Of a DNA stretch of 64,000 bases, positions 1 through 64,000 are shown piece by piece. The translations under genes were made by a program, and so were the position numbers. This DNA comes from Escherichia phage AV128, in the sequence record OR352958.1, one strand, 5' to 3'. A model generated the notes under the pieces. The model was not told the origin of the DNA, made no database searches, and saw nothing but the letters and a program-made list of their open reading frames with translations. Each line of letters starts with the position of its first letter. Positions within the stretch are counted from its first letter, which is position 1.

Positions 1-33
1 TGGGTGCTTTCTTATTAAAATATTGAGGTTAAC

Positions 34-282
34 ATGAATAAAAATGAATCAGTAGCATTCTTGCAATGGCTGGAAGGCGTGGTGGAGTATCGCGCGACAA
101 GCGACCGTTTCATCTTTCAAGGCAAAAGCTTCAAGCGCAAAGGACAAGCCCAGAAAGCAGCGCGTAAGTACTGGAAGGAAGTTTATTCAGAATTTTTCTC
201 TCAAATGGGAATCATCGGTGCAACCGTATCCGGCGACCCTGCGCAGTTGGTATCGATTGATGAATCCAATCGTTACAATTAA
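34..282 (+). CDS. hypothetical early protein (82 aa)
   Basis: ATG at 34 with GAGG upstream; track ORF; no motif recognised. Confidence 0.5.
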   Translation: MNKNESVAFLQWLEGVVEYRATSDRFIFQGKSFKRKGQAQKAARKYWKEVYSEFFSQMGIIGATVSGDPAQLVSIDESNRYN

Positions 283-297
283 TAAACCGATTTGAAT

Positions 298-320
298 GCC
301 GCGCTATGCGGCTTTATTAT
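298..320 (+). terminator. intrinsic terminator
   Basis: GCCGC-loop-GCGGC hairpin followed by TTTATTAT just after stop of 34..282. Confidence 0.45.
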
Positions 321-355
321 AGTTATTGTTAATCACCCTCATGAAAGGTAATGAT

Positions 356-736
356 ATGTCAAATAAGAATGATTCTATTCACAACACATATACTAAAGGC
401 AGCGGAATGGCCTTTGGTGGAAGCATCAAAATTAACGTGCCATCTTGCGATTATGATGGATTGGAAGTCGGCAACCGCGACTTAACATGGGTTTTACGTC
501 GCCAATCCGATTTAGAAGAGAAGCTGGAAAATATTGAGCGTTCTCTTGAAAGTCTTCGCGACCAGCTTTTTGGTTGTCCTGAAGATGAGTCAAAACCTGA
601 ATCACATGCAGCCAATCGCGGTTTGATTGATAATATGCTTGCTATTACCGCTCGATCAATTGGTAAAACTGTGTCCATTGAATCATTGATCAGCCAGATT
701 GCGGATGGCTTTGGTGATGCCCATAAGAGTGAATAG
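356..736 (+). CDS. hypothetical early protein (~126 aa)
   Basis: track ORF 326..736 opens at TTG; in-frame ATG at 356 has AAGG about 7 nt upstream (ATG 341 also possible). Confidence 0.45.
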   Translation: MSNKNDSIHNTYTKGSGMAFGGSIKINVPSCDYDGLEVGNRDLTWVLRRQSDLEEKLENIERSLESLRDQLFGCPEDESKPESHAANRGLIDNMLAITARSIGKTVSIESLISQIADGFGDAHKSE

Positions 737-1384
737 TGGGTGTTGCTGATTTAACCGTGAATCGTGGGTCGCTGTGGCGGCCCTTTCTTTTGCCTGCCGC
801 GCAGGAGTGTACTGCAAATTTACTGTGGGCACAAAATAGTACGGTACTGTCTAGGACTTTTTCTTTGAAAAGTTAGTGGACCAAATGTGTCGTATTTTGA
901 TTAGTGTACTGCAAATTTCATCAAGTACCAAAACGCACCAAAAGACCCATGCCCTAAAAACCACACGAACGCAATAATCAATCGCCGTTACAGTTTCCAG
1001 CGTTACAATTAGAAAGCGAATGATTCGATGCATAATAATATGAAACATAATGATTCGAAAGCGAATGATTGCGTGTAGGATAATATCGGTGGGGATTATT
1101 ATATATGTCGGTAATTTCGCATGCGTACTATTTTCGGGCGAAGGGTCGGCATATTCCTCGTTTTAGTTCGGAACGAAGGGAAAGTTTTGCGCCTTTATAA
1201 AACAACGACTTACGCGACCCGCCTTAACGGTCCGATATAGGTGTCTATATAAAACAAGGACTTGCGCGATGTTCTCCATTTAACGTAATACCTGTTATGC
1301 GAACTAAGGAGCATCTCGAAGAAGATTATGCGACGACGAAGGGAAGGATAAAGGAGTTTTCGCGTAGGAGCGCACCGAGATAGG

Positions 1385-1413
1385 GACGAAGAAAAGCCGC
1401 GACTAAGCGCGGC
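1385..1413 (-). terminator. intrinsic terminator (minus-strand RNA)
   Basis: GCCGCG-loop-CGCGGC hairpin (1396-1413) followed on minus strand by CTTTTCTTCG; 20 nt downstream of stop of 1434..1724. Confidence 0.5.
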
Positions 1414-1433
1414 CTATTAGTAACGGAAGGGTA

Positions 1434-1724
1434 TTATAAGGAGACGATTTTAAAATAAGTCACTTCGCCGCCGAGTTGCGGTACAGCGATATATTCGCCG
1501 CCGATTTCGGTAATCGTATAGACGAAGCCGTTAATCGTTACGCGGCAGGATACGATGTCCTCGTCGCGATACTTGTAAAGGTCGAGGAAGTTGATCGGCT
1601 CATAAATAGACTCGATAGTTGCGTCGACGTTAGAGAGATAAACGCTCTCTAAGGTTTCGCCAAATACGTTAGAGTTTTCGGAAGTCTCGACGCGAGCGGA
1701 ACGGATAGCGGCTAAAGTAATCAT
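1434..1724 (-). CDS. small acidic protein, paralog A (96 aa)
   Basis: ATG with AGGAG upstream; protein shares segments with ORFs 2010..2312 and 2537..2821 (e.g. SVYLSNVDATIES vs EVYAANVDQTIEA). Confidence 0.55.
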   Translation of the reverse strand: MITLAAIRSARVETSENSNVFGETLESVYLSNVDATIESIYEPINFLDLYKYRDEDIVSCRVTINGFVYTITEIGGEYIAVPQLGGEVTYFKIVSL

Positions 1725-1748
1725 AATAATCTCCTAGTTGGTCGGGCG

Positions 1749-1769
1749 GGTAGCGACCTATTCGCTACC
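1749..1769 (-). promoter_or_regulatory. 5-prime leader stem-loop of paralog A transcript
   Basis: GGTAGCG-7nt-CGCTACC inverted repeat between promoter and RBS; same position in paralog C leader carries GTTAACG-7nt-CGTTAAC (compensatory changes). Confidence 0.4.
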
Positions 1770-1791
1770 TCATCCCCTCTCGATATAAAAC

Positions 1792-1820
1792 ATTATAGTC
1801 TTAGTGTACGAAGAAGTAAA
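1792..1820 (-). promoter_or_regulatory. sigma70-like promoter for paralog A
   Basis: on minus strand TTTACT-N17-TATAAT; 19-nt block CTTTACTTCTTCGTACACT conserved upstream of paralog B. Confidence 0.45.
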
Positions 1821-1839
1821 GCACTTTTCGTTATTTTTT

Positions 1840-1992
1840 CTATTTATTTAAAGCGCGTCTCCCAAGTTCGACGACCCAAGCGGCGGCATCTTCCGCCTTA
1901 TTAAATTCGTATAGATGCTTCTTATCTTCGAAGACGTAAAATAAAATACGTCCGAACTTATTAGCCTTCGCGCTTAACTCGATAGTTTTCAT
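1840..1992 (-). CDS. micro-ORF (50 aa), hypothetical
   Basis: ATG at 1992 with AGGAG 5 nt upstream; below the track's 60-aa cutoff; lies between paralog B and the paralog A promoter. Confidence 0.3.
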   Translation of the reverse strand: MKTIELSAKANKFGRILFYVFEDKKHLYEFNKAEDAAAWVVELGRRALNK

Positions 1993-2009
1993 CTTCTACT
2001 CCTTTTTCG

Positions 2010-2312
2010 TTATTTTGCGATAAAATATTTATAAGCCTTATCGCCTTCTACGTCGATATACTCGACGATAATTAACGCTTCGCCGCGCGGCGTAACCGTC
2101 TCGATAAGGGTAACGGCTTCGTCGTCGGTCTTCGCGAAGCGGATGGCACTACGTTCGGCGTACTTAATATCGTCGAAGGAAAGGCCGACGAAAGCGACCG
2201 CGCGGACCTTAATGATGGTGGATTCTAGTTCCGCGTTAACGGCGGCGATAAGAGAACGAACGGTTAAACGGTCTTCGTCGTAAGTAATGATAGAAGAGAT
2301 TAAAGTGGTCAT
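2010..2312 (-). CDS. small acidic protein, paralog B (100 aa)
   Basis: track ORF 2010..2369 trimmed to ATG at 2312, which has GGAG upstream; paralogous to 1434..1724 and 2537..2821. Confidence 0.55.
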   Translation of the reverse strand: MTTLISSIITYDEDRLTVRSLIAAVNAELESTIIKVRAVAFVGLSFDDIKYAERSAIRFAKTDDEAVTLIETVTPRGEALIIVEYIDVEGDKAYKYFIAK

Positions 2313-2368
2313 AATAAAACTCCCGATGCTAGTAGAAGGAAGGGCCATCGCCCGTCTCGATATAAACA

Positions 2369-2396
2369 AGTATACGCGAGTGTACGAAGAAGTAAA
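2369..2396 (-). promoter_or_regulatory. sigma70-like promoter for paralog B
   Basis: on minus strand TTTACT-N16-TATACT with the conserved CTTTACTTCTTCGTACACT block. Confidence 0.4.
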
Positions 2397-2440
2397 GAAA
2401 AAAGATAAAATAATTTATCTCATTTTTATCGAAAAAGTGC

Positions 2441-2468
2441 TTTACTTTTTTCTACACTATATTATAAT
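2441..2468 (+). promoter_or_regulatory. sigma70-like promoter for paralog C
   Basis: TTTACT-N16-TATAAT; divergent from the paralog B promoter. Confidence 0.45.
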
Positions 2469-2492
2469 GTACTCATATCGGGACGGGATGAG

Positions 2493-2513
2493 TTAACGAA
2501 TAGGTCGTTAACG
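2493..2513 (+). promoter_or_regulatory. 5-prime leader stem-loop of paralog C transcript
   Basis: GTTAACG-AATAGGT-CGTTAAC immediately upstream of CAACTAGGAG RBS. Confidence 0.4.
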
Positions 2514-2536
2514 CCTCTCCCAACTAGGAGTTTAAA

Positions 2537-2821
2537 ATGGCTATTCTTAACGTTTCTTCTATTCGTAACGCTATCGTCGAGAACTACGGCGTAAAACAAA
2601 TTTTATCCGAAGTCTACGCCGCGAACGTAGACCAAACTATCGAGGCGGGTGGGGTAACGGTCGCCGAGGCGTTTAAACTTTACGCGGCGTTACCGGAATC
2701 GGACCGCGAAGCCTTCGAAGTAAACGTTAACGGATATTTCTTCGAAGCGGTCGAAATCGGTAATATCTTACTCGTTATGGGCGAAGAAGAATTTGAGACC
2801 TTCTCCCTCGTCGAAGCGTAA
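2537..2821 (+). CDS. small acidic protein, paralog C (94 aa)
   Basis: ATG 2537 with AGGAG; about 18 Asp/Glu vs 4 Lys/Arg; paralog of A and B. Confidence 0.55.
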   Translation: MAILNVSSIRNAIVENYGVKQILSEVYAANVDQTIEAGGVTVAEAFKLYAALPESDREAFEVNVNGYFFEAVEIGNILLVMGEEEFETFSLVEA

Positions 2822-2901
2822 GAGAGGATTTTTAGAGCGTCGTGCGCGGCGCTTTAATAAAATTCTTTCGCGCCTAGCGCCCTAACAAATAGGAGTTTAT
2901 T

Positions 2902-3528
2902 ATGGTTAGCTTAAATCGCTTTTCTACTAGCGGCGACGTTATCGCAACTAAGACCGCCGACCTCGTTGCATTCTATAATGCAAATTCCGGCTCAAAACCG
3001 ATTAAGAAGTTTGCGGACCGCCGGACCGCCGAGACTCGCGTAATCGCGTTAATCGAGTCCTTAAACGCGCTCGATGAGCCGTCCAACGAGTCGCCCATCC
3101 CTGACGCGAAGCCGCGCGAGGAAGTGTCCAGCGATGTAAAAACGCATAAGGCGCGTGCGGTCGTTAAAAAGGCCGAGCCGACCCAGGAAGAACTCGATGC
3201 GATGAGCGATGAAGAGTATGAAGCCTTCGTTAAGAGCGGCTTAAACGATAGTGCAAATTGCGTAGTGCAAAATGGAACTCCTTCCCATCGCCGTTCGAAT
3301 AGCGAAGGTATTGCAAAAAGTTGGGATAACAAGGAAGTGGCGCAAAAGCGTCTCACCCGTAACGGCGTTATTGTCGAGGGTGTAGGAGAGTTCAAATCGG
3401 TCCGCGTAGCGTTTGCTGCGCTGGGCTTACCAGATAGCAAGCACATTCGCTTCCGCATGAAGCTTAAAGAAGCTGGACGCTTGAACTTCGAGTTCGGCAA
3501 CAAGTCCTACACCTTCCAGATCATCTAA
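2902..3528 (+). CDS. hypothetical early protein (208 aa)
   Basis: ATG with AGGAG upstream; contains two in-frame copies of the ATAGTGCAAAT motif (3248-3275). Confidence 0.5.
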   Translation: MVSLNRFSTSGDVIATKTADLVAFYNANSGSKPIKKFADRRTAETRVIALIESLNALDEPSNESPIPDAKPREEVSSDVKTHKARAVVKKAEPTQEELDAMSDEEYEAFVKSGLNDSANCVVQNGTPSHRRSNSEGIAKSWDNKEVAQKRLTRNGVIVEGVGEFKSVRVAFAALGLPDSKHIRFRMKLKEAGRLNFEFGNKSYTFQII

Positions 3529-3534
3529 TCGAAT

Positions 3535-3560
3535 GGCGGCCCTTCGGGGTCGCTTTTCAT
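3535..3560 (+). terminator. intrinsic terminator
   Basis: GGCGGCCC-TTCG-GGGTCGC hairpin then TTTTCAT after stop of 2902..3528. Confidence 0.5.
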
Positions 3561-3578
3561 AGTGCAAATTGGTGGCTT

Positions 3579-3842
3579 ATGAACACGCTTATTCTCATCG
3601 CTACGTTGTCCATCGGAAGTGGTCGCGCCTTATCCCTTTATGACCATAGTGCAAATTGCGCTTACCCAACGCGCGTTGCGGCGATAGTTAATAGTGCAAA
3701 TCGAATGCTATTTGAGACTTGTTGGCGGGTAGATAACGAGAAAGGGCGCATCGTCTTAGGTTATAGTGCAAATCTGCTGGTGGAGTCGTTCGATTGGACG
3801 GCGGAAGGTCGTAAATTGTTACGTAAAGTGACTAAAAGATGA
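3579..3842 (+). CDS. doubtful ORF (87 aa) lying over the motif array
   Basis: ATG with GGTGG upstream, but three motif copies fall in-frame (each read as Ser-Ala-Asn); may be non-coding. Confidence 0.2.
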   Translation: MNTLILIATLSIGSGRALSLYDHSANCAYPTRVAAIVNSANRMLFETCWRVDNEKGRIVLGYSANLLVESFDWTAEGRKLLRKVTKR

Positions 3843-3901
3843 CTTATAATAATACACTTTCTAACGCGTTTATGGTTGTAGCCTTCCCCGTCGTATTACC
3901 G

Positions 3902-3944
3902 ATGGCCCTAGAAGTTGAGAAAATGTGTTCTAGGGCCATTTTAT
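3902..3944 (+). terminator. intrinsic terminator / stem-loop
   Basis: perfect 12-bp inverted repeat ATGGCCCTAGAA...TTCTAGGGCCAT with 14-nt loop followed by TTTAT. Confidence 0.45.
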
Positions 3945-3956
3945 AGTGCAAATTGG

Positions 3957-4445
3957 CTAGTGGCGGGAGAATTGCTCACCCTCTTTGGCTGCCTCTCCAA
4001 AATCCTTGTAGAAATCGTCCATGGAACGGCCCATTTTACTATTGCCATTTTCATCAATCATCGTGATGCCGTAGATGATATTCAGTTCACGGATAGCATT
4101 AAGCTTGGCTGATGCCGCGACTTCTGGATCACGCACAAGCTTCACTAAATTGTGGATGGAACTCTTTACGCTCCACAATTCCTTCAATGGCATCTCTTCC
4201 ATACGCTTTTTGTAGCGCATCTTGTAGTACGGATTGCGCTGCGTGCAGAGGATTCGCTGGCCAGTGTAGTTATCGGTCGCAACCTCCATGCCAAATACTA
4301 GTGCAAAAGCTGCGCGCATGTCATGGCCCTGAATAACAAGGTCAATGAACTCATCGAATAAAGCCTGATTGTGCTCTGCAAATCGCGGGTCTTCAAAGTC
4401 CTCAGGCATCGCTACATAATCTTGACTCATAGTGCAAAATCCCAT
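3957..4445 (-). CDS. hypothetical protein (162 aa)
   Basis: track ORF; both candidate ATGs (4445, 4430) sit inside motif copies and lack a clear RBS. Confidence 0.4.
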   Translation of the reverse strand: MGFCTMSQDYVAMPEDFEDPRFAEHNQALFDEFIDLVIQGHDMRAAFALVFGMEVATDNYTGQRILCTQRNPYYKMRYKKRMEEMPLKELWSVKSSIHNLVKLVRDPEVAASAKLNAIRELNIIYGITMIDENGNSKMGRSMDDFYKDFGEAAKEGEQFSRH

Positions 4446-4656
4446 AGTGCAAATTAATAGTGTGAATTATACAATGATTGAACATTATATTCAAGTGCAG
4501 ATTGATGTTCAAATTGGCTGTAAACGTACACAAACCATAGTGCTGAATGAATATCGGACCGTGGTGCGTGGTGTACTGTTTGATACGTATAAAAGAAATC
4601 CATCCCTTTCGCCGCTTGTTATGCAAATCAATGACTTAGCCGCTGCTGGATGGTTG

Positions 4657-4945
4657 AAGCGTATCATGAAGTATCATCCGTATTGCCGCAAGTCTTTGTT
4701 TTTACTTATATCTTACGGATGATACGTATAAATATAAGTTTAGTATAAGTATGAGGATGTAGAAAAAAATTAATTTAAATTAATTCAAAATGGAGTTAAT
4801 TGTTTTTTTTCAAAGTTGTATAAAGTATAGCGGCGACGCGTATCATCCGTATCATCCGTAAGATGTACCACTGAACCCAGTCGCGGCGCACCATAGAAGT
4901 GTGTGGAGTGAACTACGGATAGGTCCAAATCTTACGTCATTATAC
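4657..4945. repeat. iteron/AT-rich palindromic element, copy A
   Basis: tandem 9-bp units GTATCATCC in direct and inverted orientation around an AT-rich core; 46-bp block nearly identical to 57322-57367. Confidence 0.6.
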
Positions 4946-4999
4946 GCTTAAATTCTATGCGTAAGGTTAGCCAGCTAACTATATCTCCTTTTTAATTTC

Positions 5000-5225
5000 A
5001 AGCGGCAATCCCATAGACGGCGCAGCCTACAGGCCCACACACCACGGTACACGCTCCAATTCCTAGTGATTCCCTCTACAATCCCACAGCACCACAGTAC
5101 AATATTCTTCCAAATACGCACACATATTCAAGACACACAAATCACGTCACAATCCTCGTTTCACACCATCCTCTAATAGATTTACACAAATCAATCGCTT
5201 TATCCGATAATAAAGCCTCACAAAC
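5000..5225 (+). other. CA-rich, G-poor strand-asymmetric tract
   Basis: runs such as cccacacaccac, acacatattcaagacacacaaatcac; dense ACA triplets; no ORF. Confidence 0.5.
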
Positions 5226-5230
5226 AACAG

Positions 5231-5256
5231 GCAAACAAAAAGGGCCAATCGGCCCT
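5231..5256 (-). terminator. intrinsic terminator ending the minus-strand early/middle operon
   Basis: AGGGCC-GATT-GGCCCT hairpin followed on minus strand by TTTTTGTTTG, just past stop of 5274..5726. Confidence 0.55.
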
Positions 5257-5273
5257 CTTAACATTAGTCAAAA

Positions 5274-5726
5274 TTAAAATATAAAATTCTTCACTCCTAG
5301 CCTTTTAAATTCTTTCCTTAACATTATATTAAACTTCTTCAATTTAGTTTTATTCATCCTTAGCGGATTGTAGGTGAACACCTTTTCTATTACTTCCTCG
5401 CTCATTTTTGAGCGCATATTAGTTGCGTAATAGTTCTTGAACGTATAAATAAGGTAATTTGCTTCAAGCTTAAGTTCAATTACTTCCTCCGATTCATCAA
5501 GCTCAAGCAATCCTCTTTGCGTAAGAATATCTCTTAATATATCCTGACATTTCTTGCAATCACCTTTGCCTAAAAGCGAGTCGATATAATCGCCGCTGAC
5601 GCGCTCATCACCGAAATATGTTGCGCGACCGCAAAGGCTTTGCACTTCTCCTTCGTCAAAGTAATGCGCACGATGGCCCCACTTCGGTATGGCCCAACCA
5701 GCGGCGATAAGCCGTTTGCCCATCAC
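5274..5726 (-). CDS. hypothetical early/middle protein (150 aa)
   Basis: track ORF, last gene of minus-strand operon. Confidence 0.5.
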   Translation of the reverse strand: MMGKRLIAAGWAIPKWGHRAHYFDEGEVQSLCGRATYFGDERVSGDYIDSLLGKGDCKKCQDILRDILTQRGLLELDESEEVIELKLEANYLIYTFKNYYATNMRSKMSEEVIEKVFTYNPLRMNKTKLKKFNIMLRKEFKRLGVKNFIF

Positions 5727-6148
5727 CCCTCCTTAACGACCCGATAAGCAATAATGTCACTGCCTTTGAGTGCTCCTATATGACCCCAGTGAAGATGGTC
5801 AGAAAGTCTCGACAGTACTTTATCACCTCCATTGCGCAGCTTGTATTCAACAATCTCGCCAGGCACCGGATTCTTTCCACCAAGCCACACGGTCCACGCA
5901 CCATCCTTCGGCGCACTTTCCTCTTCGATTCGCGTGGCAACAACGTCGTGCAACTGCTTAACGAGCGCCGACGCATCACGGACCTGTGAGCGTAATGCAA
6001 CCAACTCGCGTTGCGCTTCACTGTATTTCGCTTCCAGCGCGGCGTAGTCCTCATATGCAACAAAACGTCCTTTGTGACTTTCTGGAACAGGAGTGATGTC
6101 GAAATCTTCTGTCGCCACATCGTATGTCAGGTCGTAACGTTGTACCAT
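5723..6148 (-). CDS. hypothetical protein (141 aa)
   Basis: track ORF, start/stop overlap with neighbours. Confidence 0.5.
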   Translation of the reverse strand: MVQRYDLTYDVATEDFDITPVPESHKGRFVAYEDYAALEAKYSEAQRELVALRSQVRDASALVKQLHDVVATRIEEESAPKDGAWTVWLGGKNPVPGEIVEYKLRNGGDKVLSRLSDHLHWGHIGALKGSDIIAYRVVKEG

Positions 6149-6151
6149 GAT

Positions 6152-6544
6152 TTAATCCTGTTTGTATTGAATAGTTAATTTGACGTAAGCCTTTCCGATT
6201 ACTTTTGCGCGTTTATATTCGATTGCGCGAAGGAGTTCGAAACGCATCCAAGTGGTGCGACAAGGTTGACCGTCGACAATCTCATAGATGATGCCGTCGC
6301 TATCATCACTTGTCGGGAATGCATAAATGCTTCCAGAAGAATTGACCATTTTGACAACGGTGTATTCTTCGCCTGCCGTTTTCATAAGGTCAATTTGCAA
6401 GTCACGATGGGCCAGTTCAGCAGCGATGTCAGACTTGCTGTAAAGTCCTTCGTGAGTCATGGCATAGATGTGGCGCGTATAATAGCCGCCCTCGTCGAGT
6501 TGCTCGATGTCACGTTGCCCGACTGCGTATTGTTTATCGGTCAT
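6152..6544 (-). CDS. hypothetical protein (130 aa)
   Basis: track ORF in same-strand operon. Confidence 0.5.
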   Translation of the reverse strand: MTDKQYAVGQRDIEQLDEGGYYTRHIYAMTHEGLYSKSDIAAELAHRDLQIDLMKTAGEEYTVVKMVNSSGSIYAFPTSDDSDGIIYEIVDGQPCRTTWMRFELLRAIEYKRAKVIGKAYVKLTIQYKQD

Positions 6545-6948
6545 AATTTCACCTTCTCATAAACGGTTGCCACTGCACCTTCGCCTTTGTTGATGTGCAG
6601 TTTAATGATCACGTGCATAACGGCGCGTAAGGGGTTGTCATGCCAGCCGCTGCGCTTGAATGATGCGATGTCCATACTGTCCAACGCGACGTAAGCCGAG
6701 TAGTCACGGTTTGGTCTCTGGTTGCCGCAGTTGCGAACGACGCTGACATCATTGGCAAGCATCACGGGCCAAGCTGCTGTGATGTCGTTGCAATAGTCTC
6801 GCGGATAAGGGAAACGGCCTTGCGGGTCGACTAGCCCGTGCACATACTCGTTGATGATTGCATCGCTTAACTTGAACAGTGAGTCATCGCCGCCGTAAAG
6901 CTCGCCGCGCACCAGTTCTTCTAAACGTTCTTTATGTTGATTCATCAT
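6541..6948 (-). CDS. hypothetical protein (135 aa)
   Basis: track ORF, 4-nt overlap with neighbour. Confidence 0.5.
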   Translation of the reverse strand: MMNQHKERLEELVRGELYGGDDSLFKLSDAIINEYVHGLVDPQGRFPYPRDYCNDITAAWPVMLANDVSVVRNCGNQRPNRDYSAYVALDSMDIASFKRSGWHDNPLRAVMHVIIKLHINKGEGAVATVYEKVKL

Positions 6949-7275
6949 TTATTCCTTGACTGGATAAAATTTAGGATTGTTCTTGTAGAATGCCTTGAGC
7001 CACGCCTTTGCTTCGGCAATGCTGCTGAACTCTTCCTTGGAGAGTCCGGTGCGGTCCTCGCCTGCGACCTTGAAATGAATGCGCACCTTGAGCCGAAGGT
7101 TGGTTGCTCTCGCGTAGTGGCCTTCATAGCCGTGATGGTCGAGGCTTACGATGGCGGCAAGCAGCTCGCAATCTTCTTTATCGGGATTACCGTTGTAACA
7201 AGTCGGCCAGCCGCGACGTTGGAATGACCTGTATTGGCCTGTTGGCTCAGGGTCCACATACCATTTCAATTTCAT
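6949..7275 (-). CDS. hypothetical protein (108 aa)
   Basis: track ORF in operon. Confidence 0.5.
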   Translation of the reverse strand: MKLKWYVDPEPTGQYRSFQRRGWPTCYNGNPDKEDCELLAAIVSLDHHGYEGHYARATNLRLKVRIHFKVAGEDRTGLSKEEFSSIAEAKAWLKAFYKNNPKFYPVKE

Positions 7276-7613
7276 TTAACCTTCTCCAATTGGAATCTTG
7301 CTTCTGGAAAGCCTGCGACAAACATGTCACGGCCATCGACATCACGCTTCACGAACCAACGCATGCCGTTGACAACCGTGAAGACAATTTGCCTTCCATC
7401 AATAATAAGTCCTTTTGCCTCATAAAGCAAATAAGTCTGACCGACTTTGAAGCTTAACATATCCTTGCTTGTGCTGGTGCACTTGAGCCGCCATTGGGTG
7501 AGATTGGATTCGCTCGCCTCAATGTCAACAACCTTACCGCGCAGCGGCGATGTGCGCTGAAGCTCTTTCATTTGCTCGTCGAACGTGAGCTCACGGCCTT
7601 CTTGCTCTTCCAT
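7272..7613 (-). CDS. hypothetical protein (113 aa)
   Basis: track ORF in operon. Confidence 0.5.
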   Translation of the reverse strand: MEEQEGRELTFDEQMKELQRTSPLRGKVVDIEASESNLTQWRLKCTSTSKDMLSFKVGQTYLLYEAKGLIIDGRQIVFTVVNGMRWFVKRDVDGRDMFVAGFPEARFQLEKVK

Positions 7614-7939
7614 TATTCAACCTTCTCCTTCAAATGCTCATGCTTCTCCCCGATGTGAGCGACAGGTTGACGGCTTCCGTAATAGAATGCCAACGCAACG
7701 TCGTAGGATGGATGGGTGTTGGATAAGCAGATGTCATCACACCAAAGCTCCATGGTGCGCGACTTAAGCGTCATCATATTAGTATACCACTCGATGGTGT
7801 AGTGGTCGTTAAGGTTGCCGACGATATAGAAGTTGCGACAAAAGTGCGCAGCATCATCCGACTTCTCGCGGCTATAGCTTCTGATTGCGCCAGCCTTTAC
7901 CGCCATTTCCAATACTGCTTCGAGTTGTTCGATTTTCAT
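7613..7939 (-). CDS. hypothetical protein (108 aa)
   Basis: track ORF in operon. Confidence 0.5.
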   Translation of the reverse strand: MKIEQLEAVLEMAVKAGAIRSYSREKSDDAAHFCRNFYIVGNLNDHYTIEWYTNMMTLKSRTMELWCDDICLSNTHPSYDVALAFYYGSRQPVAHIGEKHEHLKEKVE

Positions 7940-8172
7940 TTCTTTGCTCCGAGTTCAATTTGATAGCCGATTGACAATTCATTTTCGCCGATGTTGAATG
8001 CATCAACGGGCTGCGACATCACCGCCTTTAAATATACCTTCTTGCGCCGCTTCGCCTTGTACAAGCAACGGTTGCCGCTGCGGTTGTAAATGTTAAGCCA
8101 GGTGCGCTTACTAATCTTATATGGCACATGCGGCTTAATGAATAATAAACGGGCCTTAAGATTTGATGCCAT
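7936..8172 (-). CDS. hypothetical basic protein (~78 aa)
   Basis: track ORF 7936..8214 trimmed to internal ATG (MASNLKARL) so it does not run over the upstream gene. Confidence 0.4.
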   Translation of the reverse strand: MASNLKARLLFIKPHVPYKISKRTWLNIYNRSGNRCLYKAKRRKKVYLKAVMSQPVDAFNIGENELSIGYQIELGAKK

Positions 8173-8177
8173 AATAT

Positions 8178-8486
8178 TCACTTCCCTCCAAACGTTGCAA
8201 CACGGATTCCGCAACGTTCAAATGTCAACATAGGGTTAAGGCCGTCGGCACAAGTGATGAATAAATCATCAACAACAAGCTCATACCCTCCGACGTAAAG
8301 TATAAACTTATCATCGGTGTTATTTAACAAAAGGATTGCGGCGATGCCGCCTTGATTATTACTAAATCCTATTGCATTCTCTCCGCTGACTTGCGCCTCA
8401 TTAAACTCTTTGATAGCACCACAGTTCACGCCTTCTTGCAAAGCGTTCAAAATCTTTTTCTTCAACGCTTCGGTACTCATAATCAT
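8178..8486 (-). CDS. hypothetical protein (102 aa)
   Basis: track ORF in operon. Confidence 0.5.
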   Translation of the reverse strand: MIMSTEALKKKILNALQEGVNCGAIKEFNEAQVSGENAIGFSNNQGGIAAILLLNNTDDKFILYVGGYELVVDDLFITCADGLNPMLTFERCGIRVATFGGK

Positions 8487-8728
8487 TCCTCCTCAGAAAA
8501 TATGGCGCACAATCCATCTAATTTTTTATCCTCAGAGAGAAAGTAATAGAACAAGCCGCTTGAAGACTTCTCGATGTTCAAACAGCCAGCTCCTGGTGAT
8601 AGCGGGTCCATATAGTAATGCGAAACGCCATCATCACCCTCTACTGATTCCACTACATAGGTCTCACCAAAAGATGGCTTGAATTCAGAATTAATCTTGC
8701 TGTAAATACAAACTGTTCTAATACTCAT
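8483..8728 (-). CDS. hypothetical protein (81 aa)
   Basis: track ORF in operon. Confidence 0.45.
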   Translation of the reverse strand: MSIRTVCIYSKINSEFKPSFGETYVVESVEGDDGVSHYYMDPLSPGAGCLNIEKSSSGLFYYFLSEDKKLDGLCAIFSEEE

Positions 8729-9027
8729 AGCTCACCCTCTTTAAAAACAAAGCCGCTGATAACAGATTGATAGTAGGTCACGCCGCGCACCTCTACAGCC
8801 TTGCACCGATGAGCCTGACCCTTGTATTCTATCCACCAGACTTCCATGTCAGGCAAGTTGTTGCGACGCGCCAACCAGCCGTGAAACAGCTTGTGTGTTT
8901 CGCCGACCTTAAAAGGTTTCAGCGTACCGTAAGAATCAACCTTGAATGCGCAGACAACATCTTTGCTGTCTTTGTGTACAGCGTCATGAAATAATCCGCT
9001 TCTGCCAAACCTTTCGTCGTAACTCAT
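8725..9027 (-). CDS. hypothetical protein (~100 aa)
   Basis: track ORF 8725..9087 trimmed to ATG with AAGGAG upstream; the longer start would lie inside the terminator hairpin. Confidence 0.45.
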   Translation of the reverse strand: MSYDERFGRSGLFHDAVHKDSKDVVCAFKVDSYGTLKPFKVGETHKLFHGWLARRNNLPDMEVWWIEYKGQAHRCKAVEVRGVTYYQSVISGFVFKEGEL

Positions 9028-9073
9028 AATCATTTCTCCTTTGCTTGATGAACTAAGTATAATACAGGCAAAT

Positions 9074-9102
9074 AAAAAGGCAAGCATTTAGCTCACCTTT
9101 TT
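9074..9102 (-). terminator. intrinsic terminator, copy 1 of an identical pair
   Basis: minus-strand RNA AAAAAGGUGAGC-UAAAU-GCUUGCCUUUUU then AUUUG; needs G-U pairs so forms only in minus-strand RNA. Confidence 0.5.
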
Positions 9103-9105
9103 GAA

Positions 9106-9366
9106 TTAAATATTCTTCGCCTCTTCGTGAAGGCCGACCGACCTTAGTTTGCGCCGCAAGTAAGCTTTCTTTTCGCTCTCCCGCCCTTTCGGAGTAACGC
9201 GCCAGCGTAATGTGTTCTCCAGATTCTTGCGTCGGTTGTGCTCGTCGAGTAGCTCTACCAGTGCCTTTGCATCGTCTAGTGTTAACGCCACGGGCCGCGA
9301 CCCATTAACGGCTTGCCGAAGCTTCCGCGCGGCAACGGCTAACTTAGTCATCGGACCCTTGTTCAC
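9106..9366 (-). CDS. hypothetical basic protein (86 aa)
   Basis: track ORF in operon. Confidence 0.5.
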   Translation of the reverse strand: MNKGPMTKLAVAARKLRQAVNGSRPVALTLDDAKALVELLDEHNRRKNLENTLRWRVTPKGRESEKKAYLRRKLRSVGLHEEAKNI

Positions 9367-9746
9367 GGCAACTCCTTATTCATAGGCGTGATAGACAACA
9401 CCTTCACTTCAGTTATGTCACGGTTGTATTCGCGCTTCATTTGTAGAATCTGAGATTGGATGCGCGCAATAAAGTGCGGCGTGACTCCTTCCTTAACGTT
9501 AATCCAAGCCGCAAGCTGAATTGAGTCGATGTCGCTTCTCAATGTTGTTGGACAGTAAATCGTACTTGGTGCGCCGTAAGAACGTTGCACTTCATAAGCA
9601 GAAGCTTTGAATGACACCAAGAACATTCTTTCTTCAAGTTGGCTTTCGCTATTAGGATTCTTATCACAGTTAGTCAAGTGCTGCACAAACTCTTCGTGTG
9701 GAAGGTGCATTACATTGTGGCAGTAAGGGCAACGCTTCATTCTCAT
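9363..9746 (-). CDS. hypothetical protein with Cys/His-rich N-terminus (127 aa)
   Basis: CPYCHNVMHLPHEEFVQHLTNC suggests zinc binding. Confidence 0.5.
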   Translation of the reverse strand: MRMKRCPYCHNVMHLPHEEFVQHLTNCDKNPNSESQLEERMFLVSFKASAYEVQRSYGAPSTIYCPTTLRSDIDSIQLAAWINVKEGVTPHFIARIQSQILQMKREYNRDITEVKVLSITPMNKELP

Positions 9747-9979
9747 TTTGCATACTCCATAGCATATTGCTGCAATTTATAAGCAGCCTTTCGTAATTGT
9801 TGGTGACGTTCAAATAAAGTCTCACGCTTTTCAGCAGGGCAATCAGCGCGAAGCATCGTGATGGCAAGCTTTGACATTGCGTTCAATACAAATTGAAAGC
9901 GCGACACCATACGCAACTCGTTGCGCTTGTTAAAAGACAGCTTACCCAGCGCGGCATTCATAATTGCACCTCGACACAC
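9743..9979 (-). CDS. hypothetical protein (78 aa)
   Basis: track ORF in operon. Confidence 0.45.
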   Translation of the reverse strand: MCRGAIMNAALGKLSFNKRNELRMVSRFQFVLNAMSKLAITMLRADCPAEKRETLFERHQQLRKAAYKLQQYAMEYAK

Positions 9980-10275
9980 GATTCACTAGCCTTGAAGCTC
10001 CAACCTTCCAGACCGACTTCGCCGCAACAGCGTGCCTTTGCCCATCCAGTCATCAACCATTGGCGGTGCTTCTCGAAATACGTTGGCCTTTCTGAATAAC
10101 AATGAACAAGGCCGTTATCGTCAATGGCCACGTAACGCGTCCAAGGTGCAACGGGTACAACTACGTCGGGGTGACCCTCTGGCCAAGGCTTGATGTGTAC
10201 AGCTGTGTTCAAGTCTACGTTTAACACGCTTCCTAACCGCTCGTCTTGTTCCTTGTCGATGCCTAAGTAAATCAT
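9958..10275 (-). CDS. hypothetical protein (105 aa)
   Basis: track ORF in operon. Confidence 0.45.
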   Translation of the reverse strand: MIYLGIDKEQDERLGSVLNVDLNTAVHIKPWPEGHPDVVVPVAPWTRYVAIDDNGLVHCYSERPTYFEKHRQWLMTGWAKARCCGEVGLEGWSFKASESCVEVQL

Positions 10276-10326
10276 AATTCACCTCACTTGTTCGTCTTGA
10301 TGAAAAGAGTATAAGTATTGATAAAA

Positions 10327-10355
10327 GAAAAGGCAAGCATTTAGCTCACCTTTTT
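10327..10355 (-). terminator. intrinsic terminator, copy 2 of an identical pair
   Basis: same 28-bp sequence AAAAGGCAAGCATTTAGCTCACCTTTTT as at 9074-9102. Confidence 0.5.
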
Positions 10356-10360
10356 GATAT

Positions 10361-10693
10361 TCATTTTACATAGTGGAGTAGGTCAATCTCTATCTCGTGC
10401 CTTGTCCTTGTTATCTTTGTATCACCCGTCCTGTGGGAGAATTGATAGAAGAAAGAGTCTTTGTGAGCACCTCGTTCAAACGTCATGCTGGCAATTCTGC
10501 ACCCGCATATTGCATCAAGCTTTGCTCCGTTAGACAAAAGGTTGAATGTCAAGACGGTGTTATCCATCCTTGCGTTTTGTTTGATGCAAGACTTTAAGAA
10601 CACATAAGAGTCAGCAAATGATTTGTGCCTTTTACAAATCTCTTTCACCTTCTCACGCTCATGCGCGGCGAGTATCTGATCACGGGTCATCAC
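10361..10693 (-). CDS. hypothetical protein (110 aa)
   Basis: track ORF in operon. Confidence 0.5.
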   Translation of the reverse strand: MMTRDQILAAHEREKVKEICKRHKSFADSYVFLKSCIKQNARMDNTVLTFNLLSNGAKLDAICGCRIASMTFERGAHKDSFFYQFSHRTGDTKITRTRHEIEIDLLHYVK

Positions 10694-10929
10694 TGCACCT
10701 CTGTTATTCCGGTAATTCGAACGATGACTGTGTCATCCAAATTGAACTGCTGCCGCGCGACGCGTTTGATGTCGTCCTTAAGGTCCGCAATCAACTCCCT
10801 TGTCAACACTGTACGCTCTGAAACGTCGTATTGAACGTCAAAGGTATACTCGCCATAAAATACCGCGCCATTGGGAAGTTGCACGACATAGAATGCCATA
10901 TACATCGCGTTAATATAATCTTCCATCAT
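10690..10929 (-). CDS. hypothetical protein (~79 aa)
   Basis: track ORF 10690..11040 trimmed to ATGATG at 10929, which overlaps the stop of the upstream gene. Confidence 0.4.
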   Translation of the reverse strand: MMEDYINAMYMAFYVVQLPNGAVFYGEYTFDVQYDVSERTVLTRELIADLKDDIKRVARQQFNLDDTVIVRITGITEVQ

Positions 10930-11273
10930 GCATTCTCCACGGGTCGACGGATGAGTTTGCGTAACCCTTCGGGCCACACCTTCTTGATCACAGCTTTCGC
11001 TGGGCTGGATGAAAGCTTCTTCAGTTTCAATAGAACACACCCCTCATCATCGTTCGGTTGTACCTGGATAACGACGCGCGCTTGTCGGTCGATGACCATG
11101 ACATCGCCAATGCGAATGTCTTTTACCAACACGCCCATCTCTTTCGTGCCGGATACGCCAATCACATGGTCGCATCGAACGCGCGGCGGTAGCAGCGTGC
11201 CACCGGAAGCCATCTCACGCACGCGCTTCTTAATTTCTGCGCCATACAACACTTCGTCTTTAACATGAGCCAT
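10926..11273 (-). CDS. hypothetical protein (~115 aa)
   Basis: track ORF 10926..11351 trimmed to internal ATG (MAHVKDE). Confidence 0.4.
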   Translation of the reverse strand: MAHVKDEVLYGAEIKKRVREMASGGTLLPPRVRCDHVIGVSGTKEMGVLVKDIRIGDVMVIDRQARVVIQVQPNDDEGCVLLKLKKLSSSPAKAVIKKVWPEGLRKLIRRPVENA

Positions 11274-11751
11274 GGTCGAGTACCTTATAGAATTTAGTGG
11301 TGAATCGCTCGTCGCCATAGTAGCGATATTTGCCGCCGCCAGTGTTATCAAACCTTACCCATTGAATTAAAGTCTGATCAGCGTCGTGCGACACGTGAAT
11401 CACTCGGCCATTGACAGGAATTGCACCCTCTTCCGCGTCCTTGCTTATGATTGAGTCGCCTTTCTTTATGTCAAATATGTCAATTGGCTTAAGGCGCGGC
11501 TTTTTATCAACATAAGTTTTAATAGGAACTCTTACGCAACGTGATTGATGGCAAATGGGTCTTGTTGCACCTTTGACGTTGCGCTTCAGTAATTCATCAA
11601 TGGCATAGTCAACGTCATCACTTTCAAACTCCTTCATGATAAAGTCTCTCACCCTTACACGAAGGTTAACATCTGCCTCTGCACGTCTCAATGCGTGTAA
11701 AATTTCTTCACACTCTTCTTTGTTTAACATTAAAGGGCGATGTATGATCAT
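11260..11751 (-). CDS. hypothetical protein (163 aa)
   Basis: track ORF in operon. Confidence 0.5.
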   Translation of the reverse strand: MIIHRPLMLNKEECEEILHALRRAEADVNLRVRVRDFIMKEFESDDVDYAIDELLKRNVKGATRPICHQSRCVRVPIKTYVDKKPRLKPIDIFDIKKGDSIISKDAEEGAIPVNGRVIHVSHDADQTLIQWVRFDNTGGGKYRYYGDERFTTKFYKVLDHGSC

Positions 11752-11754
11752 AAT

Positions 11755-11909
11755 TAACCTCTGATTTGTGACACAAAACGTTTATAATGCTCTTTGGCCA
11801 GGACGCGTGCGCGCTCTTTCGTATGGCCGCTGGCTTCAAGTACGCGGCGAAGCTGCTTGATTGCGTCTGCCTTACTGATTTTGTTATCGCTAAATTGATA
11901 TTTATTCAT
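11755..11909 (-). CDS. micro-ORF (50 aa), hypothetical
   Basis: ATG overlaps stop of upstream gene (ATGA); fills an otherwise empty 150-nt gap; below track cutoff. Confidence 0.35.
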
Positions 11910-12127
11910 GCTTCACAAGCCGCCTTGATTTGACGTGGAGTTACAATGACGACTTCACCAACCAGTGATTTGTCATCTTCTTTAACTGTATCGATTCTGA
12001 CGCGGTAATGATTGCGACCGCGCGAATCAGTAAGGTATTGATCCAGCTCAAGGATGGTGCCTGCACGCATGTGCTGTCCTGACATCCAACGGATACGGTC
12101 GCCAGCCTTAAGGGTTTTCTTGCTCAT
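11906..12127 (-). CDS. hypothetical protein (~73 aa)
   Basis: track ORF 11906..12292 trimmed to internal ATG (MSKKTLKAGD). Confidence 0.4.
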   Translation of the reverse strand: MSKKTLKAGDRIRWMSGQHMRAGTILELDQYLTDSRGRNHYRVRIDTVKEDDKSLVGEVVIVTPRQIKAACEA

Positions 12128-12134
12128 CTTCAAC

Positions 12135-12413
12135 TCACTTATAATATTTAAACATTGCCGCGCAAAAGTCTTGCATGGCATTCTTAATTTGCTTCTTGAA
12201 CAACGGATCATGCATCGTCTCAACATTCGTCTTGATCCGAACGTGACCGATAACATCAAACGCAGTTGCTGGCATCGGCTCATAGATTTCATGATCGTTC
12301 AAGATTATATCTAGCCTTGACTCAGAAATCACGGGATAATTCTTTCCAGCAGTAAATTGGTCATCAATAGATGATGTGCACTTGACAAAGAACACTTTGT
12401 ATGTAGTAATCAT
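12135..12413 (-). CDS. hypothetical protein (92 aa)
   Basis: track ORF in operon. Confidence 0.5.
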   Translation of the reverse strand: MITTYKVFFVKCTSSIDDQFTAGKNYPVISESRLDIILNDHEIYEPMPATAFDVIGHVRIKTNVETMHDPLFKKQIKNAMQDFCAAMFKYYK

Positions 12414-12619
12414 AGCGAGTCCTTCGGGCCGCAGTAGCGCCCGTCCAGGTAGCGGTCATATTGGATTAAAGCGAATGTTTTTAAAGAAAGGTTACGGCGC
12501 TTAAACAGATTGCCAGTTGCTGGATTCTGCTCGTGCGCCGTTGGATAAAGGCGTGACAGGTAGTGGATGAGGACTTGTAAAGCCCTACGTTGATTTGTTA
12601 TTCTCCCCTGTGTATTCAT
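12410..12619 (-). CDS. hypothetical protein (69 aa)
   Basis: track ORF in operon. Confidence 0.4.
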   Translation of the reverse strand: MNTQGRITNQRRALQVLIHYLSRLYPTAHEQNPATGNLFKRRNLSLKTFALIQYDRYLDGRYCGPKDSL

Positions 12620-12809
12620 GGCTGAATCTACCCTCTGTCAATATCCGGTCGTGGATAACTATACCAGTGCAGCGCAGGCGGTTGGCATTGCTTCGCGCCT
12701 TTGCTGCTTGATGAGGATTGAACAAGCCAAACAAACTAGCCTTAAAAGCAAACTGGTAATATTTGATTAAGGTACTAAGTGCTAACTCAATCCTGTCTAA
12801 ATTAATCAT
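12585..12809 (-). CDS. hypothetical protein (74 aa)
   Basis: track ORF; start uncertain. Confidence 0.35.
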   Translation of the reverse strand: MINLDRIELALSTLIKYYQFAFKASLFGLFNPHQAAKARSNANRLRCTGIVIHDRILTEGRFSHEYTGENNKST

Positions 12810-12848
12810 AATATCACCTCGTCAGAAAAGCAAATATTTTGATGATAA

Positions 12849-13496
12849 TTATCCTGTGGCCTGCATATTGCGTACATACTTCTGCTCTAATGAATAGATG
12901 AAGTCGGCGACAGTCAATCCCTTCGTGTGCCATTCATACATGGTGAAGCCTGTATTCAGGAAATAGCCGCGCACCTTGTCCATCGCTTCAGCTTCCTCCA
13001 TTGAAGCCATCAGCGCGGCGACGTTGTCATAAGAAGGCACAAATCCCTTCTTGCGTAGCGCATTGCGCAAATCTTTAGTTCTGAAGCCAATCTTGCAAGG
13101 GTCATCACGACCAGTGGATGATGCAACCTTTGGAAGAGCAAGGAACTCTTTAAGGAACATTGCAATGTTCAAGTCGCCTGCGTCATCAAGCTTCTGGATT
13201 CGGTTGCGACCGCGCCCCTTGAATTCACTCGCACGAGGGTGAGCGCCAAAACAGTGCGCCCCTTCCAGTTTAGGGTCGATGATCATTACATCTTTACCAA
13301 TGCGAAGCTCTACGTAGTAAAGATAAGACTCATCGACAAGCTTTGTGCGCTTGCAAGTGATTGAGTCCTTATCATAACCAAAGCCGCGCAACACTGTTGA
13401 AATCATCCGGTTCATTTCTTCGCCGTGAACATCACTCTCTTTGTTCAGTTCACCAAGATGTTGAAAGAATTTAGCGATGTTGATTGCTTTATTCAT
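12849..13496 (-). CDS. hypothetical protein (215 aa)
   Basis: track ORF immediately downstream of the NTPase gene. Confidence 0.5.
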   Translation of the reverse strand: MNKAINIAKFFQHLGELNKESDVHGEEMNRMISTVLRGFGYDKDSITCKRTKLVDESYLYYVELRIGKDVMIIDPKLEGAHCFGAHPRASEFKGRGRNRIQKLDDAGDLNIAMFLKEFLALPKVASSTGRDDPCKIGFRTKDLRNALRKKGFVPSYDNVAALMASMEEAEAMDKVRGYFLNTGFTMYEWHTKGLTVADFIYSLEQKYVRNMQATG

Positions 13497-15166
13497 CAGA
13501 ATTCATCCTTATCTCTTCCCAAAGAACGTTTACGCTCAATAACCTTCTTCAAGAATTCAATATCTTCAGGGTCAGACTCATCGCGGATAAGATACGCTAA
13601 GATGGTCATCAAATCAGAAATGTATTCACCTGCTTCATTCTTAATCAGCGGCGTAAAGTAACCACGCTGGTTGCGATAGGTTGCAGGCTCAAATCCAAGC
13701 TTCGACATGTGCGGCGCAAGGGTACGTGAGAAAGGCGACTTGCCACACTTAGCTCTGAATCCCATAGCGATTGCACCACTGGTAATGTGCCAGCGTCCGC
13801 TGTGATGTCGGTCATAAGGCGCGGTGATGACGACTTCAACAAGGTCGTTGTCGACCATCTCATCACGGATAACGCCGCGAGCACGTTCCATTTCGTTCTT
13901 GCTGAACTCAGTAAGCATGCGAGACGTTTCACCAACAAAAGCGTTGTAACCTGCTTCGCCGTGTTTCTCCATCCACGCAGCACACTCAGCCATCAACTGC
14001 CAAACGTCTTCTTTCAAAGTGGAAAGGTCAGCTTGGAAGTCTTTAGACCAGTTCGGTTGCCCGTCCTTGTCAGCGAGTTGGCCAACAAAGATAGGGTAAA
14101 CACGACGGTTGCCCGTATCGTCACGCTGCATGCCTGCGTATTCGTTTCCGTCCATGATAGCAATCCACTGGCGTGGTTTAACCTGCGTATCTTCAAATTT
14201 GAAGTCCAGGTCATCTTCCGTCTTAGTCAGGAATGCTTTCATGTTTTCGATGTCAGCCTTTTTAAAGCCTGTCATCTCGCCAACGTTCGCGATAATTGAG
14301 CGACCAGTAATAGCTCGCAAGAACGGGTTGAAGTTCTGCGCGGCCAAGTTCAACGGAATCGGTGTTGCGTGGCGGTCGTTCATAATGGCTTCGCAAAGTA
14401 GCTTGCTAAAATAACTCTTCCCTGCGTTCTGGCCGCCGATGAGCGCAATGGAGATTGGCGCTTGACAGCCAGGGTTGGTCAGGCGGTTATAGAGCGATAG
14501 CCAAAAATACACACCGATTTGTCGGTTTAACTCTGTATCGAACGGTCGGAATAGCTCGATAAGGTATTTCTCAATGCGCGCAGTACCGTCCCATTCAGGC
14601 AGCTTCTTGTAGAAGAAGTCCATCAGGTCGTCACGCTGATAACGCATGGCCCATTCCTTATAGGACTGAGCTACCTGACGTGAGTTTGGGTTGGACAGTC
14701 CTGCTGCGTCGACAGCGGCAACTATCTCTGTGACTTCCAACGTCCGGTCGGTGAATGTTTCGCCGCGATGGTCGACTAAGCGCCCACGAAAAGTATCTTT
14801 GTGAGGGAATGGAACAACGCCGCTTCCCTTATCAAACAACGCGTCGAAAACCGCATAACGGTTCATGTCACTCGTCCGGTCCGCCTGAAGAACAAAATCA
14901 TCTTTCGTCGGTTTGTAGTGAGGGAACTTGATTACCTGAAGTGAGGCGAGCAAACGTGCTCTTTCAACCAAGTCTTCTTCACCGTAGCATTCCATGCGCT
15001 CTGCATCTTTCTCAACAGCCTTGTGCTGGAGGCTGATTTTAGCTCTGGTGCCTTGCTGCTCTGCCGCTTGCATTTCTTCTGAAACACCAGCGTCTTGAAT
15101 TTCGTCAAAGATTGCACCAAATTCATCACCTGTATCCTCTGGAAGATTGTCATGTTCAATTGACAT
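13496..15166 (-). CDS. VapE/VirE-like P-loop NTPase (primase-associated helicase-like)
   Basis: Walker A IALIGGQNAGKS; 556 aa; next to putative primase. Confidence 0.55.
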   Translation of the reverse strand: MSIEHDNLPEDTGDEFGAIFDEIQDAGVSEEMQAAEQQGTRAKISLQHKAVEKDAERMECYGEEDLVERARLLASLQVIKFPHYKPTKDDFVLQADRTSDMNRYAVFDALFDKGSGVVPFPHKDTFRGRLVDHRGETFTDRTLEVTEIVAAVDAAGLSNPNSRQVAQSYKEWAMRYQRDDLMDFFYKKLPEWDGTARIEKYLIELFRPFDTELNRQIGVYFWLSLYNRLTNPGCQAPISIALIGGQNAGKSYFSKLLCEAIMNDRHATPIPLNLAAQNFNPFLRAITGRSIIANVGEMTGFKKADIENMKAFLTKTEDDLDFKFEDTQVKPRQWIAIMDGNEYAGMQRDDTGNRRVYPIFVGQLADKDGQPNWSKDFQADLSTLKEDVWQLMAECAAWMEKHGEAGYNAFVGETSRMLTEFSKNEMERARGVIRDEMVDNDLVEVVITAPYDRHHSGRWHITSGAIAMGFRAKCGKSPFSRTLAPHMSKLGFEPATYRNQRGYFTPLIKNEAGEYISDLMTILAYLIRDESDPEDIEFLKKVIERKRSLGRDKDEF

Positions 15167-15232
15167 TTAATCCTCCTGATACGGCTTTGTTATATTGTTG
15201 CATGGATATATCCTTTCAGGGTGCGGTAAATA

Positions 15233-15252
15233 AACGCCAGAAATCTGGCGTT
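15233..15252 (-). promoter_or_regulatory. intergenic RNA stem-loop (attenuator or processing site)
   Basis: perfect 8-bp inverted repeat AACGCCAG-AAAT-CTGGCGTT between 15303-ORF and NTPase gene. Confidence 0.3.
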
Positions 15253-15302
15253 GTATATTAATATAGTAAAACTCAATTTAAAGCAATATAACTGGTGAAC
15301 TA

Positions 15303-15593
15303 TCAGCAAGGAAATTGGTTGGCGTATGCCTTTCTCAATTTGTTTACTGATTGAACAGCATGAAGGTATTGGCAATCGGTGAAGATGCGGCGCAAATGAT
15401 CCATAGAAGACAGGTCATCGTTAGTAACCACCAGAATCTCTTCCGAAGGACAGCCAGCTTCTTTGACAATCTCATTGAGATTTGCGCCACTAATTTCTTC
15501 AACACGTTTCACCTCATCGATACCGTAAACATCAACGGCAACTTCGATGTCGTCATCGCTGATATTTTCACCATAAAGAATTACAATATTCAT
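15303..15593 (-). CDS. hypothetical acidic protein (~96 aa)
   Basis: track ORF 15303..15695 trimmed to internal ATG (MNIVILYG). Confidence 0.4.
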   Translation of the reverse strand: MNIVILYGENISDDDIEVAVDVYGIDEVKRVEEISGANLNEIVKEAGCPSEEILVVTNDDLSSMDHLRRIFTDCQYLHAVQSVNKLRKAYANQFPC

Positions 15594-15713
15594 CCACTCA
15601 CCCCTGCCAAATAATATGCCATATCCAATACATATAATAGCCCCAGGATGATGACAAGGGAAATGATTAATGTGTATTTTCTTTACGGCTTTCATAAGTA
15701 TCTATACCTAAAT

Positions 15714-15977
15714 TTACTGTTGAGGATCACCAATGGAGTCTGTTGCATCCCATTCAACGCGTGCTGTGCGCTCTGCTGGTGGGCAACCTTCGCCAGCGTA
15801 AAGCTCCACAACGCCTTCATGAGAGCAGCACTGGCACTCTACAAGGTCGCCATCTTCCCAGGCACCTTCCTCCGCGTTGCGATGCTGCCGCACCTTGATA
15901 ACATCGCTCGCACAGTTAGGACAAGTCGAGAGATTGCTGGTAACGTTCCAGATGAACTCGTTACGGAAAGCGCCCAT
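15714..15977 (-). CDS. zinc-ribbon-like small protein (~87 aa)
   Basis: CPNC ... CQCC cysteine pairs; ATG with AGAGGTG upstream. Confidence 0.45.
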   Translation of the reverse strand: MGAFRNEFIWNVTSNLSTCPNCASDVIKVRQHRNAEEGAWEDGDLVECQCCSHEGVVELYAGEGCPPAERTARVEWDATDSIGDPQQ

Positions 15978-15978
15978 G

Positions 15979-16269
15979 CTACACCTCTTGATCTCTTTGC
16001 TGTTGAATCGCGGCTGAAGCTTCGTCAAAATTGACTGGCTCAACGGTGAACGTTGCACTGACTGTAAGGTCTTTAATAGTCAGCAGCGTGTTGAATCGCT
16101 CGGCCTGAAGATTCATAGCTACATGCGTGGATACGTTAAGGATTGCACCAACAACTTCCTCCACCGCGTAGCCTGCAAACAAAGGAAGAATCTGGTTGAC
16201 AAGCTTAAGCTCGTTTTCAACACGAAGCTTTTGCGCTTCTTCAACGGTCATCATTTTTGGTTCGTTCAT
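15979..16269 (-). CDS. hypothetical protein (96 aa)
   Basis: track ORF in operon. Confidence 0.5.
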   Translation of the reverse strand: MNEPKMMTVEEAQKLRVENELKLVNQILPLFAGYAVEEVVGAILNVSTHVAMNLQAERFNTLLTIKDLTVSATFTVEPVNFDEASAAIQQQRDQEV

Positions 16270-16271
16270 CT

Positions 16272-16418
16272 TTATTCCTTAACAAATTCAGAGTAGTGTT
16301 TGGCCGCAGCCGCTTGATGGTGAGCCATGACGCCTTGAAGGGTCGGAAGCTCTGCTGGTTTAGGTTCTAACGACTTTAACAGACATTCAACCTCGATGTT
16401 CAATTCTTCGCTTTGCAT
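16272..16418 (-). CDS. micro-ORF (48 aa), hypothetical
   Basis: ATG with GAGGTG upstream; stop abuts next gene's RBS; below track cutoff. Confidence 0.35.
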   Translation of the reverse strand: MQSEELNIEVECLLKSLEPKPAELPTLQGVMAHHQAAAAKHYSEFVKE

Positions 16419-16476
16419 AAATCACCTCTGCTTCAGTTCATAAAATGATTATAGTTGCTATGAAAATAAAAGCAAA

Positions 16477-17559
16477 CTATTTTATGCCACCTGCACGACG
16501 ATTTATCATGTCAAGTTGATTCTCAATATAAGGCATGACGATTGCTTCAACAAAAGCAGTCCAACCTTTCTTGCCTTCCCCTTTACGGTGACAGTCGTGG
16601 GCGCAACCGAACACAAACTCATGCTCTGCACCAGGGATAGGGCCGCGAAAGTACGCGCCATACGGGTCGCCGTTGGTGTGCTCTTCACCCCAAGGACAGA
16701 TTATGCGGCACTTGCCTGACATGTTCTCGATGACGTCGCCATCAGACCCTTCACCCATCTTGTTGCGCGCAAGAATTTGCTGGGCTATCTTATACCAAAC
16801 AGCATCGTACTTGTATTCATCGACGTCAATTTGAATCTCACGCTTTTGCGGCATTACAACGTGAAAGCCGAACGCCTGACAGATGTCTTCGATGGTGTAG
16901 CGCAAGGAGTAGTCTGCATGGACAAGTCGGCAGCGAAACGGGTCGCCGTTCTCATCGACATATTTATAGGGGCCGTCGTGAGTCACACGCTTATTGTTGA
17001 TGCACCCAGGAACACGGCCCACGCGCGTTACGTCTTTAATCGTGTTGTCGCCGCCCTTCTTGAGTACCATGTTAACGAAAGACCCAAGGAACGCTTTGAA
17101 CTGAATAAGATGGTCAATCGGTTCTTTAAAGAAGTACCACAGCTGGTGGTTGTTCGGTGATGTCTCGACGATGACAGTCGGCTTCAGTCGCTCGAAAAAG
17201 AATTCCAAATCTAAATCGCCTTTGGACCCTTTACCGTGGCCGATGTCGTCGACCATCATCGCCATACCGTGACCAAAGGCCGACTCTGTACGCCAGTATC
17301 GCATCTCACCCGTCTTTGGGTTGGGAGACTTACGCATTGAACTGATGCACGCATAGCCGTTTTGGTGCTGCATGAGCGGCTTGCCCAACTTCCAAGGCTT
17401 AGGCCAGAAGCTGCTGTTGATCTTCTTGCCGCGCTCGTCGGTCTGTACCGTTGCTTCAGGAGCAAACACCGTCATGACGCGCTCATCTTCTGGGATTCCT
17501 CTTTGGAGTTCTGTTAAAAACTCTTCAATTATTTTTGCTTCTTCTCTTAAACTAGCCAT
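16477..17559 (-). CDS. putative DNA primase / replication initiation protein
   Basis: first gene of operon; acidic MMVDDIGHG motif and C-terminal Cys/His cluster (CPWGEEH...GCAHDCH); family assignment tentative. Confidence 0.4.
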   Translation of the reverse strand: MASLREEAKIIEEFLTELQRGIPEDERVMTVFAPEATVQTDERGKKINSSFWPKPWKLGKPLMQHQNGYACISSMRKSPNPKTGEMRYWRTESAFGHGMAMMVDDIGHGKGSKGDLDLEFFFERLKPTVIVETSPNNHQLWYFFKEPIDHLIQFKAFLGSFVNMVLKKGGDNTIKDVTRVGRVPGCINNKRVTHDGPYKYVDENGDPFRCRLVHADYSLRYTIEDICQAFGFHVVMPQKREIQIDVDEYKYDAVWYKIAQQILARNKMGEGSDGDVIENMSGKCRIICPWGEEHTNGDPYGAYFRGPIPGAEHEFVFGCAHDCHRKGEGKKGWTAFVEAIVMPYIENQLDMINRRAGGIK

Positions 17560-17588
17560 CTTTCTTTCCTTCGGTGATCAATACCTGC

Positions 17589-17616
17589 AGTATAATATTG
17601 AGTGATACAAAGTCAA
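17589..17616 (-). promoter_or_regulatory. sigma70-like promoter for minus-strand operon
   Basis: on minus strand TTGACT-N16-TATACT. Confidence 0.5.
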
Positions 17617-17653
17617 CAATATTTACCATTTAGTTCACAATTTCGATTTACTT

Positions 17654-17681
17654 TGCTTTATACTATATCTGCAATTATACT
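17654..17681 (+). promoter_or_regulatory. sigma70-like promoter for plus-strand block
   Basis: TTGCTT-N16-TATACT about 40 nt before ATG 17720. Confidence 0.5.
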
Positions 17682-17719
17682 ATCAGAAAATATTTCCGCA
17701 CTAACAAAGGTCGCCTGAA

Positions 17720-18046
17720 ATGAACGAAAAAGAGACGAAGCAACGCGAACGTGCAACACACGTCGGAATCGTTGAGTCCTTCCTTAATACAAGATTGAAT
17801 TCAAGCCTAACAATCATGCGATTCCTGGGTCAACCAGACAGAATCAAATTTATTTTTGCCGCAAATCCGGTATCGCTGTACATCCCTGTTGAATCCATGG
17901 CGTACTTAGTGCGCGACGAGAAAGGATGGAAGATACCAAACACAACTGTTTTCTTCAGCCATGTTGATGGTGAGATGTTTGAACGAAAAGAAGATTGCCA
18001 TTTTATTCCAGTATATCTGGACCTTGAAAGCGTAGTGGAGTTATAA
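17720..18046 (+). CDS. hypothetical protein (108 aa)
   Basis: track ORF; stop overlaps helicase start. Confidence 0.5.
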   Translation: MNEKETKQRERATHVGIVESFLNTRLNSSLTIMRFLGQPDRIKFIFAANPVSLYIPVESMAYLVRDEKGWKIPNTTVFFSHVDGEMFERKEDCHFIPVYLDLESVVEL

Positions 18047-19230
18047 TGAACATTCCAGAATTTAATGATGAGCCAGTGATTCAGTTTAACGCGCAACAAA
18101 TCGATGCCATCGAGAAGGCCGTTGCATGGTACAAGCGATTGCAGGACGGTAAAACGACGAAGCGTGTGTTTTTCATTGCTGGCTATGCAGGGACTGGTAA
18201 AACCTCTATTGCTCGCGAGATTGTGCGCCGCTGTGTCGGTGAGTACGGCGCTATCTATATTGCGCCGACCGGAAAGGCTGCAAGCCGATTAAAGCAAAAA
18301 GGCTGTCGTGGCGCTAAGACCCTTCACCAGTTCATCTATAACGTGCGCGGCGTAAATGACGACAATGAGCCAATCTTTTCGAGAAAGTCAAAGCTGGATG
18401 AAAGGCCGCACCTTGTTGTACTCGATGAAGCGTCGATGGTTGGCGAGTGGGACACAGAGCGTCTTCTTGATCACCGCATCCCTGTGCTGGCATTAGGCGA
18501 CATTGGACAAGTCCCTCCGGTAAAAGCCGCCGCCTACTTTACTGAAGAAGCTGTTGACGTTCTGTTAACAGAAATCATGCGGCAGGGGAAAGAGTCCAAC
18601 ATCATCCGTGCCTCCTTCTTCGTGCGCCAAGGCAACCGCCTTCCTCCGCGTGAATACGATGACGTCAAAGTATTGGCAGAATCGCCGCGCGTTACTGCGT
18701 TGAAGAAATTCATGGGCGAAGATGATCAAATTATTTGCTCCTATAATAGCACCAAAGACAAATGGAATTCATTATTACGGCAAGTGAGCGGACGTATAAC
18801 GCCAATGCCAGGAATCGGCGAGAAGGTTATTTGCACCTTCAACCAACACGGCCCAGGATTCTGTAATGGCGAGCAAGGGATTGTTATTAGCTATGAGCCA
18901 GTGCCGGACTTTGAAAGGGACGAAGACGAGTCCAATGAAATCATGTATGTCAATTTGCGCTCGCTTACCGATGGCAAAGATATAAAGGTTAAGATTAATC
19001 CTCTTTCCTTCTCTACTGATCAGGAAGTGCGCAAAGAGGCCCAACGCGCTGTTGGAGGCATGGACTATGGCTATGTCATCACGGTGCACAAATCGCAAGG
19101 CAGCGAGTGGGACAATGTGTGCGTGCTGGAAGAAATCCTGCGCGGCGTTCCGTACTCCAAGATGATGTACACCGCTATCACCCGTGCTAAGAAGAATCTG
19201 ACCGTGTACCGTGATTTGAAAGCGCGTTAA
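18046..19230 (+). CDS. SF1 DNA helicase, Dda/RecD-like
   Basis: Walker A AGYAGTGKTS; C-terminal VHKSQGSEWDNV. Confidence 0.7.
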   Translation: MNIPEFNDEPVIQFNAQQIDAIEKAVAWYKRLQDGKTTKRVFFIAGYAGTGKTSIAREIVRRCVGEYGAIYIAPTGKAASRLKQKGCRGAKTLHQFIYNVRGVNDDNEPIFSRKSKLDERPHLVVLDEASMVGEWDTERLLDHRIPVLALGDIGQVPPVKAAAYFTEEAVDVLLTEIMRQGKESNIIRASFFVRQGNRLPPREYDDVKVLAESPRVTALKKFMGEDDQIICSYNSTKDKWNSLLRQVSGRITPMPGIGEKVICTFNQHGPGFCNGEQGIVISYEPVPDFERDEDESNEIMYVNLRSLTDGKDIKVKINPLSFSTDQEVRKEAQRAVGGMDYGYVITVHKSQGSEWDNVCVLEEILRGVPYSKMMYTAITRAKKNLTVYRDLKAR

Positions 19231-19389
19231 TGTTGACGTAAATTTACGAAAAATAAAACTGAAAATCAGTTTAATTAAAGTGGCATTGCCGCCATAGTTT
19301 TTAGTTGCTACTGGCGGCGACTGAAGGCATAATTAAGTTATCCCAAACGGGGAATATAAAATAAACTAATTTATTTAAGGACTGTGAAT

Positions 19390-20229
19390 ATGGCCGAAGC
19401 AATCAAAGTATTATCTAAAGAAGAAAAACAAGCAGCCGCAGCAGAACGTCGTCGCGTGGCTGAAGAAAAACGCCTGGCTAAAAAGAAAGAAGCCGAAGAA
19501 AAACGCCAGAAGCGTGAGCAGGAAAAACAAGCCAAGCGTGAAGAAGCCGCGCTGAAGCGCAAACAGGCTGCTGATGAGAAGGCTCAGAAGCGTGCTGAAG
19601 AAGCAGCTAAGAAAGCTAAAGAGCGTGCAGAAAAGGCTGCTGCTAAGAAAGCAGAGCGTGAAGCCGCTAAAGCAGCAAAAGAAATCGAAAAGGCAAAGGC
19701 CAAAGAAGAAGCCAAGCGCCTGAAAGCTGAACAAGCTGCTGCTAAGAAAGCAGAGCGTGATCAAGCCCGTGCTGCAGCAAAGGCCGAAAAAGAGAAGGCT
19801 AAAGAAGAAGCGAAAGCGAAACGCAAGGCAGAGCGTGAAGCTGCTAAGATCGCGGCGAAAGAAGCTGCAGAACAGCAAAAAGAACAGCGTAAGAAAGAAG
19901 CTGAAGAACGTCGCAAAGCCATCGCAGAGCGCAAGGCTGCCAAAAAGGCAAACGGTCAGCGCCGTGCAAAAGCTACTCACTTCATCTACACTGGCAACGG
20001 CCTGAGCCAGCCGCAGGAGCACTCCACCCGTGGGCGCGTTCTGGCGGCGATCAAAGAAGGCGAAGTTGGCGTGGCGCAGTCTATCGATGAGCTGGGCGAG
20101 AAAGTTAAAGATCAACTGTTTGGCGCTTCCGTTCGCTCCTACCTGAGCAAGCTGGAAGAGATGGGCCACATCGAGTTTGTCGATGTTGAATCCAACGACG
20201 ATGCCGAAGACGGTGATCAAGCGGAATAA
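19390..20229 (+). CDS. K/A/E-rich coiled-coil protein with globular C-terminal domain
   Basis: about 190 aa of Lys/Ala/Glu/Arg low-complexity repeats, then a ~90-aa conventional domain; track start 19384 is GTG, ATG at 19390 has TAAGGA upstream. Confidence 0.55.
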   Translation: MAEAIKVLSKEEKQAAAAERRRVAEEKRLAKKKEAEEKRQKREQEKQAKREEAALKRKQAADEKAQKRAEEAAKKAKERAEKAAAKKAEREAAKAAKEIEKAKAKEEAKRLKAEQAAAKKAERDQARAAAKAEKEKAKEEAKAKRKAEREAAKIAAKEAAEQQKEQRKKEAEERRKAIAERKAAKKANGQRRAKATHFIYTGNGLSQPQEHSTRGRVLAAIKEGEVGVAQSIDELGEKVKDQLFGASVRSYLSKLEEMGHIEFVDVESNDDAEDGDQAE

Positions 20230-20257
20230 CCTGTAGGACGGTTATATAGCGGTAATT

Positions 20258-20286
20258 GACCCACACTTGTTGTGGGTCTTTTTTCG
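20258..20286 (+). terminator. intrinsic terminator
   Basis: GACCCACA-CTTGT-TGTGGGTC followed by TTTTTTCG. Confidence 0.65.
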
Positions 20287-20310
20287 TCTGTACTAAATAG
20301 AAATGACTTG

Positions 20311-20339
20311 TTGCTGTAAAATAATTTAGCTATTATACT
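20311..20339 (+). promoter_or_regulatory. sigma70-like promoter of the enzyme unit
   Basis: TTGCTG-N17-TATACT, 25 nt before ATG 20364. Confidence 0.45.
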
Positions 20340-20363
20340 TCTCATATCACCCACAAAGGACAA

Positions 20364-21359
20364 ATGAACATGAAACAACCTGTAATGATTATCGGCGGCG
20401 GTTTGGCAGGACTTATTACCGCGTGTCACTTCCCGAACTCTATTGTGTACGAAGCAGGGGAACGAGCGCAACAGCACAAGGCGCTGCTACGCTTTCGCGG
20501 CGAAGAAGTAAGCCGTATTACCGGAATCCCTTTTAAGGCCGTGACAGTTGACAAGGCTGTGTATTTTCGCGGCAACTACTACCACGACCATTGCCCAATC
20601 AACCTTGCCAATATGTATTCCATGAAGGTCACCAATCAGTTTGGCAGCCGTTCAATCATGAAGCTTAAAACTGCAACGCGTTATATTGCGCCTGATGACT
20701 TTTATGATCAGCTTGTCGACAAACTGGGTGACCGCATATTCTTTAATACTCCGGTAGATACTCTTTGCGGCTATAGCGAGACGCCAATCATCAACACGTC
20801 GCCGCTGCCAGTCATGATGAAGCTGGCTGGGATTGATCAAAAGCTTGATTTCTCATTCGATAAAGCAAACATTCGTGTTTACCGCTTTAAGATTAAACGT
20901 AAGTGTGATTTGTATCAGACAATTTACTTCCCTGACTACTCCGTCAGAACTTATCGCGCATCAATTACTGGTGACACGCTTATCATTGAAACAATTCCTT
21001 TGGTCAGCGTGAGTGAAGCTGCAGTTGAAGCCGCTGGCGGCATCACTCGTTACCGTGACATGAAGCTGCGCGCAGAAGTCGACGAAGTGTTGACAGCCTT
21101 TGGCCTCTCATGGAGTGACATTGCTCTTGAAGAAGTTGAAAAGGTCGACCAGAAATATGGCAAGATTGTCGACATTCCGAAAGACTTGCGACACGCCCTA
21201 CTCCTGCAGCTGACTATGGATTTGAACGTGTTCAGTGTCGGTCGATTTGCTACCTGGCGCAACATTTTGCTTGATGACGTTGCCCATGACCTTGTTGAAG
21301 TTGAAAAACTCATCAAAGCAAATAACTATCAAAAATTTGCTTATATTGCTAATAAATAA
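20364..21359 (+). CDS. FAD/NAD(P)-binding Rossmann-fold oxidoreductase-like protein
   Basis: N-terminal MIIGGGLAGL dinucleotide-binding motif; family not resolved. Confidence 0.45.
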   Translation: MNMKQPVMIIGGGLAGLITACHFPNSIVYEAGERAQQHKALLRFRGEEVSRITGIPFKAVTVDKAVYFRGNYYHDHCPINLANMYSMKVTNQFGSRSIMKLKTATRYIAPDDFYDQLVDKLGDRIFFNTPVDTLCGYSETPIINTSPLPVMMKLAGIDQKLDFSFDKANIRVYRFKIKRKCDLYQTIYFPDYSVRTYRASITGDTLIIETIPLVSVSEAAVEAAGGITRYRDMKLRAEVDEVLTAFGLSWSDIALEEVEKVDQKYGKIVDIPKDLRHALLLQLTMDLNVFSVGRFATWRNILLDDVAHDLVEVEKLIKANNYQKFAYIANK

Positions 21360-21424
21360 TTTGCTTTCTGCTTCAATGGGCGTATACTTTAATCATTGAA
21401 GCAGAACTCATAGAGGAAACGAAA

Positions 21425-21871
21425 ATGAAACGAATCACTGGAATCGCGCTTGCCGCTACTGCTATTCTCGGCACCATGTATATGGAAGCGACTGAAGCTG
21501 CCATCCGCACTTCCGATTCAGTCGCTGTTTACGATTGCGAAGCGATGGACGGTAAGACCGCAGCAACGACTGGTGCGAAGATTACCACTTACATCGGTGT
21601 GAATGAGCAAGAAGGTCTGAATATTCAGATTCAGGGATTCACAGGGAAAGGTGCCAACCGTACTCCGTGGATGCAACGTTTCACTTTCGTCCAGCCTCGT
21701 TCAACTGGCGGCTTTATCAATCTGATTGGTGAAAACCGTTCTGGTGCAGAAATCTTTACATCAATGAGTTCTAATAATGAACCAAAGAAAAGTTTTCAGT
21801 TGCTTTATAACGCACAATTCGTTTATCATTGCACCTTCTCTGGTGATCAGCAACTAGTGAATTACCGTTAA
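21425..21871 (+). CDS. secreted/periplasmic protein (148 aa)
   Basis: N-terminal signal-peptide-like hydrophobic stretch ITGIALAATAILG; two Cys. Confidence 0.5.
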   Translation: MKRITGIALAATAILGTMYMEATEAAIRTSDSVAVYDCEAMDGKTAATTGAKITTYIGVNEQEGLNIQIQGFTGKGANRTPWMQRFTFVQPRSTGGFINLIGENRSGAEIFTSMSSNNEPKKSFQLLYNAQFVYHCTFSGDQQLVNYR

Positions 21872-21884
21872 TAGGACAATTAAA

Positions 21885-22688
21885 ATGAAAGTTGAATTAA
21901 TTCGATACACCCAAGATGCACTTGACCTTTTGCTGGAAACAAAGAACACGCGCATGACTGGTAAGCCTGTCTCTGAGATGACGGAATCAGAGAAGCAAGA
22001 GCATTGGCGCTACATGCTTGATACAATCAAGTCTCCTTTTGACTTTGTGGACTATATCTTTGATATCACAGCTGTATCAAAGAACATGACCCATCAGATG
22101 GTACGCACACGCACAGGCGCATATCAAGAACGCACCAGCCGCGCTCAGGAGTCGTCTGCATTTGATGCGATTCGTCCTGCTAAATTCACTTACCCAGAGG
22201 ATGATCCAAAGGGATGGACTCGCCATGACGAGAAGGCCGCTGAACTGGCAGAGAAGTGGGATGATGCGATGGCGACTATCGATGCTTTGTATCAAGAGCT
22301 TCGCGCGGCTGGCGCAGAGATTCAAGATGCACGTGCCGTATTGCCTTCTAATATGCAAACGCATATCATGGCAAAGTTCAACTTGCGCACGCTGCAGCAG
22401 ATGGCGTCAAACCGCTTGTGCACGCGCACGCAAGGAGAGTATCAAGAAGTATTCCGCGCAATGGTTGCGGAAGTCCTCAAGGTGCACCCTTGGGCGAATC
22501 CATTACTGCAGCCGCAATGCATTGGTATGGGTAAGTGCGCATTTCCTCGTCACGGTAAAGCCCATTGCCCTTGGTATCGTGATTGGATGGATACCACGGC
22601 ACAGCAAGAAGAGTTGCGCATCCAGTTTTGGAGTGCGATGCCAATCACCAACAATCCAGTTGCTAAAGATGGAGTATCAAAAGGATGA
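21885..22688 (+). CDS. thyX: ThyX-like flavin-dependent thymidylate-synthase-family protein (divergent)
   Basis: THQMVRTRTGAYQERTSR resembles the ThyX HQxVRHR...S region but reads RTR; ARAVLPSNMQT...NxR matches the ThyX C-terminal block; extra Cys-rich tail. Confidence 0.5.
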   Translation: MKVELIRYTQDALDLLLETKNTRMTGKPVSEMTESEKQEHWRYMLDTIKSPFDFVDYIFDITAVSKNMTHQMVRTRTGAYQERTSRAQESSAFDAIRPAKFTYPEDDPKGWTRHDEKAAELAEKWDDAMATIDALYQELRAAGAEIQDARAVLPSNMQTHIMAKFNLRTLQQMASNRLCTRTQGEYQEVFRAMVAEVLKVHPWANPLLQPQCIGMGKCAFPRHGKAHCPWYRDWMDTTAQQEELRIQFWSAMPITNNPVAKDGVSKG

Positions 22689-23557
22689 GCATTAAAAACA
22701 GCGAAATCTTAAACGTATTCGACCTTGACGGAACGCTGTTTGATGACCGTTGGCGCTTAGACCGCATCAAGGTGGCAGGTCCGTTGTCAGACTATGATGA
22801 TTATCACAGCGGTATTGGTTATGATCAGTTCTATCCTCACATTGCATCAGCAGTAGAGTCGGCATCTCTTCGCGGTGAGGCGGTTGAATATTGGACTGCA
22901 AGGCCAGAAAAATACAGACAAGTGACTTTTGAACGTCTGGACAATGTTTTTCCTTTTGATGAATTTACAATCAAGATGAGAGACTATGGCGACAAACGTC
23001 CATCAACTATTATGAAATCTGCATGGCTATCGCACGCATTGCGGCACGGCGATTATCGAATCATCAATGTATTCGACGACCGACAAGACGTACTCGCGCG
23101 GATGCAAGATGAAGCATTGTATTATAATTCCGTTGCTCAAAATAAAATCTCTTTTACATTTAATCTTTGCAAGGCAGGTGAAGTGGTGCAACAATTAGCA
23201 ATTGATCCAAGCGCAACAGGGCAAGAAGAGACTAAGGCTGTGGAAGTTGAACAATCTCCGGCAACTGCCGCCGATATTCTTGATGCAATGGCAGCAACCT
23301 TCCGTGAGCGCAACGCTGTCTATGGCGATAACGCTGTGATGGTAGGTCAGGTTATGCAAGTGCTTTTCCCTAATGGCGTGACGTTGAAAACGCCGGAAGA
23401 CTACCACATGTGGCATCTGTTCGAACTTAAGATTGTCAAGCTTACACGCTTCGCAATCAGCGGCCTGAAGCACGAAGACTCTATACACGATGATGGTGTT
23501 TACAGCGCCATGTGTGAACGTCTTGTTAACACCCATAATATTAATTTCAATAAATAG
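22685..23557 (+). CDS. HAD-superfamily phosphatase fused to an uncharacterised C-terminal domain
   Basis: FDLDGTLFD motif I near N-terminus; NVFDDRQD later; C-terminal ~100 aa unassigned. Confidence 0.45.
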   Translation: MSIKNSEILNVFDLDGTLFDDRWRLDRIKVAGPLSDYDDYHSGIGYDQFYPHIASAVESASLRGEAVEYWTARPEKYRQVTFERLDNVFPFDEFTIKMRDYGDKRPSTIMKSAWLSHALRHGDYRIINVFDDRQDVLARMQDEALYYNSVAQNKISFTFNLCKAGEVVQQLAIDPSATGQEETKAVEVEQSPATAADILDAMAATFRERNAVYGDNAVMVGQVMQVLFPNGVTLKTPEDYHMWHLFELKIVKLTRFAISGLKHEDSIHDDGVYSAMCERLVNTHNINFNK

Positions 23558-23622
23558 TTTACTTGTGCGTTTCGATGAGTTATATTTATCTCATCGAAAC
23601 GAAGTCCAAAAAGGATAAATAA

Positions 23623-24306
23623 ATGAAAAAAGTAATTGTTGTAACTGGCTGCAATTCCGGTCTTGGTAAATCCATTTTTGACACCCTTGGCGCTTACGGT
23701 CATGAAGTTGTCGGTATTGATTTGGAGAACGGCTATGACATCCGTAACGCGAAACAGATGAAAGAGCTTCTCTCTCAATACGACGTAGAAGGCTTGATCA
23801 ACTGCGCTGGCGTCAACTCCAACAACTGGTTCGAAGATGTTAACTACGAAGAGTTCAATCGCGTTATGCACACCAACGCCTTCTCTTTCGTCAACACGAC
23901 TCAGGCCGCGCTGAAAAGTCTTATTGACAACAAAGGTTTTGTGATCAACATCGTTTCCAACGCTGCGCATATTCCTATGACGTCCAGCTTGTGTTATAAT
24001 GCTTCCAAGGCTGCTGCGCTCATGATTAGCAAGCAGATGGCTCACGAGCTTACGCCTAAATACGGGATCACGGTATTCTCTATTAGTCCTAACAAGCTAC
24101 GTGGTACTGGCATGTCCAAACAGATTGAAGATGCTGTTTGCGCGACTCGCGGCTGGACTCCTGAGTATGCTGCTGAATACCAGAAAAAGGCGTTGATGAA
24201 TGGATTGGAGACTGAGCCGCAAGTAATTGCTGACTTCATTCGACATATCTTAATTACGGGCGCATGGCGCTTTATGTCTGGCACTGATATTCCATTTGGT
24301 AAATAA
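23623..24306 (+). CDS. short-chain dehydrogenase/reductase (SDR)
   Basis: VTGCNSGLGK cofactor-binding motif and YNASK catalytic motif. Confidence 0.65.
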   Translation: MKKVIVVTGCNSGLGKSIFDTLGAYGHEVVGIDLENGYDIRNAKQMKELLSQYDVEGLINCAGVNSNNWFEDVNYEEFNRVMHTNAFSFVNTTQAALKSLIDNKGFVINIVSNAAHIPMTSSLCYNASKAAALMISKQMAHELTPKYGITVFSISPNKLRGTGMSKQIEDAVCATRGWTPEYAAEYQKKALMNGLETEPQVIADFIRHILITGAWRFMSGTDIPFGK

Positions 24307-24402
24307 ATCACGAACACTTGAAGTTATCACACCCGCTCCTGAAAAGAAACAGGACGAAGACAACACAGTAATCAATCAATAATATTTAATTAAGGAAACA
24401 AA

Positions 24403-24954
24403 ATGCCACATTTTAAAATTGAACAAATCGCCCTGTCAATTCCAGATGCTCAGCGCGCACAGGATTTCTTGGCTAAAATTGGTCTGACAGAGTGGTTCCA
24501 TGATCACGTTGTTGCTACTGGTCGCGTATTTGAAGCTGATGAATTCAAAGGTCAGCGTGGATATTGCACCAATGAAGCTGACTTGCGCTTCAATTATCAA
24601 GCTGGAAACGGAACTGATGGCGGCGCTGGTAAGCCTCTTGAGCTTGAAATCCTTGACTACACAAAGGGGTGTAACTGGATCAGCGAAAACATTGAAATGC
24701 TCGATGCGCACGACAATCAGGTTAGCCATCTTGGTATGCACGTGACTGCCGCTGAACTTGCTGAATGGCGCAAGTTCTTTAAAGAAGAAGGCATTCAGGT
24801 TGCGCAGGAAGTTGTGACCGGCTCTCACACCAACCCAAACATTGCTGGTCAGCGTCGTTACAACTATGTGATCTTTGATACGCGTGAAATCATTGGTGTT
24901 GACCTTAAGTTCATCGTGCGGTTGAATCAAGACGGTACTCCGTACACTGTATAA
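24403..24954 (+). CDS. putative VOC/glyoxalase-fold protein
   Basis: weak by-eye resemblance only (SHLGMHV, GVDLKFIV). Confidence 0.3.
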   Translation: MPHFKIEQIALSIPDAQRAQDFLAKIGLTEWFHDHVVATGRVFEADEFKGQRGYCTNEADLRFNYQAGNGTDGGAGKPLELEILDYTKGCNWISENIEMLDAHDNQVSHLGMHVTAAELAEWRKFFKEEGIQVAQEVVTGSHTNPNIAGQRRYNYVIFDTREIIGVDLKFIVRLNQDGTPYTV

Positions 24955-24970
24955 CGAATCGTGAATCTGT

Positions 24971-24996
24971 GGCCGTCCTAATGGGCGGCCTTTTTG
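24971..24996 (+). terminator. intrinsic terminator
   Basis: GGCCGTCC-TAAT-GGGCGGCC then TTTTT. Confidence 0.6.
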
Positions 24997-25008
24997 TAGG
25001 AGGCCAAT

Positions 25009-25551
25009 GTGTTATTTCTCCCTTATGACTTCGAAACAACCGGATTAACCGTGCACCCGAAAGCGCCGCTTGGGATGCAGCCGCGCCCTATTGAATTTGC
25101 AGGCCTGTTGACGGACGGCAAAGAGATTCTTGAAACGTTCGAGTTCATAATTAATCCTGAAATTGTGATTGAAGAAATCATCACAAAGATTACCGGATTA
25201 ACAAATGAAGACCTTGAGTGCAATCCACCATTCATCCATTTCGTTCCGCAACTAAAAGAAATATTCAAGAAGACGGATGCAACTATAGCGCACAACCATG
25301 CGTTTGATAAAAACATTCTTGACTATGCATTACAGCGCGAAGGTCTTACACTTGGTGATGTTAATTTTCCAGAAATAAACATTTGTACAGTAGAGCAAAC
25401 CTTGCCTATTTTTGGCCGAAGAGTTAAGCTTCAAGAGCTGTATGAATTATATTTCGGAAAATATGAACAGAAACACCGTGCATTAGACGACGTAATATTG
25501 CTGCACAAAGTTTGCCAACAAATTGGCGTATATGACATCTGGAGCAAATAA
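25009..25551 (+). CDS. DnaQ-like 3-prime to 5-prime exonuclease
   Basis: Exo motifs DFETTG, AHNHAFD, HRALDD; GTG start with GGAGG upstream. Confidence 0.6.
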   Translation: MLFLPYDFETTGLTVHPKAPLGMQPRPIEFAGLLTDGKEILETFEFIINPEIVIEEIITKITGLTNEDLECNPPFIHFVPQLKEIFKKTDATIAHNHAFDKNILDYALQREGLTLGDVNFPEINICTVEQTLPIFGRRVKLQELYELYFGKYEQKHRALDDVILLHKVCQQIGVYDIWSK

Positions 25552-25552
25552 T

Positions 25553-25705
25553 ATGTGGATTCTATTAATATTGGCAATCGGTGGCACAACCATTTCGCCA
25601 CATCCAATTGAGTTCAAATCACAAAATGCTTGTGAAATTGCAAAGGAAAAGGTTGAACGTAATTCTTCAAGCTATACAAATGTAATTTGCGTATCAAAGG
25701 AATAA
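25553..25705 (+). CDS. small membrane protein (50 aa)
   Basis: ATG with GGAG upstream; N-terminal hydrophobic WILLILAIGG; track ORF 25523..25705 trimmed. Confidence 0.4.
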   Translation: MWILLILAIGGTTISPHPIEFKSQNACEIAKEKVERNSSSYTNVICVSKE

Positions 25706-25708
25706 CAT

Positions 25709-28606
25709 ATGTTTCCACAATTGAGAGTTCGCAGCGGTTACACGTTCAAAGAAGTATATGGACGGCATCCTGAAATTATAGCACGGCTCAAAGAGTTGGG
25801 CTGCGAAGTCGCGGCATTAGTTGATAACAATACATGGGGTCACGTCCGATGGGAAAAGGAATGTCAGAAGAATGATATCAAGCCTGTGTTCGGCATGGAG
25901 ATTCCAATCATCGACCCTGATGCAGACCCGAAAAAGGGATTCAAACCGAAGGCTTGGATATTGGCTCTTGACCTGAAATCCTTTTACAATGCGACCACGC
26001 TTGCAACACAACGCGGCGGACTGACCCGTGCAGAGTTCGGGGCGCTCGATGGAGTCATTAAATTCTGTGGCGGTGCCGTGGAGTTGCTGCGACCAGAGGA
26101 CTACGATTATATAGACGTCAACCCATCATCGTTCCTTTTGGCCAAGCGCCAGGTATTGGCTCACCGCAGCAACGGAAGGCCGCTTGTTTTAACCGGATAC
26201 AACCACATGCCTTCACCTGCGCACGTTGACTTTGCTTATGCTTGGGAAGTTCGCGACACGGTTAAGCCGCACTGCATCGTTGACGCGGAAGACTTGCGCA
26301 AACAGCTTAAAGGAATCCTGACCGAAGATGAGTTGAATCAAGCAACGGCCAATGCGGTTGACATTGCAAACGGAATCGTGGGACTTGACCTGAAGCTGCG
26401 CAAGGCACCGATTATCCACCTTGCTGGTGACATGGTAAAACTTGCTCGCGAGGGGATGGAGTACCGCCTTAAGGCAGGTCACATCAAAGAATGGACTCAG
26501 GAATATGAGGACCGATTCAACGAAGAGATTCACCAGATTCAGCTGAAAGATTTCGACTCATACTTTCTGGTGGTAGCGGACCTTGTTCGATTCGCAAAAA
26601 CAAAAATGCTCGTCGGACCCGCTCGCGGCTCATCGGCTGGTTCACTGGTTTGTTATTGCCTCGGCATCACGGAAGTCGACCCAATCCCGTATAAGCTGCT
26701 ATTTGCCCGATTCATCGACGTAAGCCGCGCCGACCTTCCTGATATTGATATTGACTTTGAGGATACCAAACGCTATATGGTGTTTGATTACCTTAAAGAA
26801 AAATACGGCGAAATGAACGTTGCAAAGCTTGGCAACATCAACACGCTTAAGGCCAACTCAGTAATGGCTCAGGTTGGTAAGAAGTTCAACATTGGCTATC
26901 ACGAAACGGCCAACATTAAAAACGCATTGCTTGAATACTCATCCGGTGACGCCCGTTATGGTCACGGCCTGGAGGATACCTTTGCAACAACGACCACGGG
27001 TCAAGAGTTCGTGGCGAAATATCCTGATGCCGCGCGTTGCATGGGCGACCTTGAGATTCACCCGTCCCACACAGGGGTGCACGCAGCGGGAATCATTGTG
27101 TGTAATGACCCAATCTCTGATTACTGTACTGTAACTGCAGAAGGGATTGCGCAAATCGATAAGCCTGACAGCGAATACCTTAACCTTTTGAAGCTTGATG
27201 CACTGGGCCTTCGTACTCTCGGCATTATTTCTGATACAGGCGTTATTGATGCTGAAACGCTTTACGGAATCAAGCTTGATGATCAAAGCGTACTTGACAT
27301 TCTTAACGAAAACAAGATGTCAGGCATCTTCCAGTTTGAAGGTGACGCTGTACGCTCAGTAACAAACTTTGTGCACGTCGACAACTTTAACAAAATCGAC
27401 AACCTGACAGCTTTGGGTCGACCTGGCCCGTTGTCATCCGGTATGGCCCAGAAATACATTGAACGCGCGGCAGGGCGTGCGCCGATTGAATACGACGTGC
27501 CGCAGCTTGAGCCGTACTTAAAAGAGACTTACGGAGTGTTTCTTTACCAAGAGCAAATCATGGCCGTGGTTAAAGAGATTGGTTCATTTGACTGGGCGAA
27601 AACGTCCGCTGTACGTAAGGCAATGTCAGGCCGTAAGGGTGAGGAATACTTCAACAAGCTTGGCGAGGACTTCGTTGCAGGCGCAATAAATAACGGCGTA
27701 CCGGAAGCGGATGCAAGAAAGCTTTGGCAAGCAATGGCTACGTTCGGGTCATGGGGCTTTAACAAGTCGCACTCCGTGTCATACGCGGTCGTGACCTACT
27801 GGACATTGTGGCTTAAGCGACACTACCCGTTGGAATTTGCCGCTGCCTGCTTACGCGCTGCTAAGGACGAAGACCAGACGATTGCGATATTACGTGAACT
27901 TGCGAAGGAAGGCGTGGATTACGTTCCAATCGACCCTGATCACTCTTCAATGAACTGGACAATCGCGAACGGAAAGCTAATCGGCGGCATTATGAACGCG
28001 AAAGGGTACGGAATGGTGAAGGCGATGAAGTACATCGAAGCGCGTGAAGCCGGAACCTTAACGCAGAAGCAAAAGGACGCATTGGCCAATGCTGAAGTAA
28101 AATATGGCGACCTTACAGAGATGCACACAAAGTTCGGCTGGGCGTATAATGACCCGTATCTGATTGGTGTGACGTCCGGCGCTTCAATACGCCAGATGAA
28201 GGAAGTCGGTGATGACGAGCGCGCAATAGTAATCGGCAAGTTGACAAAGAAAGTGCTTGCGGACGAGAACGAAGCAACACGCATCCGTAAACGACTTGAG
28301 CGCGGCATCTATACAAAGCACGGCAAGCTTAAAAAGGGTCTTCAAGCTGATGGCCGCTACGCAGAGTTTGACCAGTACGGGAACAAGCTTGAGACTCAGT
28401 TCATCGACCTTATGTGCAAAGACGACTCGACCGACTCGCCAATGCGCTTCAGGATTCGTCCAGAGAAGTTCCAGAAGTACGGGAAGTACATCGCTGAAAA
28501 CGTCGGGAACGGCGCATTCTTCCTGATGAAAGGTCGTAAGCTTGAAGGCATTGACATGTTCATCGTTGACGTGATCAAACAGGTGTATCCAGATGGCAAC
28601 AAATAA
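25709..28606 (+). CDS. DNA polymerase III alpha-like (DnaE-family) replicative polymerase
   Basis: GPARGSSAGSLVCYCLGITEVDP and DIDIDFED palm-domain blocks as in DnaE; 965 aa. Confidence 0.7.
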   Translation: MFPQLRVRSGYTFKEVYGRHPEIIARLKELGCEVAALVDNNTWGHVRWEKECQKNDIKPVFGMEIPIIDPDADPKKGFKPKAWILALDLKSFYNATTLATQRGGLTRAEFGALDGVIKFCGGAVELLRPEDYDYIDVNPSSFLLAKRQVLAHRSNGRPLVLTGYNHMPSPAHVDFAYAWEVRDTVKPHCIVDAEDLRKQLKGILTEDELNQATANAVDIANGIVGLDLKLRKAPIIHLAGDMVKLAREGMEYRLKAGHIKEWTQEYEDRFNEEIHQIQLKDFDSYFLVVADLVRFAKTKMLVGPARGSSAGSLVCYCLGITEVDPIPYKLLFARFIDVSRADLPDIDIDFEDTKRYMVFDYLKEKYGEMNVAKLGNINTLKANSVMAQVGKKFNIGYHETANIKNALLEYSSGDARYGHGLEDTFATTTTGQEFVAKYPDAARCMGDLEIHPSHTGVHAAGIIVCNDPISDYCTVTAEGIAQIDKPDSEYLNLLKLDALGLRTLGIISDTGVIDAETLYGIKLDDQSVLDILNENKMSGIFQFEGDAVRSVTNFVHVDNFNKIDNLTALGRPGPLSSGMAQKYIERAAGRAPIEYDVPQLEPYLKETYGVFLYQEQIMAVVKEIGSFDWAKTSAVRKAMSGRKGEEYFNKLGEDFVAGAINNGVPEADARKLWQAMATFGSWGFNKSHSVSYAVVTYWTLWLKRHYPLEFAAACLRAAKDEDQTIAILRELAKEGVDYVPIDPDHSSMNWTIANGKLIGGIMNAKGYGMVKAMKYIEAREAGTLTQKQKDALANAEVKYGDLTEMHTKFGWAYNDPYLIGVTSGASIRQMKEVGDDERAIVIGKLTKKVLADENEATRIRKRLERGIYTKHGKLKKGLQADGRYAEFDQYGNKLETQFIDLMCKDDSTDSPMRFRIRPEKFQKYGKYIAENVGNGAFFLMKGRKLEGIDMFIVDVIKQVYPDGNK

Positions 28607-29015
28607 CCGTGAGCAGAAATACATATTCGTGCCTTTGAAGAAGCATTCAGAATCGGTATTGAAGCTTCAACGAATCGAGTCGATGACTGGTGATGGCGTG
28701 CCGGACGTAATCGGCACCAACCGGAAAGGGCGCGGCTTTTGGCTTGAAATGAAGTTCTTTGAATCGTGGCCTGCAAGGGCCACCACTGCACCTTTCAGAA
28801 ATGCATTTGAGAAAGGTCAATGCAGCTTTCTTTCTTCTTGGAATGATTGGAGATACCCATCATTCGTTTTGCTTAAGGTTGATTCTGAGAAGATGTTTTA
28901 TTTAGTCCACCCTTCGATTGAATTAAAGCGTTATAATACTGCAGACGTTCAACGTGAGATAATCGTGAAGGGAACTATTCATCACATCATCAAGTATTTA
29001 GAGGAATTGTCATGA
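28593..29015 (+). CDS. VRR-NUC / PD-(D/E)xK nuclease
   Basis: GVPDV ... WLEMKF motif; directly upstream of SNF2 helicase. Confidence 0.45.
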   Translation: MATNNREQKYIFVPLKKHSESVLKLQRIESMTGDGVPDVIGTNRKGRGFWLEMKFFESWPARATTAPFRNAFEKGQCSFLSSWNDWRYPSFVLLKVDSEKMFYLVHPSIELKRYNTADVQREIIVKGTIHHIIKYLEELS

Positions 29016-30535
29016 AAACACAAGGGATGCGCCACCAATTATTGGCGCTTGATAAAGCAGGCCGCAGAAAATACTTTGCTTATTTTATGGAGCAGGGCCT
29101 TGGCAAAACCTGGACTGCTTTGGCAGAGTTTGAAAAGCACTTCACCGCTGGCGCGTTTGATGCCATGGTTGTTATCGCTCCAAACGGTGTACACTCAAAC
29201 TGGATTCGTCGTGAAGCGCCAGAGCACCTTTCCATCAAGTGGATTGGGCATTACTGGCGCGGCAATGACAAGATGAAGACTAAAAAGGGCAAGGCGCTTT
29301 GGGAGAAGATGTTTGCTGATCACTACCCTGAAGGCGAAGTGCCTGCGCGCATCTTCTCATTCAACATTGACACCGTCAACACACCAGTCGGTTATCAACA
29401 CATTGAGTCGGTCTTGAAGAAATACCGCTGTTTGATGATCATTGATGAATCGACGCGTATCAAAAATAACACAGCCAAACGCTCCATCAAGGTTGTAGAA
29501 TTGGGACGGCTGGCAAAGGCCCGTCGAATCCTTTCTGGTACGCCGCTGCCACGCTCGCCTGCTGATATTTACATGCAATATCACTTCCTTGAGGCCGGCT
29601 TGCTTGGCACCAAATCGTTCCGTGCATTCAACTCTGAATTCACAGTGCTACTTGAAGCGCACGACCCAGAGATGCAGGCCATTCTCAAGAAAATCGGCGG
29701 CAACGGTTATGGCATTCCGCAAGTGCCGCGCAAAGACCAGTTTGGCCGACCGATGTACAAAAACCTTGACAAGCTTATCCGGCTGATGGAGCCGCACTAT
29801 TTCCGCGCGACAAAAGCGGAATACCTGCCGGACCTTCCAGAGAAGGTGTACAAGTTTATCGACTTCGAGTTGTCGCCTAAGCAGCGCGATGTCTATGATG
29901 AACTCAAGAATGAGTACAACTATCTGATGGAGTATAAAGGAGAAGAAGAAAACGTTAAGTTTGAGATGATCGCATCTCGCACTAAGATGAAGCAGGTGAC
30001 ATCAGGCTTTGTTAAGGTGTATGATGAGATGGTCTACATGGAAGATAACCCACGATTCACGGCCTTTAAGGATTATGTGGAAGGGGTGTTGGAAGATGAC
30101 CCAGAGCGCAAATTCATTGTGTGGGCCATCTTTAAGGAAGAGATGAACCAGATTAAGGATTGGCTTGAGTCTGAAGGCGTGGTCACTGGTGTATATAACG
30201 GTGAAACATCAAAAGAGCAGCGCGAGTTCTTGATTGATGACTTCCAGAAGAACACAGTTGAGAACGGTGGAACGCAAGTCTTAGTTTGTCACGCTGCAGC
30301 GGCAGGCATCGGAATCACGCTTACCGCCGCCGACTTGGCAATCTATTATTCTTGCAACTATGACAACGAGCTGCGCAAGCAATCCGAAGACCGAAATCAC
30401 CGCATCGGCACCAAATCAAGTGTGTTGTATGTTGATTTTATTGGTGTTGATACCATCGATGAAGAAATTCAGCGATCACTAAGCATGAAATCTATGCTTG
30501 CTGATCACATCCTCGACGGCAAAAAGATGAATTAA
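29012..30535 (+). CDS. SNF2-family helicase/ATPase
   Basis: GLGKT Walker A, DESTRIKN box, LSGTPLP. Confidence 0.7.
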   Translation: MKTQGMRHQLLALDKAGRRKYFAYFMEQGLGKTWTALAEFEKHFTAGAFDAMVVIAPNGVHSNWIRREAPEHLSIKWIGHYWRGNDKMKTKKGKALWEKMFADHYPEGEVPARIFSFNIDTVNTPVGYQHIESVLKKYRCLMIIDESTRIKNNTAKRSIKVVELGRLAKARRILSGTPLPRSPADIYMQYHFLEAGLLGTKSFRAFNSEFTVLLEAHDPEMQAILKKIGGNGYGIPQVPRKDQFGRPMYKNLDKLIRLMEPHYFRATKAEYLPDLPEKVYKFIDFELSPKQRDVYDELKNEYNYLMEYKGEEENVKFEMIASRTKMKQVTSGFVKVYDEMVYMEDNPRFTAFKDYVEGVLEDDPERKFIVWAIFKEEMNQIKDWLESEGVVTGVYNGETSKEQREFLIDDFQKNTVENGGTQVLVCHAAAAGIGITLTAADLAIYYSCNYDNELRKQSEDRNHRIGTKSSVLYVDFIGVDTIDEEIQRSLSMKSMLADHILDGKKMN

Positions 30536-30609
30536 TATCAAAAATAATTTGACTTGTCATGGAAGATGAGTCATAATTACTTCATCGAAACGAAACAGAG
30601 GAATACAAA

Positions 30610-30834
30610 ATGGTACGCATCCTTGAACGTTACAAAAATGAAGCTACTGGCGCAATCGCTTTCAAACGTCTTTTGGTCAAAGAAATTGACGGAATGTTTC
30701 GCGTTGTTAAAGAGTTTGATTATGGCAACGGTGCTGGGGTGAATACCGTCATCATGCCTGGAATCAAGGCATATAAAACCTTAAAAGGCGCTGAGAAGGC
30801 TTTGGCGGCTTGGAACCTGAACGTTATCAAATGA
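30610..30834 (+). CDS. hypothetical protein (74 aa)
   Basis: ATG with GAGGA upstream. Confidence 0.5.
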   Translation: MVRILERYKNEATGAIAFKRLLVKEIDGMFRVVKEFDYGNGAGVNTVIMPGIKAYKTLKGAEKALAAWNLNVIK

Positions 30835-30868
30835 CCCGTGTTGAAGGGCTAATGCAAGAAGGTAAAAT

Positions 30869-31426
30869 ATGAGCAATATTAATTGGGAAGATGATTTGCC
30901 GCAGGTTGCTCCTGAGAGCATTCAAGAGCGCCTTGCGCGCTTAGTATCTGAACTGGCAGAACGCCAAGAAGCTTTGACAGAGCTTGAAGATGAAGCTGAT
31001 ATGCAAAAGCAGCGTATCAGTGAAATCAAAACTGTTTTGCTTCCTGGCGTTATGGATGAGCTTGGCGTGTCCGAAATCAAGCTTGAGGACAAGACCAAAA
31101 TCAAGGTCGAGTCCAAGGTGAATGCTTCAATCAAGAAAGAAAACGAATTAAAAGTTTTCGATTGGCTTGTAAACAACGGTTACGGCGGCCTGATCAAGTC
31201 CAGCGTCACGGCTGAGTTTGGTCGCGAAGAAATCGAACAGGCGCAAGAGATTGTTGCCGCGCTGCGTGAAGATGGTGTTGAAGCCACATTGAAACAAGGC
31301 GTTCATTCTGCTACACTGAAGTCATTTGTAAAAGAACAGCTGGAAGCAGGCAATCCAGTTAGTGAAGATATTAGCGTTTTTGAATACAAAGAAGCTAAAA
31401 TAACCTTGCCTAAAAGCAAAAAGTAA
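30869..31426 (+). CDS. hypothetical coiled-coil protein (185 aa)
   Basis: track ORF with RBS; sits beside SSB, possibly recombination-associated. Confidence 0.45.
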   Translation: MSNINWEDDLPQVAPESIQERLARLVSELAERQEALTELEDEADMQKQRISEIKTVLLPGVMDELGVSEIKLEDKTKIKVESKVNASIKKENELKVFDWLVNNGYGGLIKSSVTAEFGREEIEQAQEIVAALREDGVEATLKQGVHSATLKSFVKEQLEAGNPVSEDISVFEYKEAKITLPKSKK

Positions 31427-31485
31427 TTTAACCTTTATCTTGAAATCAGGTTGCCACGAAACTTGATACTATAGGAAAATATCAA

Positions 31486-32346
31486 ATGTCTAAGAAAGAA
31501 ACTACCGAAGTTGCAGCGAAAAACACCCAGATGTCCGCTATGGCTGATTTTGTCGACATGACCGATTTTGGCGCTGGTTTTGAAGGTGCCGATGCCGATG
31601 CGTATGCCATTCCTTTTATCGTCGTCCTGCAGAAGATGTCTCCTATGGTCGACGAAGATGATCCAAAACACGTTCCTGGTGCAAAAGCTGGCATGCTTTA
31701 CAACACCGTAACGGGTGAGTTGTACGACGGAAAGAAAGGCGTTCAGATCATTCCTTGCGCATTCAAACGCACCTTCATCCTTTGGGGCGGTCGCGAATCC
31801 GATGATAAAGGCTTCAAAGGTGAATTTACTAAAGAGCATGTTGACGCAGAAGTCGCGGCAGGCCGCGCTGTTGAAATCAACGGTAAGGTCTTTGTGCCGG
31901 ACGAAAATGGCAAGGTGCACGAGAAGAAATCACCTTACTACGCTGATACGCGCAACCACTTTGTGATCCTTTTGAACGAAGAAACAGGCGAATTTGGCAG
32001 CGCCATGCTTTCCCTGACTTCTTCAATGATCAAGCCGTCTCGCATGCTGATGACCGCGCTTCAGCAGAAGAAAGTTCAGACTCCACAAGGTCTGAAAACG
32101 CCGCCGACCTTTATGAACATTGTTCGCATGGGCACTGCATCTCAGTCCAAAGACGGCAACACCTGGTCAGTTCTTAAGTTTGAGCTGGAAGGTCTGGTGC
32201 AGGATAAAGGTCTGTACGAAGTCGCTAAAGCATTCCACAACGACGTAGTTGGCGGCAACGTTAACATTGACCGCAGCAAGCAGGAAGAAGCAAGCGGTGC
32301 CGCTGGTCCTGTCAATGAAACTCCTACCGACGCAGAAGAGTTTTAA
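31486..32346 (+). CDS. putative single-stranded DNA-binding protein, T7 gp2.5-like
   Basis: acidic C-terminal tail ending in Phe (TDAEEF), as in gp2.5-type SSBs; by-eye only. Confidence 0.4.
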   Translation: MSKKETTEVAAKNTQMSAMADFVDMTDFGAGFEGADADAYAIPFIVVLQKMSPMVDEDDPKHVPGAKAGMLYNTVTGELYDGKKGVQIIPCAFKRTFILWGGRESDDKGFKGEFTKEHVDAEVAAGRAVEINGKVFVPDENGKVHEKKSPYYADTRNHFVILLNEETGEFGSAMLSLTSSMIKPSRMLMTALQQKKVQTPQGLKTPPTFMNIVRMGTASQSKDGNTWSVLKFELEGLVQDKGLYEVAKAFHNDVVGGNVNIDRSKQEEASGAAGPVNETPTDAEEF

Positions 32347-32363
32347 TCGACAATCAAATCAAC

Positions 32364-32391
32364 AAGGCTGCCGATTGGCAGCCTTTTATTT
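32364..32391 (+). terminator. intrinsic terminator
   Basis: AAGGCTGCC-GATT-GGCAGCCTT then TTTATTT. Confidence 0.65.
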
Positions 32392-32403
32392 ATCTGGTGC
32401 ATC

Positions 32404-32922
32404 ATGATAGAAAGAATTGTACCGCTCTTGAAGATTCTGGCCCTTGTTGGCGCGTTTGCCGCTGGATCATACGTTGAAGACCTGCAGCAAACCAACGCAT
32501 CACTGGCCAAGGATAATCAATATCTGACATCGCTTAATGAGCGTAAGGACAAGATAAATGCACTCGAAGAGCAAATTGCATCTTTACAGGTTGAATCGGC
32601 ATCGGCATATGAGAAAGGTCGCCAGGAAGCGCAACAGGTTGCTGATGACACTATTGCTCGTTACAAGTCTGGGAATATCAAGTTGCGCGCGCAACTCAGC
32701 TGCTCCCGTGAGTTACTCAGGAGTATGCCCGACTCTGCGACCACTGGACGCCTCTCTATCCCAGAAGGAAACTGTGGACTATCAGAAGAGGATGTCAGAT
32801 TTCTTGTTCAGTTCGCCGCAGAAACAAATCGATTAAAAGAGAAAGTTAATAGCTTGATTGATACTTATAATCAGGCTAAAATAAAAATCGATCAATTCAA
32901 TGCATCAAAGGAAAATAAATGA
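32404..32922 (+). CDS. Rz: i-spanin (Rz-like)
   Basis: N-terminal transmembrane segment then coiled coil; a lipoprotein ORF is embedded in another frame. Confidence 0.5.
   Translation: MIERIVPLLKILALVGAFAAGSYVEDLQQTNASLAKDNQYLTSLNERKDKINALEEQIASLQVESASAYEKGRQEAQQVADDTIARYKSGNIKLRAQLSCSRELLRSMPDSATTGRLSIPEGNCGLSEEDVRFLVQFAAETNRLKEKVNSLIDTYNQAKIKIDQFNASKENK
32609..32836 (+). CDS. Rz1: o-spanin (Rz1-like lipoprotein) embedded in Rz
   Basis: MRKVARKRNRLLMTLLLVTSLGISSC: basic n-region, hydrophobic core, lipobox-like ISSC; wholly inside 32404..32922 in a different frame. Confidence 0.45.
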   Translation: MRKVARKRNRLLMTLLLVTSLGISSCARNSAAPVSYSGVCPTLRPLDASLSQKETVDYQKRMSDFLFSSPQKQID

Positions 32923-33542
32923 AACAGATTTATGCAAACATTCGCCAGTGGGCTTCTGACCGTAACATCATCCAAGGTTGCGACCTTAAGGACCAATACC
33001 CGAAGCTTATCAGCGAGTTCGGGGAGTTAACCGACCACGTTGATCAACTCCATGACCTTGTGTTCTTCGACCCTGAAATTGGATATACAGAGCAAGCCAT
33101 CTGTGACTTGCAGGCAGCAATTAAGGACGACATCGGCGATTGCCTTGTTGTGTTGACCATCCTGGCAGCGCAAAACGGTACTGAAATCGAAAACATTAAT
33201 GGCGGCGGTTGCGCTGATAAAGGTGCTCACCCTCATTCATTTATCCTTCGCCTGGCAAAGACCCTTGGACGACTTGGTGATGCAATCGCTAAGAATCAGA
33301 CCATGGATATTGACGTGACCATCATGGCCGCAGTCGATTACCTTTCCGGCGTAGCGCATGATTATGGCCTTCGCTTATCCGACTGTGCGCAAGCGGCCTA
33401 CGAAGACATCAAGGACCGCAAAGGTGTCATGTACAACGGAACGTTCATCAAATCTACTGATCCAGCTTATGAGCACTCCTGCAAAATGGTAAAGAAGCTG
33501 GAACTTGAAGACCGTGTGATCAGAGAAGTTACAGGACAATAA
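32919..33542 (+). CDS. mazG: MazG-like nucleoside triphosphate pyrophosphohydrolase
   Basis: EFGELTDH and DDIGDCLVVL acidic motifs. Confidence 0.5.
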   Translation: MKQIYANIRQWASDRNIIQGCDLKDQYPKLISEFGELTDHVDQLHDLVFFDPEIGYTEQAICDLQAAIKDDIGDCLVVLTILAAQNGTEIENINGGGCADKGAHPHSFILRLAKTLGRLGDAIAKNQTMDIDVTIMAAVDYLSGVAHDYGLRLSDCAQAAYEDIKDRKGVMYNGTFIKSTDPAYEHSCKMVKKLELEDRVIREVTGQ

Positions 33543-33544
33543 TT

Positions 33545-34507
33545 ATGACAGCATTAAAACCAATGAAGGGTTGCCAACGTAAGCAGATTATCGAGCGCGG
33601 CGAGGACGTGCCGCTGCCTTGCGGACTGTCATTCAAGGTCGATGGCATACGTGCAATGGCGTATGACAAATTGCCAATGGGCACTTCCGGCATGCCGTTG
33701 CGCAATGTTCAAATCAAAAAAGAGTTCCTCTTCTTGGGTGAATTAATTCACGGACTTGATGGAGAGCTAATCGACGGCAATCCGAATGACAAGAACGTCA
33801 TGCAACAGGCCTATACTGCATGCATGAATACTGATGCAATCACTAACTTTACATGGTGGGTGTTTGATGACTTCAGCGACCCTGATTTGCCTTTTGAAAA
33901 GCGTTATGCAAACTATCGAGCTAGAGTTGCTGAGGTCAATCAGCATCTCATCAACCATGGTCGACGCCCATTCCTTCGCGCTCTCGAATATCGAAACATC
34001 GAAAATATGGAACAGTACGCGGCGATGCAAATCGAAGCAGACCAGCTTGGATATGAAGGCTTGTATGGCAAGTCTTGGACGGGCAAATACAAGCATGGCC
34101 GCGCAACGCCAAAGTCACGTGATGTATGGAAGGACAAGCCGTGGACGGATGAAGAAGGATTGATCATAGACTTCGTTGAGATGATGGAGAACAACAACGA
34201 AGCATTCATTGACGAATTGGGTCGCACCAAGCGTTCAAAAGAGGCTGAAGGTTTAGTTGCGAAAGGATACCTTGGCTCATTCGTAGTCGTCAATCCAAAA
34301 TATGTGGATGAGAAAGGTGAAATGATTCCTTTCCGCGTCTCCGCTGGTTCGATGCCTATGGCAGAGAGAAAAATGCTTTGGGAGAATCGCGAGAACTATC
34401 GCGATAAATACCTGACATACAAATTCTTTAACTTTGGCATCGTTGACGTGCCGCGCTCTGCTTTGTATAAATGCTTCCGTGATATTACCGATATGGAGTA
34501 TTTTTAA
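33545..34507 (+). CDS. ATP-dependent DNA ligase
   Basis: adenylation motif I KVDGIR. Confidence 0.6.
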   Translation: MTALKPMKGCQRKQIIERGEDVPLPCGLSFKVDGIRAMAYDKLPMGTSGMPLRNVQIKKEFLFLGELIHGLDGELIDGNPNDKNVMQQAYTACMNTDAITNFTWWVFDDFSDPDLPFEKRYANYRARVAEVNQHLINHGRRPFLRALEYRNIENMEQYAAMQIEADQLGYEGLYGKSWTGKYKHGRATPKSRDVWKDKPWTDEEGLIIDFVEMMENNNEAFIDELGRTKRSKEAEGLVAKGYLGSFVVVNPKYVDEKGEMIPFRVSAGSMPMAERKMLWENRENYRDKYLTYKFFNFGIVDVPRSALYKCFRDITDMEYF

Positions 34508-34580
34508 GACACTAGATAAATAATTGGTGCGGATAATCTATCGCGTTGTTTTATAGAATTTAATATACAGTGTATACATA

Positions 34581-34612
34581 AAGCCGGAAATCTCCGGCTT
34601 TTCTTTTATTTA
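34581..34612 (+). terminator. intrinsic terminator
   Basis: AGCCGGA-AATC-TCCGGCT then TTTTCTTTTATTT. Confidence 0.65.
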
Positions 34613-34624
34613 CCTTTCGCCTTA

Positions 34625-34652
34625 TTTACTTTCAAAACCTTCGGCCTATACT
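34625..34652 (+). promoter_or_regulatory. sigma70-like promoter
   Basis: TTTACT-N16-TATACT about 30 nt before ATG 34684. Confidence 0.4.
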
Positions 34653-34683
34653 ATTAATATTCGTAATCAAAAGGTGAATTATA

Positions 34684-35226
34684 ATGAAATCGAAAACTTT
34701 AAAGATTGTTTTGATCACCATCATGGCTATGCTGACAGTCTTGTTCTTCACCAAAAGTGCAGCGGCTGAAAGTATGTTTACGCCGCCAAATAGTAATGCC
34801 AAAGTGTTAACGAGATATTTTAACAACGGCCAATCGTTCGAATTTTGCTGGAACAAATATGATGTGATAAAGGAAAGGTTTGATAAGGAAAAGATGTGCG
34901 TAATGAATGATCGCGGTCGCCAAGTCGTTTCGTTTGTGTTCGGAATGTCAATTGCAAAAGTTGATGCCGCTGAAATCGTTGTCAGGTATAATACATTGGA
35001 CAGCGGCCTTGTCGACAAGACATACCCTGTTGCAGTAGACAGCAGGACAGGCGGCGCACTCATACTCACTCCAGAAGATAAATCAGATGTCGTTAACATG
35101 CTCATCAACAGCAAAGACGTAATCGTGTTTTATCATGTTGAAGGCGTATCAGACTACCAAATGGCCTACTATCCACTGCCCTTAAGAGATGCTTCAGGTA
35201 ATGTTAAGACACAGGATGTGCGTTGA
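34684..35226 (+). CDS. secreted/periplasmic protein (180 aa)
   Basis: signal-peptide-like N-terminus IVLITIMAMLTVLFFTKSAAA; several Cys. Confidence 0.5.
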   Translation: MKSKTLKIVLITIMAMLTVLFFTKSAAAESMFTPPNSNAKVLTRYFNNGQSFEFCWNKYDVIKERFDKEKMCVMNDRGRQVVSFVFGMSIAKVDAAEIVVRYNTLDSGLVDKTYPVAVDSRTGGALILTPEDKSDVVNMLINSKDVIVFYHVEGVSDYQMAYYPLPLRDASGNVKTQDVR

Positions 35227-35240
35227 CATGGGTGGTAGTT

Positions 35241-35453
35241 ATGCAGAAAGATTTGGAAGAAAACAAAAGGCTGAAAAAGGCTTTGACGTCTCAAATCTTG
35301 TCCCTGTTGGTAAAGCTTATTGGGGAGTCAATCAGCAACAAGGTGGCACGGGCCGCGATTGTTGGCGTGATTGGCATGGCGGGGTATTACTTCGACTTGC
35401 CAGACATTGATACAAGTTCCGCGCCGCCCGTCCAGGTTGAAGCCGTAAAATAA
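35241..35453 (+). CDS. small membrane-anchored protein (70 aa), holin candidate
   Basis: ATG with GGTGG upstream (track start 35223 is TTG); hydrophobic ARAAIVGVIGMAGYYF near C-terminus. Confidence 0.35.
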   Translation: MQKDLEENKRLKKALTSQILSLLVKLIGESISNKVARAAIVGVIGMAGYYFDLPDIDTSSAPPVQVEAVK

Positions 35454-35454
35454 A

Positions 35455-35478
35455 CAAAGGCCCATATGGGCCTTTTTC
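35455..35478. terminator. bidirectional intrinsic terminator
   Basis: AAA-AGGCCCA-TA-TGGGCCT-TTTTT palindrome between convergent operons. Confidence 0.65.
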
Positions 35479-36123
35479 TTACATAACTGCTAGTGCATCC
35501 TTGTAACGCTTCCGTCGCAAATCTCCATGGTTAGCCGTATTCGGCGCGGCCCCGTTAATCCGCTTCACAGTCGAATCAAATGCGCCAGCATCAGCAATTG
35601 GAATGCAACCGCTGTTCTTGAAGAACCATGCCGCGCTGTCAGCGATGTATTTCGGCTCAGTCAAAATGTCAGGGTTATTCAGTGCATCATACCCTGATTG
35701 CTTTGAATACTCTGCATAGTTAGCCTTTCCAGTCAGCTGAATGGCACCACGGCCACGGTACTTCCAACCGTCTCCCGATGCTACCGAACCGTTGCCCATG
35801 CGGTTTGCATATGTATTATTGGCGATTTCCATTGGTTTACGGGCAATCGACAATGCCAAGGAGTTGGGTGCACCGCCGAAACGACCGCTGGCGCTGTAAC
35901 GGCTAGGCCATGTATTAGCAAGACCTTGAGCGGAATAATTCAAGTTTTCCACAAATGTCTTCAGACTGCCTGTTTCCACTCCTACGTTTGCAAGCAGCGC
36001 CGCGATGGCATTCTTGCTTTTGATTCCGTAGTGCTCACAAGCCTGCTTGAAAGGGTCCAACCACTTCTCTGCGACATCCATGCTGCATCCGGTCCCTTTA
36101 GATATTACGTTTGCATTAATCAT
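35479..36123 (-). CDS. endolysin, glycoside hydrolase family 19-like
   Basis: GRGAIQLTGKANY block typical of GH19 phage endolysins; no signal anchor. Confidence 0.65.
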   Translation of the reverse strand: MINANVISKGTGCSMDVAEKWLDPFKQACEHYGIKSKNAIAALLANVGVETGSLKTFVENLNYSAQGLANTWPSRYSASGRFGGAPNSLALSIARKPMEIANNTYANRMGNGSVASGDGWKYRGRGAIQLTGKANYAEYSKQSGYDALNNPDILTEPKYIADSAAWFFKNSGCIPIADAGAFDSTVKRINGAAPNTANHGDLRRKRYKDALAVM

Positions 36124-36131
36124 AAATCACC

Positions 36132-37976
36132 TTATGCGCTTCTGTACCAGCCGTTCAAGACGACATATCGCGGCAGAGTTGAAACAGCCGTTGGAACGGA
36201 CTGTCCTGCATTGCCAGTGTTACCGACCACATCGTGAGTGTGAGCGGGTAGGGTATAGCCATGGCTGTGATTGCCAGCATAATTTATATTCAACCCATGA
36301 GTGTGTGACCCAGAGGATTGAATATTGTGGACGTGGTTGCCGTTAGTCGAGGTGTTGTATTTGTAGTTGTCCCAGTCGCCGCCCTTTCGACTACCGAAGT
36401 TGTTGTGCGTCCCATCATAAACGCCGTACCGCGCATCGCTAGTATTGGCTTCACCCCAGCTGCTGTCATGGTGATGGTTGCCTGCCGTATCCATTCCATG
36501 CACGTGAGCACCGTTTTGGCTTGTATCACCTGTGTGGTTATGGTTGCCTGCGTCTCCAGTTGTATTGGACCATGGACCACTTTGTCGCGTGGTAATGTTC
36601 ACGCTGTGATTGTGGAGAGGAAGCATTGCAGCGGTGAGAGTAACAGAGTCCGCGCCGCCAGTGGCAAGACCGTTTCGCGCCGCTCCAGATGTTCTGATAA
36701 CCATGTTATCAGGCAGTCGTGTCCATACCTGACCGTAAGCGCCCAGTTTAGTATTTGGGTCTGTGCCGTTGGTCAGGAATCGAGTCTCACCTACTTCGAA
36801 TACGTCACCCATAGTGATCAACTTCGCAGCCAAAGCATCGAGTTGGCGCTTTGTAACAAACTGTTGCGGCTCAGTAGCGTCAACGCCGATTTGCGCCGCG
36901 CCAAACGCCTGAAGGAGACGCCAAACAGTGCCGTCATAAATGATGGTGAATGGCAACAAGCCTACGATAGCGCCAGCTGGTAACTCGCCGCCGTCGAATC
37001 CAAGAACGGCAACTTTGTTTACACCAATGGTCACGGTGACAGGTCCGGTAGTAGTCACGTCATTGACGATGGTCAAACGACTACCCGCAGAAGGTGGCCA
37101 TGAATACCCTGCTGGAACGGTGAGGATTATATCTTGCGCGCCTTTACCAGATGCAAGGTTTGGAGTTCCGATTTGCACGTCTTGAACAGTGGCATTTTGA
37201 ATCCAAGCACTCCAAGCACCAGAAGTGTAAGAGCGAGTAAACAAATAGCCATTCATTGATGTATATTGCTGCAGCGCAAACGTTTGTGCATCGACCTGCC
37301 AAGCGCAAACCTGAAGGCGACCTGCAACCTTCGTCGCGCCAACCGCATTCGGAATATTAGAGCACAAAGCGGCAACGGCATCGGATTGAATGACGATAGT
37401 TGTGGAAGTCGTAATATTATCGAAGTCCACAAAACTTGAAATCAATCCGCGAACGAAGTACGGGTTTTGCGCATCGCCGCCGGCAGGCATCGGAATGTAT
37501 TTTCGCGCTTCGCTGGGCAGCGTTAATTCCTGCCAAGATTCCGTTTCTCCGTTAGCTGGTACGGCGCTTGTGTTGCCGTCGACCACGCTTTGAAAGATGC
37601 GCCACTCAGGCGCTGAAGGTGTTCCAGAGTTGCTGACAACAATGGCGTTTTTCGGGTATCCATCCGGCTTCAAGTCAGAAGAGAAATACTGTTGAGCGCC
37701 ATGATCTTGAATAAACATAAGGTTGTCTGTAATCAAATTCAGCAACCAGTTCATCGATTCGCGCTCAACAGCCTTCGCGGCGACGTTTCCGGCCTCCAGC
37801 GCAAGCGCATAGTCAGGGGTGTAGCCGCGCTGGAAGTTCACATAACCGCTTGGGCTTGCATCCGGCACCACGGATACATCACCGCTTTGCGCGAAAGGTC
37901 TGTTAATAAGTGTTGGCATTGCCGTTCCTCTACACGATGTATTTAATTTTTGATAAAAGGGTTGATGCCCAATCAC
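36132..37976 (-). CDS. tail fiber protein with His-box C-terminal domain
   Basis: C-terminal repeated HxH boxes (NHNHTG, AHVHG, NHHHD, NHVHN, SHTHG, NHSHG, AHTHD); Gly/Thr-rich shaft. Confidence 0.6.
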   Translation of the reverse strand: MIGHQPFYQKLNTSCRGTAMPTLINRPFAQSGDVSVVPDASPSGYVNFQRGYTPDYALALEAGNVAAKAVERESMNWLLNLITDNLMFIQDHGAQQYFSSDLKPDGYPKNAIVVSNSGTPSAPEWRIFQSVVDGNTSAVPANGETESWQELTLPSEARKYIPMPAGGDAQNPYFVRGLISSFVDFDNITTSTTIVIQSDAVAALCSNIPNAVGATKVAGRLQVCAWQVDAQTFALQQYTSMNGYLFTRSYTSGAWSAWIQNATVQDVQIGTPNLASGKGAQDIILTVPAGYSWPPSAGSRLTIVNDVTTTGPVTVTIGVNKVAVLGFDGGELPAGAIVGLLPFTIIYDGTVWRLLQAFGAAQIGVDATEPQQFVTKRQLDALAAKLITMGDVFEVGETRFLTNGTDPNTKLGAYGQVWTRLPDNMVIRTSGAARNGLATGGADSVTLTAAMLPLHNHSVNITTRQSGPWSNTTGDAGNHNHTGDTSQNGAHVHGMDTAGNHHHDSSWGEANTSDARYGVYDGTHNNFGSRKGGDWDNYKYNTSTNGNHVHNIQSSGSHTHGLNINYAGNHSHGYTLPAHTHDVVGNTGNAGQSVPTAVSTLPRYVVLNGWYRSA

Positions 37977-40668
37977 CAGTTAAGTCAGTTATATTCATGC
38001 TTGAAACATAACCACCAGCAGCACTTCTTGGAAAGTTTACTGTCGCTACAACATCCCCATTCGAAGCTATCAATTGAACTCCAGTCGCCAGCGACCCTGG
38101 GTTTTTGATGTATATAGAAGTTGCAGTTTTCTTTGCAAAGTCTTCGCTTGTTGAAATCGCAAGCGCATTCATCGTATTACCAGAAACAAGCATCAAGCTT
38201 AAAATATCAAGTTCAAGAGTCGTACCAACTTCGGTCGGCAAGTCTTTCCCTGATATCAAGCCAATGCTTATTCCACCTGTCGAACCATCCCAAGTCGTTC
38301 CTGCAACAATCTCAGCGGCAAGGTCAACTTCGATACGTTGCAAATCACCTGCGCCTATGCTGTAGAATTTAGGGATATAGCCGCCCATACCATCCGGTAC
38401 GGTTACGAAAAGTTTTTGACCGTTTACCGTGTTGTTTTTAACTATTGCGATAAATGACAAAGGACCAGTCAGGCTGCCAGTGTATTTAGTAGCAAGTACA
38501 GCGCGTGCATAACCGGACGCTGGCACAGTTCCTATTGTAGCGGAAAGCTTGAATGATGGGAACTGGTTGGGCACACCGCTGATTGGCGTCACCGTTACCG
38601 TGTTAGCTCCGTCCTTGACGATATTGCCAAAAGATGTACCGTCATTGGGCTGTGTGTATCGCCAGTAGTTAGTGATCGCAGCACGTGGGATTTCGCGACC
38701 AAAATCATCTCTTGAAGCTTTTGAGATTGAATAGTCGTTGACAAGCGCGCCATCGATAACTTGGTTAACACCTTTCAAAGCCTCAAGTTGTCTTATGACA
38801 CCGTTAAAGTTGTTCAACGGCCACTCGTTAATGCCGCCAACTCTGATGATCCCGTCAGTGTTAATCCATGCAACACCTTCCGTTTCGAATCCTACTCGCG
38901 TGTCTGTTATGTTGCTGACAGTCAAATCAATATCAGATAAGTCTGCGACTTCTTGGTAAAGCTGCCAACGTATTCCGGCATTTGCTGGCAAGAATCCTTC
39001 ATTCCTGTCGCCAACTAGCGTCTTAAAGTTGTCGGATAAGTTGTTGGCGAAATAAGGCCCGATGACATATTCCATGTAATAGTCAGCGGTCGGCGGCGGC
39101 GGTACGCCGTCCAATCGGCTAACGTTCCATGAGCGTCTGATGCCGTCAGTCTCTGCAATCAATGTTGCGTTTCCTGGGTACGGGTAGCCGCCGATTGAAC
39201 CAGAGTACGCAAGTGATGACCCAGGCTGCATAAATGACTCGCCCACCACGCCATTTCTTGTCGTCAACGGACCGTTTGCGCAAGAAATGTTGTTGAGCGT
39301 TCCTGCCGTAACAGACAAAATTGCTGTGCCATCTGCAGGCGGATTTTGAGTCCCATAGAAATAAGGCTCAGGCCCATTAGGATTCTGAACAGGGTCGCAA
39401 ACACAAATTGAGTATCCAAAAAGAAGCGCATCAGACCCTTCAGGCAATTCGCGAGTCTGAGTTGATCCAGCGGCAGTTGCTTTCAACTCAATTGAAAAGC
39501 TTGTGTTTACCCCAGCTGTCGCGTTCGCAGTTTGTTCTACAATCCAGATTCTGTACCAATCGCCGCCGATTGCCTTGATGCCACCACGGTTTGATTCCCT
39601 TCTCACACCGTCGAACTTGCCTGTGATGAAATAACTCAAAGAAGAGTCAAGGTTGAACTGTCCAGTCACTGGGTCGAAAAGTTTTCCATTACTCGATGCA
39701 TCACTGTTCTCTGTTACGGAAACAGAAGCCACGTTTTCAGAAAGCACTTTTATGTAGAAGCTATAGCAAACGTTGACACCAGCCTGAGAAGGAAGCGCAA
39801 TAGATTGGGCGCTTGGATTACTGGCCAAAGAATACACAGGCTCGCCGCTGGAAGCGGTCTTGATGACCCGTACTGCGTTGGCGAAATTCTCTATGGCTTC
39901 TCCTGGGTAATCACCACACAGTTGGCCGTAATAGTCAGGGCCGCCATATTGGCGTGTATCACCGCCGACAATACCAGTGCCGGACCCGTTACCCCATGAA
40001 TACCAGTCTGGGTGCGCCATTCGCGAAACGGTCCCTGCCACCCCACTTATGGTAAGTCCTGCGTTGTTGCCGTGACTCAAAAGAATTTGTTTATAATCGT
40101 GTTGAATCTCAGTTGACCCCTGCCAGTCGTACAGAAGGAATGAACCGTTTGTTGATTCAGAAGAAGACACCGCGCCTTGAGTATTGTCTGTCACGTATGC
40201 ATAGCGCGATGAAGAGTAATCCCAATCTTCTCCACGGTTAAAAATCCACTTAAGCATACGGTTGATGCTTTCGATGCGGCCATCACTTGTAAGCGTCAGA
40301 TAACGAAGCTTTAGAAGGATGCGCGCTTCTTCAATGTTTTTCACAACCTTTCCGCCAGCACCAAAGAAGTTGCCGCCGATATTGTCCGTCCCTTCAAAGT
40401 TGTCGCGTGTTGGCCCGAATGCCCAGTTGTGCTCATAGTTACTTAAGTCAACAAAATCCCTTGGTATGCATAGGATGTCGCACCAAATATAGATGCCCAT
40501 TGCATCGCAAGTATCAATGTTGAATATGTTTTTGTACCAGTCAATCCAAAACTGATCTTGATATCGCTCATACCAGTCACTCTTCTTCTGAACTAAAGAT
40601 GTGATGTTTGGCGCGTTGTTTTGCATCCACTTAAGGTTTTGCAACAGGTTTGTGTCAAACTTTTGCAT
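37930..40668 (-). CDS. large tail fiber / baseplate-associated structural protein (912 aa)
   Basis: 912-aa Gly/Ser/Thr/Asn-rich protein between baseplate gene and tail fiber. Confidence 0.45.
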   Translation of the reverse strand: MQKFDTNLLQNLKWMQNNAPNITSLVQKKSDWYERYQDQFWIDWYKNIFNIDTCDAMGIYIWCDILCIPRDFVDLSNYEHNWAFGPTRDNFEGTDNIGGNFFGAGGKVVKNIEEARILLKLRYLTLTSDGRIESINRMLKWIFNRGEDWDYSSSRYAYVTDNTQGAVSSSESTNGSFLLYDWQGSTEIQHDYKQILLSHGNNAGLTISGVAGTVSRMAHPDWYSWGNGSGTGIVGGDTRQYGGPDYYGQLCGDYPGEAIENFANAVRVIKTASSGEPVYSLASNPSAQSIALPSQAGVNVCYSFYIKVLSENVASVSVTENSDASSNGKLFDPVTGQFNLDSSLSYFITGKFDGVRRESNRGGIKAIGGDWYRIWIVEQTANATAGVNTSFSIELKATAAGSTQTRELPEGSDALLFGYSICVCDPVQNPNGPEPYFYGTQNPPADGTAILSVTAGTLNNISCANGPLTTRNGVVGESFMQPGSSLAYSGSIGGYPYPGNATLIAETDGIRRSWNVSRLDGVPPPPTADYYMEYVIGPYFANNLSDNFKTLVGDRNEGFLPANAGIRWQLYQEVADLSDIDLTVSNITDTRVGFETEGVAWINTDGIIRVGGINEWPLNNFNGVIRQLEALKGVNQVIDGALVNDYSISKASRDDFGREIPRAAITNYWRYTQPNDGTSFGNIVKDGANTVTVTPISGVPNQFPSFKLSATIGTVPASGYARAVLATKYTGSLTGPLSFIAIVKNNTVNGQKLFVTVPDGMGGYIPKFYSIGAGDLQRIEVDLAAEIVAGTTWDGSTGGISIGLISGKDLPTEVGTTLELDILSLMLVSGNTMNALAISTSEDFAKKTATSIYIKNPGSLATGVQLIASNGDVVATVNFPRSAAGGYVSSMNITDLTGDWASTLLSKIKYIV

Positions 40669-40674
40669 AGTTCC

Positions 40675-41946
40675 TCACACAAATTTAACGTTTATGAAGC
40701 CGCGCATAGTGTTGGCCTTATCCCAAGGATTGGCAATCCACTCGCTGCCATAATCGGAAGGATAAGTTGGCGCTGCCTGTCCGCTTTTAACTGCTGCAAT
40801 TTTGCAATCTTTGATATAAAGTCCTGGATATTCGCAGGATACTGCTGAAGCAATTTCAAAAGAAGATTGAGATTGGCCTACTGTATATCCCTGCTCACCG
40901 TTAAAATTGCCATTTCCGTAATTTAGTACAGCAGCAATAATAGACTCTGCATCAGCGGTCGCCGTTCCTCTTGAAACGGTTATGTCAACATACAAATCAT
41001 ATATCACTGCAGTGTTAAATTTGACGAAATAAGACAACTGTGATTCTGCATCGACCACTTCGATTCCATCAGGCGAGTTTACCGGATTTCCTTGATTAGC
41101 AGCGCCAAAGTCCCAAGGTTGACCGCCCATCTTCGCCTTGAATATCGTCTCCGCAAACACCTGCTTGTCAAATGTTCCGCTTGCGCATACCCAAACACCG
41201 TTAGGCGTTGAGAACGTAATGCCGCGCACCGTTCCAGGCGCTCCTGTGTCATTCTCCACGACCATCACAGACTCTACACCGTCGACCGACATGGCGCGAG
41301 CGCGGATGGCACCAAGCGATGCAATGCCCTGCTGGTAAAGACGCTTAACGCGAGCGGCCTTTAATGCTCCGTCGCCCATGTATTGCGTGCCTGGCACGGT
41401 CGTCGTTGCTGATGTTGAATACGTTCTTGACCATCCGATGACGTCATAACCTTGCACCACTGTAAACTCTTCATCAGGCGCAACGGTAAATGAGCCATAA
41501 TCTTTTGACGCAAGAGTCATGTTGCTTGTCTTGCCAGTCGAAGTGATTTGAACGTCTTCCAGCACATACCAGTATGTACCATTTGAATCAGTAAGAAGAC
41601 TTCCAGCAGGAATTTCCAGCAGCGGCGTTCCCTCTGCAGTAACACCTTTCAACATTGTGCTTACATTCTTTGTGCGCTCGATGCCAAGAAGCGCCGCGAT
41701 TGCATCAAGGTATACTCCATATGAGTAGTTAGGGTTGATGAGACTTCCCAATTCGGCATTATTCTTCATCACTGAAGTTCTTGCCAACGTCTCTGTTGCG
41801 ATTAGCGTGCCTTGCGGCGTCGAAGCATCAACATCAAGCCCGACCCCTAAAGACTCAATCCATTCACCTTGAACATCAGCCAATAAATCTGCCGTGTCAA
41901 TGGTGATCACACCAGTGCTTACTATGTAAGAATATTGTGCACTCAT
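40675..41946 (-). CDS. baseplate protein (J-like), putative
   Basis: 423 aa, position in baseplate cluster. Confidence 0.4.
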   Translation of the reverse strand: MSAQYSYIVSTGVITIDTADLLADVQGEWIESLGVGLDVDASTPQGTLIATETLARTSVMKNNAELGSLINPNYSYGVYLDAIAALLGIERTKNVSTMLKGVTAEGTPLLEIPAGSLLTDSNGTYWYVLEDVQITSTGKTSNMTLASKDYGSFTVAPDEEFTVVQGYDVIGWSRTYSTSATTTVPGTQYMGDGALKAARVKRLYQQGIASLGAIRARAMSVDGVESVMVVENDTGAPGTVRGITFSTPNGVWVCASGTFDKQVFAETIFKAKMGGQPWDFGAANQGNPVNSPDGIEVVDAESQLSYFVKFNTAVIYDLYVDITVSRGTATADAESIIAAVLNYGNGNFNGEQGYTVGQSQSSFEIASAVSCEYPGLYIKDCKIAAVKSGQAAPTYPSDYGSEWIANPWDKANTMRGFINVKFV

Positions 41947-42671
41947 TCTATCATATTCCCAGTTCTGTTTCCAGGCCCGTTACCGATATGCCCGTGAGTG
42001 GATACATCAATGCCGCCGACCGTTGTGCCAGTCGGAAGCGTTGCCGTCGTTCCTTCTTTGCCTTCTATCCCACCATTGAATGTTGCCTTTCCATTTACTA
42101 TCAATTGTTGATCGATAGTGGTTATCGGGGTCTTGACGTTTACTCCAGCAGACGCAGTTATGTTTATTGAGTCATCGCTTAGTGCAATTCTCACAGCGCC
42201 GCTGAGGGATTGAATTACCATTGACCCTGCATCCTCTCCGCTTATGGTGTATTTTCGGAATACATCCGGTATGAACAGTCCATCAGCGAAAGTTTTTGCA
42301 CGGCCATTGGTAGGCGCTGTCGGCTTCAATTCTTCAAGGAATGTCGACAACTCGCGGTCGCCAGCGAATATCCAGCCCAAGTCGCCTTCCTTCAAAGGGA
42401 AGTTGATCACGAATCCGCCGCCGCCGATTGCCAGTACCGGAATTGACACCAAAGGTTGACGCTCCACTGGCTTATCATCAAGACTTACGAAATGAATAAC
42501 AGGTTTTATGACTGCTAAATTTTTCTTGCGGTCATAAGATATTACTTGCGCAGGAATCATGCCATCAGTGGTATACTTGCCACGGTCCAGCATTCCCTGA
42601 AGCGCGGCAAACATACTTGATTTGTCAGTTTGGTTGGGGCTTGTAAGTTGGGTTAACTTTTCTGCCATCAT
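41943..42671 (-). CDS. baseplate component (~242 aa)
   Basis: track ORF 41943..42695 trimmed to MMAEK; Gly-rich. Confidence 0.35.
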   Translation of the reverse strand: MMAEKLTQLTSPNQTDKSSMFAALQGMLDRGKYTTDGMIPAQVISYDRKKNLAVIKPVIHFVSLDDKPVERQPLVSIPVLAIGGGGFVINFPLKEGDLGWIFAGDRELSTFLEELKPTAPTNGRAKTFADGLFIPDVFRKYTISGEDAGSMVIQSLSGAVRIALSDDSINITASAGVNVKTPITTIDQQLIVNGKATFNGGIEGKEGTTATLPTGTTVGGIDVSTHGHIGNGPGNRTGNMIE

Positions 42672-42728
42672 AGACTCCTTATATCTGATTAACAAATTAT
42701 AATCTATAAGGAGTCTATAAGCAATATT

Positions 42729-43250
42729 TTAGCGATTTGACTTTGATTCTTTAATGGCAGCTTCGTTTGAGTAGGCTTCATTAAGTGATTTTGCTATTAG
42801 TCCATCAAACATAGCGAATGCATCACGCAATGAATAATATTCTTCCAATTCTTTTAACGAAGCAAGACCATTGTTTATTAGGCTTGCAACCATCGGCTCA
42901 AGATAATTAGGCTCTACGGTCGGGACGTCAGCCAAGAATCTATTTGGAATCTTAGTGCCTTTCCAATCACTGAGGAATCCAAAATTGTGCTTCTTTACCG
43001 CTTCCATTAGAACTTTCAATACAAGGTTGGGCGGCAAGTGATTTGGCACACTTTTCACTTCTTCACTGATGGCCTTCTCAGAGTTTAATCTGACTTTAGT
43101 TCCGTCATATTTAATAACGTGACATTCACTTAATAATTCAAGTGGAGTTAATATGCTTATCGCATCAACCATTTCAAACGCGTCTATTGCGCTGAATTGA
43201 TGAATTTCATAAGTTACGCCAAACAAGTCGATTATTTTGTTCTTTCTCAT
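42729..43250 (-). CDS. baseplate/tail protein (~173 aa)
   Basis: track ORF trimmed to internal ATG. Confidence 0.35.
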   Translation of the reverse strand: MRKNKIIDLFGVTYEIHQFSAIDAFEMVDAISILTPLELLSECHVIKYDGTKVRLNSEKAISEEVKSVPNHLPPNLVLKVLMEAVKKHNFGFLSDWKGTKIPNRFLADVPTVEPNYLEPMVASLINNGLASLKELEEYYSLRDAFAMFDGLIAKSLNEAYSNEAAIKESKSNR

Positions 43251-43251
43251 A

Positions 43252-44124
43252 TTATGCCGATGGTGCAACGCCGCCCGTCACCGTAAATATATCATCACGA
43301 CTCGCTAAATCATATTCAAGTTGCATGATGACAAATGTGGTGTCGTTCAAGCTTGGGTTTAAGACTGATTTGAATTTAACACCTTGTGCAAGCTTCAAAT
43401 CTGCGTTATACATACAAGTGAAGTCTGCACCCCACTCATTCCACATCGGTATTCCGACAAATTCCTCAATGACCGTTATCTGGTCTGGATTTAGAATTTT
43501 GTCTTTGTCCTTAACAATTAACGTATCGTCATCAATGTATGCCGCGATTGAGTTGCGTTGATAGTTCTGGATCTCAAGCAGCAGCGCAGCAGCAACATAT
43601 GTCGTTCTTCCTGGATTCACAAGGCGCTGATTGTTAATCGACGTGTCGCAAATAACAGTATCAATGTCCATTTGCTTTGCAGACCATTCCACAAACTCTT
43701 TGAAAGTCGGGTTGGATGGTGCGGCTTGAGTTATGAACTTCGTTCTGTTTATTTGGTTGGTGTAACAAGTGATTCTGATAACAATATTCGGCGGCGGCGC
43801 GGTGATCTCAACTGTCGTCACCTGTCCCTTGTATACCAAGTTGCTGCTGATTACGCTCCCTTCTCTGTATCCAGCTTCAATAGTCACATTAACGTAGTTC
43901 GCCGCCAACTGGCCTTGATCACGCAGACGTTTGTTGAATGCCGTGAAGTTGGAAAGCAGGTACTCTCTCAAGTACCCTGTTAATCCTGCGACTTCAATCG
44001 TGGCCTTATTCTGAACGGAAAGTGCTGCCTTTTTGATTCGGCATCTGAGCATCAATCCTTCATCAAGAACTTGGCTTGTGCCATCCGGCATAGATAAGGT
44101 GACCTTAAGGATTCTCTTTTTCAA
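43252..44124 (-). CDS. baseplate hub/tail protein (290 aa)
   Basis: immediately downstream of tape measure gene. Confidence 0.4.
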   Translation of the reverse strand: MKKRILKVTLSMPDGTSQVLDEGLMLRCRIKKAALSVQNKATIEVAGLTGYLREYLLSNFTAFNKRLRDQGQLAANYVNVTIEAGYREGSVISSNLVYKGQVTTVEITAPPPNIVIRITCYTNQINRTKFITQAAPSNPTFKEFVEWSAKQMDIDTVICDTSINNQRLVNPGRTTYVAAALLLEIQNYQRNSIAAYIDDDTLIVKDKDKILNPDQITVIEEFVGIPMWNEWGADFTCMYNADLKLAQGVKFKSVLNPSLNDTTFVIMQLEYDLASRDDIFTVTGGVAPSA

Positions 44125-44128
44125 ATTA

Positions 44129-46309
44129 TCACCACTTCAAAGGTGTAGCAGTAAGGTTGTTTATGTCGTTGATATCATCTTGTTCAAGCACACGCTTAGT
44201 CTCAATCGCCGTGCTTCTTGGGTCTTGAGCGCCGTTGACGTTGATGACAACGTTTTTCTGACCCATAGTAATATCACGCCCACCAGGTCGACTATTCGCG
44301 GAAAGGTCGCCGCCGTATTTCTGGAATGCTTCAAGCTGGAATGCCGCAAGACGAGCATTCTTCATGGCTTCGGCCTGAATGTTCGGCCTTACACCTGGAG
44401 TTGAAGCCAGCTGCATGTTTTTAATATAATCCCTTTGCGTTCCAAGTTTAAGGTAAGTTTGAGCAAAGTCAATATCACCTTTGTTGACTTGTCCTTGCAT
44501 CAGCTGCTCAACTGGCACGTTGAGGTATCCTGCAATAGCTTCTTGCAGCTGTCTGTATTGCACCGTTTGGCGGGATTGGCCCTGTACTGGAGCGTAGCTG
44601 CCTTTTGGCGCTTCTACTCCGCTACCGCTAAGCACTGGAGTAACTGGTGCACCTTGCGGCGCTCCCGTGGCGTATTCTCCATTTGCCTGTCGTTCGAGAG
44701 CGGCCATCACCTTGCCAGGGTATGCGCGGGTGTTCTTTCCCCATCCGCTGCGGTCATATCCGCCGTGATACATAGTCAGCGCAAGATTCCAATCGCCATT
44801 GGCAGCAGTTAAATATTCCTTGAGAAGTTGAGCGCCGCCCATAATGTTTTGTCTTGGGTCGTTACCGTCTGTGATGCCAAGTCCCTTGAAGTTGGAAGGC
44901 ATTATTTGCATCAATCCGGTCGCGCCTGCTCCGCTTACGGCATTAGGGTTGAATCCAGATTCGACTTCTGTGACGGCCTTCATCATCGCAACAGGGATTC
45001 CATAACGCTTGGAGGCTTCCTCATAGATTGAGTCATATGCAGTCGGATTTCCTGACCCCAAGTTGTTACCTACGGTCGCACCAGTGCTTAGTGCTGGCGT
45101 GCCAGGCATTGCGGATTGGCCTGCGCTTCGTCCTATCTCACCAGCCCATGCAGCCCACGCTTGTCGCTCATCAATAACACCAGCAAAGGTTGAAACGGCG
45201 CTTGAAAACAGGTTTATATCGCGAGTGAAAAGTGCTTGCGCAGAACGTTGTTCAGCCGCGTTTTGCTCCTGGTTCCTCTGGCGTTTCACATCGCCGTCGG
45301 CCATCTGAGTGATCCATCTATCAACGGCACGCTCGTGACGCTCGTTAACAGCCGCCTGTTTATCGAACGGGTGTTTCAAATCAGCGATGAAATTGTCGAC
45401 AAATTCAGACCATCCATCAGACATCCTTTGGAACATCATCTGGAATCCTTCGACTGTATCGGCAGTCTTGCTGACAAGCGTCGAGAATGCAGGCATCACG
45501 TTCTCACCGATTACCAGTTCAATGCGTCGCCAGTCTTCTTGAATTTGGCCCATGCTGTTTCGTATCGTTTCAAGCGCAGCCTGCTGTCTTTGCAGCTTCG
45601 CCGTTTCTTCGTCGCTTATACGGGTGCTTTCTTTGACTGATTGATTTCGCTCACGAAGCGCACGGACTTCATCGGCGGTAAAACCTGCCAGAGCACCAAT
45701 AGCACGAGCGGTTTGCTCATTCACACTTCTCAGCTTTGTGCCAATTTCATCAAGCAGCTGGTTTGTGTCTTTGATGCCGCCGTTACTGTTGAAAGGACTG
45801 GTCCCCATCTTGTTCAGCAGCAAGTTATCCTTGTTCATCACATCGGGGTTGGTGTATGCGTTGAATGCGAGATTAGAAGCCTTGCTGATTAAATCCCTTG
45901 ACCCTTGCGCACCAAGAACTCCGCCTGAACTTTCATTCAATTGTCGCTGTAATTGCTCTACGCCAATTGGTGAAAGACCTGCTTCAAATCCAAGCTTCCT
46001 TTGCGCTTCGTATTCTTTTCGAACATCAACGATAGATTTGACTACGACAGCCAATCCTGCGACAACAGGGACGAGCGCGGCAAAGCGATAAGTAAGCCGC
46101 GCAAGGATTCCGTCAATAGACCCCAGTTCAGCTGTGAGAGGCTTCAACTCACCAAACACATCCTTGAATGCTCCAGTGAAGTCTTTGCCAGCGGACTTTG
46201 CCTTTTTGTTTGTCTGATCAACCTTATCTTGCAATTGCTCAAGACGATTGATGGACTCTTTCAAGTCCACCGTGTATTGAAGAACAAATTTTTCTAATGA
46301 GTCAGACAC
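44129..46309 (-). CDS. tape measure protein with lytic transglycosylase (SLT) domain
   Basis: N-terminal coiled coil; C-terminal GAGATGLMQIMPSNF SLT motif; 726 aa. Confidence 0.6.
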   Translation of the reverse strand: MSDSLEKFVLQYTVDLKESINRLEQLQDKVDQTNKKAKSAGKDFTGAFKDVFGELKPLTAELGSIDGILARLTYRFAALVPVVAGLAVVVKSIVDVRKEYEAQRKLGFEAGLSPIGVEQLQRQLNESSGGVLGAQGSRDLISKASNLAFNAYTNPDVMNKDNLLLNKMGTSPFNSNGGIKDTNQLLDEIGTKLRSVNEQTARAIGALAGFTADEVRALRERNQSVKESTRISDEETAKLQRQQAALETIRNSMGQIQEDWRRIELVIGENVMPAFSTLVSKTADTVEGFQMMFQRMSDGWSEFVDNFIADLKHPFDKQAAVNERHERAVDRWITQMADGDVKRQRNQEQNAAEQRSAQALFTRDINLFSSAVSTFAGVIDERQAWAAWAGEIGRSAGQSAMPGTPALSTGATVGNNLGSGNPTAYDSIYEEASKRYGIPVAMMKAVTEVESGFNPNAVSGAGATGLMQIMPSNFKGLGITDGNDPRQNIMGGAQLLKEYLTAANGDWNLALTMYHGGYDRSGWGKNTRAYPGKVMAALERQANGEYATGAPQGAPVTPVLSGSGVEAPKGSYAPVQGQSRQTVQYRQLQEAIAGYLNVPVEQLMQGQVNKGDIDFAQTYLKLGTQRDYIKNMQLASTPGVRPNIQAEAMKNARLAAFQLEAFQKYGGDLSANSRPGGRDITMGQKNVVINVNGAQDPRSTAIETKRVLEQDDINDINNLTATPLKW

Positions 46310-46312
46310 AGT

Positions 46313-46729
46313 TTACCCCTTGTTTGGAGTCTCGCCGCTGAGGAATGGCGCGATTAATCGCATCGATTCGCCAATAAATGCTGCAGCCATTTCGCCGCCA
46401 GCCTGTTCCCAGTATCCTTCACGTTCAGCGTGAGTCTCTGGGTTTATTCCGTTTTCCATCAACACCGCTTCGAAAACCAATTTCAAGTTTTCCCAGTCGC
46501 CAAGATGGTTGTCAATCAGTGCGCCAGTGCTCAGAGGAATTTCTTGCCCTACATCAAGTTCAACCTTTGCAAAGCTTAATACTTCCATTGTATATTCTGA
46601 ACGAAATGCAGGGTCCTTTGACATTGCAAATTCGATGAATCGGCGCTGTATGTTCCAACCTTCCATCGCAGTCATTTTGCTGATTTTAATTTCTACTTTG
46701 CGACCAGTTTGTTTATTGGTGATCTTCAT
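46313..46729 (-). CDS. tail assembly protein (chaperone candidate)
   Basis: 138-aa ORF directly upstream of tape measure. Confidence 0.35.
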   Translation of the reverse strand: MKITNKQTGRKVEIKISKMTAMEGWNIQRRFIEFAMSKDPAFRSEYTMEVLSFAKVELDVGQEIPLSTGALIDNHLGDWENLKLVFEAVLMENGINPETHAEREGYWEQAGGEMAAAFIGESMRLIAPFLSGETPNKG

Positions 46730-46730
46730 T

Positions 46731-47291
46731 TTATATTCCTACTGTTGATTTTATTTTATTATATAACGAACTCACAGTTGTAGTCAAACTGACTGGCTCT
46801 TTAATAGCCACGCCATTTGACGATTCATCTGCGGACTGTTTAGGGTCAAAGCTTCCCTGAATACTAAATGACGTCTGTTCAAATGTTATTACAATTGAGA
46901 CTCCATTCAGGTTTTCTTCTGACTGAGTTATTTCGACATCAGACATCGACATTTTGCTTGCAATTATGCTTCGAGAAGTTATTGAAAATGTAACTTCATC
47001 ATTGTCGAATGTATTAATTATGTTTTCAATAGTCGATTGGTCATTGCAAATTACGTTTAGCGCCATGTGCGCTGGCATTATTACTTTTGCCGCCTGTAAA
47101 TTGCTTACTGAGGATGTGCTTGATACTTCCACCACCTGCATCGCCGTTCCAGCAAGTGGAAATTGAGTAGTTTCTGCTGGTGATGTTATTTCTGCAGACA
47201 CTGGAGAAAGCTTTGTCCATACAGGAATCCCTGTTGACTCATTCGTTATGGTCAGAGATTGACCAGAGAGCAGAATCGAAACAAAGTCCAT
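46731..47291 (-). CDS. tail assembly/structural protein (186 aa)
   Basis: track ORF in tail cluster. Confidence 0.35.
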   Translation of the reverse strand: MDFVSILLSGQSLTITNESTGIPVWTKLSPVSAEITSPAETTQFPLAGTAMQVVEVSSTSSVSNLQAAKVIMPAHMALNVICNDQSTIENIINTFDNDEVTFSITSRSIIASKMSMSDVEITQSEENLNGVSIVITFEQTSFSIQGSFDPKQSADESSNGVAIKEPVSLTTTVSSLYNKIKSTVGI

Positions 47292-47824
47292 CAGAACATC
47301 CCCTTGATGCCATTCATCACCTTTGTTGCAACGCCAGTGACGCTGGCAGTAGTCTCTTTTATATAAGCGATGCCGCGCTCAATGACAGTGGAGTCGGCTG
47401 CTTGCGCTGTTTGAATAGACACATCCTGCTGTGTTAATATCTCATGGAAGACCAGTTGTATGGGTTGTGAGGTTATATTGTCAGCATCTTGGCTGAAATT
47501 GTTATTTTGCAGCACCATACGTTCAAAGATTAGCCCACGAGAATTTATTGTGTATATAGTGGACCTGTTCTGCAACATCTTTGCGATTGCGTCGGACGCG
47601 CTTTTTGTCTGCGCTATTACAGTCACAGTCAATATTCTAGGCATTTTGACTCTGCCATCGACAATATAGCTTCCATCTTCCCTTTGGTTCTTGAATATCT
47701 TTGCTTGGAGTCTTATTTTAACGTTAACAATCGCCCAACCAAGCGTTGACACTTCCCCAAGGTTGAAGCTTCTTATTGTGAAGCTTCTGTTGGAAAGACT
47801 ATATGACAATAAATCGATAGCCAT
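47291..47824 (-). CDS. tail structural protein (177 aa)
   Basis: track ORF in tail cluster. Confidence 0.4.
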   Translation of the reverse strand: MAIDLLSYSLSNRSFTIRSFNLGEVSTLGWAIVNVKIRLQAKIFKNQREDGSYIVDGRVKMPRILTVTVIAQTKSASDAIAKMLQNRSTIYTINSRGLIFERMVLQNNNFSQDADNITSQPIQLVFHEILTQQDVSIQTAQAADSTVIERGIAYIKETTASVTGVATKVMNGIKGMF

Positions 47825-48321
47825 TAAATTGACCCCAATATGCTCTGCACCACGCCTTTTGCAATTTGCGATGTGCTCTGTGCGCCGCCGTAGCTGGCAA
47901 ACACGAATGTGTATCTGTTTGTCTTACGACGACCGGACTGCTCAATGGAGTCGCCAAGCGGACCGCTGATGATGGTCCCGTTCGAAAATGCTACTCTGCC
48001 GCCATCAGGATATGTAATAAGCATTGATGTGACATCCTGTATAGGAAGCCACTTGAATCCGCCTTTACGAGCGGAAAGCAAAAGCTTTAGGTTTATGTCA
48101 TCTTCAGTGTTTGGGATCACCGCAATGGATACGCGAACGACGGCGGCCTTGTCATAAATACAAATGCCGCCGTCGTAAGTAAGTTGATAGCCTACTGATT
48201 CAACTTCCTCAATAATTAGCGAATCCTGGTCATCAGACAAAGAACTGATATTCAGCCCAACAGGGAAAGATTGGAGAGCGACAATTCTAATGCTTGTGCC
48301 AAATCCACTAATATTGACCAT
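47824..48321 (-). CDS. tail tube-like protein, paralog 2
   Basis: paralog of 49272..49739 (MVNISGFGTSIRIVA vs MINVSGFGASIRLVA and downstream blocks). Confidence 0.45.
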   Translation of the reverse strand: MVNISGFGTSIRIVALQSFPVGLNISSLSDDQDSLIIEEVESVGYQLTYDGGICIYDKAAVVRVSIAVIPNTEDDINLKLLLSARKGGFKWLPIQDVTSMLITYPDGGRVAFSNGTIISGPLGDSIEQSGRRKTNRYTFVFASYGGAQSTSQIAKGVVQSILGSI

Positions 48322-48323
48322 GT

Positions 48324-48590
48324 TTACTCCGCAGATGCAGATTTAACTGCCGCAAGAATTTCATCCTTATAAGAAAGACCTTTAATGTCAATCTCATGTT
48401 CCTTTGCATAAGCCTTCAATTCAGAGACGCTCATTGAATCAAAATCAACTTTTGACTCTACTGTCTTCTCTTCTACCTGTTCTTTCTTCTCCGCAACAGG
48501 GTTTGAAGTCTTTTTGAATAATTCCGATGCGTCTTCAAATTTTTCGCCAAATTTCATGACGCCATTAGCAAAATGAATTACTTGTGCCAT
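48324..48590 (-). CDS. hypothetical virion-module protein (88 aa)
   Basis: C-terminal SVSELKAYAKEHEIDIKGL resembles a SAP/HeH helix-hairpin motif. Confidence 0.4.
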   Translation of the reverse strand: MAQVIHFANGVMKFGEKFEDASELFKKTSNPVAEKKEQVEEKTVESKVDFDSMSVSELKAYAKEHEIDIKGLSYKDEILAAVKSASAE

Positions 48591-48946
48591 TATTGATTAC
48601 TCACCTTTATACGTTCGCCATAAATAGTCACCACTTCAGCGGTGAATCCAAGAATACCGTTTTGGATGGTGACAGTCAATGAGTCGATTCCGGCAACGTC
48701 TGCTTTCTTCAGAATAGCATCTGCAATCGACTTTCTCGCACCGTCTTCATCAACGGGCGATTTGAAAACAGTGCCCAAATAATCGACTCCGTTTTCAACA
48801 TCGTACAAGTCTTCACCAAGTCGCATTTGATGCGCCGCCTTGATAACTTGTACCATGGCCTTTTCTCCTGACAGAATATTCAAATTTCTTCCATCAGGCA
48901 GAAACAGGTCATTGTTATCATTAACTTCAATCGTTAGAGTTGTCAA
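48590..48946 (-). CDS. hypothetical tail-module protein (118 aa)
   Basis: track ORF. Confidence 0.4.
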   Translation of the reverse strand: MTTLTIEVNDNNDLFLPDGRNLNILSGEKAMVQVIKAAHQMRLGEDLYDVENGVDYLGTVFKSPVDEDGARKSIADAILKKADVAGIDSLTVTIQNGILGFTAEVVTIYGERIKVSNQ

Positions 48947-49272
48947 ATTGCAAACTCCGCTTCAGCAGTTTTCTGGAATTCAGCCAACTCAGATTCTGAC
49001 ATGTAATATAAATTACAGCCGCCAGAGTTAAAATGCTCATAATCGGGTACGCTGTCAAAAATAAAGTTGCCGTACCCAATCATGAGATATTTATAAGGCA
49101 CCATTGGTATACCACCAAAACAACGTACCCCCTGAATCAACAATTCGCCATTGCGGTAAACATCTGCGCACATGTGCTCAATTGCGGCGAATATGTGCAG
49201 CTGCCAATAAGCACCGTCAACGTTAAAGCTGATATTCTGGTTAGGTACGCTGTCAAGTGGTATTTGATACAT
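48943..49272 (-). CDS. hypothetical tail-module protein (109 aa)
   Basis: track ORF. Confidence 0.4.
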   Translation of the reverse strand: MYQIPLDSVPNQNISFNVDGAYWQLHIFAAIEHMCADVYRNGELLIQGVRCFGGIPMVPYKYLMIGYGNFIFDSVPDYEHFNSGGCNLYYMSESELAEFQKTAEAEFAI

Positions 49273-49739
49273 TATAAAATCTCTTGGTTGCTCACGCCAG
49301 TTTTGACTACGTTCTCAAACTTAAAGCGATATTGACGTGTTTTTACACGACCCTGAGACTGGATGCCAGGAATCACTGAACCAGTCGTCAAAGTTCCCTT
49401 GTTCAGTGTGATTACCATGCCAGAAGGGTAGGTCAGAATAAGGGTGATCACGTCTTTCGCAGAGTTCTTGCGCTTGCCTACACGGTTAGCCGCTGCCAGA
49501 ACATCTAAGTTTACATCGCTTTCAGAAGTAGGGATGATGTTGACGCCTACTTCAAGAGGGTTGGCACGGTTCCAGACTACCAAGTCACCGTTCAATCCCA
49601 TTGCCGCTTCAGAGATTTGAAGATCAGGCGCGTCAATCGGATCAGCATCATCTGCGAAATCAGAAAGAGTTACACCATTTGGAAAAGTGTTTGATGCCAC
49701 TAAACGAATCGAAGCGCCAAAACCGGAAACGTTAATCAT
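49272..49739 (-). CDS. tail tube protein
   Basis: 155 aa, immediately downstream of sheath gene; paralog of 47824..48321. Confidence 0.5.
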   Translation of the reverse strand: MINVSGFGASIRLVASNTFPNGVTLSDFADDADPIDAPDLQISEAAMGLNGDLVVWNRANPLEVGVNIIPTSESDVNLDVLAAANRVGKRKNSAKDVITLILTYPSGMVITLNKGTLTTGSVIPGIQSQGRVKTRQYRFKFENVVKTGVSNQEIL

Positions 49740-49762
49740 TACAGATTCCTCTCAGAGAGATG

Positions 49763-49780
49763 GCCGCCAGTTACGGCGGC
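49763..49780 (-). promoter_or_regulatory. sheath-tube intergenic RNA stem-loop
   Basis: GCCGCC-6nt-GGCGGC between sheath stop and tube RBS. Confidence 0.3.
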
Positions 49781-49786
49781 AATTAT

Positions 49787-51325
49787 TTAGATAAGAACGT
49801 CACGACCTTCAACGCGACGCACAGCATCATCTTTAGAGTAGATTAGCGTGTATGTTGCATAGTATTCGGTGCGCCCATCGGAAGTGGTTTCAGTATCAAA
49901 ATCTACAGTCAGCCAGTAACCGATAGTTTCAACCTGCCGCCAAGCAGTGTTGTCACCGGAAGTTTGCGTGATGTATTGTTTCTGAATCTCAGTCAGCGCC
50001 TTGCCAACAGAGATGGTGCCGTTAACCTTCGCATTGTCAACAGCAACTTGAATCATGGCTTGTACAGTCGCTTTACCTTCTTCGTTTGCAGGCACGCGAC
50101 CAAGATTCAAGAACATGCTGAACAGCTGAGAAGTGATAGCAGATTTAAGCCACATCTCATTGGCATAAGTATTCATGTCAACTGCTGCGGTAGACCCGCC
50201 CATCAATACGCCGCGCTGGAAGAATGCCAAGGTTTGTCCGGCCTGCTGAGTTGCACCGATGTAGTTAGCACGGTTTTGATCAGCAGTATCTGCGCGAGAG
50301 TCAGTTGAAACAGTCACGTTGCGAGTATCAAACTGATAATACATGTAGTTTTGAGTCGCATTCACAGTATTATAGTTCGTCGCCGCGAGGATTTCAGCAG
50401 GTGCTTGGTCGATGTAATCGTTTGCAAGGTTAGTGGCGCGAATCATCATGCCAACGCCTGAGTACCCTTTCAGAGCGGTGTAGTATGACCCGATATTAGC
50501 GAACGAAGTCGAGAATAAATACATGTACATATTATTCTGCGAATGATTCCACGCTGCCACAGCGGTAATTTCTTCCAGAGTTCGGTCAGCCCCAGCAAAA
50601 AGGAATGAGCCGAAGTTGTTGGAGATTTCCACAGATGCTGCGATTGCTTCTACCGGACTTGAAACGCCCTGGCCTGCAACGGTTACGGTGCCAGTGGTGG
50701 TCCAACCCAATGCTTGAGACGGGTCGGTCGGTTGGCCTGTGACGTTGATAGACAGGTTGCCTGCGCCAGCGGTCGACGGCGCTGCTTCCAGCGTGAACTG
50801 CTGAGTATTAGCGTTCCAATACACTTCTGCATCAGCAAGTGCAGGCACCGACGTGCCACCTTCTGCTGCAAATTTAGTATTGATTGCCGTTTCCAGAAGT
50901 TCAGCCACATTCGCCAGACTTGTTGCCGCTGAAAGGTTAATTGCGTCAGTCAGGTAGTCTGTGCCATCATAAGTGATGCTTAAAATAGCGCCAGTGAATG
51001 ATTGAAATGTAGCAAGCACTTTAGGCTCAGTATCACCGATGACCATTGCTGGAATCGCAGTTGAAACAATACGCGAGAAGCTGATTGAATCAGGCGAGTT
51101 TATTTGCTTGCTGATGAATCCAAAATATAATGCTGCGCGCTTATATTCTTCGGAAGAATAACCGAAATATGATCCAACAGCATCAGCCGTTGAAAATTCT
51201 GCTACAATGCCCGGCGGCAGAACTGTATTAGAAGTCATGACGCGAAGCGACAGTTTGCGAACTGCAACAGCCGCGCCTGCTCCGACCCCTGATACAATTT
51301 TAATATAACGAGATTGACTGATCAC
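49787..51325 (-). CDS. tail sheath protein
   Basis: 512 aa; position upstream of tube; C-terminal YTLIYSKDDAVRRVEGRDVLI-type tail. Confidence 0.6.
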   Translation of the reverse strand: MISQSRYIKIVSGVGAGAAVAVRKLSLRVMTSNTVLPPGIVAEFSTADAVGSYFGYSSEEYKRAALYFGFISKQINSPDSISFSRIVSTAIPAMVIGDTEPKVLATFQSFTGAILSITYDGTDYLTDAINLSAATSLANVAELLETAINTKFAAEGGTSVPALADAEVYWNANTQQFTLEAAPSTAGAGNLSINVTGQPTDPSQALGWTTTGTVTVAGQGVSSPVEAIAASVEISNNFGSFLFAGADRTLEEITAVAAWNHSQNNMYMYLFSTSFANIGSYYTALKGYSGVGMMIRATNLANDYIDQAPAEILAATNYNTVNATQNYMYYQFDTRNVTVSTDSRADTADQNRANYIGATQQAGQTLAFFQRGVLMGGSTAAVDMNTYANEMWLKSAITSQLFSMFLNLGRVPANEEGKATVQAMIQVAVDNAKVNGTISVGKALTEIQKQYITQTSGDNTAWRQVETIGYWLTVDFDTETTSDGRTEYYATYTLIYSKDDAVRRVEGRDVLI

Positions 51326-51337
51326 GTCGGTGTCCTC

Positions 51338-51823
51338 TTATTTAATGACTTGGCTGCTGACAGATTGCCACATGAGGCTAGTGTGAATCAAAGGCTTGTC
51401 GAATCCCTTCACACGTACAGTATATCTGGCATTTGGTTGCCACGGTCCGTTTTTAATTGATTCGACAATCTTTGCTTCCATCGCAAGCCCAATTTGACCT
51501 AATGCCTGTCTAGCGTCTATTTTACCGGAAAAAATCTTTTTAGCAATTTTATTCTCTATTTCACTGCGCTCACTAACGAATAATTCATAGGCATATCTCA
51601 TGAATGGTCTGGGTGGAACTTCTACCCTGACTGGCCCTTGTCCAAAGTTCAAAACGGCTATGTGACCAAATTCATTAAGCCGCGCGACTTCTGACACCAA
51701 CATTCCTTCTCCACCAGTTTCTGAAGGGTATCTGGTTGAATCAAACCATCCTGCCTCAACAGTAAGACCCTTCATAGATTGAAGTGCCTTAATCTGTTTT
51801 TCTATCATTTTTGATTTTGTCAT
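51338..51823 (-). CDS. neck/tail completion protein (hypothetical)
   Basis: track ORF trimmed to internal ATG to avoid overlap with upstream gene. Confidence 0.35.
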   Translation of the reverse strand: MTKSKMIEKQIKALQSMKGLTVEAGWFDSTRYPSETGGEGMLVSEVARLNEFGHIAVLNFGQGPVRVEVPPRPFMRYAYELFVSERSEIENKIAKKIFSGKIDARQALGQIGLAMEAKIVESIKNGPWQPNARYTVRVKGFDKPLIHTSLMWQSVSSQVIK

Positions 51824-51824
51824 A

Positions 51825-52406
51825 TTACACCGGAACGTCACCCAAGTCATTATTAACAGCTCTTGCAACTGCAGGAGTATCAATTGAAATTGCGTTTCTG
51901 TGAAGTATTACTAAATCAAAAGAAGGGAATGATTCAAATTGCGACATGTCATCATAAAACTTTTCATTATTATTCATGTCGATTCGATACACTGAAGCTT
52001 GGTGCTTTTTGAACCAATCTCTCAGATTAGCCTTATGAGTTATGAATCTTGCCAAATAAGTCAACACGTCATTAGCAGTAGGCTTTTCTGGATTGCCAGG
52101 AACTTCTGGAAATAAGCCGCTGATTTGAAAACGTGTAGCGTATATTTGATCTTCAATATCTTTGAATTTTCCGTTTACAAATTGAGACTCATCATTGACA
52201 AATTCACTTTTCCTCATGGACCATCCAAACGGAACTGAGAATAAAAGGTTAAACCAAATTTGGTCACCAGTCGGAATACCCTGTTGAGTCGGTTGATACT
52301 TTTTCTGGACCGGAACAGCAGAAAGGTCTGCACGACTATACGCCGCCAGACCTTCTTCAATTCGCGTTGCCAGCATGTCAATCAGGTCGACATCTGTCAT
52401 ATACAC
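51825..52406 (-). CDS. head-tail joining protein (hypothetical)
   Basis: track ORF between capsid and sheath modules. Confidence 0.4.
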   Translation of the reverse strand: MYMTDVDLIDMLATRIEEGLAAYSRADLSAVPVQKKYQPTQQGIPTGDQIWFNLLFSVPFGWSMRKSEFVNDESQFVNGKFKDIEDQIYATRFQISGLFPEVPGNPEKPTANDVLTYLARFITHKANLRDWFKKHQASVYRIDMNNNEKFYDDMSQFESFPSFDLVILHRNAISIDTPAVARAVNNDLGDVPV

Positions 52407-52407
52407 C

Positions 52408-52794
52408 TCAAGTAGACACTGGAAAGCTTTGTTTTACTTCCACGGCAAGGCAAGTCGTCCAACCATCTTGGTCAAACCATGTCGTTTCATCTTCCATTTT
52501 ATACGTTTTCCCACCAAACACAAAATAGTCGCCGGAAGCGTCGCGGTCAAGGTCAACAATGTCTTTGTCTACCCAGATTTTGACATAGTTCTTTTGAAGC
52601 TCTAACCCAAGCTCGACGTATTGATTTCGAAGTACAGCCTGCACCGAAGCAAGCAGGGTGATTGGTTCTTCATAAGTGGTAACATAGTTGCGCATCTTAT
52701 CAAGAGTACGCCCCTTGTACATGTAATATTGAATCGGTTGGCGACCGATGACCTTTGTCGCAACTCGATATAAGTTTACGCCAGGAATCCTCAC
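52408..52794 (-). CDS. head-tail joining protein (hypothetical)
   Basis: track ORF. Confidence 0.4.
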   Translation of the reverse strand: MRIPGVNLYRVATKVIGRQPIQYYMYKGRTLDKMRNYVTTYEEPITLLASVQAVLRNQYVELGLELQKNYVKIWVDKDIVDLDRDASGDYFVFGGKTYKMEDETTWFDQDGWTTCLAVEVKQSFPVST

Positions 52795-53255
52795 CAGAAC
52801 ACCCCGCCAATTTTACGAAATCCTTCGCGCTCTGGAAGCCCACCGAATGACAAGCCGCCAACGGCCAGTGCTTGAAGAAGCGCCCACAACGCCATGCCAT
52901 AAGGAGTGCTTGAAAGCCAGTATTCCCAACCATCACTCGCAGGCGGCGCTACCTTATTCACGGTGATGTCACCGATTGTTGCACCAGTCACGAAGCCGCC
53001 TTGTTCAACTCCGTCACCAGAAGACACAGACACCTGTTGGTCTGCGGCTATGCATAAAAGATGAGCCGTCATATATTCCAATGCCAGCTCCAATTTACTG
53101 CCATTTAAAACACGACAAGGACTGTCTTGTGATTCAATAAATTCACATGCCATGTCATAGAATACTTGAAGCGTTGCGTCAGGGAATTTTACCTGATCAG
53201 CAAACTGTGGAAATTTTATTCTGAACTTTTCGTAATCTAATGACATGGCATTCAC
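52791..53255 (-). CDS. head completion protein (hypothetical)
   Basis: track ORF. Confidence 0.4.
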   Translation of the reverse strand: MNAMSLDYEKFRIKFPQFADQVKFPDATLQVFYDMACEFIESQDSPCRVLNGSKLELALEYMTAHLLCIAADQQVSVSSGDGVEQGGFVTGATIGDITVNKVAPPASDGWEYWLSSTPYGMALWALLQALAVGGLSFGGLPEREGFRKIGGVFW

Positions 53256-53260
53256 CTTAT

Positions 53261-53725
53261 TTAAACGCGGAACAAATCATCTTCTTGTTCGCCGCTCAAT
53301 TTAACCTTGATGCGCTTGTCAGCCGTCTCACGCGTCATAGGTGCGAACGGGTCATCTGACATGCCGCGCACTTCTTTAGCGACAGCTTTGTGATTGCCAA
53401 CGATGTCGTGGTTAACCACTTTAACCAGACCTTTTTCAAGGTGCTGCTTGAATACGTGATGATCTTTTAAATGTTCAAAATCAGCATCGCTTACAACGGT
53501 GACGATTCCTTCAGGAGTCCACAAAGGTGCACCATCAGCGCCTTTTGCCATTTCACCAAAGCCGGAAGTTGCCGAAGTAAGACCAGCACCGCCCTTGATC
53601 AGAATCTGTTTGCGAATATTTGGAAGAGCGCCTGAACCAGCTTTTGCATTCGGGTTTTCTTTCACTTCCGTATAGAAAGTGTAGTTGACTGACATAGACA
53701 TAGTTGAAACGATGTATTTTGGCAT
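53261..53725 (-). CDS. virion protein (154 aa), hypothetical
   Basis: track ORF immediately downstream of capsid gene. Confidence 0.4.
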   Translation of the reverse strand: MPKYIVSTMSMSVNYTFYTEVKENPNAKAGSGALPNIRKQILIKGGAGLTSATSGFGEMAKGADGAPLWTPEGIVTVVSDADFEHLKDHHVFKQHLEKGLVKVVNHDIVGNHKAVAKEVRGMSDDPFAPMTRETADKRIKVKLSGEQEDDLFRV

Positions 53726-53787
53726 TTTGTAGTCCTATTTATATAAGCCTCAGATAAGCCCCTACAGCCCTTGAGGTCTATTGATAT

Positions 53788-53813
53788 GGGGCGAAGCCTT
53801 TCGACCACGCCCC
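53788..53813 (-). promoter_or_regulatory. RNA stem-loop downstream of capsid gene
   Basis: GGGGCG...CGCCCC inverted repeat in the 115-nt gap after the capsid stop. Confidence 0.3.
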
Positions 53814-53840
53814 ATGTGTTTTACTGTGTAATCACAGCAA

Positions 53841-54980
53841 TTAGATACCAGTCATACGGACGACTGCGAAAGGACGCTTGAGCAGAACGCCTGCTGTTGC
53901 GTTTGCGTAGTCTTCAACGTAGCTCTTAGCACGTTTCTCAACGCCCAGAGTCATGAACTTAGTCTGAACCAGCTGGCTGAATACGGAACCATCGTCGCTT
54001 GAGCCATCAATTGAGGAATCGATGTGATCAGCGTACAGATATGCCACGTTCAGGAAAGTCGGGTCACTGCCAAGTGCGCCGTTGAGTTCCGGTGCAGATT
54101 TGATCTTCATCTTCGGATAAGTCTGGGTGATCCAGTCACGTACAGAAATACCGAAGTCAGTGGTGTTTGACAGCCAATCAATAGAGTTGGTCGGCAGCGC
54201 CAGAGTCATATCAACCTTCTCTGGATCAATCTGGTCCTGAGAGTTGACACGGATTTGACGAACCATCAAACGGATGTCTGCAGTCACCTGTTGGAAGGTC
54301 GCAGTGGCCCAGCCGGAAGTGGTGTTTGAAGTCATCGCTGCTGGCAGGTTTGGATCATTCAGGAAGCCGAACGTGCGGTTGTTCCCGTTGTACCAGCCAT
54401 AGAAGCCGATTGCGTTACGCATGATTTCCAGAGATACAGCAGCCTGCTGGCGCTTGGTCTCTGCGGAGTTCAGACGCATCGCAGACGCGCGACCTTCTTC
54501 CAGCATACCGACTGCCATGCCCATTTCACCGCGAACGATGGAACGTCGCTCAAAGTTTACGTTCCAGCTTGCCAGAGGAATAGAGGTGAAATCACCATAT
54601 TCAACTGCGGTGCCAGCTGGTTCAACGATGCCCTGAACGATTTCCGCATCTTCCCACTGACCAACGGTGTCAATGCCAACCAGCTCGTCGATTTTACGAG
54701 CAGCGGTCATGATTTTGACGAAGCCAGGCAGCCACTGTTGCAGGAACTGCAGCGGGGTCGGGATTGATGGCGTGGTCTGCGGCGCAGTAAACGCGGCGTC
54801 ACCTACGCGGAAAGCGCCTGCACGGTTTAAGTGCTCAATCTGATCACGCACAATCGCGGAATCAAACACAATACCGATACGAGCAAGCTGGGAAACAGCC
54901 GCGTCGGTGACGGATTGCATATCAAAAGGGCGCACCTTGCTCGCTGGGAGGCGAGAGTGTGTTTGGCTAATGCGAGTCAT
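53841..54980 (-). CDS. major capsid protein
   Basis: 379 aa, follows protease/scaffold and a small structural gene; typical size and order. Confidence 0.55.
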
Positions 54981-54994
54981 TATTCACCTGCCTA

Positions 54995-55612
54995 TTAACG
55001 AGTCAATTGTACAATGGTATAAGTGGAAGACTGGACGCTTGGGCCGGAAAGGGCAATAGTCGTCGGGTCAATCACAATACCGCCTGGGATGGCAACCATG
55101 CCAGTTGGCAATGAGCCAGTATAGGCGATAATTGCACCAATAGGCAAGTTGTTCGGGTTGTTACCGCTGGAAATGCCTTTAGGTACATAAGCAAGCAGGT
55201 CGCCATAGTTAAGCGTCTGCGGACTGGTGCTTGGGTTGAATACTTCAACTACGAGGCCCGTGCACATATCGTAGAACTCGCCTTCGCTATATTGAGGCAG
55301 AACCATGCTGGCACCCAAAGGACCAGTAGAGTTGCCATACAGCGCGTAACGCTTGCTATTGCCGAGGATGCCGTAGTAGTTAGTGCCGCCCAGCTCAACT
55401 TCAAAGTCCTGCGCGCCCAAAGTTTTGGTTTGACCAGTACCCATTAAGGATACGTCAGTCTTAAAACCGAACACACGGCTGATGGCGTTTACGTTTGCGC
55501 CTTCGTTAGCGTTGGCAATTCGGCCTGGCTTCCCACGCTGTGGGCCGTCGCGAACGATGTCGCCAGGAAAGCCAGTTGTATATTGACGGCCTACACTAGT
55601 TTGGAAAGTCAT
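54995..55612 (-). CDS. capsid-associated structural protein (decoration or scaffold-like)
   Basis: Gly-rich ~205 aa between protease/scaffold and capsid genes; start trimmed to MTFQTSVG. Confidence 0.4.
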   Translation of the reverse strand: MTFQTSVGRQYTTGFPGDIVRDGPQRGKPGRIANANEGANVNAISRVFGFKTDVSLMGTGQTKTLGAQDFEVELGGTNYYGILGNSKRYALYGNSTGPLGASMVLPQYSEGEFYDMCTGLVVEVFNPSTSPQTLNYGDLLAYVPKGISSGNNPNNLPIGAIIAYTGSLPTGMVAIPGGIVIDPTTIALSGPSVQSSTYTIVQLTR

Positions 55613-55614
55613 GT

Positions 55615-57033
55615 TTATTCCCCTTTCAACCAAGCTTCAAATGCTTCGTCAGTTGCTGCAGAATCCGCAGCAGCCTTTTGTTTTGCGACTACACGCTGTT
55701 TTTGACCGTGTTCAACGCCGCGCAGATAATTATCCACCACGTCAAACTCAGCACCATCAACGCACTTCAAGCCTAACTTTTTAGCGCCATATTTCGCTAC
55801 GGACTTGGAGTCCATAGTTGCATGATCAAAGGCACCAACAACTTTAGACAGGCGCTGGTAGAGGCTATTCTTACGAGCAGAATCAGCGTAGAAAGCAGCA
55901 ACTGCTGAATCAGATGCCATTGAGTGTTCCCCTTTTGCTGGACCTGGCGACGCTTTCGCCGCTTTTGTCGGTTTGTCATCTTTTTCGACCGAAGCCCCCT
56001 TTACGTTGCTGTTTTGCAGGCCGCTAACCACATCTTCAGCTTTGTCGCAAGGTGATACATCTTCAGCCTTGACTTCAACTTCTTCGTCTTTGACTTCGGC
56101 TTCAACTTCTTCTTCATCACCTACCGCGCCACCTTTCAGTTTTGCAATAAGTGCTTCGATTTGGCTGATCAGTTGCGGAAGCTCGCCGTCAGCGTGAGAT
56201 TCAGTTTCAACTTCAAACTTCTCTTCACCTTCTGGAGTCTCTTCAGCTTCTGCTTTAACTTCTGGATCAACCATCACTTCTTCATGTTCTTCGGTTGAAT
56301 CCTTCTCTTCTGCTTTCACTTCGACTTCGTCCTGATGAGCAGCTTCGGTGCTCTCTTCATTCAGAAATTGTTCGAGCGCAGGGATCAGTGATTTCAGCTG
56401 TTCAACAGCATTATCACGCGCTTTACCTTTTAACGGTTTTGGCATGTCTAAATCCTCGTTGGATGGTGTTACAGTCGTCAAACAAAGATGGTCAAAGCAA
56501 CGACCATCCAGCACCCGTGCACCTGGTACTCGACCAACGTCCACGAGAGCAATGTGGTTGCCGCGAAGAGTTGTCTGTACCACTTCATACGGCTGCCCGT
56601 CAAACTCTCCAGACTGTATGATGAATTCACAGTCATAGCCCAAAGACAAGTCAACCTTTCCAGAATCGATGGCCTTCTTCAGACGGCGGCTAAAAACTTT
56701 GAGGTCGCCGCGCATCCATGGCTTGTCATAATAAACATTGCCAGTTAGAACGCCATCAACACCATACTCTTCGGGTGCTGTGTTATCCTCATCACCTTCG
56801 AATCCAGAAAGCATTTCGTGATTGTCGATGAAAGGGATATTTTTGAATGAATCTATCGCTTCGGGGTCTTTCACCGCTGACTCTGGGCGATAAACTTTTA
56901 CGATGCGATTCGGATCACCATCAAGTCCAACCTGACCTGCAGAATAGTCAAAAATGCCAAATGACGAAATGGGACAACCCACAATCGTCAAGAATCCATT
57001 TTTGTCAATTTCGCGTGCCGTTTGCATTCGCAT
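55615..57033 (-). CDS. prohead protease / scaffold fusion-like protein
   Basis: N-terminal globular domain then long Glu/Lys/Val-rich acidic coiled coil; ATG with GAGGGTGG upstream. Confidence 0.45.
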   Translation of the reverse strand: MRMQTAREIDKNGFLTIVGCPISSFGIFDYSAGQVGLDGDPNRIVKVYRPESAVKDPEAIDSFKNIPFIDNHEMLSGFEGDEDNTAPEEYGVDGVLTGNVYYDKPWMRGDLKVFSRRLKKAIDSGKVDLSLGYDCEFIIQSGEFDGQPYEVVQTTLRGNHIALVDVGRVPGARVLDGRCFDHLCLTTVTPSNEDLDMPKPLKGKARDNAVEQLKSLIPALEQFLNEESTEAAHQDEVEVKAEEKDSTEEHEEVMVDPEVKAEAEETPEGEEKFEVETESHADGELPQLISQIEALIAKLKGGAVGDEEEVEAEVKDEEVEVKAEDVSPCDKAEDVVSGLQNSNVKGASVEKDDKPTKAAKASPGPAKGEHSMASDSAVAAFYADSARKNSLYQRLSKVVGAFDHATMDSKSVAKYGAKKLGLKCVDGAEFDVVDNYLRGVEHGQKQRVVAKQKAAADSAATDEAFEAWLKGE

Positions 57034-57143
57034 CCACCCTCAAATAAGTATTGTGTATTATATCTAATGAAAAAAACTTAGGCAAACAATAATTATGGTT
57101 TGAATATGTATAACAACCGATATAGCCGCGCCTTAATTAGTGT

Positions 57144-57425
57144 GATACGGATGATACGGATAAAATGAGGCGTATTTTTATCCGTATCGGTGTATAAGCC
57201 GCGCTATCACTGGTGTGCTACGGATGATACGGATGATACGGATACTTTTCATATATAAGAGTTTATAAAAAAAATAAAATTAAATTAGATATATAATTTT
57301 AAATTAATTTATTTGAATTCCTATAAAGTATCGCGGCAACGCGTATCATCCGTATCATCCGTAAGATTCTTTTGAAAACAACTACTTACTTGATACGGAT
57401 GATACGTCATTATACGCGTAAAACC
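57144..57425. repeat. iteron/AT-rich palindromic element, copy B
   Basis: GATACGGAT units at 57144-57162, 57218-57245, 57392-57406 and rc GTATCATCC at 57343-57365 around an AT-rich core; homologous to 4657-4945. Confidence 0.6.
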
Positions 57426-57450
57426 CTGCGGCAATCCATTGCCAGGCGAT

Positions 57451-57588
57451 TCAGTGAATATTAAAAAGCACTCCAGCAACTAAAACGCCAATCAGCATCG
57501 AGTCGTAAACAGCCCATTTCCAAGAAAGCAAAGAGTTGCAATTAATATTTCGCACTTTAACGTAACGTGACTGAATAATCTTTTGCAT
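57451..57588 (-). CDS. micro-ORF, small membrane protein (45 aa)
   Basis: ATG with AGAGGAAG upstream; hydrophobic MLIGVLVAGVLF; below track cutoff. Confidence 0.35.
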   Translation of the reverse strand: MQKIIQSRYVKVRNINCNSLLSWKWAVYDSMLIGVLVAGVLFNIH

Positions 57589-57598
57589 AACTTCCTCT

Positions 57599-58519
57599 TT
57601 AGTTCAACTTAATTGCGGTGATCTGTCCGTAAACGGTAGATGTCAATGCGTCTGTGCATTGATAGTTTAGATACACATTGCCAGGCGCGGCAAGAGTAAT
57701 TATCTTTGTTGGAATATTGCCGCCGAAACGACCTGCAGCCCGAATGCCAGCAGACATCGTGAATGCATCATCCGTAATATCTGAATTACTTGTTGACAAT
57801 TTTACTGTAATTCCGGTATTCGCTTGAACTCCTTCTGTTGCGACAGTCAACTGACTTGCTGTCACAAGCCATTTCCCTGCAGGCAGGTTTAATGTTGCCA
57901 GATTCACCAGAGTTGTCGGAGGATTGCTTACACTATTGCTTGTGTTTTGCACATTGCTTGCAGCAGCGTTAAGAACTCCAGAACCATCAATTGATAGTGT
58001 CGTTCCTACTTTTACGCCACCCAAGGTTGATGCTGATGCAATCGGTAATGAGTATTGAGTAACACTAATTGTACCGTCACCTGCAACACTTATGCCACTT
58101 CCTATCTTGACGCCGCCGAGAACAGAAGCCGTTGCCGCTGGTAACGTGTATTGGTTGCCGCTGGATTTGACTACCTTAACGGCGACAGCATTCTTGGACC
58201 CTCCAGACTCCATGCCTATAATCACTGCTTCTCCAAAAGCGATGGTGATTGTAGATGCAGTTAAACCAGTCTGCACGTCTGTTATGTCCATTTTGGGAAC
58301 TGAAAGTGTCAGATTCGGCTTGCTGGTAGAATCGCCATCATTACCGATCATAAAGAATTGGCCGACTGAATTGTATCCAGATGCCAATGGCGGACTCAAT
58401 GGAACAATCAAATTTTTATCGGATGTAAATTCTGAAACAATCGCCAAGCCGTTAGCATATACAGCAGGCAATACTGGCGTCTGTCCAGATAGAGGAAACG
58501 TGCTGATTGGTATCGTCAT
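57599..58519 (-). CDS. fiber-like repeat protein (~306 aa)
   Basis: repeats ATASVLGGVKIGSGISVAGDGTISV / ASASTLGGVKVGTTLSIDGSGVLN; start trimmed to ATG with GAGGT upstream (track start 58588 is GTG). Confidence 0.45.
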   Translation of the reverse strand: MTIPISTFPLSGQTPVLPAVYANGLAIVSEFTSDKNLIVPLSPPLASGYNSVGQFFMIGNDGDSTSKPNLTLSVPKMDITDVQTGLTASTITIAFGEAVIIGMESGGSKNAVAVKVVKSSGNQYTLPAATASVLGGVKIGSGISVAGDGTISVTQYSLPIASASTLGGVKVGTTLSIDGSGVLNAAASNVQNTSNSVSNPPTTLVNLATLNLPAGKWLVTASQLTVATEGVQANTGITVKLSTSNSDITDDAFTMSAGIRAAGRFGGNIPTKIITLAAPGNVYLNYQCTDALTSTVYGQITAIKLN

Positions 58520-58526
58520 AATGACC

Positions 58527-59378
58527 TCAAATGATTGGTATTTTTCTGCACTTGCAGTGTATCGCCCATCCAGGAGGACCGATGTCACCCTTTTTGAACT
58601 TCAACTCTCCGCCCACTTCCCATAGACGCTTGTCATCAAGTTTGAATCTCATTCCGTCGACATGTTCATGAGAGATTCGCGGCTCCTTTCCTGCTCCTGA
58701 GTGCGCCCATTCAAATTCTTCAACTCCATTCTGGCGCATCCTTTCATCGCTTAGAACGCAATACAATTTGCTTGTCTGGTCTTTAGCGATTAAGTCGACT
58801 CTCTTTGCAGAGAAGTGTTTTACGTTTCGCAGCGCCGCCTGAATGCCTGACGTGCCTTGCTGGGCTGGGTCGGGCGAAGTCAGCGAAAGCATTACTGCTT
58901 CGTACACTCTGTTGTGAATGTCCTCGCCAACCTTAGTCACTAGAGTCGTGTTAAACGTCTCGCTTGTTCTAAGAGTGTTCTCAACGAATTTGTTATATGT
59001 GGCCTTTGGCGCTTCTATGCCTGCGGACTTAAGGCTTGCGAATGTAGCAGAAGTGGCACCCTTTTCGACCGATTTGATAAAATCAGCGGCAATCTTCGAC
59101 CCAACACGTGCAAACGCCCTTGCCCATTTCAGCTGCAGACGTTTCATAAGAGTCTGGAATGTTGAATCAGCAGAGTCTTGCGCAAAGAACTTCTGCACCT
59201 GCTTCTTTTCAAGCCACTCTGAAATTCCTGCCTGATAGTCATCAATCATCGCATAGCAAAGACCTTTCATCTCACGACGGTAGGCCATCGCAATAGCGTT
59301 TGATGGGATTATCGGACTGCCGCGCCCGATTCTATCGGGTGAGCGGCGTTCACGTTTTTTCGAAGCTTTAAAAGCCAT
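58527..59378 (-). CDS. head morphogenesis protein (MuF/SPP1 gp7-like), putative
   Basis: position between portal and head genes; basic N-terminus; start trimmed to MAFKASKK. Confidence 0.45.
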   Translation of the reverse strand: MAFKASKKRERRSPDRIGRGSPIIPSNAIAMAYRREMKGLCYAMIDDYQAGISEWLEKKQVQKFFAQDSADSTFQTLMKRLQLKWARAFARVGSKIAADFIKSVEKGATSATFASLKSAGIEAPKATYNKFVENTLRTSETFNTTLVTKVGEDIHNRVYEAVMLSLTSPDPAQQGTSGIQAALRNVKHFSAKRVDLIAKDQTSKLYCVLSDERMRQNGVEEFEWAHSGAGKEPRISHEHVDGMRFKLDDKRLWEVGGELKFKKGDIGPPGWAIHCKCRKIPII

Positions 59379-59379
59379 A

Positions 59380-61755
59380 TCAACCTTGCTTCGGTGAATT
59401 AGTAGGATTATTGAGTGCTCCGTATGCTTGAGAGCAATCACCCTTCAACCACTCCTTGAATGAGTTCACATCTAATTCGTGGATTGAGTCGAATCCGTTC
59501 CAACCGTTACCAAATGATGCTTGATAAGCTTCTTTCGCTTCTTCTGCTGAATCGAATCCAAGCATACACTTGTGTTCATCAAACTCGCCAGAGTAGTTAT
59601 CGTTTTGGTTCACGATAAAGACTTTCGGCGACTTCAGATTTGGACCCACAAAGCAGTCGACTTCATCACCGTCTGCGCCCTTGGTGCCCTTGATGAATCC
59701 GTAGTGGTGCGGCATCTTCACGGCCCATTCACCGTCAAGGCTGTTTCCTCTACGAATGCTGTTTCGCGGATTCTCAATGCCAAGAATCATTCCGTGCAAC
59801 TTCATCTTAGGTAATGATGCTGCGTCCATTTTACCCACGTTGTGGCGTAAGTTGACGACGTGTCCTTTAACGCTTGGAAGGGTAGACGGTTGCACCGACC
59901 GTGAATCTTTTTGAGGGTCAAAATCCACATCCTGACCTTCTTTCAGGTAGTAATCCGCAATACCCTCCAGACCTTCTTTCAACTGCGTTAGGACATCAAC
60001 CTGATGGCTTGATTCATCATCGGTATCGTCCATGTTGATTTCGACAGGCGCTTTGTCAGGGTTTTCCGCCAACTCACCACGCGCGGCACCCTCTGGCATA
60101 ATACCTGTTTCACTATAGAACTGGCCGCCCATCTTAACGACATCAGCTTTCGCCTGTTCAATATCGGCCTTACCTTGCAGGACTTCACCAGCAGACTTGC
60201 CAAGCAATGCCATATTCTCTGGAGACATCCCTGGGGTTTCTTCTGCTGCGTCTTCCGGCAGACGGTTGTAGCCGCTGTTTTTGTCGTCTTTGATGCGGTC
60301 GCGCTCTTCATCAGGAGAAATGACGCCAGCATCAATAAGAGTTTTGCCAGTGTTGGCTCGCTTATCATTGATTTCTGCAAGTTGAGTAGCAGTAAGTGAG
60401 CCAACTGGTTCCCATGCAACCTTAACATCGACGTCCACCCCTTCTGATTTGAGAAGGATTTTGTAATGGCGGTCGAGAATTTTTGTCAGGTCATGCTGCT
60501 GGCACGTTTCCAACTCTTCGTGATAGCTGACCATCTCGAATTCACCAGTGGCGTTAAAGCCTTTTGGCGAAGTCCCAAGCAGTTTGGTCGACGGAACTTT
60601 TGCGATTGCGGCCACTAGCTGGTACTGGTTCATGATGATGCTGTCGAAGTCTGACAAGTTGATGTCAAACTGGTCCATCTCTTCTTTTTGTCCAAGCACT
60701 TTGACTGCATAGTTGTCGCGGTACTTGATCCACATCATCAGACGTTCTGCAAAAGACCGCTCATTGGCAATCGCCTTGTCAACGTCGGTCCGCAGCGTGG
60801 TTGTACGCTTGGACATCGCCAGCAATGGCGCTTCGTTAGCGGTACGTTCAGCGGCATAGATGCGTTCATAAATCTGCTGAGTCAGAGGAATGCCGCCGTA
60901 AATATAAGTTGGCTTGAGAATATCAGCTGGCTCATCATTGCGCAAGATGATGAGGTGACTTCGATGATAACGTTGTCCGCTGATCACCCAGTATTCTGGA
61001 TCATAGAAGTGCTGTGATGCAGGGTCTGCGGTATTTTCAGACGTCAAAAATGGCATCATCCAATAAGGGTCAACCTGAATGATTCCCTTATAAGACCCCT
61101 TTGTCACACCATCAATGTTAAAAGGCTTGCTGTAATATTCTGGGTCATCGCTACGCACATCAAATATGATGACGCGGATACCAAAAATATTTTTGAATCG
61201 TTCGGCTTCAACTAAGTGCTCTTTGATATTAAATTCTTTATCAATTTGCTTTAGGCGTTCGCTTGCCTGCACAGACAATTCTGATTCAGAGCTTGATTTT
61301 ACTTCCCAACCTTTACGCACTGCATCACGGCCTACCATAGAGCAAGCCTTGTTTACCAGCCAGTGTTGCGCGATAATTGCGCAAGCTTGATAGCCGATAA
61401 ATGATTGCGACAAGTACCAGTTTTGCAACTGAATAGGTACTGTATATGGATTCACCTGCCCTTCTGAACTGATGTTCTTTAAGGCATTATCCATAACCTT
61501 TTTGGATACGGTTGCTGAATCTACTGAGCGACCTTTGATGATTGCAACACCGTCCCCGTTGATATCAGGCTCATACAAAGGAAAGTCATCAACGGTTTTA
61601 AAGGTCGGGCGGTTGCTTTCGGTCTTATCCCAGCGTTGACCGCTGCCGCGCCTTTCCAGGCGTTCGAACGGTGCCAATGGGTCGCCTGGCGGCATCTCCG
61701 CTGGTTCGGCTTCTGGTTGCGTCTTCTCCCAGAGTTTTATGCCAAGAATTTTCAT
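59380..61755 (-). CDS. portal protein with C-terminal extension
   Basis: about 790 aa between terminase and head morphogenesis gene; start trimmed to MKILGIK (AGGTGG upstream); C-terminal ~150 aa carry a pyrophosphatase-like DGDEVDC signature. Confidence 0.5.
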   Translation of the reverse strand: MKILGIKLWEKTQPEAEPAEMPPGDPLAPFERLERRGSGQRWDKTESNRPTFKTVDDFPLYEPDINGDGVAIIKGRSVDSATVSKKVMDNALKNISSEGQVNPYTVPIQLQNWYLSQSFIGYQACAIIAQHWLVNKACSMVGRDAVRKGWEVKSSSESELSVQASERLKQIDKEFNIKEHLVEAERFKNIFGIRVIIFDVRSDDPEYYSKPFNIDGVTKGSYKGIIQVDPYWMMPFLTSENTADPASQHFYDPEYWVISGQRYHRSHLIILRNDEPADILKPTYIYGGIPLTQQIYERIYAAERTANEAPLLAMSKRTTTLRTDVDKAIANERSFAERLMMWIKYRDNYAVKVLGQKEEMDQFDINLSDFDSIIMNQYQLVAAIAKVPSTKLLGTSPKGFNATGEFEMVSYHEELETCQQHDLTKILDRHYKILLKSEGVDVDVKVAWEPVGSLTATQLAEINDKRANTGKTLIDAGVISPDEERDRIKDDKNSGYNRLPEDAAEETPGMSPENMALLGKSAGEVLQGKADIEQAKADVVKMGGQFYSETGIMPEGAARGELAENPDKAPVEINMDDTDDESSHQVDVLTQLKEGLEGIADYYLKEGQDVDFDPQKDSRSVQPSTLPSVKGHVVNLRHNVGKMDAASLPKMKLHGMILGIENPRNSIRRGNSLDGEWAVKMPHHYGFIKGTKGADGDEVDCFVGPNLKSPKVFIVNQNDNYSGEFDEHKCMLGFDSAEEAKEAYQASFGNGWNGFDSIHELDVNSFKEWLKGDCSQAYGALNNPTNSPKQG

Positions 61756-61861
61756 TGTTAACGCCACCTGACAGTGAAAGGGAATCAATCTATATTATAA
61801 ATATTCATGTGTTTGTAAGCAAATGATATGTATAGTAATCATAAATAGTTCATAAAATATT

Positions 61862-61889
61862 TTGCTTTTGTATCATTTTGAGTTATATT
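61862..61889 (+). promoter_or_regulatory. sigma70-like promoter
   Basis: TTGCTT-N16-TATATT about 30 nt before ATG 61918. Confidence 0.4.
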
Positions 61890-61917
61890 TTAGTTAACCA
61901 AACGAAAGGAGATTGAA

Positions 61918-62334
61918 ATGAGCACAACAATTGTATTTGTCGTCCTTCATCAAGGCGAAGTAGTAAACGTATGCGAATATGAAGAGTCGGCAAAAGCCAC
62001 TGCTGCGCGATATGAAGGTGCCACAGTCGACCCTTGGATTTTAGATGCGCGCAACGTCTTGCAGGCGACTTTGGATGAGTGGTTGTTGGGTCGCAAGGTC
62101 TATCCAGTAGACAACATCGACTCCATTCAAGGTGAAACAGTATACTTTGAAGATGAATGCGTTCGCGGAATCGGCAAATTTATGGGATTGTGCCCATCTT
62201 CATCCAAAAATAAATTTTATCGTATTCAAGTTGAAGAAAACGATATGTTTGACAAAGTTACGCGCTCGATTGTTCCTGGCGGCGCCACTCCAATCTTCAT
62301 GGCAGAATCAGACATCAAGGGGATTATTAAATGA
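61918..62334 (+). CDS. hypothetical protein (138 aa)
   Basis: ATG with AAGGAG upstream; opposite strand to the surrounding late genes. Confidence 0.5.
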   Translation: MSTTIVFVVLHQGEVVNVCEYEESAKATAARYEGATVDPWILDARNVLQATLDEWLLGRKVYPVDNIDSIQGETVYFEDECVRGIGKFMGLCPSSSKNKFYRIQVEENDMFDKVTRSIVPGGATPIFMAESDIKGIIK

Positions 62335-62570
62335 GAACGTTAACCGAACTCGATGTTTTGAAAGATGTTGCAGCCGCGCTCGGCGTTGAAGTCTCCGATA
62401 AGTCGACACTGGGTGCACTGCGTCGCGATTTACTTGAAGCCGTCGACCGCAACGATTTTGACCGTAAGTGTTTGCAAAAGAAGATTCGACAGGCAGTAAG
62501 AGCGGGTAAGCGATTCCGTGCCAGGTCGTTTGCCGCAAGAAAACTCGACCTTCAGCACGGAATGCTTTAG
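62331..62570 (+). CDS. hypothetical basic protein (79 aa)
   Basis: track ORF overlapping stop of 61918..62334. Confidence 0.45.
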   Translation: MRTLTELDVLKDVAAALGVEVSDKSTLGALRRDLLEAVDRNDFDRKCLQKKIRQAVRAGKRFRARSFAARKLDLQHGML

Positions 62571-62573
62571 TTG

Positions 62574-63992
62574 TTATAGGTTAGAGAAGAAGCCGGATGC
62601 TGCAACAATTGGTTTCATCAATGCCATGATTGCTGCGTCCGCTTTGTTAGGAGATTTGACTCCACGCTTTGCCATATCCTTTTTCGATTCAACTTTGAAC
62701 TTGCCAAGTACAGACGTGTCTTTGCGCGGCGCTGACATTTCAAAAAGAAACGTCTCAATCTCTTCCGCAGTCCAAGCAGGAATCCCAAGTTCTGGAATGC
62801 CGTCTGTGTCGATGGAAATCAACTCATCGGTCGGATATACAGCCTGCCCTGTCGCATACTCGTATGTCTTCCTGAATCGTTCGGCAATCTCAGTCCATTT
62901 TTGCGCTTTTATGTTTGCGAAATGGTCTTTATTGAGTATTTCAACGTGTGGTAACTCAAGGAAGACGTCATCAGGATCATCAACAGCACCTTGCGCGTTG
63001 AATGCATTAAATTCGATTCTTGGGAATGTTGGATTTTCATGGATTGCATACTCATTAAGCTCATCAAATTTTGAACCAGCAAATGCACCAACACCGATGG
63101 CGTCATAGGTGATTGATGCGCCGAATGTCAATGCGTCTTTCCAGACTCCGCTTGCGGACTTAAGCAATTCATCTTCCAGACCTTCCCATGTCTTGATGCC
63201 ACGTAATACGTTGCCTGTGACAAATGCTGTGGCGTTTAAGTCGTCGCCGTCGTCCGCCACGTCGAAGCCTATACGGTTAGACCCTGACAAGCTCCACCCC
63301 AGCGTAGGGTGTTTGTGGAGGTTTAGCGCGGCTTTGACGAATGCACGGTTGATGACCGACTTATCGCCGCCTGTCTTCGGCACTCCGCCATAAACGTGTT
63401 CTGCCTTTTTCGGGTCGCGCTCATACATGCCAGCGATAACATCCAGCATTGTTTGCGACAAGAATGGATTGTCCTGCCAGTTAATCTTCTTAACGATGGC
63501 ATTTTTCGGCGGTCGCATGACAAAGTTCTGGTAGACGAAATCAGCCTCTTCATCAGGGTTAAATATGATCCATATTTCGGACCCTTCCTTACGAATTGTC
63601 GGCTCAATAATGTCCCATTGCTCTTCAGTCAGTGCATGCGCTTCTTCAAGCCAAAGAACATCAACACCTTCTGTTGATTTGATTTCGTCAACGTTGCGTG
63701 CGATACCGTAAAATAAAAATTCAGATTTTGTTCTTTTGTGTTCGATAGAGTTCTTTAATAAGTTGAACTCGTCTTTAAAATCAGAAATCTCTATTTTATC
63801 TTTTAATAGCGTATATACTGATTCAGAAATCTTGTTCTGGAATTGTCGAACGCAAAGGAATTTTAATTTGAAGTTTGCCGCCAAATAAATAGCAAAACCA
63901 GCGGCATCGTGCGATTTGGAAGATGCACGACCGCCGTATATGACTTTGTATCGCGCTTTCGTCTTCCAGACTTCTCTTAAAGCAGGATTCAA
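62574..63992 (-). CDS. terL: terminase large subunit
   Basis: N-terminal Walker A YGGRASSKS; 472 aa; adjacent to portal. Confidence 0.65.
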   Translation of the reverse strand: MNPALREVWKTKARYKVIYGGRASSKSHDAAGFAIYLAANFKLKFLCVRQFQNKISESVYTLLKDKIEISDFKDEFNLLKNSIEHKRTKSEFLFYGIARNVDEIKSTEGVDVLWLEEAHALTEEQWDIIEPTIRKEGSEIWIIFNPDEEADFVYQNFVMRPPKNAIVKKINWQDNPFLSQTMLDVIAGMYERDPKKAEHVYGGVPKTGGDKSVINRAFVKAALNLHKHPTLGWSLSGSNRIGFDVADDGDDLNATAFVTGNVLRGIKTWEGLEDELLKSASGVWKDALTFGASITYDAIGVGAFAGSKFDELNEYAIHENPTFPRIEFNAFNAQGAVDDPDDVFLELPHVEILNKDHFANIKAQKWTEIAERFRKTYEYATGQAVYPTDELISIDTDGIPELGIPAWTAEEIETFLFEMSAPRKDTSVLGKFKVESKKDMAKRGVKSPNKADAAIMALMKPIVAASGFFSNL

Positions 63993-64000
63993 CTGGTACA

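Follow-up and report, generated by a model that had tools for sequence, protein, structure and literature searches.

Fusion of an inorganic-pyrophosphatase-like (InPase) domain to a phage portal protein was reported computationally in 2017 for Burkholderia virus BcepF1 (i.e. BcepF1.124, YP_001039808.1) by Iyer, Burroughs, Anand, de Souza and Aravind, who proposed both a packaging and injection logic and two substrate options, namely PPi or a diphosphate-containing nucleotide-type signal (PMC5512222). In the same work the InPase family is said to lack a beta-hairpin found in solved pyrophosphatases (PPases) (PMC5512222). Fusions of MuF or portal proteins to other effectors (i.e. 2H, PBECR, Nudix and ART) have been interpreted as injected counter-defence enzymes (PMC5512222, PMC9503650), and Acb1 is a proven immune-signal-degrading enzyme. 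Searching the literature for experiments on InPase, PF18823 or pyrophosphatases on portals yielded only computational papers from the Aravind laboratory and no published enzyme assay for any PF18823 member. Structures are available for the gp19 portals of the Pseudomonas phages Pa193 (PDB 9B41) and E217, members of Pbunavirus, a recognised distant relative of Wifcevirus. In both cryo-EM studies residues ~94–528 of 765 were modelled, giving a solved core whose barrel projects into the head; the linker and InPase have no density and are undiscussed, such that these two recent atlases of Pbunavirus virions leave the last ~240 portal residues uncommented. The E217 paper makes no mention of mass spectrometry.

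The window analysed here is a 64,000-nucleotide stretch of the Wifcevirus Escherichia phage AV128 (OR352958.1). A portal-InPase ORF was listed at 59380..61788 on the minus strand and matched PHROG 4660 over its full length (E=0). With the TTG at 61788 as start and the stop codon at 59380–59382 the product has 802 aa; the true start is likely the ATG at 61755, 11 codons past the TTG, which follows the Mansfield and Bas99 annotations and gives 791 aa. Assignment as a portal was based on a match of aa 133–479 (60352..61392, minus strand) to Pfam PF06381 Phage_portal_3 (E=3.4e-88), the terminase gene upstream and homology to Pa193 gp19. This core is 50–66% identical to many other portals and homologous to both Pa193 and E217 gp19; TIGR01555 scored only 92 bits (equivalog cutoff of 196). 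Portal homologues number 2,845. The large terminase subunit gene (62574..63992, minus strand; PF04466 Terminase_3, E=3e-37) lies upstream in the same head module. Directly downstream is a MuF-like head morphogenesis gene (58527..59378, minus strand; PF04233 Phage_Mu_F, 30.8 bits, cutoff 29.6), whose start codon was taken from relatives and whose junction with the portal stop reads TGA-T-ATG. The module also contains a DUF2213 / Pa193_gp24-like protein (55615..57033, minus strand; PF09979, E=2.8e-35) that relatives annotate as head maturation protease or scaffold, Pa193 gp24 having been described as a putative scaffold; this protein is a candidate portal-processing factor. Scans of the window for tRNAs and Rfam families gave no matches.

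An earlier note on this DNA, made from the sequence alone, had proposed that the portal C-terminus is pyrophosphatase-like, and this proved to be real. PF18823 matched with 157–160.7 bits (cutoff of 26.8; E=3e-46) across profile positions 12–135 of 135, and the C-terminal ~125 aa are almost certainly a genuine InPase (PF18823) member. The domain, predicted to be a shortened family-I-pyrophosphatase-like OB fold, spans aa 660–782 (59443..59811, minus strand) and falls inside the region of 59380–59830 originally delimited. The fusion as such is already known, through existing Pfam annotation and the published computational description, and is common in related phages. The heptapeptide DGDEVDC (aa 706–712; 59653..59673, minus strand) carries the metal-binding D-x-D-x-x-D signature, and hmmscan, phmmer and hhalign all line it up with that of Ppa. 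It does fit the pattern D-[SGDN]-D-[PE]-[LIVMF]-D-[LIVMGAC], as had been claimed, and is the sole match in six frames of the 64-kb window, with 0.009 expected from composition. The surrounding stretch YGFIKGTKGADGDEVDCFVG corresponds to aa 696–715 (window 59644–59703) and the downstream stretch SAEEAKEAYQASF to aa 747–759 (window 59512–59550).

At 50% identity the InPase family comprises 12,196 representatives, of which those that score best are mostly proteins of 2,000–6,600 aa, and PHROG matches of the region include giant phage protein families (e.g. 'DarB-like antirestriction'). InPase is seen here on a PF06381 portal within the head module and elsewhere mostly in giant phage proteins; its family forms a monophyletic, shortened branch of the family I OB-fold PPases and is nearly confined to virion-associated phage proteins. 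Conservation was counted in 148 domains drawn from 144 cluster representatives. Each of the residues E672, R679, Y696, D706, D711, Q728, D737, E738, K740 and Y755 is shared by 146 or more of the 148 (D706 by 146, D711 by all 148), and position 708 is Asp in 135 and Glu in 12. These same residues, together with D708, are invariant among 21 homologues. Within Wifcevirus, 24 synonymous and 2 non-synonymous differences give a dN/dS of 0.015, and the domain is under strong purifying selection.

Relatedness to classical family I PPases was examined using profile, alignment and structural comparisons. The hmmscan check suggested in the earlier note succeeded only in part: PF00719 stayed below its gathering score of 23.5 (18.0 bits with the whole protein as query, 20.7 with the domain), covering profile positions 32–56 of 153 only, whereas PF18823 was matched as above. 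The top PDB PPase match with phmmer had E=0.16. In structure prediction, a confident AF2 model (overall pLDDT of 84.5, core >90) retrieved PPases as the only matches in a structural search, with 13–21% identity to the solved enzymes; the domain has a predicted PPase-like fold. Further points of likeness are the core, predicted as an OB fold, the YG(F/Y)I...DGDxxD signature, a strand-1 Glu and an acidic pair followed by Lys, which lies on the strand-6/7 hairpin of the predicted model. The domain had been described as shorter than a full pyrophosphatase, correctly so because it folds within ~125 aa as compared to ~175 aa for E. coli Ppa, a difference of ~50 aa. A further difference is that Ppa is a free homo-hexamer, whereas InPase is here fused to a virion protein.

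The active site of E. coli PPase comprises E20, K29, E31, R43, Y51, Y55, D65, D67, D70, D97, D102, K104, Y141 and K142. HMMER paired E672, Y696 and D706/D708/D711 with E20, Y55 and D65/D67/D70 of the M. tuberculosis and E. coli PPases, and placed R679 near the K29 position of the E. coli enzyme. By spacing and hairpin topology in the model, D737-E738-x-K740 would match E101-D102-x-K104. InPase retains the Mg2+-binding Asp triad (i.e. D706, D708 and D711, which correspond to D65, D67 and D70 of E. coli Ppa) as a predicted metal site, together with the conserved acidic pair by Lys (i.e. D737, E738 and K740) and with E672, R679 and Y696. A 10-residue deletion in the HMMER alignment covers the R43 and Y51 region of E. 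coli PPase; it follows a hairpin at aa 678–691, after strand 1, that the AF2 model keeps. Counterparts of E31, R43, Y51, D97, Y141 and K142 (E. coli numbering) could not be identified by alignment. With hhalign, 26 columns of the alignment of InPase to Ppa were confident (80.9% probability); longer or global alignments to Ppa were rejected as a basis for placing D97, Y141 and K142, their columns being of low confidence. As no counterpart could be identified for the phosphate-binding residues among these (i.e. E31, R43, Y51, Y141 and K142), activity on PPi itself is not assured.

Between core and InPase lies a poorly conserved acidic linker (aa 531–659; 59812..60198, minus strand), defined by identity to homologues, composition and AF2 pLDDT. 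Its content of D+E is 19% versus 10% for K+R, in agreement with the acidic linker noted at the outset. Across 19 homologues, identity averages 12% in the linker as compared to 56% in the core and 49% in InPase, linker length ranges from 29 to 130 aa among homologues, and pLDDT is <50 over the modelled part. InPase is joined to the portal core by a hypervariable flexible linker, which is probably disordered. At 130 aa this linker exceeds those of the Pa193 and E217 portals in length as well as in acidity, and in these two portals the equivalent stretch is without cryo-EM density. No convincing Shine-Dalgarno sequence was seen ahead of Met646 or Met654, at which an internal start could yield a free InPase.

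The C-termini of homologous portals in related phages, whose comparison the earlier note had recommended, proved to be variable. The portals nearest by core (50–66% identity) end in InPase, Acb1, DUF5661, a disordered tail or nothing. BcepF1.124, compared by its description, shares the PF18823 domain family and the layout, with InPase at the C-terminus of a portal, but belongs to a phage genus other than the E. coli Wifcevirus studied here. The 765-aa gp19 proteins of Pa193 and E217 are orthologous two-domain portals whose C-terminal 160 aa are ~52% identical to the present protein (E=1e-49), and head-gene synteny is shared with Pbunavirus. Sister phages (e.g. P0050) encode a portal with a core 56% identical to that of AV128 and an Acb1 2H phosphodiesterase domain (PF23474, E=1e-19; both HxT/S motifs intact), which takes the place of InPase at the C-terminus, again behind an acidic linker and within the same TerL-portal-MuF-gp24-capsid synteny. 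The two enzymes have neither fold nor chemistry in common: Acb1 cuts cyclic oligonucleotides at their phosphodiester bonds, whereas for InPase hydrolysis of phosphoanhydride bonds is predicted. A ParB-like assignment of the un-annotated C-terminal domain of the P0053 portal ('IIDGHHSLAAAI') was rejected, as it has no Pfam support and only a weak PHROGs match to a family of unknown function (E=1e-3).

Taken together, we slightly favour a reading in which InPase is packed in the head, released and injected as a hydrolase effector, its separate steps differing in strength. By analogy with E217 and Pa193, the portal C-terminal barrel would point into the capsid and hence twelve domain copies should be inside the head, packed beside the DNA end; location of InPase inside the head is considered very likely. 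Catalytic competence is probable, and InPase would then act as a metal-dependent phosphoanhydride hydrolase. Release and action as an injected effector is the most tentative step, with a little less than an even chance. The domain would reach the host cytoplasm with the DNA early in infection after proteolytic release from the portal, a putative cleavage that delivery needs because the ~130-aa tether is far too short for a tail of ~1,300 A. Covalent attachment to a structural protein that remains in the capsid speaks against injection. The substrate may be PPi, whose clearing would free the earliest transcription and replication reactions from inhibition by their product, or else a diphosphate-containing signal of nucleotide type that host defences make. 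We lean towards a counter-defence or take-over role, by analogy, because sister portals bear Acb1 in the same slot and most InPase domains sit in giant polyvalent effector proteins. Some close portals have no folded C-terminal domain, so that its function is dispensable for assembly. If an injected hydrolase, this 125-aa domain would offer a compact, genetically tractable model for widespread virion-delivered effectors and possibly a new anti-defence activity.

The alternative that survives best is that InPase is a housekeeping scavenger of PPi, which would pull phage transcription and replication forward, after injection or as surplus unassembled portal late in infection, without any role in anti-immunity. 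Its metal-binding signature is that of true PPases, to which the structural matches are confined, and the phage has its own replicase (Pol III alpha-type), primases, helicases, ligase and ThyX. Wifcevirus replication has been reported as extremely fast (3–5 min), so PPi removal could matter, and PPi clearance is one of the options of Iyer et al. (PMC5512222). Twelve molecules per virion would however add little bulk PPase activity, the PPi-binding R43, Y51, Y141 and K142 are not recognisably kept, and both the Acb1 found in the same slot and the occurrence of the family in polyvalent effectors point to conflict functions. The E. coli host moreover has an abundant, essential Ppa. A role as PPi scavenger is thus considered unlikely.

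A bolder extension of the injected-effector reading, also rather improbable in our estimation, is that in this portal lineage the C-terminus, which faces the capsid interior, is a general swappable slot for delivery of first-strike counter-defence enzymes (i.e. InPase, Acb1 and others). InPase would then be an anti-defence enzyme so far unrecognised as such, freed by the head protease, injected with the DNA and acting to destroy a diphosphate-containing immune signal or alarmone rather than bulk PPi, candidate signals being a nucleotide second messenger, an ADPR-derived signal or (p)ppGpp. If true, the anti-signalling repertoire of phages would gain a new class of enzyme, one present in therapeutic Pbunavirus phages.

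Less probable still, and quite unlikely, is a non-catalytic head-interior module, structural or regulatory, whose acidic, metal-binding domains stay on the portal with neither enzymatic role nor injection; it could plug the portal, sense the packaged DNA end or head-full pressure, or take up Mg2+ or polyamines as a sink. In its favour, the domain is covalently attached to the DNA-facing C-terminus of the portal, and no sign of cleavage was found. Symmetrised maps show neither linker nor domain, be it before or after ejection, by which retention is neither shown nor excluded. The near-invariant positions are, however, exactly the PPase catalytic ones, the slot is alternatively filled by enzymes such as Acb1, and close relatives have no domain at all at the portal C-terminus. 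InPase is also internal in thousands of non-portal giant proteins, where a role as portal plug is impossible. The notion of a chance motif in an unrelated C-terminal extension, for which the sub-threshold PF00719 match over 25 residues and the 13–21% identity to solved PPases might be cited, is refuted with near certainty by the PF18823 match (E=3e-46), a pattern unique in six frames (0.009 expected), a confident model matching only PPases and conservation in 148 domains that reaches past the motif to E672, R679, Y696 and D737-E738-x-K740. A decoy (i.e. an inactive pseudo-enzyme) was likewise rejected in view of the PF18823 match, the unique signature and the conservation in 148 domains.

At ~12,000 clusters at 50% identity the family is very large, and it is carried by both Wifcevirus and Pbunavirus, the latter used in therapy. 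A phage with an InPase portal now grows on E. coli K-12 derivatives.

The window covers nearly the entire genome of an E. coli myophage of the Wifcevirus type; neither a tRNA scan of the 64 kb nor Rfam searches at gathering threshold returned any match. The portal gene lies on the minus strand (59380..61788) and encodes 802 aa when counted from a TTG at 61788. In all annotated relatives the start is an ATG (window position 61755) located 11 codons 3' of this TTG, giving 791 aa; the 802-aa version is used for residue numbering throughout. The gene (2,406 nt) is 97.7% identical to that of vB_EcoM-Ro157lw and 90–97.7% identical to 28 of 28 matching records (i.e. 26 Escherichia, one Shigella and one 'Wifcevirus' record). 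Annotated relatives name it 'minor head protein', 'portal protein' or 'hypothetical protein', and the label 'inorganic pyrophosphatase' was found for this region only in a distant relative, Luteibacter phage Pluto.

An hmmscan search of Pfam identified two domains, Phage_portal_3 (PF06381; aa 133-479, E=3e-88) and InPase (PF18823; aa 660-782), the latter matching nearly the whole profile with 157 bits (cutoff 26.8 bits; E=3e-46). The earlier note had proposed a family I inorganic pyrophosphatase (PPase) signature at the portal C-terminus. Both of its quoted peptides were located (i.e. YGFIKGTKGADGDEVDCFVG at aa 696-715 and SAEEAKEAYQASF at aa 747-759) and the signature pattern is fitted by DGDEVDC, which is the sole match in six frames of the window against a composition-based expectation of 0.009. 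An acidic stretch does precede the domain (aa 531-659; D+E 19%, K+R 10%). The classical PPase model, PF00719, scored 18–20.7 bits over 25 residues around the signature, below its threshold of 23.5 bits. AlphaFold2, run with 20 homologues on the C-terminal 179 aa, gave a model with a mean pLDDT of 84.5, values of >90 throughout the folded core and predicted disorder N-terminal to it. All of the top 50 Foldseek matches of this model were family I PPases (probability ~1.0). The observation on the portal C-terminus is confirmed and, with significant matches to both profile and structures, its pyrophosphatase-like interpretation is supported as correct in essence.

In 2017 a computational study (Iyer, Burroughs, Anand, de Souza and Aravind; PMC5512222) defined InPase as a shortened, monophyletic form of the type I PPases that occurs in phage polyvalent proteins, and noted its fusion to portal domains in BcepF1.124. 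The present finding is real and was already known from computation. The same group has reported 2H, PBECR, Nudix and ART domains fused to MuF or portal (PMC5512222, PMC9503650). A literature search found no experimental study of any InPase-family member. When 1.84 billion cluster representatives were searched with a profile, 12,196 InPase-containing proteins were found, the best-scoring of which are mostly of polyvalent protein size (2,000-6,600 aa). InPase is a very widespread virion-borne predicted enzyme domain and is also present in therapy-relevant phages. Among PHROGs, family 4660 spans the entire two-domain portal, and several families of giant phage proteins, one labelled DarB-like antirestriction, match the isolated C-terminal domain.

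Conservation of the active site was examined by HMMER and hhalign alignments, covering strand 1 through the signature, to PPases of E. coli (i.e. Ppa, identical to PDB 4UM4), H. pylori and M. tuberculosis. Residues E672, Y696 and D706/D708/D711 pair with Ppa E20, Y55 and D65/D67/D70, R679 adjoins the K29 position, and a 10-residue deletion falls at the site of R43 and Y51. In the model, aa 722-729 and 736-743 are the two strands of a hairpin whose counterpart in Ppa, by topology rather than superposition, would be that of strands 6/7; the spacing of D737-E738-H-K740 is that of Ppa E101-D102-A-K104. These active-site-type residues are invariant in 21 homologues. In a larger set of 148 domains from 144 cluster representatives, E672, R679, Y696, D706, D711, Q728, D737, E738, K740 and Y755 were each identical in at least 146, and position 708 held D in 135 domains and E in another 12. 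Within Wifcevirus, comparison with phage Mansfield revealed 24 synonymous and two non-synonymous differences in InPase (dN/dS ~0.015), i.e. purifying selection; the domain is unlikely to be decayed or to be a decoy. Alignment gave no assignable counterparts of Ppa E31, D97, Y141 and K142, so that activity on PPi itself is plausible but not assured.

Among 19 InPase-bearing portals, identity to the query was 56% for the core and 49% for InPase but 12% for the linker, which varied from 29 to 130 aa, indicating that the portal consists of two constrained domains connected by a flexible tether. The orthologous 765-aa portals (gp19) of Pseudomonas phages Pa193 (PDB 9B41) and E217 share the C-terminal domain (~52% identity, E=1e-49). 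Their cryo-EM models cover only residues ~94-528; density is absent for 529-765 and neither atlas discusses this stretch or mentions a pyrophosphatase-like domain within it (PMC11456595, PMC10329688). As the C-terminal helical barrel points into the head in both phages (PMC11456595, PMC10329688), twelve tethered InPase domains are, by homology, very probably located within the capsid, just beyond the inner end of the barrel. Residues 1-93 of the Pa193 portal were undetected by LC-MS (PMC11456595), suggesting that the N-terminus of this protein may be processed.

The presence of the extension in homologous portals, raised in the earlier note, proved variable. The core alone retrieved 2,845 homologues, and the closest 120 (50-66% identity) end in nothing beyond the core (~500 aa), InPase (~730-755 aa), PF23474 (~665-678 aa), DUF5661 or a C-terminal region that lacks any annotated domain (~680-750 aa); several of the last group (P0030, P0056, P0069 and P0132) finish in long low-complexity tails. 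PF23474 is Acb1, an anti-CBASS 2H phosphodiesterase, which replaces InPase in four portals (P0050, P0061, P0097 and P0142) whose cores are 53-56% identical to the query. The P0050 match (E=1e-19) contains both HxT/S motifs. Two Acb1-portal loci (L003, 2288-4309; L004, 762-2783) have the synteny seen here (i.e. TerL-portal-MuF-gp24-cement-capsid). In this lineage, then, the portal C-terminus is a position at which cargo domains are exchanged, and one known occupant is a proven immune-signal-degrading enzyme.

InPase is probably a metal-dependent phosphoanhydride hydrolase. It has been proposed to be packaged and then injected, acting on a nucleotide-like molecule made upon infection or clearing PPi (PMC5512222). 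A role in counter-defence or take-over is favoured over bulk PPi scavenging; a plain PPi scavenger would suit the retained metal-binding signature and, with no recognisable equivalents of Ppa R43, Y51, Y141 and K142, is judged rather unlikely. A non-catalytic module of the head interior would share the predicted location and, set beside the near-invariant PPase-type catalytic positions, is improbable. A chance motif is refuted by the PF18823 and Foldseek matches. InPase may act as an early-infection effector once freed from the portal. Delivery is the main weakness of this mechanism: a 130-aa tether cannot span the ~1,300 Å tail, so cleavage from the portal would be needed, perhaps by the putative head protease encoded three genes downstream.

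The portal gene sits within a standard minus-strand head module ordered TerL (62574-63992), portal, MuF-like gene (58527-59378, starting one base past the portal stop), a 329-aa ORF (57599-58588), a DUF2213/Pa193_gp24-like protease or scaffold (55615-57033; 472 aa) and capsid genes. In the DUF2213 protein a conserved N-terminal domain precedes an extremely acidic, repetitive middle region rich in Glu, Val, Lys and Ala; relatives annotate the protein as head maturation protease, and the Pa193 homologue is described as a putative scaffold persisting beneath five-fold vertices (PMC11456595). The 329-aa ORF, in which the motif Y(T/S)LP.A.AS.LGGVK.G...DG.G. occurs twice, has a match to PF11133 (phi29-type head fibre; E=1.8e-7) and possibly encodes a fibre or decoration protein of the head. 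In relatives its annotation is either 'tail fiber protein' or hypothetical. Two plus-strand hypothetical genes (61918-62334, 138 aa; 62331-62570, 79 aa), without Pfam matches and conserved in Mansfield and Bas99, interrupt the co-directional packaging module between terminase and portal. The phage also encodes its own replication set (13496-34507), with an SNF2 helicase, VapE-like protein, RepB-type primase, SF1 helicase, ThyX, PNKP-like phosphatase and probable ligase, and a Pol III alpha-type DNA polymerase (25709-28606, plus strand) with a weak PHP domain. According to a proposal cited in PMC5512222, PHP domains are PPi-clearing modules; the presence of one in the phage polymerase is relevant to the need for a separate PPi scavenger.
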